In this document: in pieces, positions 1 through 64,000 of the stretch | How positions within the stretch are numbered: position 1 is the first letter of the stretch | Layout of the letters: every line of letters starts with the position of its first letter | From: Escherichia phage vB_EcoM_PTE-Eco09 | Sequence record: PQ306574.1 | Strand: one strand, 5' to 3' | Length of the DNA: 64,000 nt | The notes under the pieces: model-generated | What the model was told of the DNA's origin: nothing | Database searches by the model: none | Seen by the model: only the letters and a program-made list of their open reading frames with translations | Translations under genes and position numbers: made by a program

Positions 1-1
1 A

Positions 2-499
2 AAGCTAGTTCTTGAAAAATATCACCGTGGATTTGTAACAGAAATGTTGAAGGATTCCGGTGTTAAGGCGTCTATCGTCAAGAAATATATTCCATATTTC
101 AATGATCGGATTGCGTATTATCTTGATATCATGGAAGCGGATTATATCTTTACGCTAGATGAAGAGTTTAACGAAACAATCAAATCACGGGGGCGTGAAT
201 CGTTTTCGTATACATCGTTCAGTCAAGGCGAAAAAGCACGTATTGACCTTGCGATGCTCTTTACATGGCGTGATGTTGCTGGTAAAGTATCTGGTACTAA
301 CATTTCTTTGTTGGTACTCGACGAAATTTATGATGGGGCTACGGACGTTCAAGGCGTAAAAGCACTTGATTCCATCATTGACAAGTTAGATGATAACGTG
401 TATATTATCAGCCATCGTGACCATAACCCTGATGATTTTAGCCGTCATCTCAAGATGGTTAAACGTGGGCGATTCACTGAAATGAATGTTAACATTTGA
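2..499 (+). CDS. 46: C-terminal part of recombination endonuclease subunit gp46 (5' end outside window)
   Basis: Frame open from the window edge; sits immediately upstream of 45-44-62-regA-43 as in T4. Assignment mainly by synteny. Confidence 0.5.
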   Translation, partial: KLVLEKYHRGFVTEMLKDSGVKASIVKKYIPYFNDRIAYYLDIMEADYIFTLDEEFNETIKSRGRESFSYTSFSQGEKARIDLAMLFTWRDVAGKVSGTNISLLVLDEIYDGATDVQGVKALDSIIDKLDDNVYIISHRDHNPDDFSRHLKMVKRGRFTEMNVNI

Positions 500-716
500 C
501 AGAGTAACGCAGCCGGAGTTAGAATTGTATACCTTAATCAATCTATATTCCGGTGAAGAATATGTAGTTAGTATGGGGGATATGAAAAACAGCATATACA
601 GCGATGAAGACATAACAAAAATGTTGTCTTGTCGTCATCATGAGTTTATGCTGGTCCCAAACTTTGATAAACTTGATTACCCTGATGCTGGGGTTGCAAC
701 AAACTTTAGAACGTGA
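486..716 (+). CDS. hypothetical small protein
   Basis: 76-aa ORF between 46 and 45, where T4 has small 45.2-type ORFs. Confidence 0.4.
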   Translation: MLTFDRVTQPELELYTLINLYSGEEYVVSMGDMKNSIYSDEDITKMLSCRHHEFMLVPNFDKLDYPDAGVATNFRT

Positions 717-731
717 TATACTGATTTTATT

Positions 732-1124
732 TTGGAGATTAATATTATGACTACTTCCGCAAACCTGGCTAAAATTACTGTAGCAGACATTCAGAACAAG
801 AAAACCAGTCTCGAATTTGACCGAGCAATGAACAAGATCCGTAAAGCGTGGGTACTACAAATGCCGGAAAGCGAGAAAGCTAAAATGAAGGTTATCCCGC
901 AGCAAGCACGCTTTGAACTGTACGCGCATATTGATGATATGGTGCAAAAAGAATGGATCGCGGCAATGCGCAAGTATTACGATGATTCAATTGCTAAAGG
1001 CGCTAAAACTATTCGAGGTAAAGATATTCTCGAAAAGGGTTATCAGATTGATACTGATGAACTGCTGATTGAAGCCGCTAGCGTAGTAGTAACTCGTCTA
1101 ATCGCAATTGCTGATGGGAAGTGA
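732..1124 (+). CDS. hypothetical protein (size and position consistent with RpbA)
   Basis: 130-aa ORF upstream of gene 45; T4 rpbA occupies this position. No motif recognised. Confidence 0.45.
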   Translation: MEINIMTTSANLAKITVADIQNKKTSLEFDRAMNKIRKAWVLQMPESEKAKMKVIPQQARFELYAHIDDMVQKEWIAAMRKYYDDSIAKGAKTIRGKDILEKGYQIDTDELLIEAASVVVTRLIAIADGK

Positions 1125-1128
1125 TAGA

Positions 1129-1506
1129 ATGAAACGTATGAGCTTAAAAGAACAAATGCTATTCATCCTACAAAATAGTAAATTATGTCATATTCCGTTT
1201 GACTATATCAAAGATAATGATGTAATGAACTACCGTCACGGGATAGAGTGTATTGAGTGGTATTTTGTTCTAGATAAATTTGTTGATGATGTGATTCGTC
1301 GTAAACTTGCGTTTGATGTTCGTGGTGATCTGGTATATCTCGACGGCAAAAAGACCGCAAAGAATCCTGTTACTGTCTATGCTCTGCAACAATACTTGAC
1401 AGCTTACATTGGATTGAAGTATACTCACTCATCCGACAAGGAAGCCGAGAAAAAATTTATCGAAAGAATGCTAAAGATTCAAAATGAGCACGAAGTAAAC
1501 CCGTAA
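1129..1506 (+). CDS. hypothetical protein
   Basis: ORF with ATG at 1129; the track ORF 1108-1506 begins at a non-ATG codon. Confidence 0.45.
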   Translation: MKRMSLKEQMLFILQNSKLCHIPFDYIKDNDVMNYRHGIECIEWYFVLDKFVDDVIRRKLAFDVRGDLVYLDGKKTAKNPVTVYALQQYLTAYIGLKYTHSSDKEAEKKFIERMLKIQNEHEVNP

Positions 1507-1536
1507 TTAATTGATTAACATGATAAAGGTGATTTG

Positions 1537-2223
1537 ATGAAACTGACTAAAGAAACCATTGCTACCCTGAAAAACTTTTCCGCTATTAACCCAGGTATCA
1601 TCCTGAAAAAAGGAAACGTCCTAATCACCAAAAACATGACAAACGTTGTATATGGTGAAGCGACTCTGAATCAAGAACTGGAACACGAAATCGGGATCTA
1701 TGATCTTAACTCTTTCTTGGGTATTCTGAATCTGGTAGGCGATGAAGCAGATATTACGGTTGATGACCGCACTGGTAACATTCGTGTGTCTAATGATCGT
1801 CTGAAAATTAATTACCCTGGTGCTAGTGCTGCTGCTATCGTATCACCGAAAGGCCGAGTTACTCCACCTGCAAGCGATGTAGATTACGAACTGAGCAACG
1901 ACGATCTGAAACAGCTTATGAAAATGAGCAATCAGCTTAAAGTGGATCGCCTTGAATTTCTTCCGATTGATGGTCGTCTGATGATCAAAGGTTGGGAAGA
2001 GATTGACAAAAATAATCCTAATGAGATGTTTTGTCTTGATATGGGCGAATATACCGGAACCGCAGACTTCCATTTCTTTATTCGTAAAGATAACATGAAA
2101 CTGGTTGCTACTGACTTCGGCGATTACAAACTGAGCTTCACTCGCCGTAAGGCTGTATGGCTGGCAAGTGAAACCGTATCTTATATGATCGCGTGTGACC
2201 TTGACTCCAGCTACACCGACTAA
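1537..2223 (+). CDS. 45: sliding clamp gp45
   Basis: 228 aa starting MKLTKETIATLKNF, close to T4 gp45 (MKLSKDTTALLKNF); correct size and position upstream of gene 44. Confidence 0.85.
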   Translation: MKLTKETIATLKNFSAINPGIILKKGNVLITKNMTNVVYGEATLNQELEHEIGIYDLNSFLGILNLVGDEADITVDDRTGNIRVSNDRLKINYPGASAAAIVSPKGRVTPPASDVDYELSNDDLKQLMKMSNQLKVDRLEFLPIDGRLMIKGWEEIDKNNPNEMFCLDMGEYTGTADFHFFIRKDNMKLVATDFGDYKLSFTRRKAVWLASETVSYMIACDLDSSYTD

Positions 2224-2235
2224 TATAATGTTTGT

Positions 2236-2260
2236 GGGGAGTATAAATACTCCCCGTTTT
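2236..2260 (+). terminator. intrinsic terminator after gene 45; loop contains TATAAATA
   Basis: GGGGAGTA-TAAA-TACTCCCC perfect hairpin followed by GTTTT. Confidence 0.55.
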
Positions 2261-2288
2261 AATGATGTAATTTGTGAGAGGTGATTAT

Positions 2289-3263
2289 ATGCTGAGTGTT
2301 AATGAAAATGAGTTTCAGTGGGAACAGAAATACCGTCCGAAATCAATTTCTGAATGTATTCTGCCGGAAGCAGATAAAAAGATCTTCGCGCAGATTGTTA
2401 AGCAAGGCCGAATCCCTTCAATGATTCTGCATAGCCCATCGCCGGGTACTGGTAAAACAACCGTTGCTAAGGCGCTTTGCGAAGATGTGGGTGTTGATTA
2501 TCTGTTTGTTAACGGCGCAGATTGTAAGATTGATTTTATCCGCGATGAGATTACACGCTTTGCGCAGAGTGTATCACTCGATGAAGAAAAAAGAGAAAAA
2601 GGCAAAGTTGTTATTATCGATGAGTATGACCGAGCGGGGTTGGCTGACGCTCAAAGACACTTGCGTAGTTTCTCTGAGGCATACTCAAACAATGTGACAT
2701 TCATTATCACAGCAAACGATCTAGAAGGTATTATCCCAGCGTTACGATCTCGATTTGACCCCATAACGTTTGGATCTCCGACTAAAGATGATCAGCTTCG
2801 CATGATGAAAGAAATGATCGTCCGGTGTAAAGCAATTCTTGATAAAGAAGGTGTGCCAGTAGAAGAAATGCGCGTATTAGCGGAACTGGTTAAACAGAAC
2901 TTCCCAGACTTCCGACGCGTAATGAAACTTTTGGACCGCTACGCTAAACATGGTAAAATTGATGCTGGCGTATTGAGCATGGTTATCGAAAGTAGCAATA
3001 CCGAAGTAACCGATGTGGTGGAAGCACTTAAAACTAAACAGTTTGCTAATGTGCGTAAACTTGCGCCGCGATATACCAATACATACGCTCAATTTGTCAA
3101 GAAACTTTATAATGAGTTGTATACTCAAGTTAAGCCAGCGTCTATTATTCGTCTGACCGAGATTATTGGTGAAAATAATCAGATGTTTGCACACGCGGCT
3201 GATAAAGAGATTCACATTGTCTTTTTGTTAATGCAATTAATGGTTGAATTGGAGTTCGTATAA
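2289..3263 (+). CDS. 44: clamp loader large subunit gp44 (AAA+)
   Basis: Walker A SPSPGTGKTT, DEYDR box, SRF motif; ATG at 2289 with RBS. The track ORF starts at an upstream GTG. Confidence 0.9.
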   Translation: MLSVNENEFQWEQKYRPKSISECILPEADKKIFAQIVKQGRIPSMILHSPSPGTGKTTVAKALCEDVGVDYLFVNGADCKIDFIRDEITRFAQSVSLDEEKREKGKVVIIDEYDRAGLADAQRHLRSFSEAYSNNVTFIITANDLEGIIPALRSRFDPITFGSPTKDDQLRMMKEMIVRCKAILDKEGVPVEEMRVLAELVKQNFPDFRRVMKLLDRYAKHGKIDAGVLSMVIESSNTEVTDVVEALKTKQFANVRKLAPRYTNTYAQFVKKLYNELYTQVKPASIIRLTEIIGENNQMFAHAADKEIHIVFLLMQLMVELEFV

Positions 3264-3841
3264 TGTTAGGTCAATTTTTCGGTGAAGATGATACACAATT
3301 AAACGAGCATGAAATTGCATGGCGCTCTCGTGATTGGGAAAAGGTGTCTGAATTAGCGGATACATTCACCGAGAAAACCGACAATGCATTATTTGCTCTG
3401 ATGGATCATATCACCTTAGATAAACAGCGCGTTAATGTGGGAAACAATTCTGCATATAACCAGAGATGGATTAACACCGCTCTTTCCCAGCACGCAGATT
3501 GCCTATATAGCGCGTATGTGATGAATTTAATCGGTCATGGCCTCCCAGATCAAATGCATTTTGATTATCTCTTACAGAGTATTTCTAAGGGGAAACGATA
3601 CGGTAAATGGGCTAAACTAACAGAAGAATTGGACCAAAAATTGGTTTTAATGGCAGTGGCGAAAGCATATTGTGTAAATATGGATGACGCCCGGTTTTAT
3701 CTCGATTTGGCTAATGAAAAGGGATATATGGACAAGTTATTGAAGCACATTAAACCGTATGCGACCGATGAACTTTTGGCGGGTGTTACTAAGAATCAGA
3801 CAGAAAGGAAACGACTTAAAAAGATTATAGAAAGGTGGTAA
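3263..3841 (+). CDS. 62: clamp loader small subunit gp62
   Basis: 192 aa; TAATG overlap with gene 44; QLNEHEIAW and GKRYGKWAKL match remembered T4 gp62. Confidence 0.85.
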   Translation: MLGQFFGEDDTQLNEHEIAWRSRDWEKVSELADTFTEKTDNALFALMDHITLDKQRVNVGNNSAYNQRWINTALSQHADCLYSAYVMNLIGHGLPDQMHFDYLLQSISKGKRYGKWAKLTEELDQKLVLMAVAKAYCVNMDDARFYLDLANEKGYMDKLLKHIKPYATDELLAGVTKNQTERKRLKKIIERW

Positions 3842-3842
3842 A

Positions 3843-4205
3843 ATGATTGAAATTAATTTGATTAGTCCTGAAAACTTCCTTAAAATTAAGGAAACTTTAA
3901 CCCGCTGCGGCATTGCCAACAATCGAGACAAGACGCTGTATCAGTCTTGTCATATTCTCCAGAAGAAAGGGCGCTATTACATCGTTCATTTCAAGGAGTT
4001 GTTGAAATTAGATGGTCGTAGTGTTAAAATGACGTGGGAAGATGAATTACGCCGTAATAACATTGCAAAACTTCTTGCGCAGTGGAATCTGTGTACCCTG
4101 ATTGATAGTGATTTTGAAACTACCGAAGTTAATAATTTCCGTGTACTGTCTTTCAAACAGAAAGAAGAGTGGACGCTGATCGAGAAATATCAGATCGGGC
4201 GATAA
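3843..4205 (+). CDS. regA: translational repressor RegA
   Basis: 120 aa; MIEINL...KETLTRCGIANNRDKTLYQSCHILQKKG closely matches T4 RegA. Confidence 0.9.
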   Translation: MIEINLISPENFLKIKETLTRCGIANNRDKTLYQSCHILQKKGRYYIVHFKELLKLDGRSVKMTWEDELRRNNIAKLLAQWNLCTLIDSDFETTEVNNFRVLSFKQKEEWTLIEKYQIGR

Positions 4206-4226
4206 GATACTGATGGGATAGGGGTA

Positions 4227-4255
4227 TTGACAAACTAAGTCGATTCCCCTATAAT
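4227..4255 (+). promoter_or_regulatory. sigma70-like early promoter upstream of gene 43
   Basis: TTGACA-17 nt-TATAAT; inverted repeat ATAGGGG...CCCCTAT spans the -35/-10 region. Confidence 0.5.
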
Positions 4256-4287
4256 GAGTGTCTTTCGTAAGTGAAGGAGTTTATATT

Positions 4288-5489
4288 ATGTATTTTCTGT
4301 CATGTGAGCGAGTGGGTGATAAGATCTACGAGCGTTATATTGATGATGCTGGACAAGAACAAGAGCGTTACGTTGAATATACGCCAACTTTATTTCATCA
4401 TGCCGCGCCTGGTATGGTTACGAATTATAAAGATATCTATGGCAAGCCTTGCATTGCTAAAAAATTCCCATCTATGAACGAGGCCAACAAATGGCGTAAA
4501 AAGATGGGAGAAATGGGGCAGGAGGCACTAGGGATGGATGATTTTATCATCTCCTATCTGTCTGATACGTATAAAGGCGAGATTCGATATGACCGAAATA
4601 AAATCCGTGTAGCATGGGTTGATATCGAGGTCACTGCCCCAGAATTTCCTAAACCAGAAGAAGCGAAATATCCTATCGATGCAATTACGCATTATGATTC
4701 CGTACATGATCGTTTCTTTGTATTTGACTTGAAAGGAAAAAACGGTGAAATCTGGGAAGCAAGCAAGTCTATTCTTCGACCTGATATTGTAGAGCGCGTT
4801 GTTTATAACGTCTATGACACAGAAGATGAATTGCTGTTAGAATACATCCGATTCTTTGAGGAAAACCGACCCGTTGGTTTCACTGGCTGGAACACAGAAA
4901 CATTCGATATTCCATATATCATTAAACGTATCAGTAATAAGTTCGGAAGTAGAACCGCTAACCGTCTAAGCCCGTGCGGTAAGATTAAATCCAGAATCTC
5001 ACAGGATGATTTTGGCAACGAGCGTGAAGCATTTACGATCATGGGGATCGAAAGCCTTGATTATATTGACCTGTACAAGAAATTTAGCTTTACGACTCAA
5101 CCAACATATGCGTTAGATTATGTTGCTGAATATGAGACAGGAATCGGTAAGGTTGATTATGATGGTCCGTTAAAGAAATTGCGTGATGACAACCATCAAC
5201 TTTACATCGATTATAACATCGGCGACGTTGATCGTGTGCTGGCGATTGATAAAAAGCGTGGATTTATCGATCTTGTGTATAGTCTATGTTTCTATGCAAA
5301 GATTAAATTTAACCATGTTTATAACCCGATGAAAGTATGGGATGCTATTATCTTCGGATCTCTGAAAGCTGAGGGTAAAGTAGTACCGGAAAATAAGATA
5401 CAGCCTAAGCAGACTTATCCTGGCGCATTTGTAAAAGAACCTGTGCCGAATGCTTACCGCTGGATGATGAGTTTTGACCTTACTTCCCT
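4288..5489 (+). CDS. 43: DNA polymerase gp43, exon 1 (N-terminal/exonuclease half, ends within the SLYPS motif)
   Basis: MYFLSCERVGDKIYERYID matches the T4 gp43 N-terminus; FDIEV exo motif. The frame hits a stop 7 nt after the proposed 5' splice site. Confidence 0.9.
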
Positions 5490-6602
5490 AAACTGATATG
5501 GGGCTTTCACTGGTGACAGTGATCGAATAACCTGCTTAATTGCTGGGAAATCTCTAAGGAGACAATCAGCAGCAGTTGCATTTTGAGCTAACGTGTCTTA
5601 TAATGTATATAAATATTGATATACATTGGAGGCGCGAGATGAAAGACATTTTAAGAAAGTACGAAATACATAACGAGGAAGCATTAAACGACTACATTAA
5701 ACTGGTGTCTAATCCGTATCAGGGTGAAGAATATTCCGAGGTGCATCATATATGCCCGAAGTCAATGTTCCCTGAATATCTGTTAGATAAATGGAATCTT
5801 GTTAGGCTTAAGTTTGAAGACCACGTAGAGGCGCATCGGTTATTGTGATTAATATTCAATAACGGTGAATGCAAGAGAGCATATGCTTTCATCTCTAGAG
5901 GATCTTATGACGATAAAGTGAAGGCGTTAACCAAAGATGCATTCGCTGGAGACAATAACCCAGCCAAGCGAGAGGAAGTTAGACTGAAAATATCCGAAAA
6001 CAAGACCGGAAAAGCCAGAACCGATATGAGCGGAAAGAAGTATTTCGGGGCTGATGAGGACATTATACGAAAAGGTCTTGATTCTATGGCAGAAAAGCTA
6101 AAGAATACTGTTATCGTTAAGGATAAGGAAGGAAATCGGTTTAGAGTTAGTTGTGATGATCCTAGATATGTTTCCGGTGAGTTAGTATCATTTAATGCTG
6201 GAGAGAAGCGCGAAAATTCAGCGTCTAAACGACCGGAAGTTATGAGTAAAATAATGTCAAAACGTAATGAAACTTATGCTAAATTTGCAAGTTTCACATT
6301 TGATGAAATGGTGAATTTTCTTGTTGAAGCACATAATTCAGGAAAAGAGATCTTTGGTAAGAAGAAACCTTTTGCCAAGAATTATAGCGGATACTGTAAG
6401 AGAACCCCGTTTGATCAAAATGAGCTTAAAGATGCAGTTGTTCAACGACTATCGAAAGGGTAACGAACCGAGTAGAGTAGAATCAAGCGATTCGAAATGG
6501 CAGGATTCTCTATGAGAATGTGATATAGTCTGATCTACATGGTGACATGTAGCAGTTCGCAAGAGAACGGGCGCGGGAGTAGCGAACCGCGCTGAACATA
6601 TG
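5490..6602 (+). mobile_element. putative group I self-splicing intron in gene 43
   Basis: U at 5489 can pair with G5500 (P1: CCCU/GGGG); terminal G at 6602; P10 pairing GAUAU (5495-5499) with exon 2 GUAUC (6603-6607). Core-like elements AAUUGCUGGGAAA, AAUCAGCAG and GAUAUAGUC; GNRA hairpins. Joining the exons restores TSL-YPSIIRQVNISPETI. Confidence 0.65.
5639..6463 (+). pseudogene. intron-encoded HNH homing endonuclease with NUMOD3-like C-terminal region, interrupted by an in-frame TGA (5846-5848)
   Basis: HNH-like motif EVHHICPKS...NLVRL...HVEAH in the first 69 codons; the same frame continues after the TGA into NUMOD3-like NPAKREEVRLKISENKTGK. RBS GGAGG before ATG 5639. Confidence 0.6.
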
Positions 6603-8079
6603 GTATCCATCAATCATCCGTCAGGTTAATATTTCGCCGGAAACAATCGCCGGATCTTTTGATGCTGCACCGATGCACGAGTATATCAATAAAACTGCCC
6701 CGCGTCCGAGTGATGAGTATTCTTGCTCTCCTAACGGATGGATGTATAGAAAAGATATTCACGGTATCGTACCGATTGAGATTAAAAAGGTATTCGATCA
6801 GCGTAAGCAGTACAAAAACATGATGTTGGCATGTGATCGCAATGCTGAACTCTGTAAAGCGATTCTACACGATGAAAATCATGTTTATGGGGGAACCATT
6901 AGCTATAGCGTTGAAGTACGTCACGACTTTGATGAAGCGTTTAAATCGATGCTTTCTGAATTAAGTAAAGATGCCTTAGAGAAATTGCTGGAAGAATGTA
7001 AAGACGAGTCGATCTTGTGCAATACAAACCAGCTTTCTCGAAAAGTTTTGATCAACTCCCTTTATGGTGCGTTGGGGAATCCTAAATTCCGTTTTTATGA
7101 TCTCCGTAACGCTAGTGCGATCACCTTGTTTGGTCAGCTTGCAATTCAGTGGATTGAGCGTAAGATTAACGAATACTTAAACGAGCTTTGCGGAACAACC
7201 GATTTTGCATATGTTCGTTATTGTGATACTGACTCCGTTTATGTGCTGGTTAACAATGTTGTTGATAAGGTTGGCGGGGAAGACCGTTTCGACGATACCG
7301 AAAAACTTGTTGACTTCCTTGATAATTTCGGTAAACATCGAATGGAACCTATTATCGACAAGGGATATCGCGAGTTATGCGAGTACATGAACAACTATGA
7401 GCACTTGATGTTTATGGACCGTGAGGCAATTGCTGGTCCTCCGTTGAAATCTGCGGGTATCGGTGGATTCTGGACTGGCAAAAAGCGTTATGCTCTTAAT
7501 GTTTGGGATATGGAAGGAACGCGCTTTGCTGAACCTAAGCTAAAAATCATGGGCTTGGAAACGCAACGTAGCTCCACCCCTAAAGCATGTCAGAAATCAC
7601 TGAAAGAATGTATTCGCCGTATGTTGCAGGAAGGTGAAGAGTCATTGCAGGAATACTACGGTATTTTTGAGCAAGAATTTAGAAAACTTGATTATCTTGA
7701 GGTTGCTGCGGTATCATCTGCAAACAACCTACAGAAATACAGCGATTCAAACGGGTATCCGATTAAGGGTTGTCCGTATGCGGTTAAGAGTGTATTGTGT
7801 TATAATCGTAATGCTCGAAAATTCGGACTAGATCCAATTCGTGAGGGCGAGAAGGTTATGATTGTACCGCTGAAAGATCGAAATCCGTTTGGAGAAATCT
7901 GTTTTGGTTGGTTGTCCGGTACTCGTATTCCTCCAGAAATTGAATCAGAGGTGTTAAAGTGGTTAGACTGGCCTTTGTTGTTTAATAAGACTTTCGTCAA
8001 ACCACTGGAGAACATTACCACGGCTGCAAAGCTGCAATATGAGAAAGTTGCTTCTCTGACTGACCTGTTTGACATTTAA
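6603..8079 (+). CDS. 43: DNA polymerase gp43, exon 2 (polymerase half)
   Basis: Frame is open from 6583 and encodes YPSIIRQVNISPETIAG upstream of the first Met (6673). Contains YGALG, DTDS motifs; C-terminal SLTDLFDI resembles the clamp-binding tail. Confidence 0.9.
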
Positions 8080-8140
8080 GATAAAGTGTGTATAATGGCG
8101 GGTGTTGGGTGACGATACCCGCCAACGTGAGAAATATACG

Positions 8141-8329
8141 ATGAGAGACATTGAAAAGATTAAACGTGAACGTGAGGAAGGCATAGAGCATTTCAAGAAA
8201 GTTCACGGAAATCACAGCAACGAAGTATTTGTGACGATCGATGTTGATGCGATGAAAAAGTTAATTCAAGAGCACTACAAAGATCGAATAACAATGAAGC
8301 AATTAAAGTATTACGGATTAACTGAATAG
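8141..8329 (+). CDS. hypothetical protein
   Basis: 62-aa ORF with ATG at 8141 between 43 and uvsX. Confidence 0.4.
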   Translation: MRDIEKIKREREEGIEHFKKVHGNHSNEVFVTIDVDAMKKLIQEHYKDRITMKQLKYYGLTE

Positions 8330-8340
8330 AGGTATTAATA

Positions 8341-9411
8341 ATGTCTGTACTGGAAAAACTGAAAAAGAACTCTACCCTGAAAACTACTGCGGTACTGTCT
8401 AAATCCAGCTTCTTTAACGAAAAAACAAATACTCGCACTAAGATCCCGATGCTGAATATTGCGTTTTCAGGTGATCTTAAAAAAGGCTTTCAATCTGGTC
8501 TGATTTTCTTTGCTGGTCCGTCTAAGCACTTTAAATCAAACATGGGATTAACTTGCGTTAGTGCATACATGAAACAGAATCCTGATGCGGCGTGCTTGTT
8601 CTTTGATTCTGAGTTTGGTATTACGTCCGTTTATCTTGAATCTATGGGTGTAGATCCTGATCGCGTGGTGCATGTTCCAATCAAGAACATCGAAGAACTG
8701 AAATTTGAAATCATGAACCAGCTTGAGCAAATTACCCGTGAAGATAAAGTGATCATCTTTATTGACTCAATCGGTAACTTAGCAAGCAAAAAAGAAGTTG
8801 AAGACGCGATTAATGAGAAATCAGCGCAGGATATGACGCGAGCTAAAGCACTTAAAGGCTTGTTCCGTATGGTTACGCCGTATCTGACTATGAATGATAT
8901 CCCGTGCATCGCTATTAACCACACTTACGAAACGCAAGAAATGTTTAGTAAGACCGTTATGTCCGGCGGTACGGGCGCGATGTATTCAGCCAATGAAGTT
9001 TTCATTATTGGTCGTCGTCAGCAGAAAGAAGGAACCGAAATTACTGGTTATGATTTTATCCTGAATGCGGAAAAATCACGAACCGTTAAAGAAAAATCTA
9101 AGTTCCCGATTAGCGTAACATTTAGCGGTGGTATCGATCCTTATTCCGGGTTGCTGGAATTGGCTGTAGAGTTAGGCTGGGTAGTGAAACCGTCAAACGG
9201 CTGGTATTCTCGTTCAATCCTAAATACCGAGACCGGAGAGATGGAAACCGAAGAACGCAAGTTCCGTGCTAAAGAAACCAATAGCATTGAGTTCTGGAAA
9301 CCACTTCTGACAAACGATAAGTTTAACGAAGCAATCAACGATCATTATAAGCTGGGGCAAGTGATCAGCGACGAAGCAGTTGACAAAGAAATCGAAGATA
9401 TGTTAGCATAA
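8341..9411 (+). CDS. uvsX: recombinase UvsX (RecA-like)
   Basis: 356 aa; long colinear match to remembered T4 UvsX (GPSKHFKSN, IAINHTYETQEMFSKTVM, GGIDPYSGLL). Confidence 0.95.
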   Translation: MSVLEKLKKNSTLKTTAVLSKSSFFNEKTNTRTKIPMLNIAFSGDLKKGFQSGLIFFAGPSKHFKSNMGLTCVSAYMKQNPDAACLFFDSEFGITSVYLESMGVDPDRVVHVPIKNIEELKFEIMNQLEQITREDKVIIFIDSIGNLASKKEVEDAINEKSAQDMTRAKALKGLFRMVTPYLTMNDIPCIAINHTYETQEMFSKTVMSGGTGAMYSANEVFIIGRRQQKEGTEITGYDFILNAEKSRTVKEKSKFPISVTFSGGIDPYSGLLELAVELGWVVKPSNGWYSRSILNTETGEMETEERKFRAKETNSIEFWKPLLTNDKFNEAINDHYKLGQVISDEAVDKEIEDMLA

Positions 9412-9421
9412 CAATGGTAGT

Positions 9422-9446
9422 AAAGGGGCTACGTGCCCCTTTTTCA
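9422..9446 (+). terminator. intrinsic terminator after uvsX
   Basis: AAAGGGGC-TACG-TGCCCCTTT hairpin followed by TTTTTC. Confidence 0.5.
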
Positions 9447-9466
9447 TATCTAGAGAGGATTATATT

Positions 9467-9784
9467 ATGGATAAGAAACCAACAAGTTTAGAAGAAGCAC
9501 ACGGCTTGATTCAAGAAGCAATGAAGACAGTTATTCAGGAACTGATAATTGTTGATGAAGAGGGAGAACATCATATTGTCTATATTCATAATGTTGAATA
9601 CGATACAGACACTAAAGGTATTGTGGTCGACTACTCCACGCCGTCAGATCGTGATGTGGTATATCCACACGTCATTAAGGCGTTAACCGCGCAGATCAAA
9701 GAAGCAGAAGAAAAGTTGAAAAAAGAAACTTTCTGGTATAAACTCAAGACCTTTGTTATGCGTGTAGTTGGGGGCTATGTATGA
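9467..9784 (+). CDS. hypothetical protein; position matches gene 40
   Basis: 105 aa with hydrophobic C-terminus, located between uvsX and 41. Confidence 0.4.
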   Translation: MDKKPTSLEEAHGLIQEAMKTVIQELIIVDEEGEHHIVYIHNVEYDTDTKGIVVDYSTPSDRDVVYPHVIKALTAQIKEAEEKLKKETFWYKLKTFVMRVVGGYV

Positions 9785-11193
9785 TTAAAACTATCTTTTC
9801 ACAGTTGATTTACAATGGCGCATTCTTTACGAATGTATGGCCTCACCTTAAAGCGGACTACTTCACCGAAGACGAAGAAAAACTGATTTATAAGCTGATT
9901 AAAAAGCACGTAGACGAATATTCCAACATTCCTACGCCAACTGCATTACAGATTGCTTTAGACAAGGAGAGAGGCAATCAGACAACATATGAAGGGGCTA
10001 AAACTCTTCTTGATTCGCTTGAGAATACACCGGAAGACCTTGATTGGTTAATGAAGGAAACCGAAAAATTTATTCGTGACCGTGCCATGTATAATGCAAT
10101 GTCACGGGCGCTAGAGATTCAGGCGAACGCACAACTACCAAAAGAGAAACAGAATAAGAAATTGCCGAGTGAGGGTGCTATTCCTGAGATCATGCAGGAA
10201 GCACTATCCATTACGTTTGATTCTGATGTAGGTCATGACTGGTTTAATGACTTTGAAAAACGATTCTTGCTATATCAGACTAAGGCGAATAAGATCCCGT
10301 TTAAGCTGCCGATGTTGAATAAAATCACGAAAGGAGGTGCGGAAAGAAAAACGCTAAATGTGTTGCTTGCTGGTGTAAATGTTGGTAAATCGCTTGGATT
10401 ATGTTCTCTTGCTGCGGATTATATGGAATGTGGTTATGATGTATTGTATATCTCAATGGAGATGGCAGAGCATGTCGTAGCCAAACGTATCGACGCAAAC
10501 TTGCTTGACATTACATTAGATGAATTGGATAATGGTAATGTTTCTTTTGCGGAATATTCCGCACGTATGAAGCGTGTTAAGAATAAGAAGATCGGAGATC
10601 GTCCGGTTGGAAAATTGATGATCAAGCAGTATCCGACTGGTGGCGCGAACTCCAATCACTTTGAGGCGTTAATGAATGAATTGCGACTCAAGAAACAGTT
10701 TAAACCTGATGTTGTGATTGTTGACTATCTGGGGATTTGCGCATCGTCTCGCTTGCGTGTATACTCTGAGAATAGCTACACTCTCGTTAAAGCGATTGCG
10801 GAAGAACTTCGCGGATTTTTTGTTAAGTGGGATGTTGTTGGTTGGACTGCGGCACAAACTACCCGTGCTGGTTGGGATGCTTCCGACCTTAACATGAGTG
10901 ATACCGCTGAATCAGCAGGTCTTCCGGCTACTGCCGACTTTATGTTGGGTGTTATCGAAACCGAAGACCTGGCTAAAATGGGCGTCCAACTCATGAAGCA
11001 GATCAAGTCTCGTTACGGTGATAAGAACTATTATTCACGGTTTAACGTTGGTGTGAAAAAAGGCAATCAGCGTTGGTATGAAGTCCCAAACCAGATCGCA
11101 GATCAGGAGAATGCACAAGTTAAACCACAAAGCGCACAGCAAGCCGAGAAACGAGAAAAACTCGACGAGCTAGCAAATAACATGACTTTCTAA
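9781..11193 (+). CDS. 41: replicative DNA helicase gp41 (DnaB-like)
   Basis: 470 aa; Walker A AGVNVGKSLGL; long match to remembered T4 gp41. Confidence 0.9.
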   Translation: MIKTIFSQLIYNGAFFTNVWPHLKADYFTEDEEKLIYKLIKKHVDEYSNIPTPTALQIALDKERGNQTTYEGAKTLLDSLENTPEDLDWLMKETEKFIRDRAMYNAMSRALEIQANAQLPKEKQNKKLPSEGAIPEIMQEALSITFDSDVGHDWFNDFEKRFLLYQTKANKIPFKLPMLNKITKGGAERKTLNVLLAGVNVGKSLGLCSLAADYMECGYDVLYISMEMAEHVVAKRIDANLLDITLDELDNGNVSFAEYSARMKRVKNKKIGDRPVGKLMIKQYPTGGANSNHFEALMNELRLKKQFKPDVVIVDYLGICASSRLRVYSENSYTLVKAIAEELRGFFVKWDVVGWTAAQTTRAGWDASDLNMSDTAESAGLPATADFMLGVIETEDLAKMGVQLMKQIKSRYGDKNYYSRFNVGVKKGNQRWYEVPNQIADQENAQVKPQSAQQAEKREKLDELANNMTF

Positions 11194-11243
11194 TAAAATG
11201 CGCCCTACGGGGCGCTGGTGAATGATTTGATAGGAGATATAAC

Positions 11244-11879
11244 ATGATCGCTAATGCTTTACCGCCAAAATGGATCGTAAGTCGCTTTTATACTCTCAAG
11301 GAAGGTAACGCACCTGATGGTCGTCCGATCCGAGATCTGTTTCTGGAGATGACTACAGCCGAAGCACAGTTTTATAATGATCTGACAGACGATAAGCCAT
11401 TTCTCGTAAATTCGGTGGACCTTGATGGCAATGTCACATCAATCATCACACATGGTGGGGGAGTGAAAAATATTACTTCTCTGCGTGATCACGGTTGGGA
11501 AATTGCTTGTGTATTTCCTGCGGATGTACGCGGATTCTTTGATGAGGTATCTGATATTAAAGTAAATGCACTGGAACCATATGACGAGATCCCACCACTG
11601 AAAGAAGAAAAAGAGTTGACACCGGAAGATGTAGATAGTACACTACACCCCGACCTATTTAAGAAGATTAGCGGTTTATGGACTGTTACCCTGTATCCAA
11701 CCGCATTAGGTCTAGAATTGGGTATGCCAACTTATTCTGATATTGATAACTGGAATAAGAGCATTGATAAAGAGGTTACAAGAGAGCGAAATAATGCTAA
11801 AATGCAACTTAAAGAGAAACGCAAAGATCTTGAACGACAACTGAAAGAAACAAAACGTTTGCTTTCTACATTCGCTTGA
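11244..11879 (+). CDS. hypothetical protein
   Basis: 211-aa ORF with RBS; no motif recognised. Confidence 0.5.
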   Translation: MIANALPPKWIVSRFYTLKEGNAPDGRPIRDLFLEMTTAEAQFYNDLTDDKPFLVNSVDLDGNVTSIITHGGGVKNITSLRDHGWEIACVFPADVRGFFDEVSDIKVNALEPYDEIPPLKEEKELTPEDVDSTLHPDLFKKISGLWTVTLYPTALGLELGMPTYSDIDNWNKSIDKEVTRERNNAKMQLKEKRKDLERQLKETKRLLSTFA

Positions 11880-11909
11880 TCTATAATGAAACTCTAAGGA
11901 GACGATATT

Positions 11910-12287
11910 ATGAAAAATATGATTACGCCGGAAGATGTAGCATTCAAAACCGCATTCAACGGAGATATTCTTATTTTTATCGACGGTAAACACGCCGGAA
12001 TGATTGAACCGGAAGGTCGCTGGGGTGTTGCTGAACTATATAACGTGGCGGGTGTAGAAGGTCATAAAACAGCACTTGTTTTCTTGTCAGATAAAGATCA
12101 AATGCGTCGAAAAATTGCTGCGCTCTATAATGAAGCAGTATATTTCTACGAACCGTTTCATCGTATTAAAACGATCTCCCGCGTGACTCGAAAAGATGTT
12201 AATGCTTGTGTTATCAAGATTGTAGAGAATCAGGATAAACTGACGAAAGACCAGATTGTTGACTTACTGAAAGAGATTATTCTATGA
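11910..12287 (+). CDS. hypothetical protein
   Basis: 125-aa ORF with RBS. Confidence 0.5.
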   Translation: MKNMITPEDVAFKTAFNGDILIFIDGKHAGMIEPEGRWGVAELYNVAGVEGHKTALVFLSDKDQMRRKIAALYNEAVYFYEPFHRIKTISRVTRKDVNACVIKIVENQDKLTKDQIVDLLKEIIL

Positions 12288-12460
12288 TTGGATTTAAACA
12301 GTTTGTTGAAGAAAATAAACTCAAAGAAGATATGACCGCTGGCGATGCTGGCGGCAATCCTGAGAAGATCGCAGCAGGGGAAACGAGCGGATCTATTACC
12401 AATCGTGGACCTAGTGTAGCGGGTAAAGAAAAACGCAAAAAGGAGAAAGACGGTGCTTAG
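12284..12460 (+). CDS. hypothetical small protein
   Basis: 58-aa ORF, ATGA overlap with the upstream gene. Confidence 0.35.
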   Translation: MIGFKQFVEENKLKEDMTAGDAGGNPEKIAAGETSGSITNRGPSVAGKEKRKKEKDGA

Positions 12461-12467
12461 TATCATC

Positions 12468-12611
12468 ATGTTTATCGTTGGCTTGCTGTCCGCTATTATC
12501 GGTGTTGTTGTTTTCGGATTATCTGGACACAAAACAAAAACAGAAAAGTTATCCGAGATCACAATGTATGTTGGTGTAGTTCTCATTCTGTTGTCGGTGG
12601 CGCTTAAATGA
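12468..12611 (+). CDS. small membrane protein (two predicted TM helices)
   Basis: 47-aa ORF MFIVGLLSAIIGVVVFGL...YVGVVLILLSVALK; the antisense track ORF 12230-12586 is judged spurious. Confidence 0.35.
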   Translation: MFIVGLLSAIIGVVVFGLSGHKTKTEKLSEITMYVGVVLILLSVALK

Positions 12612-12811
12612 TTACGATGAAATGTCTTAAAAGCACATATGCACTTTTTGAAGCCGGAAAAGAATATGAATTTACAGAACTTGATTCGGTAGGCCGTTTT
12701 CGTGTATTCTCTTACACATCGCCAGATGGTAGTGTATACAAATTTGGCTTAGATGAAAACGGAGAGAATGAAAATGAAAGTGTAGGAACTTTCATGAAAT
12801 TTGAGCTATAA
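12608..12811 (+). CDS. hypothetical protein
   Basis: 67-aa ORF. Confidence 0.4.
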   Translation: MITMKCLKSTYALFEAGKEYEFTELDSVGRFRVFSYTSPDGSVYKFGLDENGENENESVGTFMKFEL

Positions 12812-12820
12812 GAGGTTATT

Positions 12821-13849
12821 ATGATTTACTACGCAGATTATGAAATAGCGGAAAAAGCCATATACGGCGAACGAAATTTTAAACGGTTGCATACTAGCTC
12901 ATTTACGCTGGTCTGTAGTTGTCCGATCTGCGGTGACTCAAAGAAAAATCATACTCAAGCGCGATTCCGTATCTATACCTATAAAGATAGTTTGCGTTGC
13001 GGCTGTTTCAACTGTAACTACAATCAGCCGTTAGGTGAATTTCTCAAACAGTATAAGCCGGACCTATTCAGGGAATGGCTTATGGAACGACGGAAGGAAC
13101 AAGGCGACCACAAGAACACCACGTTCAAGCCACTGAAAAAGGTAGAAAAGCCGGAGATTAAGAAAGTGCAAACATTGCCTTTCTGCGAGAGATTAGATAC
13201 TCTTCCGGCTAATCATCCTATAATAAAGTATGTCAGTGATCGTTGCATTCCCCACGATAAATGGGATCTTCTGTATTTCACGAGAGAATGGCAAAAGGTA
13301 GCAAATCACATTAAGGCTGATACTTTCAAGAATCCACAACCTGAACCGCGTTTAGTTATTCCTATCTTTAACCGCGAGAACAAGATAGAATCCGTTCAGG
13401 GGCGAGCATTGAGAAAGGATTACGGAAAGACCAAATATATGACGATTAAAACTCACGAGTTAGCGAGTAAGGTCTATGGTCTTGAACGCGCCGATCCGAG
13501 TAAACCAGTGTATTTCTTAGAAGGTCCGATCGATTCATTGTTTATTGATAACGGGTGTGCAATTACTGGCGGTACGTTGGGATTAGATGAAATCCCTTTC
13601 CCAGACCAGCGAGTGTTTGTACTTGATGCGGAACCACGGTCTGCCGATACAATGCACCGACTGGAAAAGTTTATCAATGCAGGGGAAAAGATTGTTTTGT
13701 GGGATCGCTGCCCGTGGCATTCTAAAGACGTTAACGCCATGATTCAGGACGAGGGCGCTACACGCGACCAGATCATGGAATACATCAAAGAGAACACCGT
13801 ACAAGGTCTGATGGCTAAAATGCGGTTTATGAAATATTGTAAATTTTAA
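12821..13849 (+). CDS. 61: DNA primase gp61
   Basis: 342 aa; N-terminal zinc finger CSCPICGDSKKN...CGCFNC; TOPRIM-like acidic motifs. Confidence 0.85.
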   Translation: MIYYADYEIAEKAIYGERNFKRLHTSSFTLVCSCPICGDSKKNHTQARFRIYTYKDSLRCGCFNCNYNQPLGEFLKQYKPDLFREWLMERRKEQGDHKNTTFKPLKKVEKPEIKKVQTLPFCERLDTLPANHPIIKYVSDRCIPHDKWDLLYFTREWQKVANHIKADTFKNPQPEPRLVIPIFNRENKIESVQGRALRKDYGKTKYMTIKTHELASKVYGLERADPSKPVYFLEGPIDSLFIDNGCAITGGTLGLDEIPFPDQRVFVLDAEPRSADTMHRLEKFINAGEKIVLWDRCPWHSKDVNAMIQDEGATRDQIMEYIKENTVQGLMAKMRFMKYCKF

Positions 13850-13863
13850 TTAATGAGGTGAAT

Positions 13864-14382
13864 ATGTCAGAATTTAATTCTTGTGCTGGTCTGGTTAACG
13901 AAAAAGATATTAACGCGGCTATCGCCGCATATCATCACGCTATTGCAGAAGGTAAAGATCCGTTTCAGGTGATGCTCGAAATGCAAACTGGTTTGCAGGT
14001 TGCATTATCCGAAAAATTTGATTGGGTCCCAAATCCAACTAAGCTAGAGACTTGCGGTGAAATGCTGGATTGGATGCAACGGATGGATGACGCTATCGCA
14101 GACGAAACACGAGAGCTTTACACATCGCTGGGTGGAATGTCCAATGGTAAAGATGCAAGTGCAATCTGGAAAATGTGGAAAAAGAACCACGGAGAAGCGC
14201 GAGCGCGTAAATTCTCTGAACTGTCACCGGAAGATCAGCTTGAAGTGAAATTTGAATTTGTGGACGCGATCCACTTCATTCTGTCAAAGATGATCCCGCT
14301 GGGTATTGACGCTCAAGAACTCTTTATTCTGTACTATCTGAAAAATGCTGAAAACTTCGCCCGTCAAGAACGCGGCTACTAA
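13864..14382 (+). CDS. putative dNTP pyrophosphatase (gp56 dCTPase-like)
   Basis: About 172 aa at the position where T4 has gene 56; acidic helical protein. Assignment tentative. Confidence 0.4.
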   Translation: MSEFNSCAGLVNEKDINAAIAAYHHAIAEGKDPFQVMLEMQTGLQVALSEKFDWVPNPTKLETCGEMLDWMQRMDDAIADETRELYTSLGGMSNGKDASAIWKMWKKNHGEARARKFSELSPEDQLEVKFEFVDAIHFILSKMIPLGIDAQELFILYYLKNAENFARQERGY

Positions 14383-14418
14383 AAATTAGTTGACACTACT
14401 CTATAATGGTTTTATTAT

Positions 14419-14442
14419 GCCTCCCGTCGAAAGATTGGAGGC
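14419..14442 (+). promoter_or_regulatory. 5' leader hairpin immediately upstream of the ADP-ribosyltransferase-like gene
   Basis: GCCTCC-CGTCGAAAGATT-GGAGGC followed by TTTTTTATT and ATG 14452. Confidence 0.4.
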
Positions 14443-14451
14443 TTTTTTATT

Positions 14452-14955
14452 ATGCAATTTACACCAGAAGAACTTAACATCATTGATGAAGTGATGAACT
14501 CTAAAGAAAATATCGATATGTCGATCCTTAATGGATTGATTGAAAAGACTGAGCGGTTAGTGCATCATGAAGCCTTGTATCGCGGTGTGAGCAAAAGAGA
14601 AGGCCGTAAGCTGGATACCTTAATTGTGGGTGATTCTTTCGTTGTAGAGCGTCCTATGAGCTTTACGCCACTACAATCAACAGCAGAGGACTTTGCAACC
14701 GATGTTTATGCAACAGGAAAGATTATTGCAATAAAACCTACCAAGCCTTGCATGAATTATTACGAACATGCTATTGACCGAGTGGTGTCTAAAGAGTATG
14801 ACAATCCGACTACTCGACTGTCTTTGTATGCTATGTTGGCAGATGAGCGCGAGTGCATATACAAGACAGGGACGACCATGATCCTTGATGAGATCGAGGA
14901 AGTTTACGCGTGTAACGGCGATCTGATAGAGATTTACAAATTTTCTTTAATTTAA
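14452..14955 (+). CDS. putative ADP-ribosyltransferase (Mod/Alt-like, R-S-ExE type)
   Basis: Ordered motifs LYRG (Arg), SFT (STS-like) and ERE (ExE); located near dda where T4 has modA/modB. Confidence 0.5.
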   Translation: MQFTPEELNIIDEVMNSKENIDMSILNGLIEKTERLVHHEALYRGVSKREGRKLDTLIVGDSFVVERPMSFTPLQSTAEDFATDVYATGKIIAIKPTKPCMNYYEHAIDRVVSKEYDNPTTRLSLYAMLADERECIYKTGTTMILDEIEEVYACNGDLIEIYKFSLI

Positions 14956-14958
14956 GTG

Positions 14959-14987
14959 TTGACAGCACAAACCAGATAGACAATAAT
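14959..14987 (+). promoter_or_regulatory. sigma70-like early promoter
   Basis: TTGACA with an A/T-rich -10 17 nt downstream. Confidence 0.45.
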
Positions 14988-15016
14988 ACACACATACCAA
15001 CTAAGGAGAATCAATT

Positions 15017-15772
15017 ATGAAACTGTTTGCTTTTAAATCTAACGAAGAATTGGCGCTGGTTGTTTTCCGGCTGAACTCTATCATGGCTGGTGCTTCACGT
15101 CGCAACAAAGACTTCTCTATGAGCTTAGTCACTGTTCGTAACATTTACCGTCAGACTCATTGTGCCTATTCAGGTGAGGCTTTCGGTGAAGGTGATGACG
15201 GACTCTCCTTAGAGCGCATTGATTGCAATCTGGGATATGTTGATGGCAATGTAATTCCGGTTAAACTGAAATACAATTCTTTCCGTGGAAATCACACTAT
15301 CGAATCTCTTAAAGAGATCCAGGAACTGGGAACTAACGGTAAACTTTCTGATGATGAAATTGCCCTACGTGCGAAGTACATCGAGTGGATCGAACTTAAC
15401 GAGAATCGCATCAAAAATCAGGAAATGGCAATCGAAGAAAAGAAATTAGCAATCGAGCGCCACAAAAAGCACAACGAACCGGAGAAAGCAGAGGCAGCCG
15501 AGCGAGCGATTAAAAATACTCTCTTCCGTATGGAAGAACGTTATCAGAAAATTGCAGATCTCAAGCAAGCACTTAGCGAAATCAACAAGAAAGAAGAAAA
15601 ACTTAAGGCTATTGCAAACAATACCGAAATCGTGCTAAAATATACCAGCGTTTTGATTGAATCTCTTTCTAAGTATGAGAACTTAACGCCAGCACAAAAA
15701 GAACGCGTGAAATACGGGCTTCCGATTGATGCGTCGTGGATTGAATTGATGAAAGCGAAGGTAGGTTTATAA
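15017..15772 (+). CDS. hypothetical protein with degenerate HNH-like motif and long coiled-coil C-terminus
   Basis: HCAYSGEAF...LERIDCNLGYVDGNVIPV...NSFRGN resembles an HNH core with the catalytic His replaced; remainder charged and helical. Confidence 0.45.
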   Translation: MKLFAFKSNEELALVVFRLNSIMAGASRRNKDFSMSLVTVRNIYRQTHCAYSGEAFGEGDDGLSLERIDCNLGYVDGNVIPVKLKYNSFRGNHTIESLKEIQELGTNGKLSDDEIALRAKYIEWIELNENRIKNQEMAIEEKKLAIERHKKHNEPEKAEAAERAIKNTLFRMEERYQKIADLKQALSEINKKEEKLKAIANNTEIVLKYTSVLIESLSKYENLTPAQKERVKYGLPIDASWIELMKAKVGL

Positions 15773-16086
15773 TGCATGTATTTGCTGTATGTTATCGTGA
15801 TAAAGACGGATTCTTTCAATACTCAGTGGACGCGAAAGGTCGCGTCCTAACTTGCGAAACACATGATGCTGCGTTAGCGTCAATGTGTGATCAGATAGAT
15901 TATTGTGAGAGTCTATTGGCTGGTGAACCGAAATACAAGGTTGTACCTAAACGAAAATTTGGCATAATCCGGTCTTCTGAAATTGTTCGGGATGGTATCG
16001 AATATAAAATTCCTGAATATGAAAAAGAACGGGTACGGCGAGAACTCAATACTATCTGTGTTCGCAAGGTGAGGATTTTAGGATAA
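15772..16086 (+). CDS. hypothetical protein
   Basis: 104-aa ORF, ATGA overlap with neighbours. Confidence 0.45.
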   Translation: MHVFAVCYRDKDGFFQYSVDAKGRVLTCETHDAALASMCDQIDYCESLLAGEPKYKVVPKRKFGIIRSSEIVRDGIEYKIPEYEKERVRRELNTICVRKVRILG

Positions 16087-17477
16087 TGAGCAGAGTATTA
16101 ACTTTCGATATGTTAACAGACGGGCAAAAACATGCTTTTGATGTTCTAATGAAACGTATTGAACAAAAGAAGCATACAACTGTCCGTGGTGCGGCGGGTA
16201 CTGGTAAAACCGCAATGATGAAATTCATTGTTCAGGAAATGGTCCGCCGTGGTGTAACTGGTGTGGTTTTGGCAACGCCTACCCACCAGGCTAAAAAAGT
16301 TTTGAGTAAAGCGGTAGGTCGTCAAGCATTTACTTTACATGCACTACTGCGACTAAACCCGACCAACTATGAAGATACTCAAGTATTTGAGCAAAAAGAT
16401 ACTCCTAAGCTAGATGATGTTCAGATCATCATTGTTGATGAAGCGAGTATGGTCGATAAGAAACTATTTGATATTCTCATGAAGAGTATCAACGGTCGAA
16501 TTGTTATTATTGCCGTGGGTGATCTGTACCAGTTACGACCAGTTGATCCGAGCGGTGCAACGTCGATCTCTCCTTTCTTCACCGATGAAAGGTTTCAGAA
16601 TGTAGAACTTACAGAGATTAAACGATCTAATGCGCCAATAATTGATGTGGCGACCGCTGTCCGTAATGGTAAATGGGTATTCGAAAAGCAGTGCGGCAAC
16701 GAGGGTGTATTCCATAGCTCAACTCTGCCGGAGTTTATGAAGCATTATTTCGAAACCGTTAAAACGCCGGAAGACCTTCTAGAAAACCGTATTCTGGCCT
16801 ACACTAACAAGAGCGTCGAAAAACTCAATGAAATTGTGCGTAAGCGCGTTTATAACACCGATGAACCAGTGATTGTAGATGAAATTCTGGTTACTCAGGA
16901 ACCATTGATCGAATATCTGCGAGATGAACGCGGGAAGAAGATCCCCAATGTTATTTTTAACAATGGTGAGATGATCCGAGTTAAAGAGGTTATACCGCGC
17001 GAATTTACATTACGTTGCACGGGGGTAGATCCGCAACCAGTTTTAGGCTATACTCTGAAAGTGGAAAGCGTCGATGATGACGAAGACAAAGAAATCCTAA
17101 ATCAGAAAGTCGGTTTAGATACAGTCGGAATCACTACAGATAAACCGGATTTGGTAGAAATCAACATTCTGACAGAACAACGTCAGAAGAACATTTTCTC
17201 TATCTATCTGAATACGGTTGCCGGACAATATCGCGAAATGAAGAAAGAGAATCCAAAATTTAAACCAGATTGGGATTCATTCTGGACGATGAAGCGTATG
17301 TTCTTGAATGTAAAAGCATTACCAGCTTGCACCATTCATAAGTCACAAGGGATCAGCGTAGACCGCGTGTTCCTGTATACTCCTTGCATGTGTACAGACA
17401 ATGTTGACTTTGAATTGGCAATGCAGTTATTATATGTTGGTGTTACCCGTGCGAGGTATCGAGTAGACTATATTTGA
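16086..17477 (+). CDS. dda: DNA helicase Dda (SF1)
   Basis: 463 aa; Walker A GAAGTGKT, DEASM, QGISVDRVFLY; long match to remembered T4 Dda. Confidence 0.95.
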   Translation: MSRVLTFDMLTDGQKHAFDVLMKRIEQKKHTTVRGAAGTGKTAMMKFIVQEMVRRGVTGVVLATPTHQAKKVLSKAVGRQAFTLHALLRLNPTNYEDTQVFEQKDTPKLDDVQIIIVDEASMVDKKLFDILMKSINGRIVIIAVGDLYQLRPVDPSGATSISPFFTDERFQNVELTEIKRSNAPIIDVATAVRNGKWVFEKQCGNEGVFHSSTLPEFMKHYFETVKTPEDLLENRILAYTNKSVEKLNEIVRKRVYNTDEPVIVDEILVTQEPLIEYLRDERGKKIPNVIFNNGEMIRVKEVIPREFTLRCTGVDPQPVLGYTLKVESVDDDEDKEILNQKVGLDTVGITTDKPDLVEINILTEQRQKNIFSIYLNTVAGQYREMKKENPKFKPDWDSFWTMKRMFLNVKALPACTIHKSQGISVDRVFLYTPCMCTDNVDFELAMQLLYVGVTRARYRVDYI

Positions 17478-17487
17478 GGAAATTATT

Positions 17488-17655
17488 ATGATTATGCGAA
17501 GTATCCCCGAATTTGACGAAGTGACGGTACGCCGTCACAATGGAACTGTTACCATGTGTTTTAGTTGGGGTCATTATGGATGGAACGTATCCGGCGACAG
17601 TGAAGCTGAATGTATCAATAAAATGATCGAATATTTCACTAAGCGAGGGTTTTGA
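17488..17655 (+). CDS. hypothetical small protein
   Basis: 55 aa; C-terminus encoded by the repeat at 17611-17660. Confidence 0.35.
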   Translation: MIMRSIPEFDEVTVRRHNGTVTMCFSWGHYGWNVSGDSEAECINKMIEYFTKRGF

Positions 17656-17838
17656 TATGGCTAATGAAGCTAGAAGAAAGAAGAGTTTAGATACGCGGTG
17701 TAAGCCAACAATGACAAACGAACAGTTACAGGATTTTTTGGCCGTAGCTCTTAATTCGTCAAAAAAATCTCGTGACTACCAAGCTGTATGTATCAATAAA
17801 ATGTCAGAACATTCCACTAAGCGAGGGTTTTGATATGG
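17611..17838 (+). repeat. two copies of an approx. 50-bp direct repeat (17611-17660 and 17789-17838)
   Basis: TGTATCAATAAAATG...CACTAAGCGAGGGTTTTGATATGG repeated with about 5 mismatches. Confidence 0.7.
17657..17833 (+). CDS. hypothetical small protein
   Basis: 58 aa; C-terminus ...CINKMSEHSTKRGF parallels the preceding ORF. Confidence 0.35.
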   Translation: MANEARRKKSLDTRCKPTMTNEQLQDFLAVALNSSKKSRDYQAVCINKMSEHSTKRGF

Positions 17839-18077
17839 TTGTTATTAATAATGTGGCTAATGTAATACATCTACAATCAATTGTCGCGTGGAACCGTCAA
17901 AAGATTCATTGTGACTATGCACAACATGTAATGAATTTTAACAACAAAGTACGCGCATACATGGCAACGGAACGACTGTTAACCGATAATTACGGTAACG
18001 GGATTATTGATTGTAGCGGTTTCATTCTGGATAAAAACGATCTGGAGTTGTTCCGGCATATCGCGGAGGATATTTAA
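17835..18077 (+). CDS. hypothetical protein
   Basis: 80-aa ORF from the ATG at 17835. Confidence 0.4.
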   Translation: MVVINNVANVIHLQSIVAWNRQKIHCDYAQHVMNFNNKVRAYMATERLLTDNYGNGIIDCSGFILDKNDLELFRHIAEDI

Positions 18078-18078
18078 A

Positions 18079-18747
18079 ATGCTTCCAGTGGATTTAATGA
18101 TTGACTTTGAAAGTTTAGGTTATCCGCCTGATGGGGCGGTTATCAATATGGCGGCAATCGGATTTAAAGAAGATCCGCACAACCCACCTACATTTAAAGA
18201 ACTGGTTGACAATTCCTTTCTGGTAAAATTTGATATTCCTTCCCAGAAAGGTGTAAGGGTGTTTGATCATGGTGTGGTTGAATGGTGGAAGAGTACCGCC
18301 TCAGAAGGCATGAGAAAGCAATTAATCACAAATGGTACGGAAGTATCAACTAAAGAAGGTTTAGCGCGTTTTAACGCATTCTGTGAAGCCGTAGGGGTAG
18401 ATCCGGTTAAATCCGTATTGTGGTCACGCGGTAATGCGTTTGATATTCCGTTACTAGTTGATATGATCCGCCGTGCACACAATACACGAGAGACGTTCAA
18501 TCTTGAACCTGTGCGATTCTGGAATATCCGAGATGTTCGCACCGCCATTGAGCGTACATTGATGCATCGCGGGATGTGTGAGTGTCCGTTACCAATGGGT
18601 ACGCTAGATGGTTTTATCGCACATGATGCAATTCATGATTGCGCTCGCGATATTCTTATGCTAATCTATGCACAACGTTATGCTATGGGTCTGGAAGACC
18701 TACCAGAAAATCCAGATCCAAATTCAGTTAAGAAACAAAGGGGATAA
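18079..18747 (+). CDS. dexA: exonuclease A (DexA, DEDD-type 3'-5' exonuclease)
   Basis: 222 aa; IDFES, GTLDGFIAHDAIHDCARDILM, YAMGLED closely match remembered T4 DexA; adjacent to dda. Confidence 0.85.
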   Translation: MLPVDLMIDFESLGYPPDGAVINMAAIGFKEDPHNPPTFKELVDNSFLVKFDIPSQKGVRVFDHGVVEWWKSTASEGMRKQLITNGTEVSTKEGLARFNAFCEAVGVDPVKSVLWSRGNAFDIPLLVDMIRRAHNTRETFNLEPVRFWNIRDVRTAIERTLMHRGMCECPLPMGTLDGFIAHDAIHDCARDILMLIYAQRYAMGLEDLPENPDPNSVKKQRG

Positions 18748-18748
18748 T

Positions 18749-18922
18749 ATGCCATTATACGATTATTCTTGTGAAGAACACGGTCAATTTCAGAAAATCC
18801 GCAAAATTTTCGAGCGTGAAAAGGCAGAATGCCCTGAATGTGGGAAAGAATGTAAACAGGGATTAACTGCCCCGCGCGGGATTAATGGCGGGTATTACGA
18901 TAAAAATGTGCGCGTGTCATGA
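18749..18922 (+). CDS. small zinc-ribbon protein (FmdB-like CxxC...CxxC)
   Basis: MPLYDYSCEEHG...CPECGKEC. Confidence 0.5.
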   Translation: MPLYDYSCEEHGQFQKIRKIFEREKAECPECGKECKQGLTAPRGINGGYYDKNVRVS

Positions 18923-18954
18923 GTCATATACTTGACAATCACTCAATTTTTAAT

Positions 18955-19029
18955 ATGATTGTTGCAGCCGTCTTTGTGGCGGTTGCAGTAAGTTATGGTT
19001 ATGTTATGAAGAGGTTTAATAATGAGTGA
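18955..19029 (+). CDS. tiny hydrophobic leader ORF overlapping the gene 39 start
   Basis: 24 codons (MIVAAVFVAVAVSYGYVMKRFNNE); its stop overlaps ATG 19022. Confidence 0.25.
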   Translation: MIVAAVFVAVAVSYGYVMKRFNNE

Positions 19030-20845
19030 GTTTCGCATTTTATCTGATCGTGAACATGTCCTTAAGCGTGCAGGAATGTATATAGGATCAACAACTTACG
19101 AAGAACACCAACGTTTCCTGTTCGGTAAATGGACAAAAATTTCATATGTTCCAGGACTGGTTAAAATCATTGATGAGATCATCGACAACTCTGTAGACGA
19201 GGCGATTCGCACTAATTTTGAATTTGCCAATGTGATTAGCGTCGATATCCAAAACAATATTGTTACGGTAACAGACAACGGTCGCGGTATTCCTCAACAT
19301 ATGGTTACTACCCCAGAGGGCACGCAGATTCCGCAACCTGTAGCCGCATGGACACGAACAAAAGCAGGGTCTAACTTTGATGATACCAATCGATTAACGC
19401 AAGGGATGAACGGTGTGGGGTCGTCGTTGTCAAATTTCTTTAGCGATTGGTTTACTGGTGTGACCTGTGACGGAGAAACAGAAATGACCGTTCAATGTAC
19501 AAACGGTGCTGAAAATATCACATGGTCATCGAAACCATCAAAATTGAAGGGAACAAAGGTTACATTTTGTCCAGACTTCGACCACTTCGAAGGTTATATG
19601 ATGGACAACTCTGTTTTAGATATTGTTCATGATCGTCTGCAATCATTGAGCGTAATCTTTCCTAAGATCACGTTTAAGTTTAATGGTAAACGTATTGTTA
19701 GTAAGTTCAAGGATTATGCTAAACTATACAATGATGATCCGTTTGTCATTGAAGATAAAAACTTTTCACTTGCCCTAGTTCCTGCGGTCGAGGGAGAAGG
19801 TTTTAAATCAGTATCCTTTGCTAATGGTCTGTTTACCAAAAACGGGGGAACACACGTAGACTACGTGACAGATGATCTTTGTGAAGAGATTGTAAAACGA
19901 ATCAAGAAAGAACATAAGGTTGATGTTACTAAAGCTGCGGTTAAGTCTGGATTGACCTGTATTCTTATTGTTCGTGAATTGCCTAACCTTCGTTTTGATT
20001 CACAGACAAAAGAACGATTGACTAATCCAACTGGTGATATCAAGCGTCATATTGATCTTGATTTTAAAAAGCTGGCTAAAGTCATTGCGAAGAAAGAAAA
20101 CATTATCATGCCTATTATTGCTGTAGTCCTGGCACGCAAAGAGGCAGCAGATAAAGCGGCAGCGACTAAGGCAGCCAAAGCAGCGAAACGGGCTAAGGTA
20201 GCAAAACACGTTAAAGCTAACCTTATTGGAACTGACGCAGAAACTACCCTGTTTTTGACGGAAGGTGATTCCGCGATCAACTATCTGGTCTCTGTACGTG
20301 ATCCAGATTTACATGGAGGTTTCCCGTTGCGAGGCAAAACTCTTACAACGTGGGAACAACCGGAGGCAAAGATCGTTAAGAACGCCGAAATTTTTAACAT
20401 CATGGCGATCACTGGTTTGCAATTTGGTGTTGATGCATTGGAAGTTATGCAATACAAAAATATTGCGATTATGACAGACGCTGATACTGACGGGATCGGG
20501 TCTATTAAACCTAGTCTGATCTCTTTCTTTGCACGTTGGCCTGAATTGTTCGAAGATGGACGAATCCGGTTTATCAAAACACCTATTATCATTGCGGAAC
20601 CAAAGAAAGGTGATGATGTTCGATGGTATTATGACCTAGAAGATTTCGAGAACGACCGAGATAATATCAAAGGTTATAGCATTCGATATATCAAAGGGTT
20701 AGCATCTCTTACAGAATCAGATTATCATCGCGTGATCAACGATCCTGTAATGGAAATCATCACGTTACCGGAAAACTATAAAGAGCTATTCGATTTGCTC
20801 TATAGCGAAGATTCAGACCGCCGCAAAATTTGGATGCAATCATAA
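19022..20845 (+). CDS. 39: topoisomerase II large subunit (GyrB-like), fused gp39/gp60-type
   Basis: 607 aa; GHKL ATPase motifs (IDNSVDE, DNGRGIP); Toprim region continuous with no gap. Confidence 0.85.
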   Translation: MSEFRILSDREHVLKRAGMYIGSTTYEEHQRFLFGKWTKISYVPGLVKIIDEIIDNSVDEAIRTNFEFANVISVDIQNNIVTVTDNGRGIPQHMVTTPEGTQIPQPVAAWTRTKAGSNFDDTNRLTQGMNGVGSSLSNFFSDWFTGVTCDGETEMTVQCTNGAENITWSSKPSKLKGTKVTFCPDFDHFEGYMMDNSVLDIVHDRLQSLSVIFPKITFKFNGKRIVSKFKDYAKLYNDDPFVIEDKNFSLALVPAVEGEGFKSVSFANGLFTKNGGTHVDYVTDDLCEEIVKRIKKEHKVDVTKAAVKSGLTCILIVRELPNLRFDSQTKERLTNPTGDIKRHIDLDFKKLAKVIAKKENIIMPIIAVVLARKEAADKAAATKAAKAAKRAKVAKHVKANLIGTDAETTLFLTEGDSAINYLVSVRDPDLHGGFPLRGKTLTTWEQPEAKIVKNAEIFNIMAITGLQFGVDALEVMQYKNIAIMTDADTDGIGSIKPSLISFFARWPELFEDGRIRFIKTPIIIAEPKKGDDVRWYYDLEDFENDRDNIKGYSIRYIKGLASLTESDYHRVINDPVMEIITLPENYKELFDLLYSEDSDRRKIWMQS

Positions 20846-20848
20846 CAC

Positions 20849-20891
20849 TTGACATACAAGGGAGATTCTCTATAATGGGAGTCTCCCTTTT
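20849..20891 (+). promoter_or_regulatory. sigma70-like promoter with the -10 element inside a GC-rich inverted repeat
   Basis: TTGACA-16 nt-TATAAT; GGGAGA...TCTCCC flank the -10, followed by TTTT. Confidence 0.5.
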
Positions 20892-20910
20892 CGTTTATGA
20901 GGATTTAATA

Positions 20911-21210
20911 ATGAGCAAAAAGAATAACATGATGATGAGTATGACAAAGTTCATGGAAGTAGACCTGATCAAAAATACAGTACAACATGAACGCCAGCGA
21001 GAAGCCGCAGTGATTGCAGAACAAGGTTTTCAGGTTATCCACAATCCACCTAAAGACACGGTTAAATCGAAATACAGAGACGATCTGAAAGACCATGAAG
21101 TACGGGAACTGGTTAATGATCTGCGTGACATTGCCATCAAATATCATGGTTATCAGTGCTTACGAGAACTGATCGCAGAGCGAGTAATGGATGCATTGAA
21201 AAAAGATTAA
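20911..21210 (+). CDS. hypothetical protein
   Basis: 99-aa ORF with RBS GAGGA. Confidence 0.45.
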   Translation: MSKKNNMMMSMTKFMEVDLIKNTVQHERQREAAVIAEQGFQVIHNPPKDTVKSKYRDDLKDHEVRELVNDLRDIAIKYHGYQCLRELIAERVMDALKKD

Positions 21211-21217
21211 AAATCTG

Positions 21218-21246
21218 TTGACACTGGATCGGGGATATATCATAAT
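21218..21246 (+). promoter_or_regulatory. sigma70-like early promoter
   Basis: TTGACA-17 nt-CATAAT; GGGGA...TCCCC flank the -10; CATCGAAAAC leader. Confidence 0.5.
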
Positions 21247-21267
21247 GTCCCCATCGAAAACAAAAGG

Positions 21268-21471
21268 TTGACTTATATGAAACCGTTTAAGAATGAAGAA
21301 ACTCAAAAATTTTGTGAAAAAATTGCAGAAATCTACTTGACAGGGGAGAAGGAAAAAGCTAATATTATGTTCAAAGAGTCAGTTTCCATGATGAAAGTAG
21401 CACGCTGGGAACTGATCGCAATGCAAGACCAAATTCGTTATCTAGTAACAAAGGAGAATCAAAATGCGTAA
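21268..21471 (+). CDS. hypothetical small protein
   Basis: 67-aa ORF. Confidence 0.4.
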   Translation: MTYMKPFKNEETQKFCEKIAEIYLTGEKEKANIMFKESVSMMKVARWELIAMQDQIRYLVTKENQNA

Positions 21472-21658
21472 CCATTACATCGAATTGGCAAGCCGTAAAG
21501 TTTCAGACCTGAAAGGCGTAATTGCTTACTATGAAGAAGTCCTGAAAAACGAAATTGCCGAGTGGGAACGTAAAGAATACAGCAAGTGCTTAGAGAAAAG
21601 CCGCGCTGAACTGGTTGACGCAGAAGCCCATCTGCAATGGGTAATTGAAAATGTATAA
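21464..21658 (+). CDS. hypothetical small protein
   Basis: 64-aa ORF. Confidence 0.4.
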   Translation: MRNHYIELASRKVSDLKGVIAYYEEVLKNEIAEWERKEYSKCLEKSRAELVDAEAHLQWVIENV

Positions 21659-21669
21659 GGAGTAGAAAA

Positions 21670-21927
21670 ATGAGTCGAAGTTTTGATTTTATGATCGCCA
21701 AGTGTCATCGAGAAAAGAAATCGATGGACCTGTTTATGAAATGTCTGAGATATGAATATGCGCACCTTCGTAAACACAAAATTGACCCGCAAGTTTCCTA
21801 CGAAAACATCAAGAAATATGCGAAAGAAGTGATTGACAACGATTGCACCGTGACATATAATGCGTTTATTGATTTATGGGCGTGGGATGTAATCTACGCA
21901 GAGATGGACAAAGAAGATTTTAATTAA
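21670..21927 (+). CDS. hypothetical small protein
   Basis: 85-aa ORF. Confidence 0.4.
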   Translation: MSRSFDFMIAKCHREKKSMDLFMKCLRYEYAHLRKHKIDPQVSYENIKKYAKEVIDNDCTVTYNAFIDLWAWDVIYAEMDKEDFN

Positions 21928-21941
21928 GTGAGGATTATATT

Positions 21942-24056
21942 ATGAAAATGCATATTGATAATGAAGAAGTATTTGGCAGTGACCTGAGCGGTGCGGTTGA
22001 TTTTTCACTGAAAGCAAGTAGCAAGGCTTTTATGGTGCTTTCTAAGAACACTTATCAATATTGTGAGCGTGCTTGCGTCCGTGAGTATTCGTGCAATGCT
22101 ACCGACACTCACAAAGAAGCCGGAACCTTAGATCGTCCGTTTGATATTCATTTACCGACTGCAATCGAACCGTATTTCTCTGTGCGTGATTATGGTACTG
22201 GTATTCCGTCTAAGAAAGAATTAGAACAACTGTTTACGGTTTACTTTGAATCAACAAAAGACCAGACTAATGACTATATCGGGTCTTTTGGTTTAGGTGC
22301 GAAATCTGCTTATAGCTACACTGACACCTTTACAATCGTAAACTATTACAATGGTCGCGCTTATGGCTTTACGGCATTTGTGCAAAACTCTATGCCGAAA
22401 ATGGTGCAGATTTTCGACGAACCGACCTATGAAGACAATGGTCTGAAAATCACTATTCCGGTGAAAGAAAAAGATATTCAGACATGGCATCGAGAAGCGC
22501 AATTTGTACTGCGTCATTTTGGGGAACACAAACCTAATATCAATGCAATCGAAATTAATTATTTCCCTAGCTTTGATAATTATTATGTTTGTAATGGGCG
22601 TGATAACGATTCCTATGTAGTATATGCAATCATGGGTAAGATCCAGTATCCGATCCCGTATGAATATGTTCGCGGAACATGGTTAGAAGCTGTAAACCGC
22701 CAGCACCAGACCATTTACATTAATTTTGAGTTGGGTGATCTGGACCTGATGCCATCGCGTGAAGAAGTTCACTTGTCAATTGAGACTAAAGCGAACATCG
22801 AAAAACGCATTGCAGAAATCAATGAAATGATGTTGGAAAAGGTCAAAGAGAAGATCGCCAACATTAAAACAGAGCGTAAACTTGCGCAATTTATGAGCGA
22901 GTATTCATCGACTCAACGCAATATTATTAGCAAGATGGGTAAGATCGGGCAGTGGGATGATCCGGTAGCAATCTATAATAAGTTTGTGAATGCGGGTAAA
23001 GATTCGCCTAATGACGTAGAAGGTCAGGTGTATACTCTGTATCGTACTCGTCACACAATCAGTAAATTGCGCCCTGCTTTCGTTAGCAGTCAATACAACA
23101 TTACGCATTTTGTATGGATGCATAAAGAAGATATTATGTGTCTTATTGATGATACCGATAAACCGAAACTACGCGCACTGACTCTTAACGGTATGGTCCA
23201 GGAATACGGCATCAATAAAAAGGTACTGGTGTTCCGTCAGCGCAACGAAAAACATATGGAAACTTTCGAGTACATCAAACAGTATTATGATGATTCTGAA
23301 ATGACCGTGATTAAAGTTTCTGAGGCCGATGATCTGCGTGCTAAAGCAGTTAAACCGGAGAAGACCGAGCGTACACGTACACAACGTGAAGCGACTCCTA
23401 AGCTGCCTAACGTGTATATCATGGAAAAGATTGGTGACAGTTGGCATAAAACCAGCCATCACATGAAAGCGGCAGAGATTCGCGAGTTATCAGGCTTGCA
23501 CATGTTCCGCGTAGGTGATGCATTCGAAAGCCGTAGTCGTAAATCGATCCATAGTGAAAATACATTACACACGGCGCTTGACTACTTCGGGGTAACAAAG
23601 TATATTATTACTCGAAACGAGACACAAAAATATCTCGTTGACGAACAATTGGAATGTGCGCTAGAATTTGTTCGCGGTAAGCTGGCTGGTCTGGCTAAGA
23701 AGGTTAAGACCAATCATCTGGGGTATGGCGAATATCTGGGTGTGATCACTATGTTGTTTCATGACGATGAACTAGAAAGCTGTGTTCCAGAATTTATTGA
23801 CAGACTGTACGGTCGTCATTATAATAAAGAGGTTTCCAAGTTACTCCTTCGTACTCGTTGGATTATGGACGAAGAAACTAAAAAGATTTGTGATGAAAAA
23901 TTCACGGTAGCAAACGAACGAATTAAAGCAGTTTGTGCGAAGTTTAAAGAGAATAGCCCGTTACTGTATGATATTGTAGATAACTGGTATCGTATTCTGC
24001 ATAATGACAAACGCGCACAAGACTTTATGAAACTGGTTAAGAATGTTAAATTTTAA
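21942..24056 (+). CDS. rIIA: rIIA-like protein with N-terminal GHKL-type ATPase fold
   Basis: 704 aa; Bergerat-fold motifs (DYGTGIP, GSFGLGAKSAYSY); position 39 -> rIIA -> rIIB as in T4. Confidence 0.7.
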   Translation: MKMHIDNEEVFGSDLSGAVDFSLKASSKAFMVLSKNTYQYCERACVREYSCNATDTHKEAGTLDRPFDIHLPTAIEPYFSVRDYGTGIPSKKELEQLFTVYFESTKDQTNDYIGSFGLGAKSAYSYTDTFTIVNYYNGRAYGFTAFVQNSMPKMVQIFDEPTYEDNGLKITIPVKEKDIQTWHREAQFVLRHFGEHKPNINAIEINYFPSFDNYYVCNGRDNDSYVVYAIMGKIQYPIPYEYVRGTWLEAVNRQHQTIYINFELGDLDLMPSREEVHLSIETKANIEKRIAEINEMMLEKVKEKIANIKTERKLAQFMSEYSSTQRNIISKMGKIGQWDDPVAIYNKFVNAGKDSPNDVEGQVYTLYRTRHTISKLRPAFVSSQYNITHFVWMHKEDIMCLIDDTDKPKLRALTLNGMVQEYGINKKVLVFRQRNEKHMETFEYIKQYYDDSEMTVIKVSEADDLRAKAVKPEKTERTRTQREATPKLPNVYIMEKIGDSWHKTSHHMKAAEIRELSGLHMFRVGDAFESRSRKSIHSENTLHTALDYFGVTKYIITRNETQKYLVDEQLECALEFVRGKLAGLAKKVKTNHLGYGEYLGVITMLFHDDELESCVPEFIDRLYGRHYNKEVSKLLLRTRWIMDEETKKICDEKFTVANERIKAVCAKFKENSPLLYDIVDNWYRILHNDKRAQDFMKLVKNVKF

Positions 24057-24067
24057 GAGGTGATATT

Positions 24068-24199
24068 ATGACTAAACTGACCGCTATCCAGAAAGAAACA
24101 ATCCGTAAACAATACGCTCGCGGCTTGACTAAAGGCGAACTGGCACGAATCTATAATGTATCAGACCGCACAATCCGCAAGGTTGTAGAAGCAAAATAA
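24068..24199 (+). CDS. stand-alone helix-turn-helix mini-protein, paralogous to the rIIB N-terminus
   Basis: 43 aa LTAIQKETIRKQYARGLTKGELARIYNVSDRTIRKVVEAK; similar to residues about 20-60 of the downstream ORF. Confidence 0.5.
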   Translation: MTKLTAIQKETIRKQYARGLTKGELARIYNVSDRTIRKVVEAK

Positions 24200-24252
24200 T
24201 TCTGGTATACTGATGTGAATCGGGCGGCGAGAGTCGCCCAACTAATAGAGGA

Positions 24253-25254
24253 ATGAATACTATGACTAAAGCAAAAATCACCGTCTCTGACCGTAACGTT
24301 CAATGCCTGGATTCTGAAAAACAAATCAAACTGGCTAAACAGTGGGGCGAAGGTAAGTTTACTACCCGCGAAGCACTTGCGGCAGCATTTGGGGTATCTC
24401 GTCGTACTGCCTCCCGTGTATTACTGATTCAGAAAGACGCAGTAGCGGAAGGTCGCAAGGCACTAGAAAAACGTAAAGCACGCCGTAAAACCAGTAAAGG
24501 AAAAGGCGGTGAACGCGCAAAAAAGCCCGTAACTACTTCCTCAAAAATCGTAGCCATAGCCTCAACTAAGTTTATTACTATTACATGTGGTGACATTGTT
24601 TATACTGCTGATCCATCACATGTTAACTTTAAGGAAGCACTGGAAGCGATTAAACATAATGATTTCATCAAAGCTATTACGCTGATTGACATTAAGAAAG
24701 CGGTTGAAGTATATTATCACGGCGCTTTCCGTATCGAAAATGGTATTGTGTATTATCATAATATTGTTCTTGATAATAATCTGACTCGTCGAGTTGTGGA
24801 GTCGATTAAAGAGAATAAGCCATATACGCACTATCTTAACTTCTTTGAGAAGTGCAAGAAAAACCCTAGCCGTAAGGCCGTAGATCGTCTATTTGACTTC
24901 TTAGAGCACAACGACATTGAGATCGTGGAAGATGGTTGTTTCTATGCATGGAAACGTGTTGATGTTGATTATAAAGATTTCTTTACGCATACGTTTGATA
25001 ATAGCCCAGGTCGCACGGTTAAAATGAAGCGTAAAGACGTGGACCCAGATGATGATCGCACTTGCTCTAATGGCCTCCACGTTGCAGCTAAACACTATAT
25101 TCCGCACTATGGCGGTGGACGAGGCCGAATCATTAAATGTAAAGTTGATCCGCGTCACGTTGTAAGTATCCCGAAAGATTATGCGAATGCCAAAATGCGC
25201 TGTCATCGTTACTATGTGGTTGAAGATGTAACCGAAGGTTTTAGACATTACTAA
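24253..25254 (+). CDS. rIIB: rIIB protein
   Basis: 333 aa; PSRKAVDRLFDFLEHNDIEIVEDGCFYAWKRV...FDNSPGRTVKMKRKDVDPDDDRTCSNGLH matches remembered T4 rIIB. Confidence 0.8.
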   Translation: MNTMTKAKITVSDRNVQCLDSEKQIKLAKQWGEGKFTTREALAAAFGVSRRTASRVLLIQKDAVAEGRKALEKRKARRKTSKGKGGERAKKPVTTSSKIVAIASTKFITITCGDIVYTADPSHVNFKEALEAIKHNDFIKAITLIDIKKAVEVYYHGAFRIENGIVYYHNIVLDNNLTRRVVESIKENKPYTHYLNFFEKCKKNPSRKAVDRLFDFLEHNDIEIVEDGCFYAWKRVDVDYKDFFTHTFDNSPGRTVKMKRKDVDPDDDRTCSNGLHVAAKHYIPHYGGGRGRIIKCKVDPRHVVSIPKDYANAKMRCHRYYVVEDVTEGFRHY

Positions 25255-25268
25255 CAGAGGAATTAATT

Positions 25269-25595
25269 ATGGTTGATATGAAAGTTACTTGCGAAAGTGC
25301 ACATGTTGAAGTTGAAAGTAGCCAATATTCATTGCGTCCGTCCGGTCGCGTTACTGTGACTATGGATGATGTTGATTTGGTTAATAATGTTAGTGTTGAA
25401 GATATCGTTAATGAGTATGATCATAGCGAACTACTAGACGCAATTCCTGAACATGTTGTGATCCAGCACGTAGTAAGCAATAATGATCCATCGACTTTCA
25501 TCAAAGAATATGGCTCTGATGAAATGCTCGATGAAATTGGCGAAAAGATTGTTATTGCATGGCTTGAAAACAACGGTTATACTGTAGAACAATAA
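25269..25595 (+). CDS. strongly acidic small protein (DNA-mimic candidate)
   Basis: 108 aa with about 24 Asp/Glu versus 5 Lys/Arg. Confidence 0.5.
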   Translation: MVDMKVTCESAHVEVESSQYSLRPSGRVTVTMDDVDLVNNVSVEDIVNEYDHSELLDAIPEHVVIQHVVSNNDPSTFIKEYGSDEMLDEIGEKIVIAWLENNGYTVEQ

Positions 25596-25640
25596 TCAAC
25601 ATAGGCCGCTTTGCGCGGCCTTTCTTAGAGGGAATACATT

Positions 25641-25934
25641 ATGACGGTCACGGTTATTACCAAATACGACGACGAAAATGTGATTTACGGTGACGTGGTT
25701 GTTGTTCACGGTCGTAGCATGAAAGTTACTGGTAATTGTAAAGATGGTGCTATTATTTGCGGTGAATTGGTGAGAACAGTCAATCCTATCACCGACGAAC
25801 AAAAGCGAGTCATTATCAGAAAACTTAAAGACAGTGGATATTGTAACGTCGTGGTGATTCAAGAAAAAATTGAAGTAGGCCACTTATACACAAATCAGAA
25901 AACAATTCCTGTATCAATGGTTAAAGGCGGTTAA
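25641..25934 (+). CDS. hypothetical protein
   Basis: 97-aa ORF following a hairpin. Confidence 0.45.
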   Translation: MTVTVITKYDDENVIYGDVVVVHGRSMKVTGNCKDGAIICGELVRTVNPITDEQKRVIIRKLKDSGYCNVVVIQEKIEVGHLYTNQKTIPVSMVKGG

Positions 25935-25936
25935 TA

Positions 25937-26299
25937 ATGCTAGGTCATTCTAAAATAGAAGATTGCTCATTCAGAGCAATGAAAGATGATTTTTCGGTCC
26001 TGTACGCGTCTATCCGAGAGTTGTTTGTAGATTTTAAGCAATTCAGAGAATACAAAGGCGTTAAGATGCGGGAGTGGGTATTCTGGCCTTTCTATATCAT
26101 TACTCTGTTTTCTATGGTATTTTGTTTTGTCGGGATCACTATCGCTAGTTTTGTCACTTGCGTTTTCCTGATTATCAGGTGTATCATGTTTGCTTTGATT
26201 GCTGCCCCGTTTATTGTGTCAATCCTTCCGTTAAAATGGCTATTGGATTGGGCTGATAAATCTGATAAAGTAAAGAATGTGATTTGTAAGCGTGTATGA
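25937..26299 (+). CDS. integral membrane protein (2-3 predicted TM helices)
   Basis: Hydrophobic stretches WVFWPFYIITLFSMVFCFVGITIASFVTCVFLII and MFALIAAPFIVSILPL. Confidence 0.5.
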   Translation: MLGHSKIEDCSFRAMKDDFSVLYASIRELFVDFKQFREYKGVKMREWVFWPFYIITLFSMVFCFVGITIASFVTCVFLIIRCIMFALIAAPFIVSILPLKWLLDWADKSDKVKNVICKRV

Positions 26300-26306
26300 G
26301 GTGAAG

Positions 26307-27653
26307 ATGAATAAATCAGTTACTTACCGCAGCCTTGAAAGCATTGTACATAATGAAGCTAAGGAATATGCGATCTATTCTGCCGAGGAACGCGGGATTC
26401 CTCAATTAGTGGATGGGCTTAAACCAGTGCAACGCTTTGTTATGGAATGTGCTTTGCAAAAGAGTAAAGGCGACCGTAAGAAATTCCGTAAGATGGCAGA
26501 TATTGGATCTGGTGTCGCTGAGTTGGGGTATCACCACGGCGAAACTAATGCCGTAGAAGCCGGATCACTCATGGCGAATACATGGAGCAATAATACTCCA
26601 CTGCTTGACGGTCAAGGTAACTTCGGATCGCGTTTAGTCCAGAAAGCAGGAGCGGCACGTTATATCTTTGCTCGTGTGCATGAAAACTTCTTTAAAATCT
26701 ATAAAGATATGAATTGCGCACCTAAGCACGAAGATCTGGAACACATCCCGCCAGCGTTCTACTTGCCAGTTGTGCCAATGGTATTGGCTAATGGTATTAG
26801 TGGTATTGCTTCAGGGTATAAAACTGACATTTTACCGCATTCACTGGAAAGCCTTATTGAATGCACAGAGCTAGCACTTGCCGGAAAACTGGATAAAGAA
26901 CCTAATGTTCAATTCCCGAAATTCACGGGTAAAGTTATCCCGCGAGATGATCGCGATGGTGTGATTCTTGAGGGTACATATGAACTAAACGGCAAGACTA
27001 AACTGACAATATCAGAAGTTCCTTATAAGTTCGACCGTGAAGAATATGTAGCGGTACTGGATGCACTGGAAGAAAAAGATCTGATTGTATCGTATAATGA
27101 CCGTTGCTCTAAGGACGGATTCAGATTTGAAGTAACACTGAAACGCGATTATTTCAAAAGCGAAGATGAATCCGCTCGACATGAGCAAATCATGAAGGAT
27201 TTTAAACTAACACAGTTAGTAGCCCAGAATATCGTAGTGGTTAATGAACGTGGTTTAGTAGAAGTATTCGAGAAAGCGAGCGATCTGATCCGTCGATTCG
27301 TCGAAATCCGATTAGGGTATGTCGATAAACGCATTGAATTGATGCAAGCGGAAACGCTGGAAGCATACAATTATGCAATGGCTAAAGCCGAATTTATCGA
27401 CCGCGTAATTAAGGGCGAAATCGAGCTACAGGGCAAGAAAAAGGCCGAGGTAATGCAATCCATCAATGGACATGAAAAACTGCGTCCATACGCCGATAAG
27501 CTAGTTTCTATGCCATTGTATAGCGTTACTCAAGAAGAGTATGATCGACTGGTCAAAGATGCCGATAAACATCATAGTGAATATGAGTATTGGACAAAGA
27601 CGACCGCAATGAAGGAATATAAGAAAGATCTTAAAGAACTTAAGAAGGGTTGA
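26307..27653 (+). CDS. 52: topoisomerase II medium subunit gp52 (GyrA-like)
   Basis: GLKPVQRF, ANTWSNNTPLLDGQGNFGSR, ARYIFARV; ATG 26307 with RBS. The track ORF begins at an upstream GTG. Confidence 0.9.
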   Translation: MNKSVTYRSLESIVHNEAKEYAIYSAEERGIPQLVDGLKPVQRFVMECALQKSKGDRKKFRKMADIGSGVAELGYHHGETNAVEAGSLMANTWSNNTPLLDGQGNFGSRLVQKAGAARYIFARVHENFFKIYKDMNCAPKHEDLEHIPPAFYLPVVPMVLANGISGIASGYKTDILPHSLESLIECTELALAGKLDKEPNVQFPKFTGKVIPRDDRDGVILEGTYELNGKTKLTISEVPYKFDREEYVAVLDALEEKDLIVSYNDRCSKDGFRFEVTLKRDYFKSEDESARHEQIMKDFKLTQLVAQNIVVVNERGLVEVFEKASDLIRRFVEIRLGYVDKRIELMQAETLEAYNYAMAKAEFIDRVIKGEIELQGKKKAEVMQSINGHEKLRPYADKLVSMPLYSVTQEEYDRLVKDADKHHSEYEYWTKTTAMKEYKKDLKELKKG

Positions 27654-27853
27654 TTATGAAAGAATATCCAGAAGGCGGTTATATTGCATTTGTGTACAAC
27701 AATAAAAAGATTGTGCCAATGGTCGTTGAGACTATGGAAGAAGCCAACCGGATCACTATTGAATCTCTGAGCAAATTAGCAGAGATGACAAACACACCAG
27801 AACACAGAGCAAAGATCGACAGCTTGATGAAAGAATTTTCAGAGAGGAAATAA
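27650..27853 (+). CDS. hypothetical small protein
   Basis: 67-aa ORF, ATGA overlap with gene 52. Confidence 0.4.
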   Translation: MIMKEYPEGGYIAFVYNNKKIVPMVVETMEEANRITIESLSKLAEMTNTPEHRAKIDSLMKEFSERK

Positions 27854-27856
27854 ATT

Positions 27857-28252
27857 ATGACTGAACGACGCATCACTTCAAATGGTTTGGGTACTCATCA
27901 TGCATGGATGGTTGACCCAGACAAAAATCCTTATAAACTTTACGACACAACGATTAAACCGTGGAATAATGGTGTATGGAAAACACCACCAACAACAGCA
28001 CCTATTATGACTGATCCGAAACCGATTAGCCCGATGGCTGAACCAGTACAGATCAAGCCGTTGCCTTACCAGATAACGACGAATAGCATCGCCAACAAAC
28101 AAGAAAATGATATTGATATGATCTACGAGATGATTAAACTTTGGCGTGATGTTTATCTGGGTGTTCTCTGCAACACAGATAAAAGTGCACATGCGGCAGC
28201 GGTGCTGGCATCTCATGCAGTAGACGAAGCCAAAAAGAAATTTAGTAAGTAA
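27857..28252 (+). CDS. hypothetical protein
   Basis: 131-aa ORF. Confidence 0.45.
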   Translation: MTERRITSNGLGTHHAWMVDPDKNPYKLYDTTIKPWNNGVWKTPPTTAPIMTDPKPISPMAEPVQIKPLPYQITTNSIANKQENDIDMIYEMIKLWRDVYLGVLCNTDKSAHAAAVLASHAVDEAKKKFSK

Positions 28253-28263
28253 CTGATTATTAA

Positions 28264-28290
28264 GCCGATCCTTGTGGTCGGCTTTTTTAT
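28264..28290 (+). terminator. intrinsic terminator
   Basis: GCCGATCC-TTG-TGGTCGGC hairpin followed by TTTTTTATTTT. Confidence 0.7.
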
Positions 28291-28302
28291 TTTAAAAAGT
28301 TG

Positions 28303-28331
28303 TTGACTTACAGAATCCAACATTGCATAAT
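28303..28331 (+). promoter_or_regulatory. sigma70-like early promoter
   Basis: TTGACT-17 nt-CATAAT; conserved leader CCAAACAAAAGGAGAATCA before the ATG. Confidence 0.55.
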
Positions 28332-28362
28332 ACACCCATACCAAACAAAAGGAGAATCAAAG

Positions 28363-28635
28363 ATGAACAACGAAAACAGCAAAGTGTTGGCAATTGCAGA
28401 TAAAGTATGTTACTGGAAATGCTGGGATGATATGGAGAAATTAGGCGGTCGCTATCTCGATAACTTAGAGTTGCATTATTGCCAAGCGCGTAATACAGAA
28501 GTTGCGGGAGTAGCAATTGAAGATATCCCGTCTAAGGTCTTCGGATTCTCTAAAGATGATACTTTAGAATATGTTTTCAAGGCTGTTATGGATCAAGCAT
28601 GGGAAGACGCAGAGACACGCGCTCTTGACTGGTGA
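28363..28635 (+). CDS. hypothetical protein
   Basis: 90-aa ORF with RBS AGGAG. Confidence 0.45.
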   Translation: MNNENSKVLAIADKVCYWKCWDDMEKLGGRYLDNLELHYCQARNTEVAGVAIEDIPSKVFGFSKDDTLEYVFKAVMDQAWEDAETRALDW

Positions 28636-28639
28636 TATT

Positions 28640-28810
28640 ATGAACTGGTATAAAATTTGGAAAAATCAGGTTGAGGCTTATCTAGGGTATAAGCCCACCG
28701 ACAAAGAATTACTTGATGCAATGTACGAAGACGGACTAAATCCGAAAGTAGCCGCACAAGAATACGCGGAATGGGTGAAGGTCGAAGATAACCTAAAGGG
28801 GAAACTATGA
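28640..28810 (+). CDS. hypothetical small protein
   Basis: 56-aa ORF from the ATG at 28640. Confidence 0.35.
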   Translation: MNWYKIWKNQVEAYLGYKPTDKELLDAMYEDGLNPKVAAQEYAEWVKVEDNLKGKL

Positions 28811-29031
28811 AGAAAATGATTGCGATTGCTTTGCTGGCTAGTGCATGTACGGTAAATGCTAATACCGCAGCGATGGTCGCGGCTGTAACTGCTGCAAATG
28901 CGTCTGTTATGGCATCTCAAGAGGCAGCACGCCAGCAAGCACAACAAGAAGCCCAGCGAAAAGCACATGAGGCGACGAAAAATTTTCACGAAAATAACAA
29001 AAAACTAGTTGACGCCAAAGGTCATCGGTAG
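28807..29031 (+). CDS. small secreted/periplasmic protein (signal peptide)
   Basis: MKKMIAIALLASACTVNA signal-like N-terminus, then an Ala/Gln-rich helix. Confidence 0.45.
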   Translation: MKKMIAIALLASACTVNANTAAMVAAVTAANASVMASQEAARQQAQQEAQRKAHEATKNFHENNKKLVDAKGHR

Positions 29032-29037
29032 TATTAT
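29009..29037 (+). promoter_or_regulatory. sigma70-like early promoter
   Basis: TTGACG-17 nt-TATTAT, then ACTCCCATACCGAAACGAA leader. Confidence 0.5.
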
Positions 29038-29071
29038 ACTCCCATACCGAAACGAACTGGAGGAAATAAAA

Positions 29072-29218
29072 ATGGTTAAAGTTAATGTTATCGAAGTTGC
29101 ACTGTACGACGCTGGAATCTTCCTGAATGAAAAAGAAGCTGCTGTGCTCGACGAACTGAAAACTGTTTTTGTTCCTGTAGTAGAAGACGTTGAAGCAATC
29201 AAAAATCGCTTCTCGTAA
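29072..29218 (+). CDS. hypothetical small protein
   Basis: 48-aa ORF with RBS GGAGG. Confidence 0.35.
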   Translation: MVKVNVIEVALYDAGIFLNEKEAAVLDELKTVFVPVVEDVEAIKNRFS

Positions 29219-29321
29219 ACTGTCCCGCGAAGCATTCGATATGATTGACCCGGTTTTCAAAGTTATGCACGAATGCGCGGTGATGATGACCGAAGAAGAA
29301 GCGAAAAATTTCTAAAACTGG

Positions 29322-29356
29322 TTGATGTAAAGAAATGGGAGTATTAACATACTCCC
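29322..29356 (+). promoter_or_regulatory. sigma70-like early promoter with palindrome around the -10
   Basis: TTGATG-17 nt-TAACAT; perfect inverted repeat GGGAGTA-N6-TACTCCC (29337-29356). Confidence 0.5.
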
Positions 29357-29383
29357 ACACAGAAACGAAAGAAGGAGAATCAC

Positions 29384-29596
29384 ATGAAATCTATTGAGCA
29401 AGTAGTGACCGAATTTATGAGCTACGAAGGAAACCGCATCTTTGGACGTTCTCAAGTTCGCGAGATCGTAGAAGAAGTTGCGGGAGAGTTTGCGGAATCT
29501 GGTCACGTTATCACGCAAGAACGTAAAGAAGAAGCTGTAAGCCAGATCATGGCTATGCAGAAAATGCGTATTAATGCACGAGCGGGTAAAAATTAA
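29384..29596 (+). CDS. hypothetical small protein
   Basis: 70-aa ORF with RBS. Confidence 0.45.
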   Translation: MKSIEQVVTEFMSYEGNRIFGRSQVREIVEEVAGEFAESGHVITQERKEEAVSQIMAMQKMRINARAGKN

Positions 29597-29603
29597 AAAG
29601 TAG

Positions 29604-29638
29604 TTGACACCGGATTAAGGGAGTAGTAAGATACTCCC
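29604..29638 (+). promoter_or_regulatory. sigma70-like early promoter with palindrome around the -10
   Basis: TTGACA-17 nt-TAAGAT; GGGAGTA-GTAAGA-TACTCCC (29619-29638). Confidence 0.55.
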
Positions 29639-29666
29639 ATCAAGACAAAACATTGAGGAATATATT

Positions 29667-30425
29667 ATGAAAAACATTATCGCTGCTATCGTTCTTTCCG
29701 CTACTGCTTTCGGTGCTAATGCTGCGTCCTTTGATTGCGCTAAAGCCACTACCAAATCAGAGAAGTTTATTTGTGCTAATGAGTCAATCTCCGCACTGGA
29801 TTCGAAACTTCATGAAGTATATGTTAAGGCTGTTAAGATTGATCCGTCTCTTAAACAAGAGCAACGTAACTGGAATAAAACTGTTCGTGATACAATGATC
29901 AATATCGGGCAGATTCAGCCACTGGAGGCTGTATATAACGCTCAAATCCAAAACTTGATGAATGTATTACCTAAAGAAGAAACCGCGTCAGAAAGCGATT
30001 CAGAGACTTCTGTGAAGGTTGAAGAAGAACAACCGAAACAGGAAGCAAAAGTGGTAGAAGAACCGAAGGTCGAAACTTTTACCTATCAATGCACCGTTCG
30101 TTATGAGTGGAGTATGAAAGATGGAATTTCTACCAAAATTAAAGAAGCGCCACTGTATGCCAAATATGGAAATCAACCAGGAGATCTTAAAGTAACCATT
30201 AAAAATGGGAAGATGGTTGATTTTGTATACATTGATGAATACAACGTACACAAAGCAAACGTACAAGAAACCGTTATGACTAAAGGCGGGTTTTATAAGA
30301 ATGTTGGCAAGAAAGATCTATATGAATACTCCGTTTTCGAACCAAACGACGGAACTATTCGATTTGAAAAACGTCATCCGACATTCGGTGGAGCAATTGA
30401 TGTAGATCAATACGTTTGCAAGTAA
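29667..30425 (+). CDS. secreted protein with DUF1311/LprI-like N-terminal domain
   Basis: Signal peptide MKNIIAAIVLSATAFGANA; then FDCAKATTKSEKFICANESISALDSKLHEVY, matching the DUF1311 pattern as remembered. Confidence 0.5.
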   Translation: MKNIIAAIVLSATAFGANAASFDCAKATTKSEKFICANESISALDSKLHEVYVKAVKIDPSLKQEQRNWNKTVRDTMINIGQIQPLEAVYNAQIQNLMNVLPKEETASESDSETSVKVEEEQPKQEAKVVEEPKVETFTYQCTVRYEWSMKDGISTKIKEAPLYAKYGNQPGDLKVTIKNGKMVDFVYIDEYNVHKANVQETVMTKGGFYKNVGKKDLYEYSVFEPNDGTIRFEKRHPTFGGAIDVDQYVCK

Positions 30426-30436
30426 GAGGTTAAATT

Positions 30437-30724
30437 ATGCAATTCAATAACATGAAGGTCACAAAAGATTGGTGGGATGCAATGCGAGATACTCCAGAAA
30501 CCAAATTGAATGAGACCACAACCACAATACAAGTTGATTACGAAGATCCTAAAGACATATACAGAGAGATTTTAATCAGAGAGCTTATAAAAGCTGGAAA
30601 CTATCAAACACCAGATGGCCTTATTGACATGATGGTTAAAGGTCTGTATAGTGGTAAAAATCCAGATATTTTACCGTGGTACGAGGGATATTTTAAAACA
30701 TATCGTGATCACAACCGAAAATAA
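30437..30724 (+). CDS. hypothetical protein
   Basis: 95-aa ORF. Confidence 0.45.
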   Translation: MQFNNMKVTKDWWDAMRDTPETKLNETTTTIQVDYEDPKDIYREILIRELIKAGNYQTPDGLIDMMVKGLYSGKNPDILPWYEGYFKTYRDHNRK

Positions 30725-30747
30725 GTTGTTGACGTGAGGATTATATT

Positions 30748-30939
30748 ATGGTAATTTTTAATCGTGATGGTATCATAGTTCGACAGCATCCATTCCTTGA
30801 ATACTATCAGGTTGAACAATGGGGATATGGAGATTGCAACCGCTCATACGGTCAAAGCTGGGGATACCGTACAGTTTTTGAATCAACTAATATTGACAAA
30901 GTACGACAGAAAGTTTTAGAACTTATTAACGATAAGTGA
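30748..30939 (+). CDS. hypothetical small protein
   Basis: 63-aa ORF. Confidence 0.4.
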   Translation: MVIFNRDGIIVRQHPFLEYYQVEQWGYGDCNRSYGQSWGYRTVFESTNIDKVRQKVLELINDK

Positions 30940-30949
30940 GGATTATATC

Positions 30950-31318
30950 ATGGAAATTCAAAACAATTACGAAAAATGTGTTATTATCAATGATCTGCAA
31001 CGTCAATTGCACAACTACGAAACCGATTATAAAACAGCAACCAAAACCGGAAAGTTGAAAGTGTGGGAAGTCTGGTATAACCGGAACTATCTAGGAAGCA
31101 TCCACAAACTTGATCGCAGTGATGTTTATACAATGCATGTAGGCGCGTGTGGTGAATCGGATGTAGCATCTAATTTCATGGAAGCACTTGCATTCTATGT
31201 AGAATATCTGGTAGACTATATCGAGTTGGAAGAGGAAGTGGTAGAATTGCTTCCTCCACCGGAAGAAGCGCCGGAAGCAACGATCTTGAAAGCATTAAAG
31301 AAAATCTTTGTTAAGTGA
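30950..31318 (+). CDS. hypothetical protein
   Basis: 122-aa ORF. Confidence 0.45.
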   Translation: MEIQNNYEKCVIINDLQRQLHNYETDYKTATKTGKLKVWEVWYNRNYLGSIHKLDRSDVYTMHVGACGESDVASNFMEALAFYVEYLVDYIELEEEVVELLPPPEEAPEATILKALKKIFVK

Positions 31319-31326
31319 GGTGAACT

Positions 31327-31659
31327 ATGAAAAATGTACTGATTGTGTGGGAACTGATTCCAGAAACTACTGAATTATACATGGTACAGGTTGACAATAA
31401 AGAATTTGAAATTCTGAAACGCGTCAACTGCAAATATATTAACATTGATGACATGACCCCAGAAATGGACTATGTAAACTATGCTCTCATGCAGCCTAGT
31501 TGGATTATGGATGAAACTAAAGCAGACGCCGAATCGCTGGGTGTACCGGAAGAAGTATTAGCGAAATGGCATCAATTCAAAGTTGAAATAAAAGAGGGCG
31601 AACCGTTTATTCCTAGCGGTATGATCGATGCGGTGATCGTAACAGGTTTTCATCTGTAA
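31327..31659 (+). CDS. hypothetical protein
   Basis: 110-aa ORF. Confidence 0.45.
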   Translation: MKNVLIVWELIPETTELYMVQVDNKEFEILKRVNCKYINIDDMTPEMDYVNYALMQPSWIMDETKADAESLGVPEEVLAKWHQFKVEIKEGEPFIPSGMIDAVIVTGFHL

Positions 31660-31671
31660 GGAGATTATACA

Positions 31672-32004
31672 ATGTTTAACTATGACAAATATGAATCATG
31701 GAAAGCGACTGAATTGAAAGAGGCAGCGCGGTTAATCACACCGCGTCTTTATCCGGTGTTGTTTAGCGCCGATAAAGTAACAAGGGAAGTAAACGAGGCG
31801 CTATCGGCTTTAGGCTATCTGATCGATAAAGTCGAGAAAACATCGGTATTCACAAATAGCGTAGAATATACCCGGTATCGAGTGTTTTTAGATTCCTTGC
31901 TCGTTGTTATTAAAGCACTAAATGATCATAACTACACCATGAACATGACGAAAATAATCGACGAAGCAAGAATTATGACAGAGAATATTTTCGGTAAATT
32001 TTGA
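31672..32004 (+). CDS. hypothetical protein (paralog of 32113-32442)
   Basis: 110 aa; shares size and the C-terminal motif EN(I/V)(F/Y)GKF with the next ORF. Confidence 0.45.
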   Translation: MFNYDKYESWKATELKEAARLITPRLYPVLFSADKVTREVNEALSALGYLIDKVEKTSVFTNSVEYTRYRVFLDSLLVVIKALNDHNYTMNMTKIIDEARIMTENIFGKF

Positions 32005-32112
32005 TTATGAAAGATGATGAATCATTGAAAATTGCACTGGTTATGCTATTACAAGGTATAGAATTAGCAAACCACGAAAAAATGTTGAAACAACAGCGTG
32101 AAATTATGAGAG

Positions 32113-32442
32113 GTGATTATGATCGAGTTTGAAATTGACAACTTTCACGAAAAAGCAGAAGACCTAACCAAAATTTTGATTAGTCGAGGTGCATATAATA
32201 CGAAAGATATTATAAAAGAAGTTAATGTAGCGATGGACGCGATCCGAAAGGAATTTAAACATATTTCAGCAATTGGAGAAAATGGTCATCTTGAAGATGT
32301 TGAGCTGGTAGCACTGCGACGCTATTACTTCTTTGTTGATTGCATCATTGATCTAGCTAAAAATTATAGTCATTACATGAAAGATATTGTAAAAGATGCA
32401 CGTAAGCTGGCAGAGAATGTTTACGGGAAGTTTCCAGAATGA
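32113..32442 (+). CDS. hypothetical protein (paralog of 31672-32004)
   Basis: 109 aa; see above. Confidence 0.45.
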   Translation: MIMIEFEIDNFHEKAEDLTKILISRGAYNTKDIIKEVNVAMDAIRKEFKHISAIGENGHLEDVELVALRRYYFFVDCIIDLAKNYSHYMKDIVKDARKLAENVYGKFPE

Positions 32443-32687
32443 AATTAGAACAAGCGATTGTTTATTTTGAGATGGGCTATGATATTGCTCGTGTAGAGTG
32501 GGAAGATGGTGATTTTGTCCGATTGATTGATCTTCCCGAAACAGCTATTGCACTGGTCAAAGTAGAAAACGGCATACAACGCAATTACGCGTTTTCTGAC
32601 GAAGACAAACAAGCCGATGACTGGTACGCTACCTGTTTTCATCATACAGCGTCAAAATGTGATTCAGGGGCTTCTATGCGCCAATAA
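32439..32687 (+). CDS. hypothetical protein
   Basis: 82-aa ORF, the last + strand gene before the convergent holin. Confidence 0.4.
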   Translation: MKLEQAIVYFEMGYDIARVEWEDGDFVRLIDLPETAIALVKVENGIQRNYAFSDEDKQADDWYATCFHHTASKCDSGASMRQ

Positions 32688-32720
32688 AAAAGAAGGGGAG
32701 GCCGAAAGGCTTCCCCTTTA
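32687..32720. terminator. bidirectional terminator between convergent genes
   Basis: AAAAAGAAGGGGAGGCC-GAAA-GGCTTCCCCTTTA hairpin with A-run and T-run on either side. Confidence 0.6.
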
Positions 32721-32722
32721 AG

Positions 32723-33379
32723 TTATCTAATCCTTCCGAGGATTCTGGCAGATTGATTGCAAAGAGTATCTAAATTCTCAATGTCAATATCCGGTTTATT
32801 CTTCCATGCAATGGCGATACTACCAGAATAGACATTATCGAGATTGAATATAGGGCAAGAATACATAAACCCTATATCGATACTCTCTAATTTCTTTTCT
32901 CTTGATGGAATATACTGGAAATCTTTATCGGTAAAATAGGATTTACCTAAAAGATGCCTACGATATTCTTCACTCGTTTTATTGATAGGGAATCCGCCTA
33001 AATTCTTTTCGTCGATTGTATGAGGTAACTTTCCTTCATATGCCACCAAATCAACAAAATAGTTTAGGTTTTTCGGACGAAAACTAAAAACAGCAGAAAA
33101 ATCGGCATCAGCCGACACATGAACTATCTGTAACTGCTCCTGTGCTGCATTATCAAAATTGCGGTCTTTCTCTACCTGGAGAACGTGAGCATAAGTCTCA
33201 TAACGAGTCTCTTTATAAAGCGCAAATAACTCGTTTTTACTATAAACGACAAATGCTAATATGGACAACACGACGGCAGCAAAAACACGAAGTACGAGCA
33301 ACTCCGTGCTTTTAGTTGTGAAAATAGCGCGCAGGACATTTGAGATAGCAAAGTCTTTCCCTTTTTCAGAAACTTGCAT
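32723..33379 (-). CDS. t: holin T (T4 t-type, single N-terminal TM plus periplasmic domain)
   Basis: 218 aa; EQLQIVHVSADADFSAVFSFRPKNLNYFVDLVAYEGKLP...ARILGRIR matches remembered T4 gp t. Confidence 0.9.
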   Translation of the reverse strand: MQVSEKGKDFAISNVLRAIFTTKSTELLVLRVFAAVVLSILAFVVYSKNELFALYKETRYETYAHVLQVEKDRNFDNAAQEQLQIVHVSADADFSAVFSFRPKNLNYFVDLVAYEGKLPHTIDEKNLGGFPINKTSEEYRRHLLGKSYFTDKDFQYIPSREKKLESIDIGFMYSCPIFNLDNVYSGSIAIAWKNKPDIDIENLDTLCNQSARILGRIR

Positions 33380-33412
33380 ATAATGCCCTAAGATAACTAT
33401 GACAGTGTACTC

Positions 33413-33652
33413 TTATTTAGGTAGTTGACTATCACTAGGGTTATCTTGCTCGTTACTATCTTCTGACTGATCTTTATTAAACTCCTTATAAAGTTCTTCC
33501 ACAAAACGATCATCAATTGGCGTATTGGTATAAGCCGCAAGACGACGAGCGCAATAGAAGAAAATTTTAGTGAGCATCTTTTCACTAATTAGCTTTGACA
33601 ATAATTTCATTCCGAAATTAGACAAAGCACCAATGACGATATTATAGACCAT
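33413..33652 (-). CDS. hypothetical small protein between fibre gene 37 and holin
   Basis: 79 aa; amphipathic N-terminus and acidic C-terminus; occupies the slot where T4 has gene 38. Confidence 0.4.
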   Translation of the reverse strand: MVYNIVIGALSNFGMKLLSKLISEKMLTKIFFYCARRLAAYTNTPIDDRFVEELYKEFNKDQSEDSNEQDNPSDSQLPK

Positions 33653-33692
33653 AGCCGTTTCTCCTTAGTAGTTCCCTTCCCTGGGAGTTTCC

Positions 33693-36635
33693 TTAATTCT
33701 TTTTAAGTTCCGCTAGTTCAGCTTTAACGGCTTTCAATTCTTCGCTCATTTCCTGAAACGCCTTAATTAAAAGAGCGTTGACAGCGGAGTTAGAAATTGT
33801 TAAGATCTCTTCTGGATTATCTGGATCGCCGATCTTAGAAGTTGTTACGGCTTCCGGCAATTCTTTTTCAAGATCCTGAGCAATAATACCAACTTCATGA
33901 GCAATGACAGTACGGTCGGTTAAAGATTTAACCTTGTCATAGGTGTATACCGTCAAGCGATTAACTTTATCGGTTGCATTCTCTTTATACTCTTCCTTGT
34001 TGATTTTAAGGCGAGCATCAGAACGAATATACACATCGTTAAAGTTACCATTGCGACCAGCTTGGAAATCACCGGAGGCGTTAAAGTCAAAGTTTGTGGT
34101 ATGAATATGAAGACGTGCCATAGCATTAGTAATAACACCACTAGGAACGTGTACACCCATTGCTGCGATGTGGTCGAAACCCCATTTGGTCGCTTTCCAT
34201 ACGTTATATGCGGAAGTTTGAGCATTAGGACAATCAACCAATAAGCCAGCAGCGCGAGTTTTCCATTCTGACCATGCACCACCTTGTACTTCTCCGCGAA
34301 TCAGGCCATTACCATCACCGGATACAGTGCCAGATTCCAACTGGATCATTTTATCCGCAAATTTCCACGCCTGGGCTTGTTTCTGACCACGGAAGCGAAT
34401 AACACCAGCATCATCGCAGTACATCAAGCCTAACTCTAAACCGTTTGGATCTCTAAACCAGATGTGCTTATTGCCAGTGCGTTTAAACTCAATATCAGCA
34501 CCGTTCAGGGTAATATTACCGCCAGTGTGAATTGCTTTAGGCTTAACAGTACCATTAATGCCAAACTCGATTAATTCAGTACCCGGACCACCCGCACGTT
34601 GAGTATACCAATGCCAGCCGCTTTCATCAGCACATTCAAATACTTGTTTACGAGCATCAGCGCCCCATGCACGAATATTGAAACTAGAAGTAGCTGTACC
34701 CTTACCCCAGCGAATCAGACCAGCAGATTCCAAATCACCGAAGAATTTAGTTTTAATCGCACCAGTTGCTAAAGTACGTTCAGTGGTGAAGTGAGCACCT
34801 TTACTATCTTCAAGCTGTATAACGTTATCACGAGCGTTATTGCTATCGCCCCAATGACTCAAACGGAAATAGTCGCGGGATTGTCCAGCACCAGCATCAA
34901 ATGTTAAATATTGGCCTTTAATGTATGTGTTTCCAGCAAAACGAGCAGCACGACTTGCACGTTCTAAGACTAATGCACCTTCTTTACCATCACCACCCAA
35001 AGTAACATTACCGCTACCCAGATTGTAAGTGAATGGACGATAGCCGTTCCAACCACCAAATTTATCATTTTCGGCAGTAGACAGAAGATATACGTTTTGA
35101 CCATCATTACGCCAGAATGCACCATAGTTACCGTAAATCATACGGAATGCATCACTGTTAGCAGCTACATATTGACCATTGGTGTATACAATTTTTGTTT
35201 TTCCTGTAGTCAAATTTACTTGTCCACTACCTTCCAAATCAAATGAGTTAGCACCAACATCATTACGCCACACAAAACCATCACTAGTACCATCCGCATG
35301 ACCGATATAACCACTACGTTGGTTTTTACCATCACGACGATCCCACCACGCCATATATGCAGCTTGACCAGTCTGTCGATGTAAAGTCATCGCATTACCA
35401 CCACCGTGCAATTCCATTTTACCAGTAATTACATATCCTTTATAATTACCCGGTATTGCACTATTAGAATCAATTCTAATAACTTCTGTAGAATCTGTAG
35501 CACCAGTAGCAAGACGATATACAGCACCCTGAACGGTTTCATGCCAGGTCATTTCATTATAGTTACTACGGAATTTACGAATATATTTTCGTCCAGTACC
35601 CCTATCATTACTCAAGTGAACAATATCATAACTGTTTTGTGTGTTATCGTCAAAACTCAACACACCTCGTTTGTTTTCGGTGTTGAAAAGAGTTACAGCA
35701 CGACCGCCAATAACATTATCACCAGCAGGACGTTCAGCAACAAAATCTGGAACGTCATGAACTACCAGATTAACACCAACACTTTTACCAAATTCAACAA
35801 TAACGTTATCAGTGTAACGCTGATATTTCACATAGATATCATAGTTATCACCAGAAGTATTAACAGCCAAAACATCAAATGATTTGTTTGTATTTCGGCG
35901 ATATGCAATAACGTTAACACCTTTAGGGCGACCATTTCCACTGCGAATAACAATTTCTACAATATCAACTTGATCGTATGCAGTAACGTTATATCCGTTA
36001 CCGCCATGAATACGGAAAAATACGCTAAGACCGTTTTGTGGAATCATTGCAGTTGCTAATTTAAAATAGCCTTCAACGATATCACTAGGAGATGTAGCAA
36101 GTTTAACGTTCTTAACAAACATACGGTCAACTTCTTGTTTGCTATAGACGTTCAATTCTCCTGGAGTTGGTTTATCACCTTCGTGATACATTTTATAGCT
36201 AAATGCTTTTTGACCTTCTCTATTATAGCCATAGGTTTCAACACGAGATCCAGCAGACGCATAACGGAAAGTAAATCCGCGACCGTGCGCTTTACCGGCA
36301 GAATGAGGAACGTTAAGAGTTAGATCCCTGAGTCCATCTTGACCATTGGTACGGAAAGCACCAAAGTAGTTAAGATCTCTCGCTGTCTGGTCTTCCAAAT
36401 AGTTAGCTGTTTTACTTAAGATATAATTATTACCTTTAACCTTACCCGCCATTGTAACATCGCGGTCATACACCGGAGGACAACTTAAATTGATAATATC
36501 ACCGGAATCATTTTTAGTAAGAAGATATTGATCCGCAAGGTTGATTGCCAATTCCCCCGGATTCATCGTACTAGCATCCGGTTTACGACCTTTAGTGCTA
36601 GTGCGTTTAAATTGGATTCTGCTTAAATCTGCCAT
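33693..36635 (-). CDS. 37: long tail fibre distal subunit gp37 with C-terminal intramolecular chaperone domain
   Basis: 980 aa; N-terminus MADLSRIQFKRTSTKGRKPDAS...GELAINLAD matches the T4 gp37 N-terminus; C-terminal SDARLKINKEEY plus coiled coil is typical of autoproteolytic chaperone domains. Confidence 0.8.
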   Translation of the reverse strand: MADLSRIQFKRTSTKGRKPDASTMNPGELAINLADQYLLTKNDSGDIINLSCPPVYDRDVTMAGKVKGNNYILSKTANYLEDQTARDLNYFGAFRTNGQDGLRDLTLNVPHSAGKAHGRGFTFRYASAGSRVETYGYNREGQKAFSYKMYHEGDKPTPGELNVYSKQEVDRMFVKNVKLATSPSDIVEGYFKLATAMIPQNGLSVFFRIHGGNGYNVTAYDQVDIVEIVIRSGNGRPKGVNVIAYRRNTNKSFDVLAVNTSGDNYDIYVKYQRYTDNVIVEFGKSVGVNLVVHDVPDFVAERPAGDNVIGGRAVTLFNTENKRGVLSFDDNTQNSYDIVHLSNDRGTGRKYIRKFRSNYNEMTWHETVQGAVYRLATGATDSTEVIRIDSNSAIPGNYKGYVITGKMELHGGGNAMTLHRQTGQAAYMAWWDRRDGKNQRSGYIGHADGTSDGFVWRNDVGANSFDLEGSGQVNLTTGKTKIVYTNGQYVAANSDAFRMIYGNYGAFWRNDGQNVYLLSTAENDKFGGWNGYRPFTYNLGSGNVTLGGDGKEGALVLERASRAARFAGNTYIKGQYLTFDAGAGQSRDYFRLSHWGDSNNARDNVIQLEDSKGAHFTTERTLATGAIKTKFFGDLESAGLIRWGKGTATSSFNIRAWGADARKQVFECADESGWHWYTQRAGGPGTELIEFGINGTVKPKAIHTGGNITLNGADIEFKRTGNKHIWFRDPNGLELGLMYCDDAGVIRFRGQKQAQAWKFADKMIQLESGTVSGDGNGLIRGEVQGGAWSEWKTRAAGLLVDCPNAQTSAYNVWKATKWGFDHIAAMGVHVPSGVITNAMARLHIHTTNFDFNASGDFQAGRNGNFNDVYIRSDARLKINKEEYKENATDKVNRLTVYTYDKVKSLTDRTVIAHEVGIIAQDLEKELPEAVTTSKIGDPDNPEEILTISNSAVNALLIKAFQEMSEELKAVKAELAELKKN

Positions 36636-36669
36636 TTTATAAAATCCTTAAACGGTTATTAGAATAATA

Positions 36670-36700
36670 TTATTTAGAAAAGCGGGGAGATAATCCCCGC
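36670..36700 (-). terminator. hairpin terminator between genes 36 and 37, with a late-promoter-like element for gene 37 nearby
   Basis: Minus strand GCGGGGATTATCTCCCCGC followed by TTTTCTAAATAAT. Confidence 0.45.
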
Positions 36701-36705
36701 TAAAA

Positions 36706-38196
36706 TTAGAAAGTACCAAAATCAATCACCGCATTAAGTGGAACCGCTCCAACATCAGCCGGAGTAGGTTTATTACCTTCATGATAAAGCTGATAGCGGT
36801 CCACGGTTTGAGTATTGTTTCGAGAACGGAAAAACACGACCTTTGAGTCGTGGGTGATCCCCAGCTTTTCGGTCCCTTTAATATCACTAATGCGGTGAAT
36901 CATAGCAGTACCATCAGCACCGCTTAACGCCGCATAACAGTTATCCCCGTTATAGTTAGTTTTAGCTGTTCTAACGCCATTTGCAGCCGGAACAGTTAAC
37001 GGTCCTGTCATGGTATCGCCAGTTACGTTAACATAGCGAATATCGGCTAATTTACGGTGATCTACATAGTTCCATGCAGTCCAGGATTCATTAGAACACG
37101 AACGCCAGCACATCGGATGGTCAATAGATTCAGGATAATACACCTGAACAATTCGACGAGTACCGACCGCATCTTCTGGTCGATATACCATCAAAACGCC
37201 GTTATAATAGCTATCAGACGGTTTATTAGTACCTGACCCAGCATTTTCCACACGATAGATACCGCGATTAATAAGAGTGTTCCAATCAACGTTTCCAATG
37301 ATGGTTGGATTTGCTACCATTGATTTTCGCTCAAAGTAGCTCAAACGAACCAATTCATTAGGACCAGCGGGATCGTTTGTCGCCAACATTCTAGGCGCTT
37401 GCAAGTTACCTTCCATAATATCACCAGCACGTTTAACCTGTGCATCATTGGTGACATTGCCTAGCCCAACATCGGCTTTAGTTGGTTTATTGTTGGTGTG
37501 ATAAAAACGACCTTCTCTGCCATTAACAAAAATGGTAGGCTCATCTTTACTTCGGAAGACCAACGTATCAAGAACGTTACCATAATAGATCTTAGTCGCA
37601 TCAAAATTAATTAAATCACGTTCCCTTGCAATTAATTTCGAATCAACCGATAGTTTAACAGTGACAGTGTTTAAATTATACGTTCCTGAGAGAGTATCAC
37701 CGCGACGGGAAACTAAATCCAAATCATTATTCGTTGGTTTATTAACAGGGCTATAGACACGTTGACCTGTGTCTTTAATGGTTGTCCCTTCGATAGTCCC
37801 TTTAGACTTAAATTCGCCCGTTGTGGTGTCAATATACGCCATAATAACGCCATCACGGGCATTAACAAAGCCGATTGACTTCCATGAATGCAAACCCCAG
37901 CTTACGCCGTCAAAATTAGCAGCGTCGCTCTGACCTTTAAAGATACCATTCTTTTTGGTTTCTCCAGCCGATGCGCTACCTACGCTTAAACCTTCCTCGA
38001 AATGAACTTGCTTTTGAAATGTGCCACCTTCGGATGCACTAACAGCATCAAAATCGGTAGCCGAAGGTCTATCAAAAGCGGTATAGATTTTATGACCTTT
38101 GTAGAAAAGCTGATCCCCCGCTGGCTGGATCGTCAAGTTTCCTTGCGTCCAAATGGGAGATCCACCTACAGTAGATCCATATTTCAAATCTGCCAT
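36706..38196 (-). CDS. 36: long tail fibre hinge/distal connector gp36 (enlarged)
   Basis: N-terminus MADLKYGSTVGGSPIWTQGNL matches T4 gp36 (MADLKVGSTTGGSVIWHQGNF), but 496 aa versus about 221 aa in T4. Confidence 0.75.
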   Translation of the reverse strand: MADLKYGSTVGGSPIWTQGNLTIQPAGDQLFYKGHKIYTAFDRPSATDFDAVSASEGGTFQKQVHFEEGLSVGSASAGETKKNGIFKGQSDAANFDGVSWGLHSWKSIGFVNARDGVIMAYIDTTTGEFKSKGTIEGTTIKDTGQRVYSPVNKPTNNDLDLVSRRGDTLSGTYNLNTVTVKLSVDSKLIARERDLINFDATKIYYGNVLDTLVFRSKDEPTIFVNGREGRFYHTNNKPTKADVGLGNVTNDAQVKRAGDIMEGNLQAPRMLATNDPAGPNELVRLSYFERKSMVANPTIIGNVDWNTLINRGIYRVENAGSGTNKPSDSYYNGVLMVYRPEDAVGTRRIVQVYYPESIDHPMCWRSCSNESWTAWNYVDHRKLADIRYVNVTGDTMTGPLTVPAANGVRTAKTNYNGDNCYAALSGADGTAMIHRISDIKGTEKLGITHDSKVVFFRSRNNTQTVDRYQLYHEGNKPTPADVGAVPLNAVIDFGTF

Positions 38197-38227
38197 AAAG
38201 TAACCTCAAAAATTAGTTATAGTTCCG

Positions 38228-38250
38228 AGTATTTATAGAATGTTAACAAA
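38228..38250 (-). promoter_or_regulatory. T4-type late promoter (TATAAATA) upstream of gene 36
   Basis: Minus strand reads CTATAAATACTC about 40 nt upstream of ATG 38196. Confidence 0.5.
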
Positions 38251-38355
38251 ATATCGCTTCGCGACGTGCCGTAGGCACTGGCTATTTTTTAACCGAAACA
38301 AATTTTCTATTATTCTAAAGATCTTTCTTCGTTTTGGTTACAATTTAACCAACTG

Positions 38356-38386
38356 TATAAAAATAAAGCCGACCACATGGATCGGC
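38356..38386 (-). terminator. intrinsic terminator after gene 35
   Basis: Minus strand GCCGATCC-ATG-TGGTCGGC followed by TTTATTTTTATA; same hairpin as the + strand terminator at 28264. Confidence 0.65.
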
Positions 38387-38398
38387 TTGTTAAAAATG

Positions 38399-39538
38399 TT
38401 AATCAACATCGAACTCTTTAAAGTTGTTGGATGTGATGTGTTTATTATCTCTGGGTAGTTTAAGAAGACTCATTACAGGGTTAGTAAAATCACCGTTATC
38501 CTGAATATGAGTTGTTCTAACACCATTAACACCAAATGAAGTAGGACCAGTAGTTTTGACGACTCCACTGATCGGCGTTATTAGTATGTTTCTAATTTTA
38601 ACCATACCTTCATTGGAGTTGGTTGGATATCTGATACAACCAGTTACTACACTATCAACTCCTTCCGGTACGGTATAGACGGCTTCAAACTTTTCCCATT
38701 GGTCTTTTTTGCTGGCATTGTATCGAACACCAGTTTGATATTGTCCATCGGTGAAGTAGTTGTGATAGAAACGCGCTGTTACGTTGGCTGCGGCTGCGGC
38801 ACTATCACGGAACAATTCAAAGGATATTGATAGTTTGTCACCTGCCTTTATGTTAAAATCCTCAAGTGGGGCGCTGGTCTCATCATGAGGCCATTGTATT
38901 AGCTCGAAATGTTCGGCATCTTCGCTAACATACTCAACCGGATAATCTAAAAATCGTTGTGGTGTTCCTGTTATAGCAAGATCATCTATAGTATCATAGA
39001 CTTTCTCAATTTGTATAGATGAATCTTGTCCTTCCCCGTGAGTTGCTTGCATCCCTTCGCACACAATTTTACCCATTTTAGTAGAATAAATTGCTGCATA
39101 TGATACACGAGGCATTTGCTGTAGCAAAATGTGATTCGGGAATGATACAGATCCCAGCTTAGAGAATACACCATCACTGATCGGATCTGCAAACAATTCT
39201 CCATGCGTTGCCATCGCAATGATATAGTCACCTTTCAGCAAAGAAAGATAATCACGCATTGCCAAAACAGCACCGCGACCATAGAATACCTTTTCTTCGT
39301 GTAGTTGTCCAGTTGGAGTAAGAACTTTAAAATTTAGGCCATTTTCATAGCCAGTGCCAACGATCTCCACTCCATTAAATCTAATCCTTGCTGGTTTGGT
39401 AGAATCCGCATTAGATCCGCGCACTTCCAGCTTATACATCACAGAGTTATTTTCTGAAATGCTGGTAAATGTCGCAGAGTCTTCGTCGAAATGCGCAAAC
39501 CTAATTCCAGTATTGCGTAATTCTATATCTTGTGTCAT
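38399..39538 (-). CDS. 35: long tail fibre hinge protein gp35
   Basis: 379 aa (T4 gp35 is about 372 aa); position between 34 and 36. Confidence 0.6.
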   Translation of the reverse strand: MTQDIELRNTGIRFAHFDEDSATFTSISENNSVMYKLEVRGSNADSTKPARIRFNGVEIVGTGYENGLNFKVLTPTGQLHEEKVFYGRGAVLAMRDYLSLLKGDYIIAMATHGELFADPISDGVFSKLGSVSFPNHILLQQMPRVSYAAIYSTKMGKIVCEGMQATHGEGQDSSIQIEKVYDTIDDLAITGTPQRFLDYPVEYVSEDAEHFELIQWPHDETSAPLEDFNIKAGDKLSISFELFRDSAAAAANVTARFYHNYFTDGQYQTGVRYNASKKDQWEKFEAVYTVPEGVDSVVTGCIRYPTNSNEGMVKIRNILITPISGVVKTTGPTSFGVNGVRTTHIQDNGDFTNPVMSLLKLPRDNKHITSNNFKEFDVD

Positions 39539-39571
39539 AATAACCCCATAGGGGGCTTTCGCCCCCTTTAA

Positions 39572-42500
39572 TTAGTCTTCCCAGATAAAGTCTACGGTAC
39601 GAGTCAGATTATTGGCGATGATTTTAACATTACCAACCTTGATCCAGTCACGAACCGTCATAGAGTTCATTAAACCACCTTCTGCAACAACTGCCCCGAT
39701 TTCCTGAGCGGTAGGCTTATTCTGTTTGGTGTAAATTTCACCCCATGCGGTCCATTGACCACCAGTACCGGAACGGATATAATGTTTATGAGTACCATCA
39801 GGGGACCAAAGCTGGGTAAGCCCGTCCGCGTCAGTACCCCATTGCATCAGAGTACCGTTTTTCTTCTCTGGATAAGTTTCTTTGATGTTCTGGGTAGTAA
39901 CTCGCATATTCCAGAAACCGATGTTACCGATTGCCGGAGCGGTTGCCGCGCTAGCTTCATGCTTAACAGAAACAATAGGCGCATTATCCATAGTCAGCTT
40001 GCCGACCATTGTATCGCCAGCATTCTTAACAAACCGACGGTTAAGAACTTCGTCGGCGTTTCCTGCGTGTACGATCTGATATTTCTGTCCGGCGATCTCT
40101 GTAGTTAACGTTTGAGAACCTGCCTTGATGTTAACACTTCCACCGTGACCGATATTCAGCGTACCATCTGGGGAACGAGTCATTGCCGGATTAGACTGGT
40201 CAACAATGTATAAACCGCCTTGTTTCGCATACAGGTTACGACCTGCAATAAAGTCTCTATATGCTGTCGCGTCGCCATTGTGTTTCATAGCAAAGGCGTA
40301 ATGCTCAACGACTCCACCATCATTGATTTTACCGAAAGAGATAGCATCACTATCAACAACTTGCGCTGTTCCAGTACCACCAACGATAATAGACCAAGAG
40401 TTTTTCATTCCTTCCGATGCGGTTGTGCCATGCAGAGTAATTCCGGTGTGACCGTCAACTCCACGATCACCCAACACCAGATGACCATTACTCGGAACAT
40501 CGGTCGAGTTCTTAGTCACAGACAGAGTTTCAAAGGAACCTGATTTTAAGCACTCTAAATCGCCCTTCACGTTAACGTTTTTATTAAACGTGTAATTGCT
40601 CTCTATGGTCTGATCAATGTCTCTACGCGCCCATTTAGAGGCCTCTACGTTACCCAATTTCAAACTATTCTGAGCGGTTGCCATCTTAGGTAAGAAATTA
40701 GCAAGTGCGTAGTTTAATCCTTTAGGGGTAACAGCAATTCCGTCATGCTGGTAGTTTCCTAGTTCTTGAGTAGAACCTTGCAGATTATCACCAACAAAAC
40801 AGTTTTCCTGAGTAGCAACTTTCAAGAATCCACGACGCGCTTCGGTTGCTTTCCATGTATCCTCTGTCTGAACAACATATTTGAAGTTCTTCGGAGAAAT
40901 TGCTACATTGTCCATAATACCAGCCACGGTTTCGGCGTGAGTACCAACTCGGATAATACCTTCTTTACCTTCGGTGGCCTTTTTGCCTTGCAGCTTTTTA
41001 GGCGTGATGATTGTAGTATCATCTTGACCAGCGTCAGTAAGCTGAGTAGTCGCAACTTTAGCGACACCTTTTGTATCTTCGGTTGCATCCAGACCGCTGA
41101 TCATGATACCTTGCCACAAATCACCAGTAAGGTTAAGCCCCTGAGTCGGATCTACTTTCAAACGCTGTGCATTCTCAAAGAAGGTTTTAATCTTCAATGG
41201 GGTAGAAATGCGATCATCGTCACGACCTGCGTCAAATTCCGGCTGAGTTGCAATTTCTGCTAAACCGTGTAAAGTTTCCGTTGCGCGGCGAGTATGCAAC
41301 TTTTTAGGCGTGATGATATGGTTATCACTTTGACCTAAGTTTGTTTCTTCCTGAGTTGCAATTTCAGCGATACCAGTGCGCGATTCGGTAGCAGTACGTT
41401 TCGTTAGCGTGCGAGTCGTGATTAGTAAAGCATCTTGCGGGGTTGATTCTGTAGCCCCTTGCACTTCCGCGTCAGTTGCCAGATAGCCAACACCACGGGA
41501 AGTTTCGGTCGCCTTGACTTCGTTGATGTTTTGTGGCGTAACAATTTTAGCATGGTCGTTGATGTTATAGATCCCTGTACCAGCTTCGCCACGTCGAGCG
41601 GCAGCACTACCGCCAACCTGAACAATTTCAGCAATACCAGCGAGATCTTCGGAAGCGCGACGTTCTTCTAATTTCTTAGGAGTTATTGCGCGAGTATCGT
41701 CTAAACCTTCATTGGTTTCGTGCTGGGTTGCAATTTCCATCACACCACGACGGGCTTCGGTAGCAACACAGTCATTTAACTTTTTGGGTGTAACGATAAC
41801 ATCATCCAGGAAGTTGGAACCAGTATCTTGATGCGTTTCCGCTTGAGTCGCAATGCGAGCAATACCGCGTCGAGTTTCGTTGGCTGTTTTATTAGACAGC
41901 ATTTTTGGTGTTACAGCAACTTCGTCGCTAGGATTCTCTTCATGGTTTTTATTCGTTTCAGTCTGGGTAGCCAGTGCAATTACACCAACACGATCTTTAC
42001 GAGTCGGATCTACTCGTTCTACAATCGGGTGAGCATGTGCCACCAACCAGTATTTCTTACCATCATCACCTTCTGAATAAGAGAACTCCAGATAAGGTAC
42101 ATAATCATTTGCAGCGTTGAAAGACAATTCAGACACTCCAGTCCATGTATCGGTCCCATTGAATGGGTACTCGCTACGCTTAGGAAACTGAACCATGTTT
42201 TTCTGCATAAGGATTTTTGTATCCTCTTCTGAGGTAATGATTCGGCAAGTCTGGTTTCCGTGCATATACTGCATAGAAACTTGAATACGATCACCCGGCT
42301 CGACATTGGTCGGCAGCGTCAGAGTAACATCACGACCACCAAATACAGCAACATAGCTATTAGGTTGCAAGCGAGTGTCATTGATGATCGGTTTAAGACG
42401 AACAGACTGATCACCATCCCACAAACGCCATAAGTTTTCCGTCTTGTCAAAGATGAATACACCATGACCGCTACGCTTACCGATAATCTCTTTTAGACCG

Positions 42501-43312
42501 GACGTGCCAATTGATTGTTCTTCTGCGTGCTCATGAACTTTAACCGTAACGTGGTTGGTTGCGGTTAATCCGTCAAGGTCTGTAGTCTGGATCATGTCGC
42601 CATTGTTGGCAAACTTAGGAAGCACTAAGGTAATATTACCCAACGAACTACGACGAAATACCTGATCACCATTCTGCATTTGAATAGCATCAATCGCTGG
42701 CTGTGCGTACACACCGCGTGGCTCTGTTCCTGTCTGATAAACATGCCAACGATTACGAACAAAGATGAAATAGTTCATTGCATACGGGGTAGTGCAATAC
42801 CATTTTCGGTTGTACACATTACCGTTATGGTAAAACTCATGTCCTGTACTCAAAAACGATAATTCGTTAACACCACACTTGCCACCGATATCTTTTACTG
42901 TTATAGTGTCTCCCTCTGCTGGTTTAGTTGGCATAGAGAAAGTCAAGTTTGCAAATTGACCATCTGCTGCGATATAATCACCAGACTGTAAAGGAGTATC
43001 ACCGGAAGTTGCTGCAATATAATCCCAACGTGGGTCCGTGCGCAGTGCTTGCCATTTAGTCGGGTCAAAATCACCTGCTGGCTTTGTGATATCTTCTTTT
43101 GCATAATACGGACGGTTTTGATAGATTGTAGTTCCGTATTGATCATAACCGCGAGTTGTGTCATACTGAGTAATGCCATTATGGTAATTGAAAAATTCAA
43201 CGTTGACCGCATCCGTTGATGTGTTTTTATCTGCGTATGCTACATTGACGACCTTTTCATTACCAGCGTCAAAGCCAAATGTGGCCTTGAAATGTTGAGA
43301 AAAATCTGCCAT
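39572..43312 (-). CDS. 34: long tail fibre proximal subunit gp34
   Basis: 1246 aa; repeated ATE(T/A)RRG(V/I)AEIATQ units; C-terminus GNVKIIANNLTRTVDFIWED matches the T4 gp34 C-terminus. Confidence 0.9.
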   Translation of the reverse strand: MADFSQHFKATFGFDAGNEKVVNVAYADKNTSTDAVNVEFFNYHNGITQYDTTRGYDQYGTTIYQNRPYYAKEDITKPAGDFDPTKWQALRTDPRWDYIAATSGDTPLQSGDYIAADGQFANLTFSMPTKPAEGDTITVKDIGGKCGVNELSFLSTGHEFYHNGNVYNRKWYCTTPYAMNYFIFVRNRWHVYQTGTEPRGVYAQPAIDAIQMQNGDQVFRRSSLGNITLVLPKFANNGDMIQTTDLDGLTATNHVTVKVHEHAEEQSIGTSGLKEIIGKRSGHGVFIFDKTENLWRLWDGDQSVRLKPIINDTRLQPNSYVAVFGGRDVTLTLPTNVEPGDRIQVSMQYMHGNQTCRIITSEEDTKILMQKNMVQFPKRSEYPFNGTDTWTGVSELSFNAANDYVPYLEFSYSEGDDGKKYWLVAHAHPIVERVDPTRKDRVGVIALATQTETNKNHEENPSDEVAVTPKMLSNKTANETRRGIARIATQAETHQDTGSNFLDDVIVTPKKLNDCVATEARRGVMEIATQHETNEGLDDTRAITPKKLEERRASEDLAGIAEIVQVGGSAAARRGEAGTGIYNINDHAKIVTPQNINEVKATETSRGVGYLATDAEVQGATESTPQDALLITTRTLTKRTATESRTGIAEIATQEETNLGQSDNHIITPKKLHTRRATETLHGLAEIATQPEFDAGRDDDRISTPLKIKTFFENAQRLKVDPTQGLNLTGDLWQGIMISGLDATEDTKGVAKVATTQLTDAGQDDTTIITPKKLQGKKATEGKEGIIRVGTHAETVAGIMDNVAISPKNFKYVVQTEDTWKATEARRGFLKVATQENCFVGDNLQGSTQELGNYQHDGIAVTPKGLNYALANFLPKMATAQNSLKLGNVEASKWARRDIDQTIESNYTFNKNVNVKGDLECLKSGSFETLSVTKNSTDVPSNGHLVLGDRGVDGHTGITLHGTTASEGMKNSWSIIVGGTGTAQVVDSDAISFGKINDGGVVEHYAFAMKHNGDATAYRDFIAGRNLYAKQGGLYIVDQSNPAMTRSPDGTLNIGHGGSVNIKAGSQTLTTEIAGQKYQIVHAGNADEVLNRRFVKNAGDTMVGKLTMDNAPIVSVKHEASAATAPAIGNIGFWNMRVTTQNIKETYPEKKNGTLMQWGTDADGLTQLWSPDGTHKHYIRSGTGGQWTAWGEIYTKQNKPTAQEIGAVVAEGGLMNSMTVRDWIKVGNVKIIANNLTRTVDFIWED

Positions 43313-43346
43313 TATTGGGTCTCCTGTTATAATATGAAATTATTTA

Positions 43347-43928
43347 TTGTGTGAGGTGTTTGTTGTGGCAAAAACAAAATTTTGGGATATCGAGACACAG
43401 AAAGCGATAAAAGGTAGATTCTATCATGTCGATGGAATATTATACCATTTAAAGGATTCTGTAGCTGCTGGATTCCGAAAAGAAGGGTCCATATACAAAA
43501 AAGGTGATGTGGTAAGGGTATGTCTCCATAAAGAAGGATATTTATACTTTACATTTTACAACAATGGTCATAAACTTAATCTGTTTGTACATAGAGTTGT
43601 CTGGTTTTTAGAGTATGGTACTCAGGTTGAACGAATAGATCACATAGACCAAGACAAAACTAACAATAGACCGTCAAACATGAGAGAAGCAACCGAACAG
43701 CAAAATCAGTTTAACGTCTCAAAGAAAAAGGCTTGCCATAGCAAATATAAAGGTGTATCATTATCACCAAGCAAGAAAAAGCCGTGGAAGGCGTATATTG
43801 TTATCAATCGAAAGAATATACATCTAGGATACTTTGAGACAGAAGTTGAGGCGGCTAAGGCTTATGACCGTGCAGCACATGAAATAGTTGGCGAGTATGC
43901 TTATTTAAATTTTCCAAAAAGAGGATGA
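43347..43928 (+). CDS. free-standing HNH homing endonuclease with C-terminal AP2-type DNA-binding domain
   Basis: HNH_3-like HRVVWFLEYG...ERIDHIDQDKTNNRPSNM; AP2-like YKGVSLSPSKKKPWKAYIVINRKNIHLGYFETEVEAAKAYDRAA. No in-frame ATG; start is TTG 43347 or GTG 43356/43365. Confidence 0.7.
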   Translation: MCEVFVVAKTKFWDIETQKAIKGRFYHVDGILYHLKDSVAAGFRKEGSIYKKGDVVRVCLHKEGYLYFTFYNNGHKLNLFVHRVVWFLEYGTQVERIDHIDQDKTNNRPSNMREATEQQNQFNVSKKKACHSKYKGVSLSPSKKKPWKAYIVINRKNIHLGYFETEVEAAKAYDRAAHEIVGEYAYLNFPKRG

Positions 43929-43934
43929 TATATT

Positions 43935-44120
43935 ATGGTTAAAGTTGATTTGTCAGAAGGTGCAAAATGGGTAGTTGACAGAATCCCTGATAAGGATTAC
44001 AATTATTTCCGCGCCGAATTAAACAATGCAATTCTGCGAGTTATGGAGAAGTACGGGTATGACCGTGAAGTATCTAACTCGTTTGGCGAATATGTTGTTG
44101 TGAGAGTGGAGAGAACTTAA
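43935..44120 (+). CDS. hypothetical small protein
   Basis: 61-aa ORF. Confidence 0.4.
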   Translation: MVKVDLSEGAKWVVDRIPDKDYNYFRAELNNAILRVMEKYGYDREVSNSFGEYVVVRVERT

Positions 44121-44122
44121 TT

Positions 44123-45070
44123 ATGACGTATAACCCATTTACAAAAACGACCGCTACACTTAATGATTTCTTCGATGATCCAGAAGATAAACTGCCGGAA
44201 GGTGTGCATTTGATTGATATGTCGCAGCTTATGATTGCTACTATCTCACATACCTTTAAACCGGAAGATCCTATTAATGAAGGTATGATCCGTCATCTTA
44301 TCCTTGACACCATGCGTTATAATATGACAAAATTCAAAGAGCAATACCCAATTACGGTACTTGCCTTTGATTCAAGCAAAGGTTACTGGCGACGTGATAT
44401 CGCCCCTTACTATAAACGCAACCGTAAGGAAAAACGAGACGCAGATCCGCGTGATTGGGAGATGATCTTTGCTGCGATCAATAAGATCACCGAAGAGTTT
44501 AAAGAGAACATGCCTTATCACGTTATTAAGGTTGACAAAGTTGAAGCGGATGATATAATCGCTGTATTAACTAAAAAGTTTTCTGTAGAAGGTCGCCAGG
44601 TGCTAATCAACTCCGGCGATGGTGACTACACACAGTTGCACAAATACAAAAATGTGAAACAGTGGGCACCAGTACAGAAAGCGTGGAAGAAATGCAAATA
44701 TGGTAGCCCTTACAAAGACCTTATGGTAAAATGTGTTAAGGGTGACGCAAAAGACGGTGTAGCTTCTATCAAGTGCCGTAGTGATTTCATTATCTCACGA
44801 CTGGAAGGAGAACGAGCTAAACCAATTGCAACCAAATGGTTAGAGCAAATTTTCGATGCCGAAGATCCAAAGTCTTTGATGACAGAGGAAGAAGCACGAC
44901 GCTTTGACGAAAACCGCGAACTTATTGATTTTGAATTTATTCCTGATAACATCGAATATGAAATTTTGTTAGCATGGGAAAAATCTAAACCAGCACCACG
45001 CGGTAAAATTTATAACTATTTTGTAACAAATGCGTTAGTTAAAATGTTGCAGAAAATTGGTGAGTTCTAA
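44123..45070 (+). CDS. rnh: RNase H / 5'-3' exonuclease (FEN-1 family)
   Basis: 315 aa; GYWRRD, ADDIIAVL, SGDGDYTQLHKY, RGKIYNYF match remembered T4 RNase H. Confidence 0.9.
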   Translation: MTYNPFTKTTATLNDFFDDPEDKLPEGVHLIDMSQLMIATISHTFKPEDPINEGMIRHLILDTMRYNMTKFKEQYPITVLAFDSSKGYWRRDIAPYYKRNRKEKRDADPRDWEMIFAAINKITEEFKENMPYHVIKVDKVEADDIIAVLTKKFSVEGRQVLINSGDGDYTQLHKYKNVKQWAPVQKAWKKCKYGSPYKDLMVKCVKGDAKDGVASIKCRSDFIISRLEGERAKPIATKWLEQIFDAEDPKSLMTEEEARRFDENRELIDFEFIPDNIEYEILLAWEKSKPAPRGKIYNYFVTNALVKMLQKIGEF

Positions 45071-45080
45071 GGGTTGACAC

Positions 45081-45680
45081 ATGAAAGAACTTGAATTAAA
45101 ATACTATGCACACTCACAAATTGGCGTCGAAACCATCTGTGATTTGTGGGTGGCAATGTATGACGGGTACAATCTCTTAGACCGAGATAACATATTAAAA
45201 CACGAATTTTATTATGATACCGAAGATCATGCGCTACGTCAAAAAGGAATTTATGCACGACTTGACTGTAGAAAATCAGAGATCATGGTCAAAATGGGTG
45301 ATAATGAATCTGGACTATTCAACCGCGAGGAAATGACATTTTCAAATTGGGATGAGTTCGTCCATTTTATTGATAGTCTAGGGGTAAACTCCGACTATAT
45401 CACTGCAATAATGCAAGTAATGACATATCGCAAGTCATTGACTCTAGATATGGGTTGTGGTATAGTGGAAATGTGCAAAGACACTTTCTATTATGGCAAA
45501 GTAGGCGAAGGATTGGGAAACACTGCTCATTATGAACTTGAGTTCGAGTTAAAATCAGGTGATGAAAAAGCACTTGACATTATCCGAGAAATGATGCTAG
45601 AATATGTTGGTGACGATTTAAGTCCTAGCGAAATTTCAAAAGCTGAACGTGGTTTTCAATTAATGACGAAAGAGGGTTAA
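45081..45680 (+). CDS. CYTH-like (triphosphate tunnel metalloenzyme) domain protein
   Basis: N-terminal ExExK (MKELELKYY) and C-terminal ExExExK (HYELEFELK) signatures; 199 aa. Confidence 0.5.
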   Translation: MKELELKYYAHSQIGVETICDLWVAMYDGYNLLDRDNILKHEFYYDTEDHALRQKGIYARLDCRKSEIMVKMGDNESGLFNREEMTFSNWDEFVHFIDSLGVNSDYITAIMQVMTYRKSLTLDMGCGIVEMCKDTFYYGKVGEGLGNTAHYELEFELKSGDEKALDIIREMMLEYVGDDLSPSEISKAERGFQLMTKEG

Positions 45681-45685
45681 ATATT

Positions 45686-45961
45686 ATGACTGAACAGAAA
45701 AAAGAAAAAGTAGTATTCGATGAAAATGTACACGGAAATACCCTGGCACAACTGATTAAAGAAGCCAGCGATCAGAAAACCATTCAAGAAGCATATGGCG
45801 ATAAGATCAAAGAGATCAAACAGCGTGCTAAAGAAGAATTAGGCGTAGATGGTAAAATGTGGGGCATTCTGTTTAAACTGTATCACCAGCAACAGCGCGA
45901 AACCTTCGAAGCAGAACGCGACGAAGCGGTAGAACTCTATGATCGGGTGTTCAATGCTTAA
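45686..45961 (+). CDS. hypothetical protein (dsbA/33-region)
   Basis: 91-aa charged helical ORF. Confidence 0.4.
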   Translation: MTEQKKEKVVFDENVHGNTLAQLIKEASDQKTIQEAYGDKIKEIKQRAKEELGVDGKMWGILFKLYHQQQRETFEAERDEAVELYDRVFNA

Positions 45962-46208
45962 TGAACATGCGGTAAAAGCCGCGAATAAAACAGCAAACGG
46001 TCTTGCAATCGAAAAACTGGTTGTTGAAGAGGGATTGACTTATCTTGAAGCGACAACGCAGTTTGTAGAGGAAAACTCTATCGAATATGGTCACTATCAG
46101 AAGTATATTCCGGTGTCCATTATTGACAAGATCACACAAGAATGTATAGTAAATAGAACACTCAGGAAGGGAGTGATCGACGAACCAACCAACACTCTCG
46201 ATATTTAA
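45939..46208 (+). CDS. hypothetical protein (possible gp33-like late transcription co-activator)
   Basis: 89 aa; C-terminal ...EPTNTLDI resembles clamp-binding tails; position between rnh and 59. Tentative. Confidence 0.35.
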   Translation: MIGCSMLNEHAVKAANKTANGLAIEKLVVEEGLTYLEATTQFVEENSIEYGHYQKYIPVSIIDKITQECIVNRTLRKGVIDEPTNTLDI

Positions 46209-46217
46209 GGGGTATGT

Positions 46218-46898
46218 ATGATCAGAAACCGTCTTCCTCCAGATCCAGATATGCGAATTAATGCTAAATCTGTGTATATGTTATATTGCATGATGAAAGC
46301 TCATATGAACGGGCGTTATGATTGCGTAAAATACAATTGGAGGATGCGGTTGTCTGATGCCGCATTCAATAAACGCAGAGATAAGTATTATTTCGCAAAA
46401 TTAGCGGAAAAGTACAATCTAAGAGAATTATACTTCCTATTCCTAAGCAATCTGGTAGCTAATACCGATGCATGGGTAGGTGAAATCACCGATGTTGACG
46501 CATACGGGTTTTACATGGAGTACATCGGTAAAATCACTGATGCGGCAACACGATTTGACGATGACATTAAAAGTCTTGTATACTTCTCAGAGAAACGCGG
46601 GGTTACTCTTAAAGAGCTAATTACATATAATCCCGCAACCGAAACTAGCGGTATCTTTAAACTACTGCAAAATCGGATTATATCGTTTGAGTCGTTTATG
46701 TTGTTAGATAGCTTTCTAAATATAATCGACGAACACGACAAGGTAGCCAAAGACTTGATTTGGCAAACTTATAGTGTTAAAATGAAGGCGTACAAGAAAC
46801 TACTTGTTATTGACGCCGCAAAAGCAAGAGCATTATTTGTTAAAGTAGTTAAAGAGTGTAAAGAAATATCTCAATTAAAAGCCGAAACAAATAGTTGA
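46218..46898 (+). CDS. 59: helicase loader gp59
   Basis: 226 aa; SVYMLYCMMKAHMNGRYDCVKYNWRMRLSDAAFNKRRDKYYF and FLSNLVAN match remembered T4 gp59. Confidence 0.9.
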   Translation: MIRNRLPPDPDMRINAKSVYMLYCMMKAHMNGRYDCVKYNWRMRLSDAAFNKRRDKYYFAKLAEKYNLRELYFLFLSNLVANTDAWVGEITDVDAYGFYMEYIGKITDAATRFDDDIKSLVYFSEKRGVTLKELITYNPATETSGIFKLLQNRIISFESFMLLDSFLNIIDEHDKVAKDLIWQTYSVKMKAYKKLLVIDAAKARALFVKVVKECKEISQLKAETNS

Positions 46899-46958
46899 CA
46901 AGTAAATTTAAATCTGTATAATAGTCTAGTAAATTAATCAAAAGAAGGAATAGTGAAT

Positions 46959-47927
46959 ATGTTTAAACGCCAAGATTCTTCCAAACTGCAAGCTCAACTG
47001 GCCGCACTGAAAGGTGGCAACGGTTTCTCCAAAGAAGATCCGAAAGAGTGGAAGATTAAGACTGATGCAGCAGGTAACGGTGAAGCCCTGATTCGCTTCC
47101 TGCCGTCTAAGACAGAAGACGGTCTGCCGATTGTGAAACTGGTAAACCATTCCTTCAAAGTTAATGGCAAATGGTATTGGGAAAACTGCTCCAGCACCCA
47201 CGGTGATTTTGATTCTTGCCCTGTGTGCAAATATATTAACGAAAAAGACTTGTACAATACCGATAAAACCGAATGGCAACTGATTAAGCGTAAAGCGTCT
47301 TACTACGCAAACATTCTGGTACTGAAAGATCCTCAAGCACCAGAAAATGAAGGTAAGGTATTCAAATTCCGCTTCGGTCAGAAAATTTATGATAAGATCG
47401 TTGCAATGGTGAACGTGAATACCGATATGGGCGAAGTTCCGGTCGATGTAACTTGTGTGTTCTCTGGTGCTAACTTCCTCCTGAAAGCTAAGAAGGTTGA
47501 TAAACACCAGAACTATGATGATTCTCGTTTCATGCAGCAATCACAGCTTCCGAAAATTGAAGACGAAGCATATCAGAAATATCTGATGGAAAACATGGTT
47601 GATCTGAGTGAGATTGTAGCGCCTAGCCAGTTTAAACCGTTCGATGAACTGGAAACCAAATTTAAGAAAACTATGGGCGTTTCTATGGTAGCTGGTGCTG
47701 CGGCTTCCAGTGCTGCGGCAGCGATTAACAGCCAGCTTGACGATTTTGACGCACAGATGAATGCATTCGATTCTGGTATGACCGCAGCTAACACTGTAGT
47801 TGGTATTAACGCAGCTAGCACGGCGTTAGATTCTTCCGCTGATGACCTGATGGCATCTCTGGACCTGGGTGGCGGTACTTCCTCCGCTTCTGATCTGGAT
47901 GATCTTGACGCTCTGTTAGGGATGTAA
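46959..47927 (+). CDS. 32: single-stranded DNA-binding protein gp32
   Basis: MFKRQ...IRFLPSK...[17 protein letters not shown]...[12 protein letters not shown]; acidic C-terminal tail; long match to remembered T4 gp32. Confidence 0.95.
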
Positions 47928-47936
47928 TGAATTTTA

Positions 47937-47965
47937 CAGCCTCCCTCCGGGAGGCTTTTTTATTG
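47937..47965 (+). terminator. intrinsic terminator after gene 32
   Basis: AGCCTCCC-TCCG-GGAGGCT followed by TTTTTTATT. Confidence 0.7.
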
Positions 47966-47987
47966 CCTAAAATTTTATGAAAAGGTG

Positions 47988-48015
47988 TTGACATGCTTAT
48001 GTGGTAATGTATAAT
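47988..48015 (+). promoter_or_regulatory. sigma70-like early promoter
   Basis: TTGACA-16 nt-TATAAT, then CATCGAAACAATGGAGGA leader. Confidence 0.55.
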
Positions 48016-48045
48016 GCACACATCGAAACAATGGAGGATAAAAAT

Positions 48046-49260
48046 ATGTTAGTACGTCAAGCGCATGAAATTGAATGGACTAAGGAGAAACATAATTGTA
48101 GAGCGAAAAGCCCAACAGATTTTTATGGTAAAATTTTAGAAATATGTAAAACAGAAAATTTAGTTTTTGTCGGCTTTGTTGGGGAATGGGAAGGAAACAA
48201 AACAAAAATAAAACTTATCTGCGAACATGGTCATGAATGGATATGTTCGATAGATAAATTTGTAAGTAAAGGAACAAGATGTTCTCATAAACAATGTAAA
48301 GGTAAACGAATATCTAAAAAATTGTCTATATCCGAAACGGAATACAAAACGAGAATTTTAGAAATATGTGAAACTGAAAATCTAATTTTCTTAGGTTTTG
48401 TTGGTGAATGGAAAGGGTGTGATACTAAAATTCGCATAAAATGCAAATACGGTCATGAATGGGATGTATCTATATATAGCTTCACAAAAATGAATACCAG
48501 ATGCCCTACATGCGCAGGACAGAACAGGACAAAAGACGAATACAAAACGAGAATTTTAGAAATATGTGAAACTGAAAATATAATTTTCTTAGGTTTTGTT
48601 GGTGAATGGAAAGGATGCCGCACAAAAATAAAACTTAGCTGCAAACACGGTCATGAATGGATATCTTCCATATTATGTTTTGTGTATCAAAATACTCGCT
48701 GTCCTGTATGTGTTGGTAGATTGTCTATCGACGATAGAATGATACAGATTAATCAAGTTTGCAATTCTTTAGGTTATGTAATAATTAAGATCCACGAAGA
48801 ATGGAAAAACACAGAAACTAAAATTGATGTTAAATGTTTATGTGATTATATATGGACAACAACAATACATAGAGTCATACATGGGACTACAGGTTGCAGA
48901 AAGTGTGCTACACATGGATACAATACAAAAAAATCGGGGACTCTTTATATACAGAAATTAACCAACGATGATTCCTTTGTTGGTGTGAAATTTGGAATAA
49001 CAAACAGAGACACGAATGAACGAATGAAAAACCAATCATCAAAGTCTAAATTCGACCATGAGATCTTTTATGAATTGACTTTACAAGACGGTCAAAAGAT
49101 CTTAGAATTAGAGAACAAGATCAAGAAAGCGATGAAAGGTAAAACTTCCTATATCTCAAAAGAAGATATGCCGGATGGCTGGACCGAAACAGTAGCGCCG
49201 TCTGAATTGAGCACTATCATGTATATCGTAAAAACTTTTGAAAAAGAGTTGACAGCGTAA
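48046..49260 (+). CDS. protein with three tandem zinc-ribbon repeats and a C-terminal T5orf172/GIY-YIG-like domain
   Basis: Repeats FxGFVGEW.G..TKI...C..GHEW......F......RCP.C; C-terminal GTLYIQKLTNDDSFVGVKFGITNRDTNERM. Confidence 0.55.
   Translation: MLVRQAHEIEWTKEKHNCRAKSPTDFYGKILEICKTENLVFVGFVGEWEGNKTKIKLICEHGHEWICSIDKFVSKGTRCSHKQCKGKRISKKLSISETEYKTRILEICETENLIFLGFVGEWKGCDTKIRIKCKYGHEWDVSIYSFTKMNTRCPTCAGQNRTKDEYKTRILEICETENIIFLGFVGEWKGCRTKIKLSCKHGHEWISSILCFVYQNTRCPVCVGRLSIDDRMIQINQVCNSLGYVIIKIHEEWKNTETKIDVKCLCDYIWTTTIHRVIHGTTGCRKCATHGYNTKKSGTLYIQKLTNDDSFVGVKFGITNRDTNERMKNQSSKSKFDHEIFYELTLQDGQKILELENKIKKAMKGKTSYISKEDMPDGWTETVAPSELSTIMYIVKTFEKELTA
48340..48735 (+). repeat. 198-bp tandem duplication inside the 48046-49260 CDS
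   Basis: About 78 bp from 48340 and from 48538 are identical apart from one mismatch; a more diverged third unit lies upstream near 48121. Confidence 0.75.
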
Positions 49261-49276
49261 CGCAATAGTGTATAAT
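49249..49276 (+). promoter_or_regulatory. sigma70-like early promoter
   Basis: TTGACA-16 nt-TATAAT, then ATCGAAACAACGGAGGA. Confidence 0.55.
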
Positions 49277-49305
49277 GCACATATCGAAACAACGGAGGAT
49301 TAACA

Positions 49306-49635
49306 ATGTTTTTGAATGCCACCCTTTCCCAGAAAAGTGATAAAATCGAACTTCTGTATGTCATTGCTGATGTGGACGTACAACGAAGAAATATAGATTT
49401 AAAAATTCACAAATATTATACTATGAGCGAATATCATGAAATAGAGATCCCACATAGTGTGTATCCTGCATTATTGTTAGGAAAAGGAAATCTAAGTGAA
49501 TATTCTTTGAAAGTCATCAAAGATTCTAAATCAATGCTTGCTCATATGGAAAAAGATTTTCTTGATGAAGTTTCCGCGCTAGTTATTAAACTGAAAGAAG
49601 AAACAGCACCGCTTTTCATGGAACAAAAAGGTTGA
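49306..49635 (+). CDS. hypothetical protein
   Basis: 109-aa ORF. Confidence 0.45.
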   Translation: MFLNATLSQKSDKIELLYVIADVDVQRRNIDLKIHKYYTMSEYHEIEIPHSVYPALLLGKGNLSEYSLKVIKDSKSMLAHMEKDFLDEVSALVIKLKEETAPLFMEQKG

Positions 49636-49659
49636 CGCCGAACACAGATGATGTATAAT
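49632..49659 (+). promoter_or_regulatory. sigma70-like early promoter
   Basis: TTGACG-16 nt-TATAAT, then CATCGAAACAAAGAGAGGA. Confidence 0.55.
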
Positions 49660-49690
49660 ACAAACATCGAAACAAAGAGAGGACTATATT

Positions 49691-50020
49691 ATGTGGACAG
49701 TAGAAAAAATCGTTGACGAATCAACCGAAATTGTCTCGTGTGGCACTATTGAAGAATGTCTTAAAGCCGCTAACCGTGAATGTATTACGGTTTATGAATC
49801 CCGTCGCGGTGATGGTAGCTTGATTCAAAGTGATTATCGTTACACCGCACATAAAATTGTATTCCGTTTCTGGGAAAACGGTGTCAATGTCGGTGTCAGC
49901 TTACTGAAAATGTGGCGTGATTATTCCGAACGCTACTATGTTTCTCCTGATGATGGTAATGAATTTAAGACAGCAATCACAGAAGAAAATGTAAACGAAA
50001 ACTATTTCAAACTGATTTGA
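49691..50020 (+). CDS. hypothetical protein
   Basis: 109-aa ORF. Confidence 0.45.
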   Translation: MWTVEKIVDESTEIVSCGTIEECLKAANRECITVYESRRGDGSLIQSDYRYTAHKIVFRFWENGVNVGVSLLKMWRDYSERYYVSPDDGNEFKTAITEENVNENYFKLI

Positions 50021-50035
50021 TGGGAGATTTATATT

Positions 50036-50605
50036 ATGATTCAATGTGTATTTGCTATTGGTGACACTAAAATGTCAGATGAAAATTGGGCTTTTGGTTT
50101 TAAAGGCGGTTTACCGTGGGGGCGTCCAATTAAAAAGGACATGGAAAACTTTAAAATGCGCACTATGGGAGATGTTGATCTTGCGGCGGTTGTAATGGGA
50201 CGTAATACCTTTGAAAGTCTGCCTAAAGCACTGGAAGGTCGTCTTAATGTGGTTATTAGTACCGATGCCAGCAAGCCGACACCGAAAGCCAAAAACGGCG
50301 ACCAGCCTAATGTGTATACTGGAATTGAATTAAAGGATCTGTTAAAAGTCCTGGAGAAAACGCAAGGTTTGGTAAGTGTTATCGGTGGACCTTCCCTGAT
50401 TGAAAAAGCGGTTGACTTTGCGGATCGTATTGTGTTAACATATGTTCAACGAGCAGGAATTAATGATCCGTTCGAATATGATGTTGGTATCTCTAAGGAA
50501 ATGATTCAGGAATTATATTTTGACTTTGCAACAAAAGAAGAACATAATTACTTCCTTGATGATTACCTGATCAGCGAACAAATTTTAGAACGTAAGAAGG
50601 CGTAA
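50036..50605 (+). CDS. frd: dihydrofolate reductase
   Basis: 189 aa; GGLPWGRPIKKD, AVVMGRNTFESLP, VIGGPSLIEKA are DHFR motifs; position before td. Confidence 0.8.
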   Translation: MIQCVFAIGDTKMSDENWAFGFKGGLPWGRPIKKDMENFKMRTMGDVDLAAVVMGRNTFESLPKALEGRLNVVISTDASKPTPKAKNGDQPNVYTGIELKDLLKVLEKTQGLVSVIGGPSLIEKAVDFADRIVLTYVQRAGINDPFEYDVGISKEMIQELYFDFATKEEHNYFLDDYLISEQILERKKA

Positions 50606-50606
50606 C

Positions 50607-50699
50607 ATGAAAATTCTGACAGATTATGAGTGCAAACATTGTGGTGAATCTTTGATGTTTGCTGGTAGTCGGTGCTTACATTGCGGACGGGAACAATAA
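50607..50699 (+). CDS. tiny zinc-ribbon peptide
   Basis: 30 codons with CxxC...CxxC (YECKHCG...RCLHCG); TAATG overlaps on both sides. Confidence 0.3.
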   Translation: MKILTDYECKHCGESLMFAGSRCLHCGREQ

Positions 50700-50968
50700 T
50701 GAAAGTCGGTATTATTCAATTATGGACGGCTACCAGTGAAAACTACGCAGTAGCCGTAGATTATTACGGTTTACAATATCTCTATGATGAAGCGAGCGCA
50801 TCATGGCTTCCTGTGCAAGAAAATAGCGATATCTCAAGACCTGCTACTATATTCGACCGTGGCGTTGTCTTTATCGATATTGACGAGACAGTAGCAAAAC
50901 TGCGTAAGAAAGCAATCAACAAGAAAAAGGTGATGTGGGATGAAAGAATATTTGAAACTATTGCGTGA
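50699..50968 (+). CDS. hypothetical protein
   Basis: 89-aa ORF from ATG 50699; overlaps the td start. Confidence 0.4.
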   Translation: MKVGIIQLWTATSENYAVAVDYYGLQYLYDEASASWLPVQENSDISRPATIFDRGVVFIDIDETVAKLRKKAINKKKVMWDERIFETIA

Positions 50969-52160
50969 TGTTCTCGATAATGGCTGGCCTCGTGAAGATC
51001 GAACGGGGGTAGGTACGCTCTCTAAATTCGGCGCAGAGATGCGAATTGACTTAAGCAAGGGTTTCCCATTACTGACCACTAAAAAGATGGCTACAGCCTC
51101 TGTAATTGGCGAATTGCTATGGTTTATGGAGGGATCACTTGACCGCCGTCGCTTACAGGAAATTACACGCGGTAAGTTTGACGAAGAAGCCTTCGACATT
51201 TGGCGCGGCAACTGTCTTGATATGAAAGAAAAGAATCCTTTGCGATTCAATGGTTATAATGTCGGCAATATGTATGGTATGGCGTGGCGACGCAAACCGA
51301 TTCATCCACACGGTGAAATCAAAATTAAGCGCGTTAAGAGCAAATATACACATACATTTAAGCACCCGTGGGTAGAAGACTTTACGCCAACCAATGAAAC
51401 AGAAGACCGTTTATGTGCTATCTGGCGTGGTATGCGTTATGAAGAGTTTGATTATATTCTGGTAGCAGACCACTGGAAGACTCAATCTAATTTTGTTAAT
51501 GATGCATATTGCTTGTGGGGATTCCAGGAATGGGTAGATGATGGTTATTTCGGTTATCTGCTTGATAGTGATTATCTGGGTGGGGATATTATAGCACCGG
51601 ATACCACGATGTTTGTTAGTATGGACGTAGACACATCAAGCACTAAAGACGATGAAGAATATGTCTATCGCCCGAAGATTTGGGAAGACCAGTTACAAAA
51701 CGTGATCGAACAAATTAAAAACAATCCAACGGATCGCCGGATCATTATTGACTCATGGAACGTACAAGGAACACATAATGCTGTATTAGGTGTATGTCAT
51801 CCTTTCGTGCAATTCTACGTCAATGAAGGTAAACTGTCTTGTATGTGGTTTCAGCGAAGCGTAGACAGCTTTTTAGGCTTGCCCTTTAACGTCGCCAGCT
51901 ATGCGCTGTTAACTCACATCATAGCGAAAATGTGTGATCTTGAGGTAGGAGAACTGATTTTCTCTGGTGGAGATACTCACATTTACAAAAACCATTTTGA
52001 TCAAGTCATGGAACAGTTAAGCCGTGTTCCGTTTGATAAACCAACAATTGAGTTGCCGGAATTTAAATCTTTAGATGAGGTATTGACAAAGACTCCGAAA
52101 GACTTTAAAATTCACAACTATCAAAGCCATCCAGCGATCACCGCTCAAATGGCAGTATAA
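50940..52160 (+). CDS. td: thymidylate synthase with a large internal insertion
   Basis: TS motifs DRTGVGT, YGMAWRR, DRRIIIDSWN, LGVCHPFVQFYV, LSCMWFQRSVDSFLGLPFNVASYALLT; 406 aa with extra residues between WRR and DQL. Confidence 0.9.
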   Translation: MKEYLKLLRDVLDNGWPREDRTGVGTLSKFGAEMRIDLSKGFPLLTTKKMATASVIGELLWFMEGSLDRRRLQEITRGKFDEEAFDIWRGNCLDMKEKNPLRFNGYNVGNMYGMAWRRKPIHPHGEIKIKRVKSKYTHTFKHPWVEDFTPTNETEDRLCAIWRGMRYEEFDYILVADHWKTQSNFVNDAYCLWGFQEWVDDGYFGYLLDSDYLGGDIIAPDTTMFVSMDVDTSSTKDDEEYVYRPKIWEDQLQNVIEQIKNNPTDRRIIIDSWNVQGTHNAVLGVCHPFVQFYVNEGKLSCMWFQRSVDSFLGLPFNVASYALLTHIIAKMCDLEVGELIFSGGDTHIYKNHFDQVMEQLSRVPFDKPTIELPEFKSLDEVLTKTPKDFKIHNYQSHPAITAQMAV

Positions 52161-52165
52161 ACAAA

Positions 52166-52181
52166 GGGGGCGAAAGCCCCC
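52166..52181 (+). other. GNRA-loop hairpin after td
   Basis: GGGGGC-GAAA-GCCCCC with no U-tract; the same hairpin occurs at 39551-39566. Confidence 0.4.
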
Positions 52182-52228
52182 AATATGGAGGATAAACTTG
52201 TTCCTGCTAAAATATGAAGTGAGGTAAT

Positions 52229-54472
52229 ATGATTAAAAATGTTGTTAAGTCTTCCGGTCTGACTGTTCCGTTTGAAAAAGAAAAAGTAATGAAAATTCTG
52301 GAAGCGGCAGCCGAAGGTCATAACGTTGATCCATATGAATTGTTTGATATGGTTGAACCACTTCTGACAGAAGGTATGTCTACCAATGATATCCAGAAAG
52401 TATTGATTAAGGTCGCCGCAGATAACATCACGGTAGAAACACCCGATTATCAATATGTAGCAAGTAACCTTGCAATGTTCGCGCTTCGTAAATCAGTATA
52501 CGGTCAATTCCAACCTATTGATTTTTATAGCCATATTGAGCGTAATATTGCAACCGGAAAATATGATCGCGAAATTCTGCAAAAATATTCCCGTGAAGAA
52601 GTGGAATATCTGGAGAAATTCATCGACCATAAACTTGATTTTAAAATGACCTATGCTGGTGCGATGCAGTTAAAAGAGAAATATCTTGTTCAGGATCGCA
52701 GCACTAAGAAAATCATCGAAACACCGCAATTTGCGTATATGCTGATCGGTATGTGCTTGCATCAAGAAGAGACCGAAAATCGACTTGAACATGTGATTGA
52801 TTTTTATAATGCGGTTGCGAATAAGCAAATCTCTCTGCCTACTCCGATTATGGCAGGTGTGCGTACCCCAACACGCCAATTTAGTTCGTGTGTGGTGATT
52901 GAAAGTGATGACTCATTGCAGGGTATTAATGAAACCGCAAATGCAATCATCAAGTATATTAGCAAGCGTGCTGGTATCGGTATCAACGCTGGCATGATTC
53001 GCGCGGAAGGATCTAAGATCGGGCATGGTGAAGTTCGTCATACTGGAGTTATCCCATTCTGGAAACATTTTCAGACTGCCGTTAAGTCATGCTCACAAGG
53101 CGGTATTCGTGGCGGGGCGGCGACTCTCTATTACCCAATGTGGCATTTAGAGTTTGAAAGTCTGATTGTGTTAAAGAACAATAAGGGGGTGGAAGATAAC
53201 CGCATTCGTCATCTTGATTACGGCGTACAGATTAATAACCTGATGGTAGAGCGATTCCTTAAACGGGATTACATTACTCTGTTTAGTCCAGATGTTGCAG
53301 GTGGCTTGTTGTGGGATCTATACTTCCGAGATGAGGAAGGTTTCCGCCAGCTTTACGAAAAACTGGAAAAAGATCCGAGTGTTCGTAAAACTCGTGTTAA
53401 AGCCGAAGACCTGTTTTTAGCGGTGGCAATTGAACGTTTTAACACTGGTCGAATCTACCCAACGTTCACAGACAACATGAACAATCACGGGGCGTTTATT
53501 CGTAATGTAGCACCGATTAAACAATCTAACCTGTGTTGTGAAATTGCTCTGCCAACAAAACCGATGGGTCGTGATGATTCAGAGATCAGCCTATGCACTT
53601 TGGCAGCATATGTTTTAGGTAATTTCGATATCGAAAATATGGAAGAAGTAGAACGCATTGCTATGGTTATGGTGCGTGCACTTGACAACCTGTTAGATTA
53701 TCAGGATTATCCTGTAGAACAAGCTCTGACAGCCAAAAAACGTCGCTCTCTGGGTGTTGGTGTGACTAACTTTGCATCGTATCTAGCAGATAATTTCTTC
53801 ACATATGAAGACGCTAGCGAGTTTACGCATAAAACGTTTGAACGCTTGCAATATGCTCTGATTAAGGCTAGTGTGCGACTGGCTAAAGAGAAGGGTGCTT
53901 GCGAACTGATGCACGAAACACGCTATGGTCGCGGTGAACTTCCTATCGACTGGTACAAAAAGACAGTAGATGAACTGGTTGATCCGGTGTATGAGATGGA
54001 TTGGGAAGAACTGCGCGAAGACCTGAAAAAATATGGCATTCGTAACAGTACGCTTTCGGCGCTGATGCCCTGTGAGTCATCTTCTCAGGTGTCTAACAGC
54101 ACAAACGGTATTGAACCGCCTCGCGGGATTGTATCGGTTAAAGGATCGAAAGAAGGGCAATTTAATCAGGTTATTCCGAACGTAGAGAATAATGCTGATG
54201 TTATTGACCTGCTTTGGACACTGATCAAGAAAGGTAACAAGCCCTATCTGACACTGGCAGCGATCATGCAGAAGTTTGTAGATCAGGCGATTAGTTCCAA
54301 TACATCCTATGATCCAAGCACTTATAAGACTGGTAAAGTCGATATTGCTGATGTGTTAGATGATATGTTGTTCGCTCAACATTACGGTCTGAAAACCCTG
54401 TATTATGCGAACGTTCGCGACGGTGCAGATGGTACGGAAGACGCTAGCGAGTGCTCATCTTGCAAGCTGTAA
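52229..54472 (+). CDS. nrdA: ribonucleotide reductase large subunit NrdA
   Basis: 747 aa; N-terminal ATP-cone, class I RNR core; C-terminal CSSCKL-type tail. Confidence 0.9.
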   Translation: MIKNVVKSSGLTVPFEKEKVMKILEAAAEGHNVDPYELFDMVEPLLTEGMSTNDIQKVLIKVAADNITVETPDYQYVASNLAMFALRKSVYGQFQPIDFYSHIERNIATGKYDREILQKYSREEVEYLEKFIDHKLDFKMTYAGAMQLKEKYLVQDRSTKKIIETPQFAYMLIGMCLHQEETENRLEHVIDFYNAVANKQISLPTPIMAGVRTPTRQFSSCVVIESDDSLQGINETANAIIKYISKRAGIGINAGMIRAEGSKIGHGEVRHTGVIPFWKHFQTAVKSCSQGGIRGGAATLYYPMWHLEFESLIVLKNNKGVEDNRIRHLDYGVQINNLMVERFLKRDYITLFSPDVAGGLLWDLYFRDEEGFRQLYEKLEKDPSVRKTRVKAEDLFLAVAIERFNTGRIYPTFTDNMNNHGAFIRNVAPIKQSNLCCEIALPTKPMGRDDSEISLCTLAAYVLGNFDIENMEEVERIAMVMVRALDNLLDYQDYPVEQALTAKKRRSLGVGVTNFASYLADNFFTYEDASEFTHKTFERLQYALIKASVRLAKEKGACELMHETRYGRGELPIDWYKKTVDELVDPVYEMDWEELREDLKKYGIRNSTLSALMPCESSSQVSNSTNGIEPPRGIVSVKGSKEGQFNQVIPNVENNADVIDLLWTLIKKGNKPYLTLAAIMQKFVDQAISSNTSYDPSTYKTGKVDIADVLDDMLFAQHYGLKTLYYANVRDGADGTEDASECSSCKL

Positions 54473-54480
54473 AATAAGTG

Positions 54481-54509
54481 TTGACGCGGGGAGAAATCCC
54501 CGCTATAAT
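54481..54509 (+). promoter_or_regulatory. sigma70-like early promoter with hairpin in the spacer
   Basis: TTGACG-17 nt-TATAAT; GCGGGGA-GAAA-TCCCCGC lies between -35 and -10. Confidence 0.5.
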
Positions 54510-54540
54510 ACAACCATCAAAAACAAGTGAGGATTTTATT

Positions 54541-54708
54541 ATGACCAAATTAAAATGTGTTGCTGTAGATTTTGAGCTAGCTGATAGCTTTGTTGTTGGT
54601 GATGAATATGATGCTCGACATGATGGGACTTGCTACTACGTCGAGGATGAATACGGTGTAGAATGGGCGATTCTTCCTGATGATAAATGTTTTGAGGTTG
54701 TCGGATAA
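54541..54708 (+). CDS. hypothetical small protein
   Basis: 55-aa ORF. Confidence 0.35.
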   Translation: MTKLKCVAVDFELADSFVVGDEYDARHDGTCYYVEDEYGVEWAILPDDKCFEVVG

Positions 54709-54881
54709 TGGCTACTGTATGGTTATTGATTGCAATAAGCAATTCAATGTATAATTACGGAAATATGTCAAGCATTGAGTTTGCAACAAAGCAGGATTGC
54801 GTTAAAGCTCGCGAGATTATCCGCGAAGACAATAAACGCTTTATGAATCTATATTGCGTTGAAAAACAAAAGGTGAACTAA
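54708..54881 (+). CDS. small hydrophobic-N-terminus protein (tandem paralog 1)
   Basis: 57 aa MATVWLLIAISNSMYNYGNMSSIEF...; TAATG overlap. Confidence 0.4.
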   Translation: MATVWLLIAISNSMYNYGNMSSIEFATKQDCVKAREIIREDNKRFMNLYCVEKQKVN

Positions 54882-55048
54882 TGGCTACATTATGGTTATT
54901 GCTTTCCGTTAGCGTAGGCGTATATAATAAAGGAACTGTTACCAGCGTAGAGTTTTCATCATATCAAAATTGTTTTGAAGCTGTGCAGGAATTGCAGCAG
55001 GATAGCGAAATAAACAGAAATACTAAGTTCTTTTGTGTTAAAAAGTGA
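54881..55048 (+). CDS. small hydrophobic-N-terminus protein (tandem paralog 2)
   Basis: 55 aa MATLWLLLSVSVGVYNKGTVTSVEF...; similar to the preceding ORF. Confidence 0.4.
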   Translation: MATLWLLLSVSVGVYNKGTVTSVEFSSYQNCFEAVQELQQDSEINRNTKFFCVKK

Positions 55049-55057
55049 TAGTGAGGT

Positions 55058-55117
55058 GAATTAATCCTTCTTCTGGATACCTGATAAATAATGGTATACA
55101 GAAAAGAGGATTAATTC
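55058..55117 (+). promoter_or_regulatory. RBS-sequestering inverted repeat with late-promoter-like element upstream of the mobE-like gene
   Basis: Perfect 11-bp inverted repeat GAATTAATCCT (55058-55068) / AGGATTAATTC (55107-55117); the 3' arm covers the RBS; loop contains GATAAATAAT. Confidence 0.55.
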
Positions 55118-55765
55118 ATGAACTTACAAAAACTACATGACGCAATCATAGAAAAAGCAAAGACGAGAGGAACCGTTGAAGGGTATAAGGAAACACATCA
55201 TATTTTACCGCGATCTATGGGTGGCGGTGATGAAGTTGATAACCTGATTGAGTTGACAGCAAAAGAACATTTCGTGATTCATCATCTGCTAGCAAAAATT
55301 CATGGTGGACCTATGGCACAAGCATTTGGTATGATGTGTTTAGCAAAAAATGCGAAGACCAATAAAAGAGATTATATTGTTTCGTCTAGGGTATATGAAC
55401 AAGCTAGGGTACTTATCTCTGAACAAAGAAAGGGCAAACCTATGAAAGAAGAAACGCGAAGAAAGATTAGCGAATCTTCGAAAGGTGTGTTGAAATCAGA
55501 AGAGACAAAAGCTAAAATGCGTAAGCCAAAAACAAAGGAGCACGCGTTAAACATTTCAAAAGCTAGAATGGGCAGTAAAAATCCTATGTTTGGGAAACCA
55601 TCGCCAACTAAAGGAATACCACATAGTGAGGAAATGAGAAAGCTGATTGCACAAAGGACAAAGGAAGCAACAATGGCAGATCCTTGTCCGCATTGCGGTA
55701 AAATTACCAATAAAGGCAATTCTCTACGATGGCACTTTGATAACTGTAAAATGAGGAATATGTGA
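55118..55765 (+). CDS. mobE: HNH homing endonuclease with NUMOD3-like repeats (MobE-like)
   Basis: HNH motif HHILPRSMGGGDEVDNLIELTAKEHFVIHH; repeated ...R.KIS.S.KG... NUMOD3-like units; located between nrdA and nrdB like T4 mobE. Confidence 0.75.
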   Translation: MNLQKLHDAIIEKAKTRGTVEGYKETHHILPRSMGGGDEVDNLIELTAKEHFVIHHLLAKIHGGPMAQAFGMMCLAKNAKTNKRDYIVSSRVYEQARVLISEQRKGKPMKEETRRKISESSKGVLKSEETKAKMRKPKTKEHALNISKARMGSKNPMFGKPSPTKGIPHSEEMRKLIAQRTKEATMADPCPHCGKITNKGNSLRWHFDNCKMRNM

Positions 55766-56932
55766 ATGGGAAATACGGTATTTAATCGTGAACACGTTGA
55801 TATTATGAATGAACCGATGTTTCTGGGCAGCGGTTTAGGTATCGCTCGTTATGACATTCAGCGTCATCAAGTATTTGAAGAATTAATTGAAAAATCTCTG
55901 TCATTTTTTTGGCGCCCCGAAGAAATTTCACTTGCAACCGACCGCATTCAATATCTTAATATGGGTGACGTTGAAAAGCGTTTCTTTACTGAAAACTTGA
56001 AGTATCAGACATTACTTGATTCTATTCAAGGTCGCGCACCGTCCGCAGCATTTGGTCCAATTGTATCTGATCCAACTCTCGATACATGGTTGCAAACATG
56101 GACATTCAGCGAAACGATTCATAGCCGAAGCTATACACACATTATGCGTAACTGTTTCATTGATCCGGCTAGTGAGTTCGACCAGATCATCGATAACCCT
56201 GCTATCATGAAGCGAGCGGAATCTATCGGGAAATATTATGATGATGTTCTTTATTGGATTCGTAAGTATGAGAATGCAAAAGAAGATCTCCGCTATTGGG
56301 AAGAACGAGACGACCAGACAGCATTAGATGATGCAAGAAGATTTTTTGAAGATACAAAACGAGATCTGATGGCTTCGATTTATCTGTGTGCACACTGCGT
56401 AAATGCACTGGAAGCAATCCGTTTTTATGTGTCCTTTGCATGTACTTTCAGCTTTGCCGAACGTGGTTTACTGGAAGGTAACGCGAAGATCATGAAATTT
56501 ATTGCGCGTGATGAACAACTTCACTTAAAAGGAACACAATACATTATTCGTCAATGGCAAACGGGGGTTGATGGTGATGAGTGGAAACAGATTGCGGAAG
56601 AACTTGAAGGCGAAGCAACGAAAATCTTTCTGGATGTTGTCGAGCAAGAAAAAGAATGGGTAGACCACCTATTCGCAATGGGGGCAATTCCTAACCTGTC
56701 ACCGGAAATTCTGAAAACCTATGTAGAATACCTGGCAGATTCCCGTATGCGTGCTGCCGGACTGAAAAGCCCGTTTAGTGTTCGTCGTCATCCGTTACCG
56801 TGGATGCGTAAATGGTTGAACTCTGACGAAGTACAGAATGCAGCGCAGGAAGTAGAGATTATGTATCTGGTATCTCAGGTTAATACCGATTTAACAGACG
56901 ACGACTACAACCGATTCGGGAAATATCTATGA
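55766..56932 (+). CDS. nrdB: ribonucleotide reductase small subunit NrdB (uninterrupted)
   Basis: 388 aa; di-iron ligand regions (SETIHSRSYTHI, EAIRFYVSF, DEQLHLKG); continuous ORF. Confidence 0.85.
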   Translation: MGNTVFNREHVDIMNEPMFLGSGLGIARYDIQRHQVFEELIEKSLSFFWRPEEISLATDRIQYLNMGDVEKRFFTENLKYQTLLDSIQGRAPSAAFGPIVSDPTLDTWLQTWTFSETIHSRSYTHIMRNCFIDPASEFDQIIDNPAIMKRAESIGKYYDDVLYWIRKYENAKEDLRYWEERDDQTALDDARRFFEDTKRDLMASIYLCAHCVNALEAIRFYVSFACTFSFAERGLLEGNAKIMKFIARDEQLHLKGTQYIIRQWQTGVDGDEWKQIAEELEGEATKIFLDVVEQEKEWVDHLFAMGAIPNLSPEILKTYVEYLADSRMRAAGLKSPFSVRRHPLPWMRKWLNSDEVQNAAQEVEIMYLVSQVNTDLTDDDYNRFGKYL

Positions 56933-57405
56933 TATATTTTGTCGATTTAGATTTTACGATCACAGATCCAACGCATCGACTAGCAAAGATGCCAACCGAA
57001 AATCTTGATAAAGTCGAGTCATGGATCGAATATAACAAAGCATGTGGGGGAGATTCCCCCATTTACGATGTAATTCGTGTTATTAATGCTCTTTCCGACA
57101 ACGGGCATTTGATTTACATCCTCACAGGACGAAGTTCACATGCTTACATGGAAACAATTGATTGGTTAATTTCTAACGGGGTGTGTTTTGATAAAATCTT
57201 TATGAGAGGCCGTACCGATTCCCGTAAAGACTATCACATCAAATTAGAGGTAATTAAATCCTTTGATAAAGATGAAGTTGTCGGAGTCTTTGAGGATAAC
57301 CCAGAAGTGATTAAAGTTTTGCGTGAAAATGGTTATCGTGTCTTTGACGTAGGAAATCACAAAGATAAGACGCGAGCGGATATTGCAAATCACGGTCATG
57401 ATTAA
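56929..57405 (+). CDS. HAD-superfamily phosphatase/nucleotidase-like protein
   Basis: HAD motif I FVDLDFTIT; later DN-type acidic motif; ATGA overlap with nrdB. Confidence 0.5.
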   Translation: MIYFVDLDFTITDPTHRLAKMPTENLDKVESWIEYNKACGGDSPIYDVIRVINALSDNGHLIYILTGRSSHAYMETIDWLISNGVCFDKIFMRGRTDSRKDYHIKLEVIKSFDKDEVVGVFEDNPEVIKVLRENGYRVFDVGNHKDKTRADIANHGHD

Positions 57406-57417
57406 TGTTTGTTCAAA

Positions 57418-57441
57418 GTCGCCCATAGTGGCGACTTTTTT
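57418..57441 (+). terminator. intrinsic terminator
   Basis: GTCGCC-CATAGT-GGCGAC followed by TTTTTTG. Confidence 0.7.
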
Positions 57442-57452
57442 GTTATTGGGTG

Positions 57453-57481
57453 TTGACAATCGGATCGGGGTATAGCATAAT
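57453..57481 (+). promoter_or_regulatory. sigma70-like early promoter
   Basis: TTGACA-17 nt-CATAAT, then GCACCCATCGAAACGGAGGA. Confidence 0.55.
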
Positions 57482-57505
57482 GCACCCATCGAAACGGAGG
57501 AACAT

Positions 57506-57724
57506 ATGGAAACAGAAGAACAAGTCATTGCATATTTTCATCGTAAAAAGATGAAACTTAGAATCGAAAAGCAGTACATCAATCACTACATTGACCGAGT
57601 TCACTTAACAAGTACACCTTACCTATTCCGGTTGATAAACCCTAGAAAACGGTGGGAGAAGTTGGATAGAAACACAAAAATAATTGATAAGCTCACCCAG
57701 TGGTGGAATGAATACAACAAGTAA
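57506..57724 (+). CDS. hypothetical small protein
   Basis: 72-aa ORF. Confidence 0.45.
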   Translation: METEEQVIAYFHRKKMKLRIEKQYINHYIDRVHLTSTPYLFRLINPRKRWEKLDRNTKIIDKLTQWWNEYNK

Positions 57725-57731
57725 AAAGTAG

Positions 57732-57766
57732 TTGACACTGAATAACTGGGGTAGTAAGATACTCCC
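57732..57766 (+). promoter_or_regulatory. sigma70-like early promoter with palindrome around the -10
   Basis: TTGACA-17 nt-TAAGAT; GGGGTAG-TAAGA-TACTCCC; CATCGAAACGAAACAAAGGAGAATCA leader. Confidence 0.55.
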
Positions 57767-57793
57767 ATCGAAACGAAACAAAGGAGAATCAAA

Positions 57794-58012
57794 ATGAAAT
57801 TTACTTGCACCGACTCTATCAGCAAGCACTTTGTAGTAGGCGAAGTATACGAATCTACTACCATTCGCCAGCGTGACCTGATGGGTCGCCTTTACAATCA
57901 GCCAGTATTCATTATTGGCGAAGAATTGTTCTACATTGAAAACCGTCCGTGGGTTGCTTTCAATAAACGAGGACGCAAGGTAGCAAAATTCGAACTTGTC
58001 ATTAAAAAGTAG
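57794..58012 (+). CDS. hypothetical small protein
   Basis: 72-aa ORF. Confidence 0.45.
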   Translation: MKFTCTDSISKHFVVGEVYESTTIRQRDLMGRLYNQPVFIIGEELFYIENRPWVAFNKRGRKVAKFELVIKK

Positions 58013-58047
58013 TTGACAGCATGAAACGGGGGTAGTAATATACCCCC
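58013..58047 (+). promoter_or_regulatory. sigma70-like early promoter with palindrome around the -10
   Basis: TTGACA-17 nt-TAATAT; perfect inverted repeat GGGGGTA-GTAATA-TACCCCC; CATCGAAACGAAA leader. Confidence 0.55.
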
Positions 58048-58079
58048 ATCGAAACGAAATACACTTTAAGGAGAATCAA

Positions 58080-58229
58080 ATGAACAACTTTGACGCGGTA
58101 CTGAAAATGGCAATCGAAACTTACGCGGAGATCTCCGGCGAGAAAGTAGAGGACATTATCAAAGAATGTCAGAACTTTGAAAGCCAGACAGCCAAGAATG
58201 TTCAAATGTTGATGTTTGCGGTTGCATAA
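58080..58229 (+). CDS. hypothetical small protein
   Basis: 49-aa ORF with RBS AGGAG. Confidence 0.4.
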   Translation: MNNFDAVLKMAIETYAEISGEKVEDIIKECQNFESQTAKNVQMLMFAVA

Positions 58230-58237
58230 AAAAGCAG

Positions 58238-58272
58238 TTGACAGCATATCACGGGAGTAGTAAGATACTCCC
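58238..58272 (+). promoter_or_regulatory. sigma70-like early promoter with palindrome around the -10
   Basis: TTGACA-17 nt-TAAGAT; GGGAGTA-GTAAGA-TACTCCC. Confidence 0.55.
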
Positions 58273-58299
58273 ATCCCAAAACAACTAAGGAGTATCAAG

Positions 58300-58698
58300 A
58301 TGATTAAATTTCAAACTCGCAAAGACGTTCTGGACTTCGTTAAAGTTTTCGGTTACGCTGCATTGCAACATGCAATGGACAAAATGACCATCTCCCCAGA
58401 TCAGACTATGCTGATCCGTATGGTTAAAGCAACCGCCTACAAAAACGACATTACCCTCTCAGAAATCAACGACGGTAATACTGTCCGCGAGGTAATTGTT
58501 TCTTTCGAATCACCGAAAATTGGAGGTTTTCATACCACGATGTTAGGTGAAATCACTGTCACTGTATACGGGCAAGGTGGCGGAGTGTTTACCGTCAAAG
58601 AAGCAATGGAAAACGGAACACTGAACAAAGAAAAACTGGAATTTGTCCTGAAAATCATCAATGAGCGTAACGAAGCTCGCGATATTCTGGAAAGTTAA
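58300..58698 (+). CDS. hypothetical protein
   Basis: 132-aa ORF with RBS AGGAG. Confidence 0.5.
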   Translation: MIKFQTRKDVLDFVKVFGYAALQHAMDKMTISPDQTMLIRMVKATAYKNDITLSEINDGNTVREVIVSFESPKIGGFHTTMLGEITVTVYGQGGGVFTVKEAMENGTLNKEKLEFVLKIINERNEARDILES

Positions 58699-58705
58699 TA
58701 AGGTG

Positions 58706-58730
58706 GGCGGGAGAAATCCCGCCTTTGTTG
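58706..58730 (+). terminator. intrinsic terminator
   Basis: GGCGGGA-GAAA-TCCCGCC followed by TTTGTTG. Confidence 0.6.
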
Positions 58731-58748
58731 TGACGTGAGGAAAGGATA

Positions 58749-59210
58749 ATGATTAATGAGCTAATAGAAAACTATGGATTCGTTAAATATTCATGTTTAG
58801 AGTGTAAAGATGGTGACGTGATTCTACCGCCTCAGAAGAACCGTTTAAATGTTCTTTACGCTATTTCGGTTGATGATGAACTGGTATACATTGGTCAGAC
58901 TGTCAATCTCAGAAAGCGGATCAATTATTAACGGACTAGCATTAACAGACAAACACCAACAGCGGATACTCGCAAGAGTAAGAATATTCATAAGGCGCTA
59001 GAGGAAGGTAAGACAGTAACATTCTATTACCGCCAGTGCTTTGAGTTATATATTGAGAATCCAACGGGTAAAGATATTATAAGCACTGCCGATATCGAAG
59101 AACCTGTTTTGATCACCAAATTTAAACCAGAATGGAACACAAATTATGTCAACAAAAGAAAACAACAAAAAAGTTTTAGCATTGTTCAAAAATCTGATGG
59201 CACTATGTGA
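58749..59210 (+). pseudogene. GIY-YIG nuclease-like reading frame interrupted by an in-frame TAA (58929-58931)
   Basis: N-terminal VLYAISVDDELVYIGQTVNLRKRI (GIY...YIG...R); the same frame continues after the TAA through ...EEPVLITKFKPEWNTNY and overlaps the rnlA start. Confidence 0.5.
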
Positions 59211-60315
59211 CGGATCTGATACGTTCTATTACAAAGATGAAATTACGGCGATGCAAACCCGTATGCGCATTTTTAGCTATCTGTACTTGAGCAAACCTGA
59301 AATGTGGAATAAACCAGATGCGTTAGAGTGTCGCGGGATCATGTTTGAAATTGACGATAAAGGTCGTCCGGTCCGCATCGCATCTCGTCCTATGGAGAAG
59401 TTTTTTAATTTGGGTGAGAATGATCGCGCTCGCTTTAAGCCGGAAGATGTGGAAATGGTCATGGACAAAATGGACGGTAGTCTAGTAAGCACATACATTG
59501 ATAACGGCTATGTTCAGTTGAAGTCTAAAGCGGCCTTGTACTCAAGCCAGGCAGAGAGAGCAAACGGTCTTCTGTATTCAGAGAAGTATGCGGATCTACG
59601 CGCTAAGATTGCTGATATTGGGTCTGATTATACTTTCAACTTTGAATATACAGCGCCCAGCAACCGAATTGTTGTAGAATATTCTGAACCGTCGCTAACA
59701 CTTCTGAATGTACGCCATAACGTCACAGGAGAGTACGTACCGCATCAAATGCTATTTTCTGACGCAATCCTACGTCCTCATCTGGTAAATGCGTTACAGG
59801 TTGATTCAGCGCGTTTTAGCAATATTCTTGATGAAGTTCGGACCGCAGAAGGTATCGAAGGAATTGTTGCACGCACTAAAGACGGTCAAATGTTCAAAGT
59901 GAAGAGTGAATGGTATATTGGTGTGCATAACATTAAAAACACATCGATGTTTCCTAATAACCTGATCTACTATGTCGTAGAAAGCGAAACCGATGATTTG
60001 CGTGCTGCATATGAAGGCGAACCGGAAGCACTGGAACGAATCGAGCTATTCGAGGAAGCATTCAGGTCTATTCTTCGCAATGCCTTCACGACAGCAACAG
60101 AATTTTATAACGCACACGCGGGAGAAGACAGAAAGACATATGCATCAAATGCGACTATCGAATCACGTAAACATGGTGATGCACAAGCATATATTTTCAT
60201 GTGTCTGATGATTGCATTTGATGGTCTTGATTATGACCGTATTCTGGATTCAATGAAAACTTACTATCTACGGAATTATAAGAAACTTATTCCGGCTGAT
60301 AAGATTGATTGGTAA
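59146..60315 (+). CDS. rnlA: RNA ligase 1 (gene 63-type)
   Basis: 389 aa; LECRGIMFE, IASRPMEKFFNL, KMDGSLVS, FEYTAPSNRIV match remembered T4 Rnl1. Confidence 0.9.
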   Translation: MSTKENNKKVLALFKNLMALCDGSDTFYYKDEITAMQTRMRIFSYLYLSKPEMWNKPDALECRGIMFEIDDKGRPVRIASRPMEKFFNLGENDRARFKPEDVEMVMDKMDGSLVSTYIDNGYVQLKSKAALYSSQAERANGLLYSEKYADLRAKIADIGSDYTFNFEYTAPSNRIVVEYSEPSLTLLNVRHNVTGEYVPHQMLFSDAILRPHLVNALQVDSARFSNILDEVRTAEGIEGIVARTKDGQMFKVKSEWYIGVHNIKNTSMFPNNLIYYVVESETDDLRAAYEGEPEALERIELFEEAFRSILRNAFTTATEFYNAHAGEDRKTYASNATIESRKHGDAQAYIFMCLMIAFDGLDYDRILDSMKTYYLRNYKKLIPADKIDW

Positions 60316-60321
60316 TAATAA

Positions 60322-60344
60322 GCGGGGCTAGTTCCCCGCCTTTT
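60322..60344 (+). terminator. intrinsic terminator after rnlA
   Basis: GCGGGG-CTAGTT-CCCCGC followed by CTTTTG. Confidence 0.6.
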
Positions 60345-60359
60345 GTCGTTGGGGGTAAT

Positions 60360-60683
60360 ATGTCAAAGCTGATATACATTGTTATCATCTCTGTGTTGCT
60401 AGGGGTAGGTGGTAATATGTGGTGGGAAAATAAAAAGGAGGTAGATCGACTGAATCAGGAATTTACAGAGTATAAGAAAAAGACAGATGAAAAGATGAAG
60501 GTCGTAGACTCACTACAAAAGGAGATGTACGGAATAAGAACTAAGTTTGCAGAAGAACAAAACAAAGCAATGAAAGACGCTACACGAGGCTATGTAGTAG
60601 CACAAAAACCAAAGTTGGTAGAGAAACAGCTTAATGATTCATTTAAGGAGTTTACCGAAGAATTAAAGGAGGCTACTAAATGA
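60360..60683 (+). CDS. putative i-spanin (N-terminal TM plus coiled coil)
   Basis: 107 aa; TM LIYIVIISVLLGVGGNMWW then charged coiled coil; directly upstream of pseT, like T4 pseT.3. Confidence 0.55.
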   Translation: MSKLIYIVIISVLLGVGGNMWWENKKEVDRLNQEFTEYKKKTDEKMKVVDSLQKEMYGIRTKFAEEQNKAMKDATRGYVVAQKPKLVEKQLNDSFKEFTEELKEATK

Positions 60684-60799
60684 GCATAGAAATATTGCCT
60701 ACACAAGAGCAGATAAGCAATTTTAATCTGGTTGATTATCTGTGGATAGGTGCAAGCATTATTATCCTGATGGTGTTTTCAATTTTCGTGATACACTGG

Positions 60800-61132
60800 A
60801 TGTTTAAGAAAGCACATAAGAATTTTCAGACCTCCATAATCCATGTCTTCGCTTTGCCTATTGTATTTGCGCTTTCTTCGTGTACAATGGACCATTATTC
60901 ACAGGAACCGAAAGTACATCCTCCACTACCAGCACCAATAGAAAAAGTTGACATTGACCTGAAAGTGGATACAATAGACGGTAAACCTAGAGTTTCTATG
61001 TCGTGGGAGGACTCCCAAAAATTCAGAGTCTGGCTTGCGGATATTAAGAGATATACACTTGAAAGTAAGTTGATCATGTGTTATTATCGAAAAGAACTTA
61101 ATGAGGAACGGTGCAAACCGAAGGAGAAATAA
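60800..61132 (+). CDS. putative o-spanin lipoprotein (in-frame start within track ORF 60680-61132)
   Basis: MFKKAHKNFQTSIIHVFALPIVFALSSC looks like a lipoprotein signal with a lipobox; TAATG overlap with pseT. Confidence 0.45.
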   Translation: MFKKAHKNFQTSIIHVFALPIVFALSSCTMDHYSQEPKVHPPLPAPIEKVDIDLKVDTIDGKPRVSMSWEDSQKFRVWLADIKRYTLESKLIMCYYRKELNEERCKPKEK

Positions 61133-62010
61133 TGCCGAAATGTGAAGTGATTTTAACCGTTGGTTGTTCTGGGTCCGGTAAAACTACATGGGCGATGGAA
61201 ACATGTAAACGGTTTAGTAATTATCGTAATGTGAATCGTGATGATCTTCGTCTTATGTTGTTTGGTGTTGACTCACATTTGAAATACAAGTATACTAAGG
61301 AAAAAGAAAAGCTGGTAGAGTCTATTCAGAGAATGATTGCTCGTGAGACTCTATCACGCGGATTGAGTATCATTATCTCCGATACCAACCTGAAAGAAAA
61401 ACATCGTGTATTCTACAAAGAACTTGCAAAAGAATTTAACGCGGTGTATACTGAACAAGTGTTCAATGAATCATTTGAGACACTAAAGAAACGTAATTTC
61501 TATCGCGGTGAGAAAGCAATTCCACTTTCTCATTTGCGCAACCAATTTTATCTGATGCAGGAATATATGGGTCAAGAAGTATACAAACCGAATACCATGC
61601 TGCCAAAGGCAGTGATCTTTGATATTGATGGGACATTAGCGGATAAGGGCGGTCGTCATCCGTTTGACTGGACAAAGGTCAAAGAAGATAAACCTCGTCC
61701 GCAAGTGGTCGAAATGCTTAAACTGTATCGTGATAATGGTTATCGTATCATTACATGCTCAGGGCGTGAGGATGTTTGCGAAGAAGATACTCTGCAATGG
61801 TTGCGTGAACAGGGTATTGAACCGAGTGATCACTTTCAACGTGAAACTAATGATCGTCGTCCTGATCATGAAGTGAAGAAAGAGATCTTCTTCTCTGAAA
61901 TTGCACCGCGTTATCATGTTGTTTTGGCGGTAGATGACCGTGATCAAGTGGTTGACATGTATCGCTCAATTGGTGTAGAATGTTTTCAGGTTAACTACGG
62001 AGACTTTTAA
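61132..62010 (+). CDS. pseT: polynucleotide 5'-kinase/3'-phosphatase
   Basis: Walker A GCSGSGKTTWA; HAD phosphatase motif VIFDIDGTLA; C-terminus IGVECFQVNYGDF matches remembered T4 Pnk. Confidence 0.9.
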   Translation: MPKCEVILTVGCSGSGKTTWAMETCKRFSNYRNVNRDDLRLMLFGVDSHLKYKYTKEKEKLVESIQRMIARETLSRGLSIIISDTNLKEKHRVFYKELAKEFNAVYTEQVFNESFETLKKRNFYRGEKAIPLSHLRNQFYLMQEYMGQEVYKPNTMLPKAVIFDIDGTLADKGGRHPFDWTKVKEDKPRPQVVEMLKLYRDNGYRIITCSGREDVCEEDTLQWLREQGIEPSDHFQRETNDRRPDHEVKKEIFFSEIAPRYHVVLAVDDRDQVVDMYRSIGVECFQVNYGDF

Positions 62011-62213
62011 TGTTTACCGATAAACTCAAGCAATTAGGCGAAGCACTTGCTAAACGTGGTTTTAGTGTTGATATTGAACCAGCGCCAGTTATGCCGTTTA
62101 GCGATGAACGTCGCAGTGTATATGTCATCATGAGAAATAATCATGGTGTGAATACATTCAATGTAAAACAGTATAGCGACGGATCAGTAGAATACTTTCG
62201 CGTATACGGTTAA
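62010..62213 (+). CDS. hypothetical small protein
   Basis: 67-aa ORF, TAATG overlap with pseT. Confidence 0.4.
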   Translation: MFTDKLKQLGEALAKRGFSVDIEPAPVMPFSDERRSVYVIMRNNHGVNTFNVKQYSDGSVEYFRVYG

Positions 62214-62234
62214 TTAATATGTGAGGATTATATT

Positions 62235-62741
62235 ATGTTGTCACAAACTTACATGCAGATCGCCTATCTGATCGCAAAGAACTCTAAATGTGTTTCGTGG
62301 AAGGTAGGCGCACTGATCGAAAAAGACGGGCGAATCATTTCTACTGGATTTAACGGAACTCCAGCAGGGCAAGTAAATTGTAGCTGTCATGCACATAAAA
62401 ACGGTTGGCTGGATGATGACGGCAAAATGATCCCAGAAAAACGACCAGAGCATAGTGCATGGTCACAGAAAAACGAGATCCACGCTGAATTAAATGCTAT
62501 TTTGTTTGCTGCCCGTAGCGGTGTATCGATTGAAGGCGCTAGTATGTGGTGTACTGCTTCACCGTGTCCAGATTGCGCTAAAGCAATTGCAAACAGTGGA
62601 ATTAAATATCTATACTATTGCGACACATATGATCGAAATGGTGGGCGTGATTGGGCTGATATTCTGAATAATGCAGATATTACAATCACGCGTATTCCAA
62701 AAGCATTATTGACTGATTTGAAGGGTATTGATAATGACTGA
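62235..62741 (+). CDS. cd: dCMP deaminase
   Basis: Zinc-binding deaminase motifs HAELNAI and CTASPCPDCAKAI; 168 aa. Confidence 0.85.
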   Translation: MLSQTYMQIAYLIAKNSKCVSWKVGALIEKDGRIISTGFNGTPAGQVNCSCHAHKNGWLDDDGKMIPEKRPEHSAWSQKNEIHAELNAILFAARSGVSIEGASMWCTASPCPDCAKAIANSGIKYLYYCDTYDRNGGRDWADILNNADITITRIPKALLTDLKGIDND

Positions 62742-63048
62742 ACAAGTTGATAATATCGCACTTCGTGAAGCACTAAAGAAAATGTTTTCGGTCGGTACTC
62801 ACTCTTTTCAGTTTACTAAGAAAGATGGTACTGTCCGTGAGATGATCGCCACGCGAGATCCGGCACTGATGCCGTTTGAAACATACGAAAAGTGGTTAGT
62901 TCCGAATGTTGAAAAACCGCGTAAAGAATCAGAAACATCTTTGCCAGTATATGAAATTGCAGTTGAAGGTTTCCGTAGTTTTGGGCTTGATAGTCTGATT
63001 AATGTAGACGGGCTGACTCCAGCGCAGATCGTCGAAATTTATAAATAA
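62728..63048 (+). CDS. hypothetical protein
   Basis: 106-aa ORF. Confidence 0.45.
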   Translation: MIMTEQVDNIALREALKKMFSVGTHSFQFTKKDGTVREMIATRDPALMPFETYEKWLVPNVEKPRKESETSLPVYEIAVEGFRSFGLDSLINVDGLTPAQIVEIYK

Positions 63049-63089
63049 TTCATCATTAAACTGTATTGATTTGAAGAGGTAATAAAATT

Positions 63090-63413
63090 ATGACCGTTAA
63101 AACTCCTAAAGCACTTGGTGACTATGTGATCATTGAAGCTAAAGCAGAAAGCGCAGGGACAGAAGTAAAAAGCTCTATGGGGATCATTATTGAGCAAAAG
63201 CGCACTATGGGCGAGATTCCGCTGGTAGGTAAGATTATTGATATCGGTGAAACGGTAGATAAAGAATTGCTGGGTAAAACTGTTTTACTGCCACATGGCA
63301 AGATGAATAAAGTTCCTCATCCAGACGTTATTAACGGCGTTAAGAAGGAAGAAGAGATCGACCTGAAATGGACTGTAACACACAAACAGAATATTGTGGT
63401 AGTTTACGGTTAA
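63090..63413 (+). CDS. 31: GroES-like co-chaperonin (gp31-like)
   Basis: 107 aa; GDYVIIEA...GIII...VGKIIDIG...VLLPHGKMNKVPHPDV fits a GroES/gp31-like pattern; position after cd as in T4. Confidence 0.55.
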   Translation: MTVKTPKALGDYVIIEAKAESAGTEVKSSMGIIIEQKRTMGEIPLVGKIIDIGETVDKELLGKTVLLPHGKMNKVPHPDVINGVKKEEEIDLKWTVTHKQNIVVVYG

Positions 63414-63423
63414 TGATTTTAAA

Positions 63424-63449
63424 CGGCGGGAAATAATCCCGCCTATATT
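63424..63449 (+). terminator. intrinsic terminator
   Basis: GGCGGGA-AATAA-TCCCGCC followed by TATATTTT. Confidence 0.55.
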
Positions 63450-63495
63450 TTGGCTATATGATTTTGTAAGTTATTGATTATTAAGGAATTTTATT

Positions 63496-63660
63496 ATGAA
63501 AACTATGAATGTAAACATCCACGAAATCCATACCGAAGTATTCACCGAAGAAGACCAGTTTGGTGTATGGGTAAATCCTCATTCGATTACTATCGATATT
63601 CCTAATGACGATTATGATCCGTTCTCTCTGATTAGCGAGATTAGTTTTAATGACTTCTGA
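63496..63660 (+). CDS. hypothetical small acidic protein
   Basis: 54-aa ORF. Confidence 0.35.
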   Translation: MKTMNVNIHEIHTEVFTEEDQFGVWVNPHSITIDIPNDDYDPFSLISEISFNDF

Positions 63661-64000
63661 AATTGATATCTATGCGGGTGGACCTTATCCATCGGGTGAA
63701 TTGAGTAATTTCAATAAAAGACCATTCCGTCTATTTGGTTGCGATATTAACAGCACAGAAGGATTTTTACAGGGGCTAAGATTTAAGAACCCTCAGAGAC
63801 AAAGAGAAATCTTTTTGATGCACGGTGGCAAAGCAAAAAGAACCGGAAGAACTGAAAAGATTGAGAATCACCTGTTATATTTTCAGGGTCGCCAGATTCA
63901 TCGAATGAGTGAGCATTATTACAGACTGGTACATCTGGCATTTGTTACGATGGCACGGAATAACCCAGAATTTTGTAAAGCATTACTCGCTACCGGAAAT
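63650..64000 (+). CDS. NADAR/YbiA-like domain protein (3' end outside window)
   Basis: GGPYPSGELSNF, STEGFLQGLRF, KAKRTGR, ALLATGN resemble the NADAR pattern; ORF runs off the window end. Confidence 0.45.
   Translation, partial: MTSEIDIYAGGPYPSGELSNFNKRPFRLFGCDINSTEGFLQGLRFKNPQRQREIFLMHGGKAKRTGRTEKIENHLLYFQGRQIHRMSEHYYRLVHLAFVTMARNNPEFCKALLATGN

Follow-up and report, generated by a model that had tools for sequence, protein, structure and literature searches.

What caps the long tail fibre of a phage whose gene 37 is followed by a small open reading frame and not by gene 38? The question is raised by a 64,000-nucleotide stretch of Escherichia phage vB_EcoM_PTE-Eco09 (sequence record PQ306574.1; hereafter the window), for which a preliminary description had proposed that gp37 ends in a self-cleaving chaperone domain, that gene 38 is missing, and that the receptor-binding tip and its assembly differ from those of both T4 and T2. 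Our analysis indicates that the window very probably holds a long-tail-fibre tip module of the kind usual for an RB49-like Krischvirus, in which a cleaved gp37 is capped by a distantly encoded gp38.

Gene order at the fibre locus

The window derives from a Krischvirus, with 96–97% identity to RB49-like phages over 25 kb. Its fibre locus (Table 1) has the order found in RB49, gene 36–gene 37–79-aa ORF (ORF79)–t, and encodes a gp37 of 980 aa against 979 aa in RB49; the allele nonetheless differs, with 86.7% DNA identity over the 4-kb locus and likewise 86.7% nucleotide identity between the two copies of gene 37. The open reading frame list confirms the earlier statement that ORF79 alone separates gene 37 from holin t; between the stop of the one and the start of the other, no terminator-like site was found. 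Going upstream from g37, ORF79 and t, the first T4-type late-promoter motif is TATAAATA, and an AAGGAG sits 8 nt ahead of the ORF79 ATG. The gene in the gp36 position, g37, ORF79 and t appear to be co-transcribed, and ORF79 is probably expressed late along with the other three.

Table 1. Features of the fibre-tip locus, in window coordinates
Feature	Position	Strand	Basis
Holin t, 218 aa	32723..33379	-	Pfam PF11031, E=8e-61; phrog_860
79-aa ORF (ORF79), RB49p252/dc5 homologue, PHROG 402	33413..33652	-	ORF list, PHROGs
Gene 37, long tail fibre distal subunit, 980 aa	33693..36635	-	ORF list; phrog_1699 'long tail fiber protein distal subunit', E=3e-185
C-terminal intramolecular chaperone (Peptidase_S74), gp37 residues 872–980, autoproteolytic release predicted	33696..34022	-	PF13884, PDB profile matches, AlphaFold2 and Foldseek
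Lys877 codon, predicted general base, Ser+5	34005..34007	-	Invariant in homologue alignment
Ser872 codon, predicted scissile/nucleophile serine	34020..34022	-	Cleavage predicted between Arg871 and Ser872
DVYIR, gp37 residues 867–871, final strand of mature gp37, on which the gp38 N-terminal domain is predicted to dock	34023..34037	-	Read from sequence
gp34-like trimerisation domain within gp37, residues 426–537	35025..35360	-	Pfam PF21446, E=1.5e-41; PDB sequence matches to T4 gp34
Tail fibre gene in gp36 position, upstream of gene 37, 496 aa	36706..38196	-	phrog_16472 and phrog_1425; RB49p250 homologue
TATAAATA, T4-type late-promoter consensus, upstream of gp36-position gene	38230..38237	-	

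gp37 ends in an intramolecular chaperone

The C terminus of gp37 is an endosialidase/T5-type intramolecular chaperone with a Ser–Lys pair, for which autoproteolysis is predicted; here the preliminary description was right, and profile, conservation and structure searches agree. Pfam Peptidase_S74 (PF13884, 'Chaperone of endosialidase') matches residues 872–931 with E=1.4e-11 and 45 bits, over a curated cut-off of 22 bits and across profile positions 1–58 of 58, which puts this sequence match far beyond chance. The domain comprises 109 aa at the extreme C terminus of a 980-aa fibre protein. Searching the PDB with the last 130 aa as a single sequence reached S16 gp37 alone (1e-4), plus chance TolR matches, and a profile was therefore needed to detect MyRF and GA-1: built from 16 homologues, it matched S16 gp37 (6F45_A, 4e-13), the MyRF ICA (7DC3, 2e-6) and GA-1 (3GUD, 0.02). 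An AlphaFold2 model of residues 851–980 (mean pLDDT 83) shows an alpha/beta core followed by a 31-residue C-terminal helix (model residues 99–129), which, in a structure modelled as a monomer, is consistent with the C-terminal coiled coil proposed earlier. Comparing this model with the PDB by Foldseek gave 11 best matches that are all IMC/ICA structures (7DC3, 3GW6 and 3GUD), the top one with E=5e-6 and a TM score of 0.68.

The predicted cleavage context, DVYIR^SDARLK, contains the Ser872/Lys877 pair. Ser872 aligns both with residue 1 of the crystallised GA-1 chain (3GUD) and with the cleavage site of the homologous S16 chaperone domain (6F45), which reads S^SDRRIK against R^SDARLK in the window; S16 gp37 is cleaved at DLNVS^SDRRIKK (PMC7917993). 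The five-residue step from serine to lysine recurs in T5 pb1, at Ser1264/Lys1269 (PMC4690869). We give hardly any credence to the reading that the domain has degenerated, no longer cleaves and remains attached to the mature fibre. All homologues that span the Ser872 column of the alignment have this serine, and Lys877 is invariant; taken in 40-residue blocks, residues 881–980 share 95–100% identity with RB49 although the tip beside them diverges, a sign of strong constraint. Retention would also be at odds with what is known of related fibres, since an uncleaved T5 fibre is unable to bind its receptor (PMC4690869) and the gp38 site of S16 becomes accessible only through cleavage (PMC7917993).

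The region before the cleavage site combines a conserved end with a variable body. Directly ahead of the site stands the conserved docking strand, DVYIR (DLNVS in S16); the motif DVYIR^SDGRLKI has been discussed for T2-like phages, DVYIR being described as the tip on which gp38 docks (PMC7917993), and these five residues are identical in the window gp37. The approximately 110 residues ahead of the site are just 62–75% identical to RB49, and the blocks of gp37 that vary between the two phages cover residues about 161–360, 681–720 and 761–880. Given this low identity, the tip of the window gp37 may differ functionally from that of RB49 to some degree.

Gene 38 is expected at a distant locus

A tblastn search of the 64-kb window with RB49 gp38 found no homologue (best E-value 5.7). 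The correspondence between the window and RB49, however, places the expected g38 position some 21 kb past the left edge of the window, so its absence there carries no weight. The gene expected at that position would encode roughly 258 aa and lie in the interval between dam/nrdC and rI/tk. In RB49 the gene is RB49p079 (45367–46143), annotated 'g38; similar to T2 and RB69 gp38 adhesin', and its profile scores (PF05268, E=7e-72; Gp38_N, E=6e-18) identify a true GP38 adhesin. In the RB49 lineage, approximately 55 kb separate it from gene 37, whereas gene 38 directly follows gene 37 in S16, T2 and Ox2. A distant g38 accompanies the contiguous junction of chaperone-bearing g37 and ORF79 in all 41 database records that have this junction, and these are among the 43 records that hold the distant locus. 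By analogy with these relatives, we infer that the phage of the window carries g38 in its own genome. The claim that no gene 38 is present thus stands for the locus and for the window, and very probably fails beyond them: RB49 and all 41 junction records have the gene at a distant locus.

Neither the displacement of g38 nor the order of events at the RB49 tip is new. A small ORF was reported in the place of the displaced RB49 g38 (Trojet 2011, PMC3157838), and RB49 gp37 was described as carrying a self-cleaving chaperone, the gp38 monomer attaching afterwards, with host-range mutants mapping to gp38 (E230K/Y231S; Efimov 2022, PMC9569957).

A self-cleaving fibre can in principle work without an adhesin. 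T5 pb1 (4UW7/4UW8) and the K1F endosialidase (3GW6) likewise carry a C-terminal Peptidase_S74 chaperone that is released after trimer folding, the T5 version being longer (133 aa) and bearing long hairpin 'tentacles'; unlike fibres of the RB49 type, they bind or cleave the receptor themselves, with no separate adhesin. The phage could on this model lack gp38 altogether, its gp37 being a self-sufficient fibre of the T5 pb1 type whose cleaved tip binds the receptor directly. The lack of a GP38 homologue in the window, receptor binding by T5 pb1 with the same type of chaperone and without an adhesin (PMC4690869), and the variation of the gp37 pre-cleavage region among relatives would all fit. We nevertheless consider it highly improbable: a distant g38 in 41 of 41 relatives with the same junction almost excludes it, the DVYIR docking strand is conserved, and the expected g38 position falls outside the window. 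By analogy, too, a gp38 adhesin in every close relative and the mapping of RB49 host range to gp38 (PMC9569957) argue against such a fibre.

Krischvirus G5211 encodes a gp37 with an intramolecular chaperone directly followed by gp38, and S16 gp37 (6F45) and Ox2 gp37 have the same chaperone domain with gene 38 adjoining. At the DNA level, the chaperone-coding part of the window shares 75–77% identity with gene 37 of T2-like phages, Ox2 among them, that have an adjacent gene 38; ahead of DVYIR, the Ox2-type fibre shaft has no sequence relationship to the window gp37. Comparison of these sequences indicates that the intramolecular chaperone of gp37 and a gp38 adhesin normally go together (as in S16, Ox2 and G5211), the one being no alternative to the other. 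In fibres of the S16 and T2/T6/Ox2 types, a monomeric GP38-family adhesin caps the cleaved gp37 tip.

The fibre-tip pathway consequently differs from that of T4, as had been proposed, but very probably not from that of T2; the co-occurrence of chaperone and gp38 in S16, Ox2 and G5211, together with the retained DVYIR, speaks against the latter part of the proposal. T4 gp37 occupies the same long tail fibre position and has gp34-like and gp37-like shaft domains in common with the window gp37, yet it lacks an S74 domain and ends in a receptor-binding needle tip. The gp38 of T4, a chaperone, bears no relation to the GP38 adhesins (PMC3157838). We rejected a T4-type tip (gp37 needle plus adjacent gp38 chaperone), because the window gp37 ends in S74 and the adjacent ORF is the 79-aa PHROG 402 protein; among PDB sequences, the window gp37 matched shaft domains of gp34 and of the Mu fibre alone, and the T4 gp37 tip was not among its matches.

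ORF79 is a separate small gene

Krischvirus retains ORF79 as the 3'-terminal gene of its tail-fibre operon, immediately before holin t. It is 96% identical to its RB49 homologue, and PHROG 402 has the invariant core F..K...E...FF..A...T.T..DD.F. Precomputed annotation gives it PF26925, and none of Pfam, NCBIfam and PHROGs supplies a named function. A phmmer search against 1.84 billion representatives returned as its strongest matches giant or repetitive proteins, which we discarded as spurious (repeated short low-complexity stretches, for example KKIWACRARRALSND and YKYTDTPADKRS); the true relatives comprise only about seven small clusters of 62–76 aa.

The position of ORF79 in the g38 slot suggests that it might replace gp38, either as an adhesin of a new kind or as a chaperone devoted to the tail fibre, and its homologues in Felixounavirus and Kolesnikvirus do directly follow tail fibre or tail genes. 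A replacement is nonetheless very unlikely. ORF79 is kept unchanged in G5211-type Krischviruses, where g38 stands between g37 and ORF79, and also in KFS-EC; a homologue in a Vibrio phage comes after the endolysin, not after a fibre gene. Profile searches found no similarity to the GP38, T4 gp38 or Tfa families, and the AlphaFold2 model (mean pLDDT 59) consists of three low-confidence helices and a disordered acidic tail. Because it persists where g38 is adjacent, ORF79 is not a g38 substitute: on sequence evidence, PHROG 402 is a separate conserved small gene.

ORF79 was not called as a holin, its best 17-residue Kyte–Doolittle mean (1.26) being below a typical transmembrane value, and no convincing embedded lipoprotein (o-spanin) ORF was seen beside the Ounavirinae homologues. 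Handling of the released chaperone domain, or a coupling of late assembly to lysis, are possible roles; that ORF79 has such an accessory part in maturing the fibre or in timing lysis is an improbable proposal.

Proposed working of the fibre tip

For the preferred reading, an RB49-like tip with a distantly encoded adhesin, homologues and literature suggest the following course. gp37 would be made as a 980-aa precursor, whose last 109 residues, the Peptidase_S74 intramolecular chaperone, would trimerise via the C-terminal helix and serve as folding template for the beta-structured distal fibre. After correct folding of the trimer, Ser872, activated by Lys877, would bring about self-cleavage between Arg871 and Ser872 and expose the DVYIR tip. 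One copy of gp38 would then dock on this tip through its Trp-containing N-terminal domain and act as the receptor-binding protein; its gene would lie in the hyperplastic region approximately 55 kb from gene 37, outside the window. Both the cleavage of gp37 and the docking of gp38 in this phage are predicted by analogy.

This tip arrangement is very probably of the already described T2/S16 type. The practical lesson is chiefly one of caution: when host range is predicted for RB49-like therapeutic phages, or such phages are engineered, the receptor determinant to examine is gp38 at its distant locus, not the gp37 tip.

Organization of the fibre locus

The minus-strand order runs from a fibre protein gene in the gp36 position through gene 37 and a 79-aa ORF (hereafter ORF79) to holin t, assignments that Pfam and PHROGs bear out (see table). 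The interval 33413–34030 singled out in the preliminary description comprises ORF79 and the final 109 codons of gene 37, and its statement that ORF79 alone lies between gene 37 and t, with gene 38 (g38) locally absent, is borne out by the ORF order. RB49-like phages (genus Krischvirus) match the window at 86–91% identity over the 4-kb fibre locus and 96–97% over the surrounding 25 kb. Database look-up found neither an identical record nor an exact gp37 elsewhere; the arrangement is already published, and the window carries a new allele of it.

Features of the fibre locus (window coordinates)
Feature	Position	Strand	Match
Fibre protein in gp36 position, 496 aa	36706–38196	minus	
gp37, 980 aa	33693–36635	minus	phrog_1699 'long tail fiber protein distal subunit', 3e-185
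ORF79, 79 aa	33413–33652	minus	phrog_402 (sole match; PHROG of no known function)
Holin t, 218 aa	32723–33379	minus	PF11031, 8e-61

A chaperone domain terminates gp37

Residues 872–931 of gp37 cover all 58 profile positions of Pfam Peptidase_S74 ('Chaperone of endosialidase'; E=1.4e-11, 45 bits, cut-off 22 bits), the outcome of the profile search that the preliminary description had proposed as a check. Its SDARLK motif places the serine at residue 872 (codon 34020–34022) and the lysine at residue 877, with a carboxy-terminal piece of 109 aa from Ser872. Aligning 16 homologues shows an invariant Lys877, and every sequence that covers the Ser872 column carries that serine. A profile of this alignment matches S16 gp37 (6F45_A, 4e-13), the tail fibre in 8JOV (7e-8), the MyRF ICA (self-cleaving chaperone) domain (7DC3, 2e-6) and the GA-1 neck-appendage chaperone (3GUD, 0.02), with Ser872 aligning to the first residue of the 3GUD crystal chain. 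AlphaFold2 modelling of residues 851–980 gives a small α/β core and a 31-residue terminal helix (mean pLDDT 83); when it was compared with the PDB by Foldseek, each of the 11 best matches was an intramolecular chaperone (IMC/ICA) structure, led by 7DC3 (E=5e-6, TM 0.68), then 3GW6 and 3GUD. The Ser/Lys(+5) spacing is that of Ser1264/Lys1269 in T5 pb1, where the serine is activated by the lysine and cutting at Thr1263–Ser1264 needs a correctly folded trimer (PMC4690869). Because Pfam, the Ser/Lys pair, profile matches, model, Foldseek and T5 spacing all agree, the endosialidase/T5-type domain described from sequence is confirmed, and we infer that gp37 undergoes autoproteolytic cleavage.

Relative to RB49, gp37 is mosaic (40-residue blocks): identity is 95–100% at residues 361–480 and 881–980, 45–53% at 281–360, 53% at 681–720 and 62–75% at 761–880. 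Exchange of tips by recombination could be anchored in the near-invariant chaperone domain. Residues 426–537 (window 35025–35360) match the carboxy-terminal trimerization domain of the proximal fibre protein gp34 (PF21446, 1.5e-41; PDB 4UXE, 5NXF), so proximal and distal half-fibres share modules.

Evidence for a displaced gene 38

The earlier claim of 'no gene 38' holds for the locus and the 64-kb window, where tblastn with RB49 gp38 found no homologue (best E=5.7), and is made very improbable for the phage as a whole by its relatives. RB49 carries g38 as RB49p079 (45367–46143, 'g38; similar to T2 and RB69 gp38 adhesin'; PF05268 GP38 7e-72, Gp38_N 6e-18). Window position 1 corresponds to ~24 kb in RB49, and the window crosses the RB49 record ends to reach ~124 kb; g38 is therefore expected ~21 kb past the left edge, ~55 kb from gene 37. 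The contiguous junction from the gene 37 stop to ORF79 (window 33560–33860) occurs in 41 phage records, and the distant RB49-type g38 locus in 43, comprising all 41 of these and both KFS-EC records; the 15 Krischvirus records without the contiguous junction also lack distant g38. This strongly argues that g38 in this genome is displaced rather than absent.

Immediately upstream of RB49 g38, which sits in a hyperplastic region, lies a G+C-rich stem-loop, GCCCCTTAATTGGGGC, then a T-run (L002:46145–46185, RB49 record); no late-promoter motif TATAAATA directly precedes the gene. The element resembles PeSL promoter-terminator motifs, proposed mediators of shuffling (PMC4122927). Trojet et al. described RB49 g38 as displaced, with a small ORF in its stead (PMC3157838), and Efimov et al. 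describe self-cleavage of RB49 gp37 ahead of attachment of a gp38 monomer (PMC9569957). Krischvirus Gp38 adhesins have been treated as receptor determinants, with a gene position that varies across the genus (PMC12032242), and RB49 host-range mutants isolated by Efimov et al. carry gp38 E230K and E230K/Y231S (PMC9569957).

Variants of the tip module and ORF79

Three Krischvirus fibre-tip arrangements were seen (window 33413–36635; L003:2490–5197, G5211; L004:5213–8715, KFS-EC), all keeping the S74 domain in gp37: (a) RB49, g37–ORF79–t with g38 ~55 kb distant; (b) G5211, a T6/Ox2-like g37 end with g38 adjoining and the distant slot empty; and (c) KFS-EC, whose g37 has an Ox2-like end and which carries a further 107-aa ORF besides distant g38. 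This 107-aa ORF (L004:5591–5914, between g37 and the ORF79 homologue) is Gly/Trp-rich, lacks a window counterpart and matches nothing in Pfam or PHROGs; it might represent an alternative, compact adhesin. Among the 15 junction-lacking records, four (G5211, G2494, LF73P4 and FL20) have a ~0.9 kb insertion between g37 and ORF79, annotated as adhesin in three and unannotated in the fourth. G5211 reads g37 (S74 domain), g38 (PF05268, 1e-65), ORF79 homologue, t; its g38 (L003:2490–3289) is annotated as two overlapping ORFs, a 37-aa piece (MAVVGVPGWIGSSAANETGQRWMS...) resembling the start of RB49 gp38 and a 245-aa GP38 body, a split that could reflect a frameshift, sequencing error or mis-called start. 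In phiS and UPWr_E1 the match also breaks off at the g37 end, and distant g38 is apparently missing.

ORF79 as a stand-in for g38 was rejected because it is retained beside the adjacent g38 of G5211. It has a strong Shine–Dalgarno sequence (AAGGAG, 8 nt upstream) and >94% conservation across Krischvirus. Distant homologues (30–47% identity) occur in Felixounavirus, Kolesnikvirus and a Vibrio phage (L005:2992–3558, L007:2992–3536, L006:2480–3213). The invariant core of ORF79 is F13, K16, E24, F31, F32, A35, T42, T44, D47, D48 and F50. The Felixounavirus and Kolesnikvirus copies lie directly 3′ of tail fibre or tail genes and 5′ of a 111–123-aa ORF (phrog_4038; hydrophobic amino terminus, weak coiled-coil-type Pfam matches), which in Ounavirinae closes the tail-fibre operon; the homologue of Vibrio phage 1.038.O directly follows an endolysin. 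These contexts hint at a connection with lysis as much as with fibres. Modelled by AlphaFold2 at low confidence (pLDDT 59), ORF79 has three predicted helices and an acidic tail predicted to be disordered; its hydropathy falls under usual transmembrane values. T4-type late-promoter motifs on the minus strand occur only before the gp36-position gene (38230–38237) and g34 (43539–43546), and no terminator-like site was found from the stop of gene 37 to the start of holin t; ORF79 therefore probably belongs to a late g36–g37–ORF79–t transcript.

Tip assembly probably resembles T2 and S16

S16 gp37 autocleaves at DLNVS^SDRRIKK, and the aligned T2-like DVYIR^SDGRLKI is predicted to be cut after DVYIR, so that conserved gp38 tryptophans would insert into the triangular tip that remains (PMC7917993). 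The window sequence at this site is DVYIR^SDARLKI, with cleavage predicted likewise, and RB49 gp38 starts with MAIKAGWVGSSAVSETGQRWM, containing two Trp residues. In many Tequatrovirus and Mosigvirus phages, gene 37 shares 75–77% identity with the chaperone-coding DNA (window 33731–34052); one of them is Ox2, whose classic record has gene 37, gene 38 and t consecutive. As protein sequences, the window, RB49, Ox2, KFS-EC and G5211 chaperone domains align readily from NDVYIRSD on; the preceding shafts are of two unrelated types. The preliminary description had set the tip apart from both T4 and T2. The difference from T4, with its needle tip and gp38 chaperone, stands; that from T2 for want of gp38 does not, as g38 is displaced in relatives. 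The gp37 chaperone domain and gp38 occur together, and the tip assembly pathway is therefore unlike that of T4 and probably matches that of T2/S16.

Follow-up and report, generated by a model that had tools for sequence, protein, structure and literature searches.

A probable free-standing HNH-AP2 homing endonuclease gene between tail-fibre gene 34 and rnh in a minority of RB49-like coliphages

The DNA analysed here, a stretch of 64,000 nucleotides that we call the window, comes from an RB49-like, T4-type coliphage of the genus Krischvirus. At positions 43365-43928 lies what is very probably a homing endonuclease gene, free-standing and of the HNH-AP2 type, which a minority of RB49-like (Krischvirus) coliphages carry. 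An earlier note on this DNA had proposed such a gene, and the domains of its product, its intergenic site and its patchy presence in 8 of 58 related records all point to a free-standing homing endonuclease; its nuclease activity, target site, expression timing and homing are inferred. Elements of the HNH-AP2 type in RB49-type phages were described in 2004-2010, and what is new here is a fixed start codon, evidence for recent spread of the gene and a candidate target or immunity site.

Results

The gene occupies a divergent spacer between gene 34 and the orf61-rnh unit

On the plus strand the reading frame is open between 43338 and its TGA stop (43926-43928), as seen in the ORF list and in the sequence, and the coding sequence lies within it (Table 1). 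The earlier note had let the feature begin at 43321, where we find no boundary. It had also placed the gene at the junction of gene 34 and rnh, which agrees with the layout found, namely gene 34 on the minus strand and orf61 followed by rnh on the plus strand. The ATG of gene 34 is at 43310-43312 and the gene is divergent from the endonuclease gene, after which the plus-strand order is orf61, rnh, an ORF with a CYTH domain, dsbA and gene 33, with rnh as the downstream gene in the same transcription unit as orf61. The site is a divergent spacer that separates gene 34, a late gene, from the early orf61-rnh-CYTH-dsbA-33 unit. The Shine-Dalgarno (SD) sequence of orf61, GAGGA (43921-43925), lies within the last endonuclease codons, directly 5′ of the stop codon. 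The CYTH-domain ORF (45081-45680, plus strand, 199 aa, conserved, 3′ of rnh; Pfam 8e-7, PHROG 14893) is labelled differently between GenBank records, as 'adenylate cyclase' or as 'hypothetical'.

The endonuclease gene is free-standing and intergenic, between the conserved genes 34 and orf61/rnh, and these neighbouring genes are intact in phages both with and without it. An Rfam search of 42500-45200 matched no family, group I introns included, and gave only a chance-level match (E 0.26). Because the gene is intergenic, its neighbours are intact and no intron model matches, it is not intron-encoded in the manner of I-HmuI or I-TevIII. A tblastn search found no second copy of the HNH-AP2 protein in the window.

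Table 1. Features at and around the putative endonuclease gene (positions in the window)
Feature	Position	Strand	Details
Gene 34, long tail fibre proximal subunit	39572-43312	-	ORF; GenBank annotation of homologous loci
Divergent patch, gene 34 codons 26-33	43214-43236	-	12 differences in 23 bp; two haplotypes
Sigma-70-type promoter-like site	43306-43333	+	-35 CTGCCA, 16-nt spacer, extended -10 TGTTATAAT
Block differing from phages without the gene	43337-43916		Seen by aligning carriers with non-carriers
Proximal gene 34 late-promoter position	43341-43348	-	AATAAATA here, TATAAATA without the gene; alignment
Shine-Dalgarno-like GAGGTG	43353-43358	+	6 nt before GTG 43365 (5 nt in allele B)
Putative HNH-AP2 homing endonuclease CDS	43365-43928	+	187 aa, GTG start, TGA stop 43926-43928
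T4-type late promoter motif, perfect TATAAATA	43539-43546	-	Antisense in endonuclease ORF, towards gene 34
HNH_3 nuclease core	43584-43709	+	aa 74-115 of 187; Pfam, alignments, I-HmuI-like fold; D92, H93, N101, N105, N114, N117
AP2 DNA-binding domain	43740-43892	+	aa 126-176; Pfam, PDB matches, Foldseek
61-aa conserved ORF (orf61)	43935-44120	+	PHROG 3594, unknown function
rnh (T4-type RNase H / 5′-3′ exonuclease)	44123-45070	+	Pfam RNaseH_C 2.6e-37, 5_3_exonuc_N 6.1e-18

The protein joins an HNH nuclease domain of the I-HmuI type to an AP2 domain

The architecture read from the ORF in the earlier note, an HNH_3-like motif combined with an AP2-type DNA-binding domain, was confirmed by the profile search that the note had named as a check, by relatives in the PDB and by a confident structural model. 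Both domains score above their Pfam cut-offs, HNH_3 at 47.3 bits against 24.8 (E 1.6e-12) and AP2 at 34.0 bits against 33.3 (E 3.6e-8), the latter by a margin of only 0.7 bits. The best PHROG is PHROG 99, 'HNH endonuclease' (2.5e-46, residues 15-189), and an NCBIfam search of the protein returned no family. By sequence search of the PDB, residues 43-159 match I-HmuI (1U3E, 3.9e-4) and the C-terminal third matches the plant proteins WRI1 (3.4e-8), ERF096 (6.9e-7) and AtERF1 (2e-5), and also TEM1. The AlphaFold2 model, for which 97 homologues were used, is of high confidence (pLDDT 92.7, pTM 0.85), and its best Foldseek matches in the PDB are again I-HmuI (1U3E; E 7.7e-4, prob 1.00) and AP2 domains, those of TEM1, AtERF1 and ERF96 superposing with an rmsd of 1.2-2.6 Å (about 60 residues, 39-43% identity). 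These structural and PDB matches support the predicted AP2 domain where its Pfam score is marginal. The plant AP2/ERF proteins in question (AtERF1 1GCC, TEM1 7ET4, WRI1 7WQ5), on which the last 60 residues of the protein superpose at 1.2-1.7 Å, are transcription factors that lack a nuclease, whereas in the window the AP2 domain forms part of a phage protein together with an HNH nuclease.

Seven residues, D92, H93, N101, N105, R107, N114 and N117 (numbering of the 187-aa form), are invariant among 20 aligned homologues. In the 97-sequence alignment H93, N105 and R107 are invariant, and D92, N101, N114 and N117 are at least 90% conserved. Therefore, the catalytic DH...N...N motif is intact.

The gene is present in a minority of related phages

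We compared positions 42800-44600 of the window with 58 phage records of 90-99.6% identity, all from Escherichia, Shigella or Krischvirus phages. This comparison of the 34/rnh junction in related phages, proposed at the outset as a check, revealed the block in 8 of the 58, which are otherwise 97-99% identical, as expected for a homing endonuclease gene; the carriers are KFS-EC (twice, as GenBank and RefSeq records), ELT4, PHB13, G37-3, FL20, pEJ01 and FL15, and the other 50 records have a 74-bp spacer instead. The block swaps out about 36-48 bp of this spacer for a net gain of 548 bp, the locus measuring 4801 with the gene versus 4253 without. At the right junction homology resumes at 43915-43917, AAAAGAGGATGA. 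The left junction is not clean, with gene-linked changes at 43326 (T to G), 43332 (G to A) and 43337-43340, then partial similarity at 43341-43347 and, beyond it, full heterology.

Annotation of the gene varies between the carriers. ELT4, PHB13 and FL15 use the label 'homing endonuclease', FL20 has an 83-aa fragment called 'putative homing endonuclease RB16 2', G37-3 and pEJ01 list a 'hypothetical protein', and KFS-EC leaves the gene unannotated. A second allele, allele B, is known in an intact form of 187 aa (27 member sequences on 6 contigs; P0001) and is also found at the 34/orf61 junction, on metagenomic contig L023. An exact-pattern scan of viral_contigs for the 5′ end of the endonuclease gene gave no match, and a metagenome scan gave one error-prone 1250-bp contig. 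Our literature search found no paper on the insertion at 34/orf61-rnh in particular. On contig L023 another HNH_3 ORF lies directly after gene 59 (locus 6514-6564).

Identical copies on diverged backbones suggest recent spread

The gene of the window shows 0/552 mismatches to those of KFS-EC, G37-3, pEJ01 and FL15, and yet the flanking 1.5 kb of these phages differ from those of the window by 1.9-3.2%, a figure that rises to 5-7% further to the right. At the rates of the flanks 10-18 differences would be expected in the gene, and the Poisson P for zero is 3e-5 to 2e-8. The flanks of the window are nearly identical to those of two phages without the gene, AV108 (1/712, 5/784 and 6/1400) and kvi (on its right side, 4/784 and 2/1400). 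Presence of the gene is therefore incongruent with the backbone, as the window is nearest to the non-carriers AV108 and kvi. The segment common to the carriers is short, ending within about 70-150 bp to the left (SNPs 43280 and 43175) and within about 30-70 bp to the right (43944, 43958 and 44000).

The endonuclease gene thus appears to have spread recently between related phages; by its sequence it is far younger than the DNA around it, and the backbones that carry it are unrelated, a pattern like that of an actively spreading element. The short common flanks also argue for a cut close to the insertion point. Flanks as short as these could also be obtained by ordinary recombination rather than homing, and ordinary recombination is frequent in T4-like phages.

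The comparison of copies also bears on whether the gene is a decaying relic, that is, the inactive remnant of a past invasion, kept only by linkage and now being lost, and we consider this improbable. It would account for the frameshifts in two of the eight GenBank copies, PHB13 and FL20, both of allele B, where independent +1 insertions (a run of seven A lengthened to eight, and an extra A after GGGTA at 43519) disrupt the coding region at the equivalents of 43490-43520; because of these insertions PHB13 and FL20 annotate only a truncated ORF. The frameshifts are either early decay (pseudogenisation) or homopolymer sequencing errors, and their position in or beside A runs fits the latter as well. 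Decay would likewise be in keeping with the weak start codon and with the SD mutated in KFS-EC, two features that suggest low expression, and with the missing annotation in KFS-EC. The ratio pN/pS between the two intact alleles, about 0.38 (6 non-synonymous and 4 synonymous changes), could be cited on the same side given how few the changes are, and with only 10 substitutions it is a weak sign of constraint. Against decay, the intact gene with all its catalytic residues is preserved in six of the eight GenBank copies and in the metagenomic allele B. Moreover, complete identity of the gene across backbones that differ near it indicates recent transfer, not long passive residence.

The block appears to alter both neighbouring promoters

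A consensus scan of the spacer revealed a promoter-like site at 43306-43333 with 10/12 consensus matches and the TG of an extended -10. In phages without the gene the -10 reads TTTTATAGT, and the SNPs at 43326 and 43332 create the TG and a consensus TATAAT, giving TGTTATAAT. The endonuclease gene would then be the first cistron of an rnh transcript from this promoter. This reading of the site may be wrong, because use of early promoters is not known for the free-standing endonuclease genes of T4 (PMC2988022). On the minus strand, the cassette changes the proximal late-promoter position of gene 34 (Table 1) and holds, antisense in the endonuclease ORF, a perfect late promoter motif without variation among the 8 copies. 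Five occurrences of TATAAATA are found in the 64-kb window and 5.4 are expected; given this lack of enrichment, we treat the embedded late promoter as no more than a lead. Judged from these motifs, the cassette appears to alter both neighbouring promoters.

In T4, seg and mob genes are known to contain promoters of neighbouring genes, which are believed to help stabilise the seg and mob genes (PMC2988022). One might therefore suppose that the protein or the cassette is kept for a benefit to the phage rather than by selfish homing, through marker exclusion by cutting the DNA of competing phages in the same cell, through an AP2 regulator acting on the 34/rnh promoters or through the promoters it provides to its neighbours. 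The changes around the gene would suit such a role, as the cassette creates the extended -10 TGTTATAAT, turns the proximal late promoter into AATAAATA and holds the antisense TATAAATA, and embedded promoters favour retention of the T4 genes. We nevertheless regard a phage-benefit role as very unlikely: 50 of the 58 relatives do without the gene, conservation of the catalytic HNH residues makes a pure regulator unlikely, and the embedded TATAAATA could have arisen by chance at the frequency given above. A selfish homing endonuclease remains our preferred reading of the gene.

A divergent patch in gene 34 accompanies the gene

About 90 bp inside gene 34 a short patch of codons differs sharply between two haplotypes (Table 1), with identical sequence on either side. 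In the sense of gene 34, hap2 reads GCATTGGCTGATAAGAATGTCAACACC and hap1, the haplotype of the window, GCATACGCAGATAAAAACACATCAACG; synonymous as well as non-synonymous changes occur, and the peptides are YADKNTST in hap1 versus LADKNVNT in hap2. All eight GenBank carriers have hap1, as do the metagenomic contigs L023 and L025, and the 50 records without the gene divide into 14 with hap1 and 36 with hap2. The endonuclease gene and hap2 were never seen together. The association of gene and hap1 has a Fisher P of 1.7e-4 (5.8e-4 without duplicate records), which is only indicative, as the genomes are not independent. Within 1.5 kb on either side, AV108 equals the window minus the gene only, and kvi equals the window minus the gene, the patch and the variant at 43175. 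A terminator-like hairpin with a T-run at 43208-43233 (plus strand), antisense within gene 34, overlaps the patch; no role is evident for it, and hap2 differs at several of its stem or T-run positions (43214, 43217-43223, 43226 and 43232).

The patch may be a candidate cleavage or immunity site, or a hitch-hiking marker; indeed, simple linkage over 100 bp fits the pattern equally well as a model in which hap2 is cleaved and hap1 is immune. A more far-reaching reading, which we put forward tentatively and hold to be doubtful, joins the patch to the promoter changes: the patch, not the spacer, would be the target, with hap2 cleavable and hap1 immune, and the cassette would rewire the promoters of both neighbours. 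On this reading the hap1 phages that lack the gene (AV108 and JSE, for example) would bear the marks of cleavage followed by repair, with a conversion tract that ended before it reached the gene. The rnh unit would gain an extended -10 promoter from the cassette, and the late promoter of gene 34 would have moved to the antisense TATAAATA in the endonuclease ORF. If this were true, the embedded late promoter would make the cassette hard to delete.

Translation can be fixed at GTG 43365

The in-frame start candidates are TTG 43347, GTG 43356, GTG 43365, GTG 43509 and ATG 43680. The earlier note had stated that no in-frame ATG exists, which is not quite correct in that ATG 43680 (codon 106) is in frame; however, this codon lies past the catalytic His93, and an active enzyme could not be made from there. 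Its proposal of a non-ATG start is borne out, and can be narrowed to GTG 43365 by allele B and by the N-termini of paralogues. The note had placed TTG 43347, GTG 43356 and GTG 43365 alike downstream of a GAGGTG ribosome-binding site; this holds for GTG 43365, the only one of the three downstream of the motif, but not for TTG 43347, which is upstream of it, nor for GTG 43356, which is part of it. The motif is conserved in seven of the eight GenBank copies. The exception is KFS-EC, in which an A to T change at the equivalent of 43354 turns it into GTGGTG; the gene of this phage is otherwise identical to that of the window.

Allele B lacks one T at 43359, between GTG 43356 and GTG 43365, and when read from TTG 43347 or GTG 43356 it runs into a stop after 17 codons, whereas the frame of GTG 43365 is intact. 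As a TGA stands three codons upstream, GTG 43365 is the first possible start in allele B. Homologues of 48-54% identity, including RB49p040 (MSRRSKLWDEETQ...), start within one or two residues of MAKTKFWDIETQ, and the N-termini of RB49p040 and of the paralogues P0002-P0006 have the form M..K.WD, aligned with MAKTKFWD. In addition, the GenBank annotations of ELT4, G37-3, pEJ01 and FL15 start at the codon of GTG 43365. T4 mobA is likewise predicted to start at GUG (PMC2988022), and a GUG start is not unusual for such genes. The predicted 5′ leader (43340-43430) folds no better than shuffled sequences (z -1.46), which lends no support to an occlusion of the SD or the start codon by RNA structure. 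Translation from TTG 43347 (193 aa) or GTG 43356 (190 aa), both in frame with the ORF in the allele of the window, deserves scarcely any credence, as in allele B both fall out of frame while the 187-aa ORF stays intact, neither has an upstream SD, PHB13 has TTA in place of the TTG, and homologue N-termini fit the 187-aa form.

Discussion

The HNH-AP2 class was, according to PMC1524935 and PMC10448857, defined by Magnani et al. 2004, and for RB49 and RB43 the recognition of such elements dates from 2004-2006 (PMC1524935, citing Magnani et al. 2004). Counts for T4-related genomes are one in RB49, two in JSE, three in RB43 and six in RB16 (PMC2993671 Table 5). Petrov et al. treat mob-like HNH and HNH-AP2 genes as separate categories, and the same table has no AP2-containing endonuclease gene for T4 (PMC2993671 Table 5). 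A tblastn search with the protein found relatives in 2041 phage records. The class is thus common and already known, and the gene of the window is one more member of it; our literature search found no experimentally characterised HNH-AP2 endonuclease.

The closest point of reference is RB49p040 (RB49ORF040c) at 26380-26934 of NC_005066, with 49% identity to the window protein over the whole length. The HNH-AP2 genes of T4-related phages share the domain order of the window gene, an N-terminal HNH_3 and a C-terminal AP2 domain, and its approximate size (184-191 aa), and they are likewise intergenic, co-directional with the downstream genes and patchy in distribution. They differ in insertion site, which is 34/orf61-rnh for the window gene, a-gt.4/47 for RB49p040 and rnh/CYTH for P0004, and also in the start codon, GTG in the window versus ATG in RB49p040. 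In comparison with genes of the RB49p040 type, the window gene is located at a divergent promoter region, where it appears to alter both promoters. A further paralogue, P0005, lies between genes 46 and 45.2 in Enterobacter phage ENC19. The paralogue P0004 (51% identity, 191 aa) was found at the rnh/CYTH site on the Krischvirus-like metagenomic contigs L017-L019 (locus 4001-4576), in which the 34/orf61 spacer is empty. Because P0004 occupies this second site in the same operon, the rnh neighbourhood hosts two different HNH-AP2 genes in the population.

Among characterised enzymes the best structural match to the nuclease half is the nicking enzyme I-HmuI of Bacillus phage SPO1 (1U3E), with which the protein has the DH...N...N motif in common. 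The protein is probably monomeric, like I-HmuI, so a nick is plausible. The two also differ, for I-HmuI is encoded in a group I intron and binds DNA by a helix-turn-helix and minor-groove helices, whereas the protein of the window has no intron and an AP2 domain. The mobA-mobE genes of T4 are also free-standing and intergenic, encode an HNH domain with a C-terminal DNA-binding region and in some cases contain embedded promoters of neighbours (PMC2988022), but the literature places mob-like genes in another category than HNH-AP2 genes (PMC2993671 Table 5). I-HmuI, MobA and MobE are all monomeric HNH enzymes that nick (PMC2988022), and nicking by the window protein is suggested by analogy with these three.

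We propose that the gene would be transcribed as the first cistron behind the extended -10 promoter and translated from GTG 43365, 6 nt after GAGGTG. The protein is predicted to be a monomeric, I-HmuI-like beta-beta-alpha-metal nuclease with D92, H93, N105 and N114/N117 intact, the AP2 domain of which would confer sequence-specific DNA binding at a long asymmetric site. In a mixed infection the enzyme would nick or cut a genome without the gene, at or near the 34/orf61 junction, and recombinational repair from the carrier genome would copy the gene together with short flanks into the recipient (intronless homing).

The practical value of these results is mostly for annotation, as the start at GTG 43365 and the family of the gene are now fixed. 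They also provide an unusually clean natural series for characterising an HNH-AP2 enzyme, with two alleles, a candidate target and three near-isogenic backbones, namely kvi (hap2, without the gene), AV108 (hap1, without the gene) and the window (hap1, with the gene). Krischviruses are in use in phage-therapy cocktails, and mixed infection in such cocktails would let elements of this kind drive recombination near tail-fibre genes.

Follow-up and report, generated by a model that had tools for sequence, protein, structure and literature searches.

The window analysed here, a 64,000-nucleotide stretch of Escherichia phage vB_EcoM_PTE-Eco09 (sequence record PQ306574.1), carries between rnh and dsbA a real gene for a CYTH-family triphosphate tunnel metalloenzyme (TTM) protein, the nearest known relative of which is YgiF of Escherichia coli. 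The best explanation of its features, to which we assign a probability of about 0.65, is that the product is a stand-alone, catalytically competent CYTH/TTM enzyme of the YgiF type. The identification as such is already in public records. In the GenBank record of phage RB49 (AY343333), the homologue RB49ORF244c is described as ‘similar to P45267, P30871, HI1598, ygiF’, and it was listed as ‘CYTH domain, E 0.0026’ by Nolan et al. (2006, Virol J 3:30); the exact sequence found in the window is named ‘CYTH domain-containing protein’ in UniRef and ‘inorganic triphosphatase YgiF’ in IMG.

A preliminary description of this DNA had placed the open reading frame (ORF) at 45081-45680, and these coordinates, with an ATG start and 199 amino acids, are correct. 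Because an in-frame TGA lies two codons 5' of the ATG, an N-terminal extension of the protein is impossible. The gene and its immediate neighbours are as follows:

44123..45070, + strand: rnh (T4 RNase H / 5'-3' exonuclease), the upstream neighbour, separated by a 10-nt gap; Pfam RNaseH_C and 5_3_exonuc_N
45069..45073, + strand: Shine-Dalgarno-like AAGGG, overlapping the rnh stop codon (45068-45070); read from the sequence
45081..45680, + strand: CYTH/TTM gene, 199 aa; homologue of RB49ORF244c and identical to the protein of phage kvi (gene kvi_112)
45686..45961, + strand: dsbA, the downstream neighbour, separated by a 5-nt gap; Pfam Phage_DsbA

The order on this strand is a 61-aa ORF, rnh, the CYTH gene, dsbA, 33, 59 and 32. 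The CYTH gene stands among genes for replication and nucleotide metabolism, clustered on one strand; farther upstream, on the opposite strand, is gene 34, for the long tail fibre. The preliminary comparison with T4 was also right: there, rnh and dsbA are spaced by only 8 nt, with no CYTH gene or any other gene in the gap. No structured RNA or tRNA was found in the window. The longest gp33 ORF (45939-46208) overlaps the end of dsbA (45686-45961) by 23 nt; the AV108 and Skers records give a shorter, 84-aa gp33 with a later start, and the start of gene 33 is inconsistently annotated across Krischvirus genomes.

The assignment to the CYTH family had originally been proposed from two short acidic motifs, both of which are present: MKELELKYY constitutes residues 1-9 (E3-x-E5-x-K7) and HYELEFELK residues 150-158 (E152-x-E154-x-E156-x-K158). 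These motifs are more than a chance resemblance, because Pfam, hhalign and a profile search of PDB sequences all return the same family. The Pfam CYTH model (PF01928) scores 29.5 bits over residues 27-191 (gathering score 23.2; E=8e-7), and a precomputed PF01928 match exists for most homologues. In hhalign, residues 2-196 of a family profile made from 18 homologues align with E. coli YgiF (probability 98.5%, E=2e-15), and YgiF (E=6.5e-13) is the sole solved protein found by the profile below E 1e-3 among PDB sequences. NCBIfam yielded no meaningful match and no equivalog, and in PHROGs the protein falls in an unannotated family. An exhaustive profile search returned 3,222 relatives at E<=1e-3, only three of them at E<=1e-30. 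Those three are the phage clade; the others are cellular CYTH proteins of either ~200 aa or ~500 aa, the latter being the length of CYTH-CHAD proteins.

Structure prediction, which the preliminary description had suggested, bears out the CYTH fold. An AlphaFold2 model computed from the family alignment (mean pLDDT 93.2, pTM 0.87) has eight long beta-strands and a C-terminal helix, arranged as a predicted eight-stranded antiparallel beta-barrel tunnel that is closed by a C-terminal plug helix. Foldseek places YgiF first (E 1e-12, TMq 0.78), followed by plant TTM3-type enzymes, Bacillus BH2851, thiamine triphosphatases and the archaeal SaTTM (TMq 0.56-0.63); class IV adenylate cyclases reach TMq 0.46-0.48. 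CYTH/TTM genes recur in phages (Krischvirus, Aeromonas and Ralstonia phages, jumbo phages), and since the other viral CYTH proteins in BFVD are only remotely alike (TMq <=0.55), phages have acquired such genes more than once.

In YgiF, structure and mutagenesis have assigned E4, E6 and E162 to metal site 2, while E160 completes metal site 1; the catalytic Arg is R56, and the acidic patch is oriented by K69 (Martinez et al. 2015, PMC4641920). An ungapped profile alignment and hhalign map the YgiF catalytic residues to E3, E5, E156, E154 and R60 of the phage protein. YgiF K69 corresponds to K71 by pairwise BLASTP and is one residue off in hhalign, beside a hairpin that follows K71 and is one residue shorter in the phage protein than in YgiF. 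The segments concerned are as follows:

45087..45101, + strand: ExExK motif (E3, E5, K7), predicted to serve metal site 2 and phosphate binding by mapping to YgiF E4/E6/K8; invariant
45252..45266, + strand: strand Y58-A-R60-L-D62, in which R60 equals YgiF R56 (the catalytic Arg) in the ungapped profile alignment
45534..45554, + strand: E152-L-E154-F-E156-L-K158, in which E154 equals YgiF E160 (metal site 1) and E156 equals YgiF E162 (metal site 2)
45636..45665, + strand: plug-helix motif S186-K-A-E-R-G-F-Q-L-M, in common with SKAARGYHL of YgiF; helix 187-196 of the model

Conservation of the ExE residues, on which the preliminary reading depended, is complete among homologues. The six mapped residues (E3, E5, E154, E156, R60 and K71) are invariant down to homologues that are 31-41% identical, and neither motif varies in homologues as low as 31% in identity or in one additional phage homologue (41%). 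The N-terminal ExExK is invariant in family members and cellular relatives alike. In the C-terminal acidic strand, E152, E154 and E156 are invariant and align with YgiF E158, E160 and E162. The basic tunnel residues R60, K71, R82, R117, K187 and R190 are invariant in the family as well, and R82, E84, R117, E130, K187 and R190 are common to >90% of the cellular relatives (K187 to 100%, R190 to 91%).

The protein amounts to the tunnel domain of YgiF plus its plug helix, the CHAD domain being absent, and would most likely work as YgiF, AtTTM3 and thiamine triphosphatase (ThTPase) do. E154 would complete metal site 1, and the two metals would promote hydrolysis of the terminal phosphate of a triphosphate substrate, with diphosphate and Pi as products. 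This reaction is the best supported because the determinants of a cyclase fail, the acidic patch is present and there is no match to Cet1-type enzymes.

As to the cyclase, the preliminary description had included class IV adenylate cyclase among the possible activities, and some GenBank records label the phage protein in that way; on this reading it would supply infected cells with cAMP or some other cyclic nucleotide. CyaB, the class IV adenylate cyclase (Yersinia pestis 2fjt/3n10), belongs to the same superfamily and has the same fold, and this is the origin of the labels. Three sequence determinants mark such a cyclase (Vogt et al. 2021, PMC8233210): HF stands four residues ahead of ExExK (HFxxxxExExK), the C-terminal ExE has Ala for its second Glu, and the xRxR strand has a small neutral residue where the central Arg would be. 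None of them is found in the phage protein: only M1-K2 precede E3, with a stop codon upstream; E154-F-E156 is intact and invariant; and R60 is kept and likewise invariant. A CyaB-type cyclase is thus barely credible, although the protein may moonlight weakly as a cyclase, as some plant TTMs are reported to do. The ‘adenylate cyclase’ labels are, on these residues, probably wrong and should not be propagated.

An RNA 5'-triphosphatase is the second possibility within the superfamily. Such an enzyme would act on pppRNA, for example on pppApC-type Okazaki primers before the adjacent RNase H removes them, or else on transcripts, the decay of which would be altered. Among the Cet1-type and viral RNA triphosphatases (Cet1 1d8h, mimivirus 2qy2, vaccinia D1) there are virus-encoded TTMs, with the same acidic-patch, metal-dependent hydrolysis of the gamma-phosphate. 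However, the profile of the Cet1-type enzymes (Pfam PF02940, mRNA_triPase) does not match the phage protein, and these enzymes are not among its closest structural neighbours; we consider this activity quite unlikely. A polyphosphate polymerase of the VTC type was considered and rejected: in Vtc4 the acidic patch, which separates hydrolases from this polymerase, is swapped for basic chain-guiding residues (PMC4641920), and the phage protein keeps the patch.

Within the CYTH proteins, E. coli YgiF (inorganic triphosphatase; PDB 5a60/5a61; tunnel domain residues 1-200) is the closest in both sequence and structure, and the SKAxRG plug-helix motif is common to the two. YgiF, however, has 433 aa and a CHAD domain, whereas the phage protein ends just past the plug helix and has no Pfam CHAD match; it therefore falls outside the two-domain CYTH-CHAD architecture (SSN cluster 1 of Vogt et al. 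2021). From YgiF to the phage protein, the differences are R58->D62, G54->Y58 and L164->K158, with additional ones at the tunnel-parity positions Y9, K40, E42, T115, T121 and Y138. The phage gene is not a recent capture of the host's ygiF. The same single-domain architecture, length and catalytic set are found in stand-alone bacterial CYTH proteins of ~200 aa (for example P0044 and P0046, ~197 aa, from metagenomes), which are the closest cellular matches to the phage profile (E 1e-19 to 1e-23); unlike the phage protein, these have both Arg of RxR, and position 58 is small. The genes for P0044 and P0046 stand beside PhoU/PHO4 phosphate-transport genes in bacterial chromosomes. In the bacterial metagenome contigs that encode the closest cellular relatives (L005 2858-4187 and L011 1647-2981), the CYTH genes are divergent from PhoU_div-PHO4 phosphate-transporter genes and are followed by an RsmD-like methyltransferase gene. 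Mammalian thiamine triphosphatase (PDB 3bhd, 5a64) is less similar overall than YgiF, and the last Arg of its motif is an Asp in the phage protein.

By homology, inorganic triphosphate (PPPi) would be the default substrate. The tunnel of the phage enzyme has nevertheless changed, as is seen in a comparison of 44 phage-clade sequences with the 148 best cellular relatives, in which inward and outward positions were assigned by strand parity in the predicted model and not from coordinates. At strand positions of the same parity as the catalytic, tunnel-facing residues, the phage clade is fixed for residues seldom or never seen in the cellular proteins (Y9, K40, E42, Y58, D62, T115, T121 and Y138). 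The cellular states are N/S at 42, A/G/S and never an aromatic residue at 58, R at 62 (144 of 148) and F at 115. Y58 and D62 are thus phage-clade-specific replacements of a small residue and an Arg (G54 and R58 in YgiF), with Val at position 58 in P0045 and Ser in P0009. At position 58, thiamine triphosphatase has W53, a residue that stacks against the substrate's thiazole ring (PMC8233210, PMC4641920), and position 62 is the second Arg of the RxR strand; of the thiamine triphosphatase motif W/Y-x-R-x-R, the phage protein (Y58-x-R60-x-D62) has the aromatic residue and the central Arg, and Asp for the last Arg. D62 is no strong argument against activity, because R54A at the equivalent position of AtTTM3 had little effect on activity (PMC4641920). 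The replacements (R to D62, small to Y58, N to E42, F to T115) make a specificity identical to that of YgiF uncertain. With tunnel-parity positions changed in the model, and Y58 where thiamine triphosphatase has its base-stacking Trp, a nucleotide-like or thiamine-like organic triphosphate may be at least as likely a substrate as PPPi, and the changed tunnel suggests an organic triphosphate rather than bare PPPi.

The region around the gene shares 96-99.5% identity with RB49-like coliphages (genus Krischvirus), among them FL37, AV108, kvi and RB49. The CYTH protein is encoded in 58 phage records and is identical to that of the window in eight. Among 1,574 phage records with an rnh homologue, only the 58 with an rnh of >=95% identity are Krischvirus, and all the rest are below 60%, so that among cultured T4-like phages the gene is specific to the Krischvirus lineage. 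A scan of IMG/VR with the family alignment returned only three close Krischvirus loci. The place of the gene is fixed beyond close relatives: the distant phages P0043 and P0045, whose flanking genes are only 77-81% identical, have the same rnh-CYTH-dsbA-33 slot, and their divergence is proportional in both parts of the protein.

We found no functional study of any phage CYTH protein in the literature and no biochemical or genetic data for any member, nor anything on Krischvirus and adenylate cyclase or on ygiF in coliphage biology; Krischvirus is outside the scope of the HIDEN-SEQ essentiality preprint. One comparative review, on jumbo phages, speculates about a possible role of CYTH triphosphatases in degrading unmodified NTPs. 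According to a 2026 paper, phages SAP (OZ034687) and TB34 (OX001802) are 99.96% identical but have modified and canonical cytosines, respectively, and the modification pathway of Krischvirus is not known. The CYTH gene was considered as the cause of that difference and rejected, for both phages encode a CYTH protein identical to the window's.

Within the gene, one segment varies between phages far more than its surroundings:

45105..45524, + strand: allelic cassette, codons 9-148; ~52-54% nucleotide identity between the window, Skers and L016 classes and 73-93% to the RB49 class
45525..45680, + strand: constant 3' part, codons 149-199; 94-100% nucleotide identity (the backbone level) in all Krischvirus-backbone alleles

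In sliding-window comparisons with Skers and RB49, the flanks are 97-100% identical in nucleotides and so are the last 51 codons, whereas the cassette is ~50% identical to Skers and 73-93% to RB49. A third class (P0042, from metagenomic contig L016) behaves alike and has the same boundaries; the three cassettes are mutually 52-54% identical in DNA, on backbones that are 92-100% identical. As proteins, the alleles fall into at least four classes, with 39-58% identity over residues 9-148. The C-terminal 51 residues are 94-100% identical in three of them and 86% in the fourth, P0034. By the parity assignment in the predicted model, tunnel-facing positions are 75% identical between classes, as against 41% for outward-facing strand positions and 39% for helices and loops: the chemistry appears conserved and the exterior not.

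The gene is under purifying selection, of a looser kind than its neighbours: dN/dS against RB49 is 0.36, compared with 0-0.13 for rnh, dsbA, 33 and 59 in the same pair, and the CYTH gene evolves ~2.5 times faster than its neighbours. Synonymous sites of the cassette are saturated against Skers (pS 0.77). Positive selection was rejected as the cause of the variable segment on these two values (pS and dN/dS), which indicate instead that the cassettes are old alleles that recombination has exchanged. Nor is the constant 3' end under extra constraint, as from an embedded promoter or overlapping element: its dS of 0.03-0.19 is that of the flanking backbone. The gene is accessory, with several old alleles shuffled among near-identical phage backbones. 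Intragenic mosaicism and co-conversion by homing endonucleases are known in T4-like phages, including SegG in the gap between 32 and 59, and to either side of the CYTH locus, homing endonuclease genes are present in some phages and absent from others; neutral or endonuclease-driven mosaicism is therefore a sufficient explanation of the cassettes, and selection for surface diversity is possible.

Other mosaic features were observed nearby. A second, smaller patch at the 3' end of rnh (44891-45020) is 77% identical to Skers, 68-85% to RB49 and 97% to L016, the rest of rnh being 96-100% identical. An HNH-AP2 homing endonuclease gene (43347-43928) is inserted between gene 34 and the 61-aa ORF. It occurs in only eight of the 58 Krischvirus records, all eight of which carry the RB49-type CYTH allele, and it is absent from the phages with a CYTH protein identical to the window's; the window is consequently a combination absent from the phage collection. 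The gap between 59 and 32 holds an HNH endonuclease gene in Skers (L001 5802-6398) and G2494 (L013 3298-3593), and segG in T4; in the window it measures only 54 nt (46899-46952).

The looser constraint raises the question of whether the gene is a decaying or non-catalytic passenger, that is, a binding protein or a remnant tolerated without enzyme action. In G2494 (L013 1501-2096), the gene lacks 1 bp (alignment column 175), and the frameshift leaves two ORFs, one of 66 and one of 130 aa. Either the isolate is a natural knockout or its sequence is in error; if the deletion is real, the gene is dispensable in culture. Several depositors, moreover, annotate the protein only as ‘hypothetical’. Yet the gene is intact in 57 of the 58 isolates and keeps its place in distant relatives, the complete catalytic set is invariant at 31-41% identity, and the tunnel-parity positions are 71-75% conserved against 31-41% elsewhere. 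These observations make a passenger very improbable.

Candidate promoters in and around the gene are as follows:

44532-44559, + strand: sigma-70-like, near-perfect consensus; consensus match
45074..45102, + strand: sigma-70-like TTGACA-N17-TAAAAT, overlapping the CYTH start codon and ending just before the 5' boundary of the cassette; consensus match only
45574..45603, + strand: sigma-70-like TTGACA-N18-(TG)TAGAAT, in the constant 3' part, ~80 nt upstream of dsbA; consensus match only
46895-46922, + strand: sigma-70-like, near-perfect consensus, coinciding with the annotated early promoter of RB49 for gene 32

Sigma-70-like sites are enriched on the coding strand (23 vs 12.6 +/- 3.4), and no late promoter (TATAAATA) was found near the CYTH gene. 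Early expression of the gene, along with rnh, dsbA, 33, 59 and 32, is thus likely, as judged by consensus matches only.

The allele structure also bears on a role in counter-defence. The protein could be a counter-defence or host-manipulating hydrolase that acts on a triphosphate-bearing immune or stress nucleotide (viperin ddhNTPs, an alarmone or thiamine triphosphate derivatives), in which case the cassettes would stem from an arms race with host proteins by which the enzyme is recognised or inhibited. Several deep allele classes in near-identical backbones, with the tunnel conserved and the exterior diverged, speak for such an enzyme, as do the accessory nature of the gene, its faster evolution at a higher dN/dS than its neighbours and a tunnel that differs from that of cellular PPPases and has an aromatic residue where ThTPase has its Trp. 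However, the defence models of PADLOC-DB gave 0 families at E<=10, and our literature search found no published phage CYTH counter-defence, nothing on counter-defence by phage TTMs in general and nothing on ddhCTP-hydrolysing phage enzymes; the mosaicism of T4-like phages is common and can be neutral or driven by homing endonucleases; and an overall dN/dS below 1, with saturated synonymous sites, carries no signal of positive selection. We judge this role unlikely. A related proposal is that the protein is a phage effector, not a housekeeping PPPase, which destroys a host-made triphosphate nucleotide (an antiviral chain terminator, an alarmone or the precursor of an immune signal); host proteins sensing or inhibiting its surface would maintain the 40-58%-identical N-terminal cassettes, the constant tunnel fixing the chemistry and recombination swapping the exterior. 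This proposal is doubtful, and any link to immunity is speculative.

Despite the repeated occurrence of CYTH/TTM enzymes in phages, none has apparently been studied. The cassette offers a clean natural experiment, with the same backbone and active site and a different exterior, on selection for surface diversity of a phage enzyme. Should the YgiF-type enzyme of Krischvirus hydrolyse PPPi only, it would be a minor metabolic accessory; should its changed tunnel select a nucleotide-like triphosphate, it would represent a new class of enzyme by which phages edit the nucleotide pools or signals of their hosts.

Follow-up and report, generated by a model that had tools for sequence, protein, structure and literature searches.

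A CapR-module array with a GIY-YIG-like C-terminus: a putative homing endonuclease gene in a promoter-bracketed slot downstream of gene 32 of a Krischvirus coliphage

Putative homing endonucleases that combine a T5orf172 domain with repeated zinc-finger domains of the CapR/DUF723/DUF4379 type have been described by Barth et al. 2023 (PMC10448857). Their genes carry degenerate intragenic repeats, and both a repeat-mediated in-frame deletion (ICP1 gp174) and a repeat-mediated duplication (phage Helene, six repeats) were reported (PMC10448857). According to the same source one T5orf172 nuclease is Glu-dependent, T4 is devoid of T5orf172 genes, and nuclease genes are found at boundaries of genetic exchange (PMC10448857). 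Experimental DNA binding in the module family is on record for PLE CapR only, where Cys-to-Ser changes of the conserved cysteines abolish binding (PMC8096241). Early promoters are not used for free-standing endonuclease genes in T4 (PMC2988022). According to Arbiol et al. 2010 (PMC2839356), PeSL elements mediate gene shuffling in RB49 and phi1.

Here we analyse a window of 64,000 nucleotides (the whole stretch of DNA under study) from a Krischvirus (RB49-like, T4-type) coliphage. It contains a gene for a 404-aa protein. From its sequence and from structural models, this is best explained as a homing-endonuclease-type gene that is free-standing, belongs to the CapR-domain/T5orf172 class and is located in a promoter-flanked cassette downstream of gene 32.

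The gene and its flanking promoter cassettes

The coding sequence of this CapR-array/T5orf172-like putative homing endonuclease occupies 48046..49260 (+ strand; evidence from ORF, Pfam, PHROG and homologs) and sits between gene 32 (46953..47927) and frd (50036..50605). Gene 59 (46218..46898) precedes gene 32, two unrelated ORFs of 109 aa each (49306..49635 and 49691..50020) separate the gene from frd, and td is found at 50940..52160. Compared with other Escherichia phages, the region 46900-50700 is 99.7% identical in FL04 and 96.6% in FL37. The ORF is real: it starts at ATG 48046, with GGAGGA (48033-48038) 8 nt upstream, and the FL04 annotation uses the same start. A longer version beginning at GTG 48001 was rejected, as this codon falls inside the promoter, past the -35 hexamer and before the -10. 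The protein consists of a leader of ~24 aa, four modules of ~66 aa each and a C-terminal domain of ~110 aa. It matches PHROG 681 ('endonuclease') at 7e-92; nothing meaningful was obtained from NCBIfam, a defence-family match was absent from PADLOC, and no paralog was found within the 64-kb window.

The gene is bracketed exactly by two 82-nt direct repeats that are 76% identical and 1261 nt apart. The left copy (47961..48042, + strand; repeat search and promoter scan) is an early promoter/leader cassette, with the -35 hexamer TTGACA at 47988-47993, the -10 hexamer TATAAT at 48010-48015 and the above GGAGGA as Shine-Dalgarno sequence. The right copy (49222..49303, + strand; repeat search, promoter scan and empty-site comparison) is embedded in the 3' end of the coding sequence; here the -35 is at 49249-49254, the -10 at 49271-49276 and the Shine-Dalgarno GGAGGA at 49294-49299, followed by an ATG, and its promoter drives the ORF at 49306..49635. 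Both promoters equal the sigma-70 consensus at 12/12 positions (47988-48015 and 49249-49276). The right one (TTGACA-16 nt-TATAAT) lies over the stop codon at 49258-49260, just as an earlier reading of the bare sequence (hereafter the first-pass annotation) had it when it placed the next early promoter across the 3' end. A separate near-consensus promoter is present for each gene in the stretch from gene 32 through the second 109-aa ORF (46895, 47988, 49249 and 49632). A hairpin sequestering the ribosome binding site was found neither in the leader of the 404-aa gene (z 0.67) nor in that of the next gene (z 0.59).

Judged by their sequence, the flanking cassettes fit PeSL elements. Each has the sigma-70 consensus, the AT-rich upstream part and the Shine-Dalgarno sequence plus start codon by which PeSL promoters are recognized. 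The stem-loop of the left cassette is an intrinsic-terminator hairpin (AGCCTCCCTCCGGGAGGCT plus a T-run; 47938..47956, + strand, terminator scan) after gene 32, which is conserved also in a phage with an empty site; a terminator-like hairpin was not found in the right cassette. In that gene-less phage (OZ035808) gene 32 is followed by the terminator, a single promoter cassette and then the equivalent of ORF 49306..49635. The single cassette is chimeric, left-like through the -35 and spacer and right-like after the -10, as recombination between the two copies would produce. Comparison of the filled and the empty site shows cassette duplication only, and no target site was identified in this way. 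Insertion and deletion of the gene could be explained entirely by promoter-cassette recombination, without nuclease-driven homing.

The module array and the C-terminal domain

In a Pfam search the 404-aa protein matches CapR (PF21817) in four stretches with 108.3 bits (cut-off 24.2, E 2e-31) and DUF4379 (PF14311, 'probable treble clef zinc finger') with 30.8 bits (cut-off 24.5). The zinc-ribbon repeats of the first-pass annotation, for which it had advised HMM searches, are hereby well supported. Its count of three tandem modules is partly right: the motif FxGFVGEW...C..GHEW...RC..C does occur three times (aa 25-91, 99-164 and 165-230), while a degenerate fourth module was missed. Module 1 (aa 25-91; 48118..48318, + strand) has the predicted ligands C59, H63 and C78-x4-C83; module 2 (aa 99-164; 48340..48537, + strand) has C133, H137 and C153-x2-C156; module 3 (aa 165-230; 48538..48735, + strand) has C199, H203 and C219-x2-C222; and module 4 (aa 231-296; 48736..48933, + strand) has a CxC (C264, C266) followed by C284-x2-C287. 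All four were delimited with Pfam and a module HMM, and module 2 with AlphaFold in addition. The model of module 2 (based on a 63-sequence alignment, pLDDT 87) comprises a helix, three strands, a short helix and a further helix. Among 188 modules of the family the C-terminal CxxC pair is kept in 182, and most have a C-x(1-3)-[H/C] before it, typically 18-23 residues upstream. Sequence and profile searches of the module against the PDB gave only a weak match to a DUF4379 mitoribosomal assembly factor (E 0.13). By analogy with PLE CapR, the array presumably binds DNA.

The remainder of the protein (aa 297-404; 48934..49257, + strand) resembles the T5orf172/MUG113 domains, both members of the GIY-YIG clan, and contains the conserved positions Y301, K315-F316-G317, R326, E356 and G378-x-T380-E381-T382; the stretch GTLYIQKL...VKFGITN...ERM is found at aa 298-327. 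With the full protein as query MUG113 is the sole nuclease-type Pfam match (E 0.022). The isolated domain scores 18.7 bits for T5orf172 (PF10544, cut-off 20) and 17.5 bits for MUG113 (PF13455, cut-off 22.3), so that none of the Pfam nuclease models reaches its gathering score on this protein. Among the C-terminal domains of 38 aligned relatives T5orf172 is matched in 14 and MUG113 in 18 (best E 1.3e-9). PF01541 (GIY-YIG) is not matched by the 404-aa protein, and weakly in just 2 of the 38.

Residue conservation was assessed in 81 relatives: Y301 is kept in 80, K315, G317 and E356 in 79 each, and R326 and E381 in all 81. The second Tyr of the GIY-YIG motif corresponds to F316 (F in 68/81 relatives, Y in 6/81). 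An equivalent of the GIY-YIG Asn could not be assigned among these sequences, where T380 and E381 (81/81) are conserved instead. The AlphaFold model of the domain (pLDDT 96.6, pTM 0.88) has the order beta-beta-alpha-beta-alpha-alpha and contains the three-stranded antiparallel sheet with flanking helices (beta-beta-alpha-beta-alpha) that is characteristic of the GIY-YIG superfamily. Its best fold matches in the PDB are GIY-YIG nucleases (HIGLE/Slx1). In BFVD it matches, with probability 1.0, many phage proteins whose names include CapR homology, GIY-YIG, T5 Orf172 or homing endonuclease. Sequence and profile searches of the domain against the PDB returned only chance matches to designed repeat proteins, and hhalign gave no significant alignment between the domain profile and the I-TevI catalytic domain (probability 0.7%; the I-TevI query was verified against 1mk0/1ln0).

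Taken together, profile matches of relatives and the modelled fold indicate that the C-terminal domain is most probably a divergent T5orf172-type GIY-YIG-fold domain, which is what the first-pass annotation had suspected, even though the protein's own profile scores are below threshold. Conserved residues and fold suggest that it is probably catalytically competent. In FL04 and FL37, the annotation 'hypothetical protein' can now give way to the name putative CapR-domain GIY-YIG-like (T5orf172-type) endonuclease.

Alleles at the locus and the internal repeat

Among the 36 distinct relatives listed, the slot holds a gene in 19 and is empty in 17. Occupant alleles are 38-49% identical to the window protein and range from 2 to 6 modules: RB49 (485 aa, 5 modules), GEC-3S/Makalu_001/Skers (392 aa, 4 modules), kaaroe (414 aa, 4 modules), FL38 (460 aa, 5 modules), JEP8 (541 aa, 6 modules) and three metagenomic alleles (2, 3 and 5 modules) at the same position, with synteny confirmed. 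All alleles at the locus have a 3' segment of ~210 nt in common (49051..49260, + strand; ~95% DNA identity, from a 30-nt bin identity profile against 8 alleles and from the protein tails), whereas DNA identity is 50-70% just upstream of 49051 and ~40% in the arrays. Independent variation is also seen in the next ORF, 49306..49635, which is absent at 6 of 9 gene-carrying loci of relatives and present in the gene-less locus that was examined directly, and query coverage implies its presence in the other gene-less records.

The conserved tail was found in 35 database alleles, whose 132 modules fall into 87 clusters at an identity of at least 75%. Related alleles form copy-number series ([3,1] against [3,1,7,1]; [14,4] against [14,4,4]; [12,13] against [12,32,33,13]), and another series has 3, 4, 5 and 6 modules, all of one type. 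Within this recently amplified series the variation is concentrated in four places: the loop preceding strand 2, the zinc knuckle, the short helix that follows strand 3, and the C-terminal helix. These are candidate specificity positions.

On a larger scale, we found 119 homologs, giving 120 sequences together with the window protein. Proteins with 1 to 6 modules number 23, 24, 34, 28, 10 and 1, respectively, as counted with an HMM trained on the family of the 404-aa protein, which likely undercounts modules in distant members. Their N-terminal regions differ in length (~22 aa in close relatives), and most have a C-terminal domain of ~105-115 aa; a few arrays have another C-terminal domain or none (e.g. 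P0093 with PF10881, and P0099). With tblastn, relatives are seen in 621 phage records, mainly of Escherichia, Vibrio (including ICP1 ORF174), Salmonella, Klebsiella and Aeromonas.

The first-pass annotation had also reported ~78 bp of identity between two repeat units and ascribed it to recent duplication or gene conversion. The 198-nt spacing and the positions 48340 and 48538 are correct, and the extent is slightly smaller: 76 of 77 nt are identical between 48340..48416 (+ strand), which codes for the first helix and the first strand of module 2, and 48538..48614 (+ strand) in module 3. In both FL04 and FL37 the copies are identical at 77/77 positions. The remaining 121 nt of the 198-nt unit match at 62 positions (~51%). 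Within the 77-nt segment there is one nonsynonymous difference, and 0 of 24 codons for the same amino acid differ synonymously, against 11 of 21 in the rest of the unit; divided into a 5' part of 26 codons and a 3' part, the unit has synonymous differences in 1/25 and 11/21 codons, respectively (Fisher p = 4e-4). An identical segment next to a remainder rich in synonymous differences does not fit duplication of a whole unit and does fit a short gene-conversion patch between modules 2 and 3, which is what these counts indicate. Of the two proposed origins, conversion is thus retained and simple duplication is not. The overall divergence of the units is too large for Tandem Repeats Finder, in whose output the 198-nt array is missing; a separate direct-repeat search did report it. 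A mosaic of the same kind is seen independently in the six-module allele of JEP8, where the identity between modules 3 and 6 is 97% over the 5' part and 60% over the 3' part. Module identity within alleles (window modules 1-3; JEP8) is 52-75%, against a mean of ~34% between alleles.

Two 77-nt stretches that are nearly identical at a spacing of 198 nt might also be suspected to reflect an artefact of assembly or duplication, or a plain recent tandem duplication in which gene conversion played no part. We regard this as highly improbable. FL04 and FL37, whose genomes were deposited independently, both have the four-module structure in frame; as they carry the same repeat as well, it is not an assembly artefact, an outcome that the first-pass annotation had named as fatal to its claim. 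Typical sequencing reads are longer than 77 nt, and the divergence of the other 121 nt, with its excess of synonymous differences, speaks against a tandem duplication. What is observed at this one locus is allelic replacement and presence/absence, copy-number variation and a conversion patch. By these sequence comparisons, the array evolves through gene conversion within the gene as well as through duplication and loss of modules.

Proposed function and comparison with known systems

The best-supported reading, which we consider likely, is that the array binds DNA, that the C-terminal domain cleaves it in the manner of GIY-YIG enzymes and that the gene spreads by recombination through its cassette flanks. 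Early transcription would start at the gene's own consensus sigma-70 promoter, and translation would use an unstructured leader with a strong Shine-Dalgarno sequence. Its four tandem ~66-aa treble-clef-like zinc modules would, as 'beads on a string', jointly bind an extended DNA site, and the GIY-YIG-fold domain (Y301, R326, E356) would nick or cut nearby DNA of co-infecting relatives that lack the allele. Recombination-dependent repair would then copy the gene, with homology supplied on the left by the duplicated promoter cassette and on the right by the shared ~210-nt 3' end and promoter. Cassette-cassette recombination alone may also insert or delete the gene. Finally, intragenic conversion together with module duplication and loss might retune the target specificity.

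The surroundings agree with what has been published on nuclease genes and the boundaries of genetic exchange (PMC10448857). Over 22 kb the identity between the window and FL37 is ~99%, apart from three places: an HNH_3+AP2 gene (43347..43928) and an HNH/NUMOD3 gene upstream of nrdB (55118..55765), both present in the window and absent from FL37, and a fall in identity from ~99% to 80-95% that begins at 49650, at the promoter after ORF 49306..49635 and ~390 nt downstream of the 404-aa gene.

Since CapR itself is a repressor, the protein may instead have a regulatory role. It would then be a domesticated regulator that recognizes specific DNA sequences, either a repressor like CapR or an autorepressor like I-TevI, with an array that binds phage or host promoters and a C-terminal domain that has lost its cutting activity. 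CapR, with which the module family was founded, is indeed a promoter-binding transcriptional repressor (PMC8096241), the early promoter is unlike those of the T4 homing endonucleases (PMC2988022), and both the sub-threshold nuclease scores and the F in place of the second motif Tyr might point to a loss of cutting. Nonetheless, the putative catalytic Y, R and E are kept even in distant relatives, including those that do pass the T5orf172 threshold, and the C-terminal domain that CapR itself is missing has been retained here. Absence from about half of the close relatives and highly divergent alleles are also atypical for a fixed regulator, and overall we think such a role unlikely.

It might also be argued that the gene is a passive passenger of PeSL-cassette recombination (excision and insertion as a mini-circle), its nuclease, if active, serving competition or exclusion between phages, for instance by cutting the genomes of rivals or satellites, and not its own homing. 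The direct repeats that bracket the gene exactly, the chimeric cassette of the empty site and the neighbouring ORF 49306..49635, which is independently variable in like manner, are all in line with this, and so is the PeSL-mediated shuffling known in RB49 and phi1 (PMC2839356); moreover Odn of ICP1 is a T5orf172 nuclease that is used against a parasite (PMC10448857). Such passive movement leaves unexplained why the catalytic residues are conserved and why a single slot is occupied by 35 or more divergent alleles that all belong to the same nuclease family, and there is no PADLOC defence-family match. As a replacement for homing we find it quite unlikely, and it overlaps the homing-endonuclease reading instead of excluding it.

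If the homing-endonuclease reading is taken further, the slot may be a natural library of modular DNA-recognition arrays, in which at least 35 alleles with 87 types of module share a constant catalytic end. Each ~66-aa module would read a fixed short piece of DNA via a few hypervariable positions, those named above as candidates for specificity, and module duplication, loss and conversion would retarget the enzyme in an arms race of the alleles with each other or with the cassette of ORF 49306..49635. This is a long shot, to which we give little chance; if true, it would provide a decipherable 'beads-on-a-string' recognition code and possibly be of use for programmable nucleases.

With regard to known systems, the closest likeness is to the ICP1-type T5orf172 putative homing endonucleases (PMC8096241, PMC10448857). 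As in these, repeated CapR-type modules are N-terminal and a T5orf172-like domain is C-terminal, presence is patchy among close relatives, and degenerate intragenic DNA repeats go along with recombination that alters module number. The variable presence near essential genes that marks the class in Barth et al. 2023 is seen here with gene 32, frd and td as neighbours. ICP1 ORF174 is a detectable homolog (24% identity). The present gene differs in its host lineage (a T4-type coliphage of the genus Krischvirus), in a C-terminal domain that represents a divergent subfamily just below the Pfam thresholds, in the long allelic series (2-6 modules) at a single locus with a common ~210-nt 3' end, and in its bracketing by PeSL-type promoter cassettes. 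The PLE CapR repressor of Vibrio cholerae satellites shares the zinc-module family PF21817; it is a 15.5-kDa repressor that lacks a nuclease domain, whereas the present protein has four modules plus a nuclease-like domain.

Like the T4 Seg family (SegG is encoded beside gene 32 and cuts gene 32; PMC2988022), the gene is free-standing and adjoins gene 32, its product is predicted to have a GIY-YIG-superfamily fold, and the promoter of the downstream gene lies inside the coding region. Synteny with T4 segG was rejected, as segG is located between genes 59 and 32 and the present gene between 32 and frd. In I-TevI/Seg-type enzymes the GIY-YIG domain is N-terminal. Here the nuclease-like domain is C-terminal and PF01541 is unmatched, and with this reversed domain order a Seg-type identity was rejected too. 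A further difference is the early promoter, as the promoters of T4 endonuclease genes are middle or late (PMC2988022).

The PeSL (promoter-early stem-loop) cassettes of RB49 and phi1 (PMC2839356) likewise lie on either side of variable genes, whose insertion and deletion are accounted for by recombination between the copies. By comparison, the right-hand copy here has no stem-loop and lies inside a coding sequence, and the locus is part of the conserved replication module and not of a hyperplastic region; no mention of the gene 32-frd locus was found in the sections of Arbiol et al. that were consulted.

Summarizing, Barth et al. 2023 have described repeated CapR/T5orf172 endonucleases, so that the kind of gene is already known, and by its sequence features the 404-aa gene is assigned to that described class. 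What appears to be undescribed in the searchable literature is the series of Krischvirus alleles that occupy one PeSL-bracketed slot and have their 3' end in common. The finding extends the class into T4-type coliphages of the genus Krischvirus and presents a fixed promoter-bracketed slot beside an essential gene with dozens of alleles that differ mainly in module number and sequence. The series is a convenient natural system for studying how zinc-module arrays choose their targets, and equally what influence selfish nucleases and promoter cassettes have on the boundaries of recombination in phage genomes.

Variation within the putative endonuclease gene and among its homologs

The putative endonuclease gene (48046..49260, plus strand) was compared with the allele of FL04, a closely related Escherichia phage (L001 1648..2862). 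The two alleles differ at 7 nucleotides in 6 codons, and all differences are nonsynonymous (Q159K, R161K, I179L, C211H, H290Y and K361E). Compared with FL04, only the window allele holds a TATAAT (48579-48584), which is created by the I179 codon (ATA, 48580-48582).

Homologs of the 404-aa protein show that arrays of CapR modules occur with various C-termini: P0093 has PF10881 as its C-terminal domain, P0079 ends in a PD-(D/E)xK-looking tail and P0099 (505 aa, 5 modules) is without any C-terminal domain. These differing C-termini suggest domain swapping around the same type of array.

The region downstream of the putative endonuclease gene

A promoter-flanked plus-strand ORF of unknown function (49306..49635, 109 aa; no match in a Pfam search) is a variable cassette in its own right. 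It was found in RB49_OZ, the sole locus lacking the endonuclease gene that was examined directly, and query coverage suggests that other gene-less relatives carry it as well. Six of nine related loci with an endonuclease allele are without this ORF, which may be an alternative occupant of the slot or a target of some endonuclease alleles.

Identity to phage FL37 falls from about 99% to 80-95% over 49650-51650, a stretch covering another 109-aa ORF, frd and the beginning of td. Since the drop starts at an 11/12-consensus promoter (49632-49659), a recombination boundary is located one gene 3' of the endonuclease gene. The td gene itself (thymidylate synthase, 406 aa; 50940..52160, plus strand) matches Pfam in two stretches, the 157 C-terminal residues corresponding to positions 110-266 of the model; judged from this split match, the protein would have an insertion of ~120-140 aa that is missing from canonical ThyA. 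This insertion is kept across Krischvirus (td of the relatives measures about 1233 nt).

Further endonuclease-like genes

A 193-aa plus-strand ORF (43347..43928) combines HNH_3 (E 1.6e-12) with AP2 (E 3.6e-8). FL37, elsewhere 99% identical to the window, is missing the ~600-bp segment that contains it, which makes this probably another free-standing homing endonuclease gene. The ORF adjoins a minus-strand ORF of 1246 aa.

NUMOD3 (E 2.7e-9) and an HNH-like motif are found together in a 215-aa plus-strand ORF (55118..55765), which is likewise not present in FL37 and lies directly 5' of an nrdB-like gene (55766..56932); mobE occupies this position in T4.

In the window, genes 59 and 32 have no HNH_3 endonuclease gene between them. 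Some Krischvirus genomes have such an extra gene there (L013 761-1357; Skers, L009 1-239), at the same position as segG in T4.
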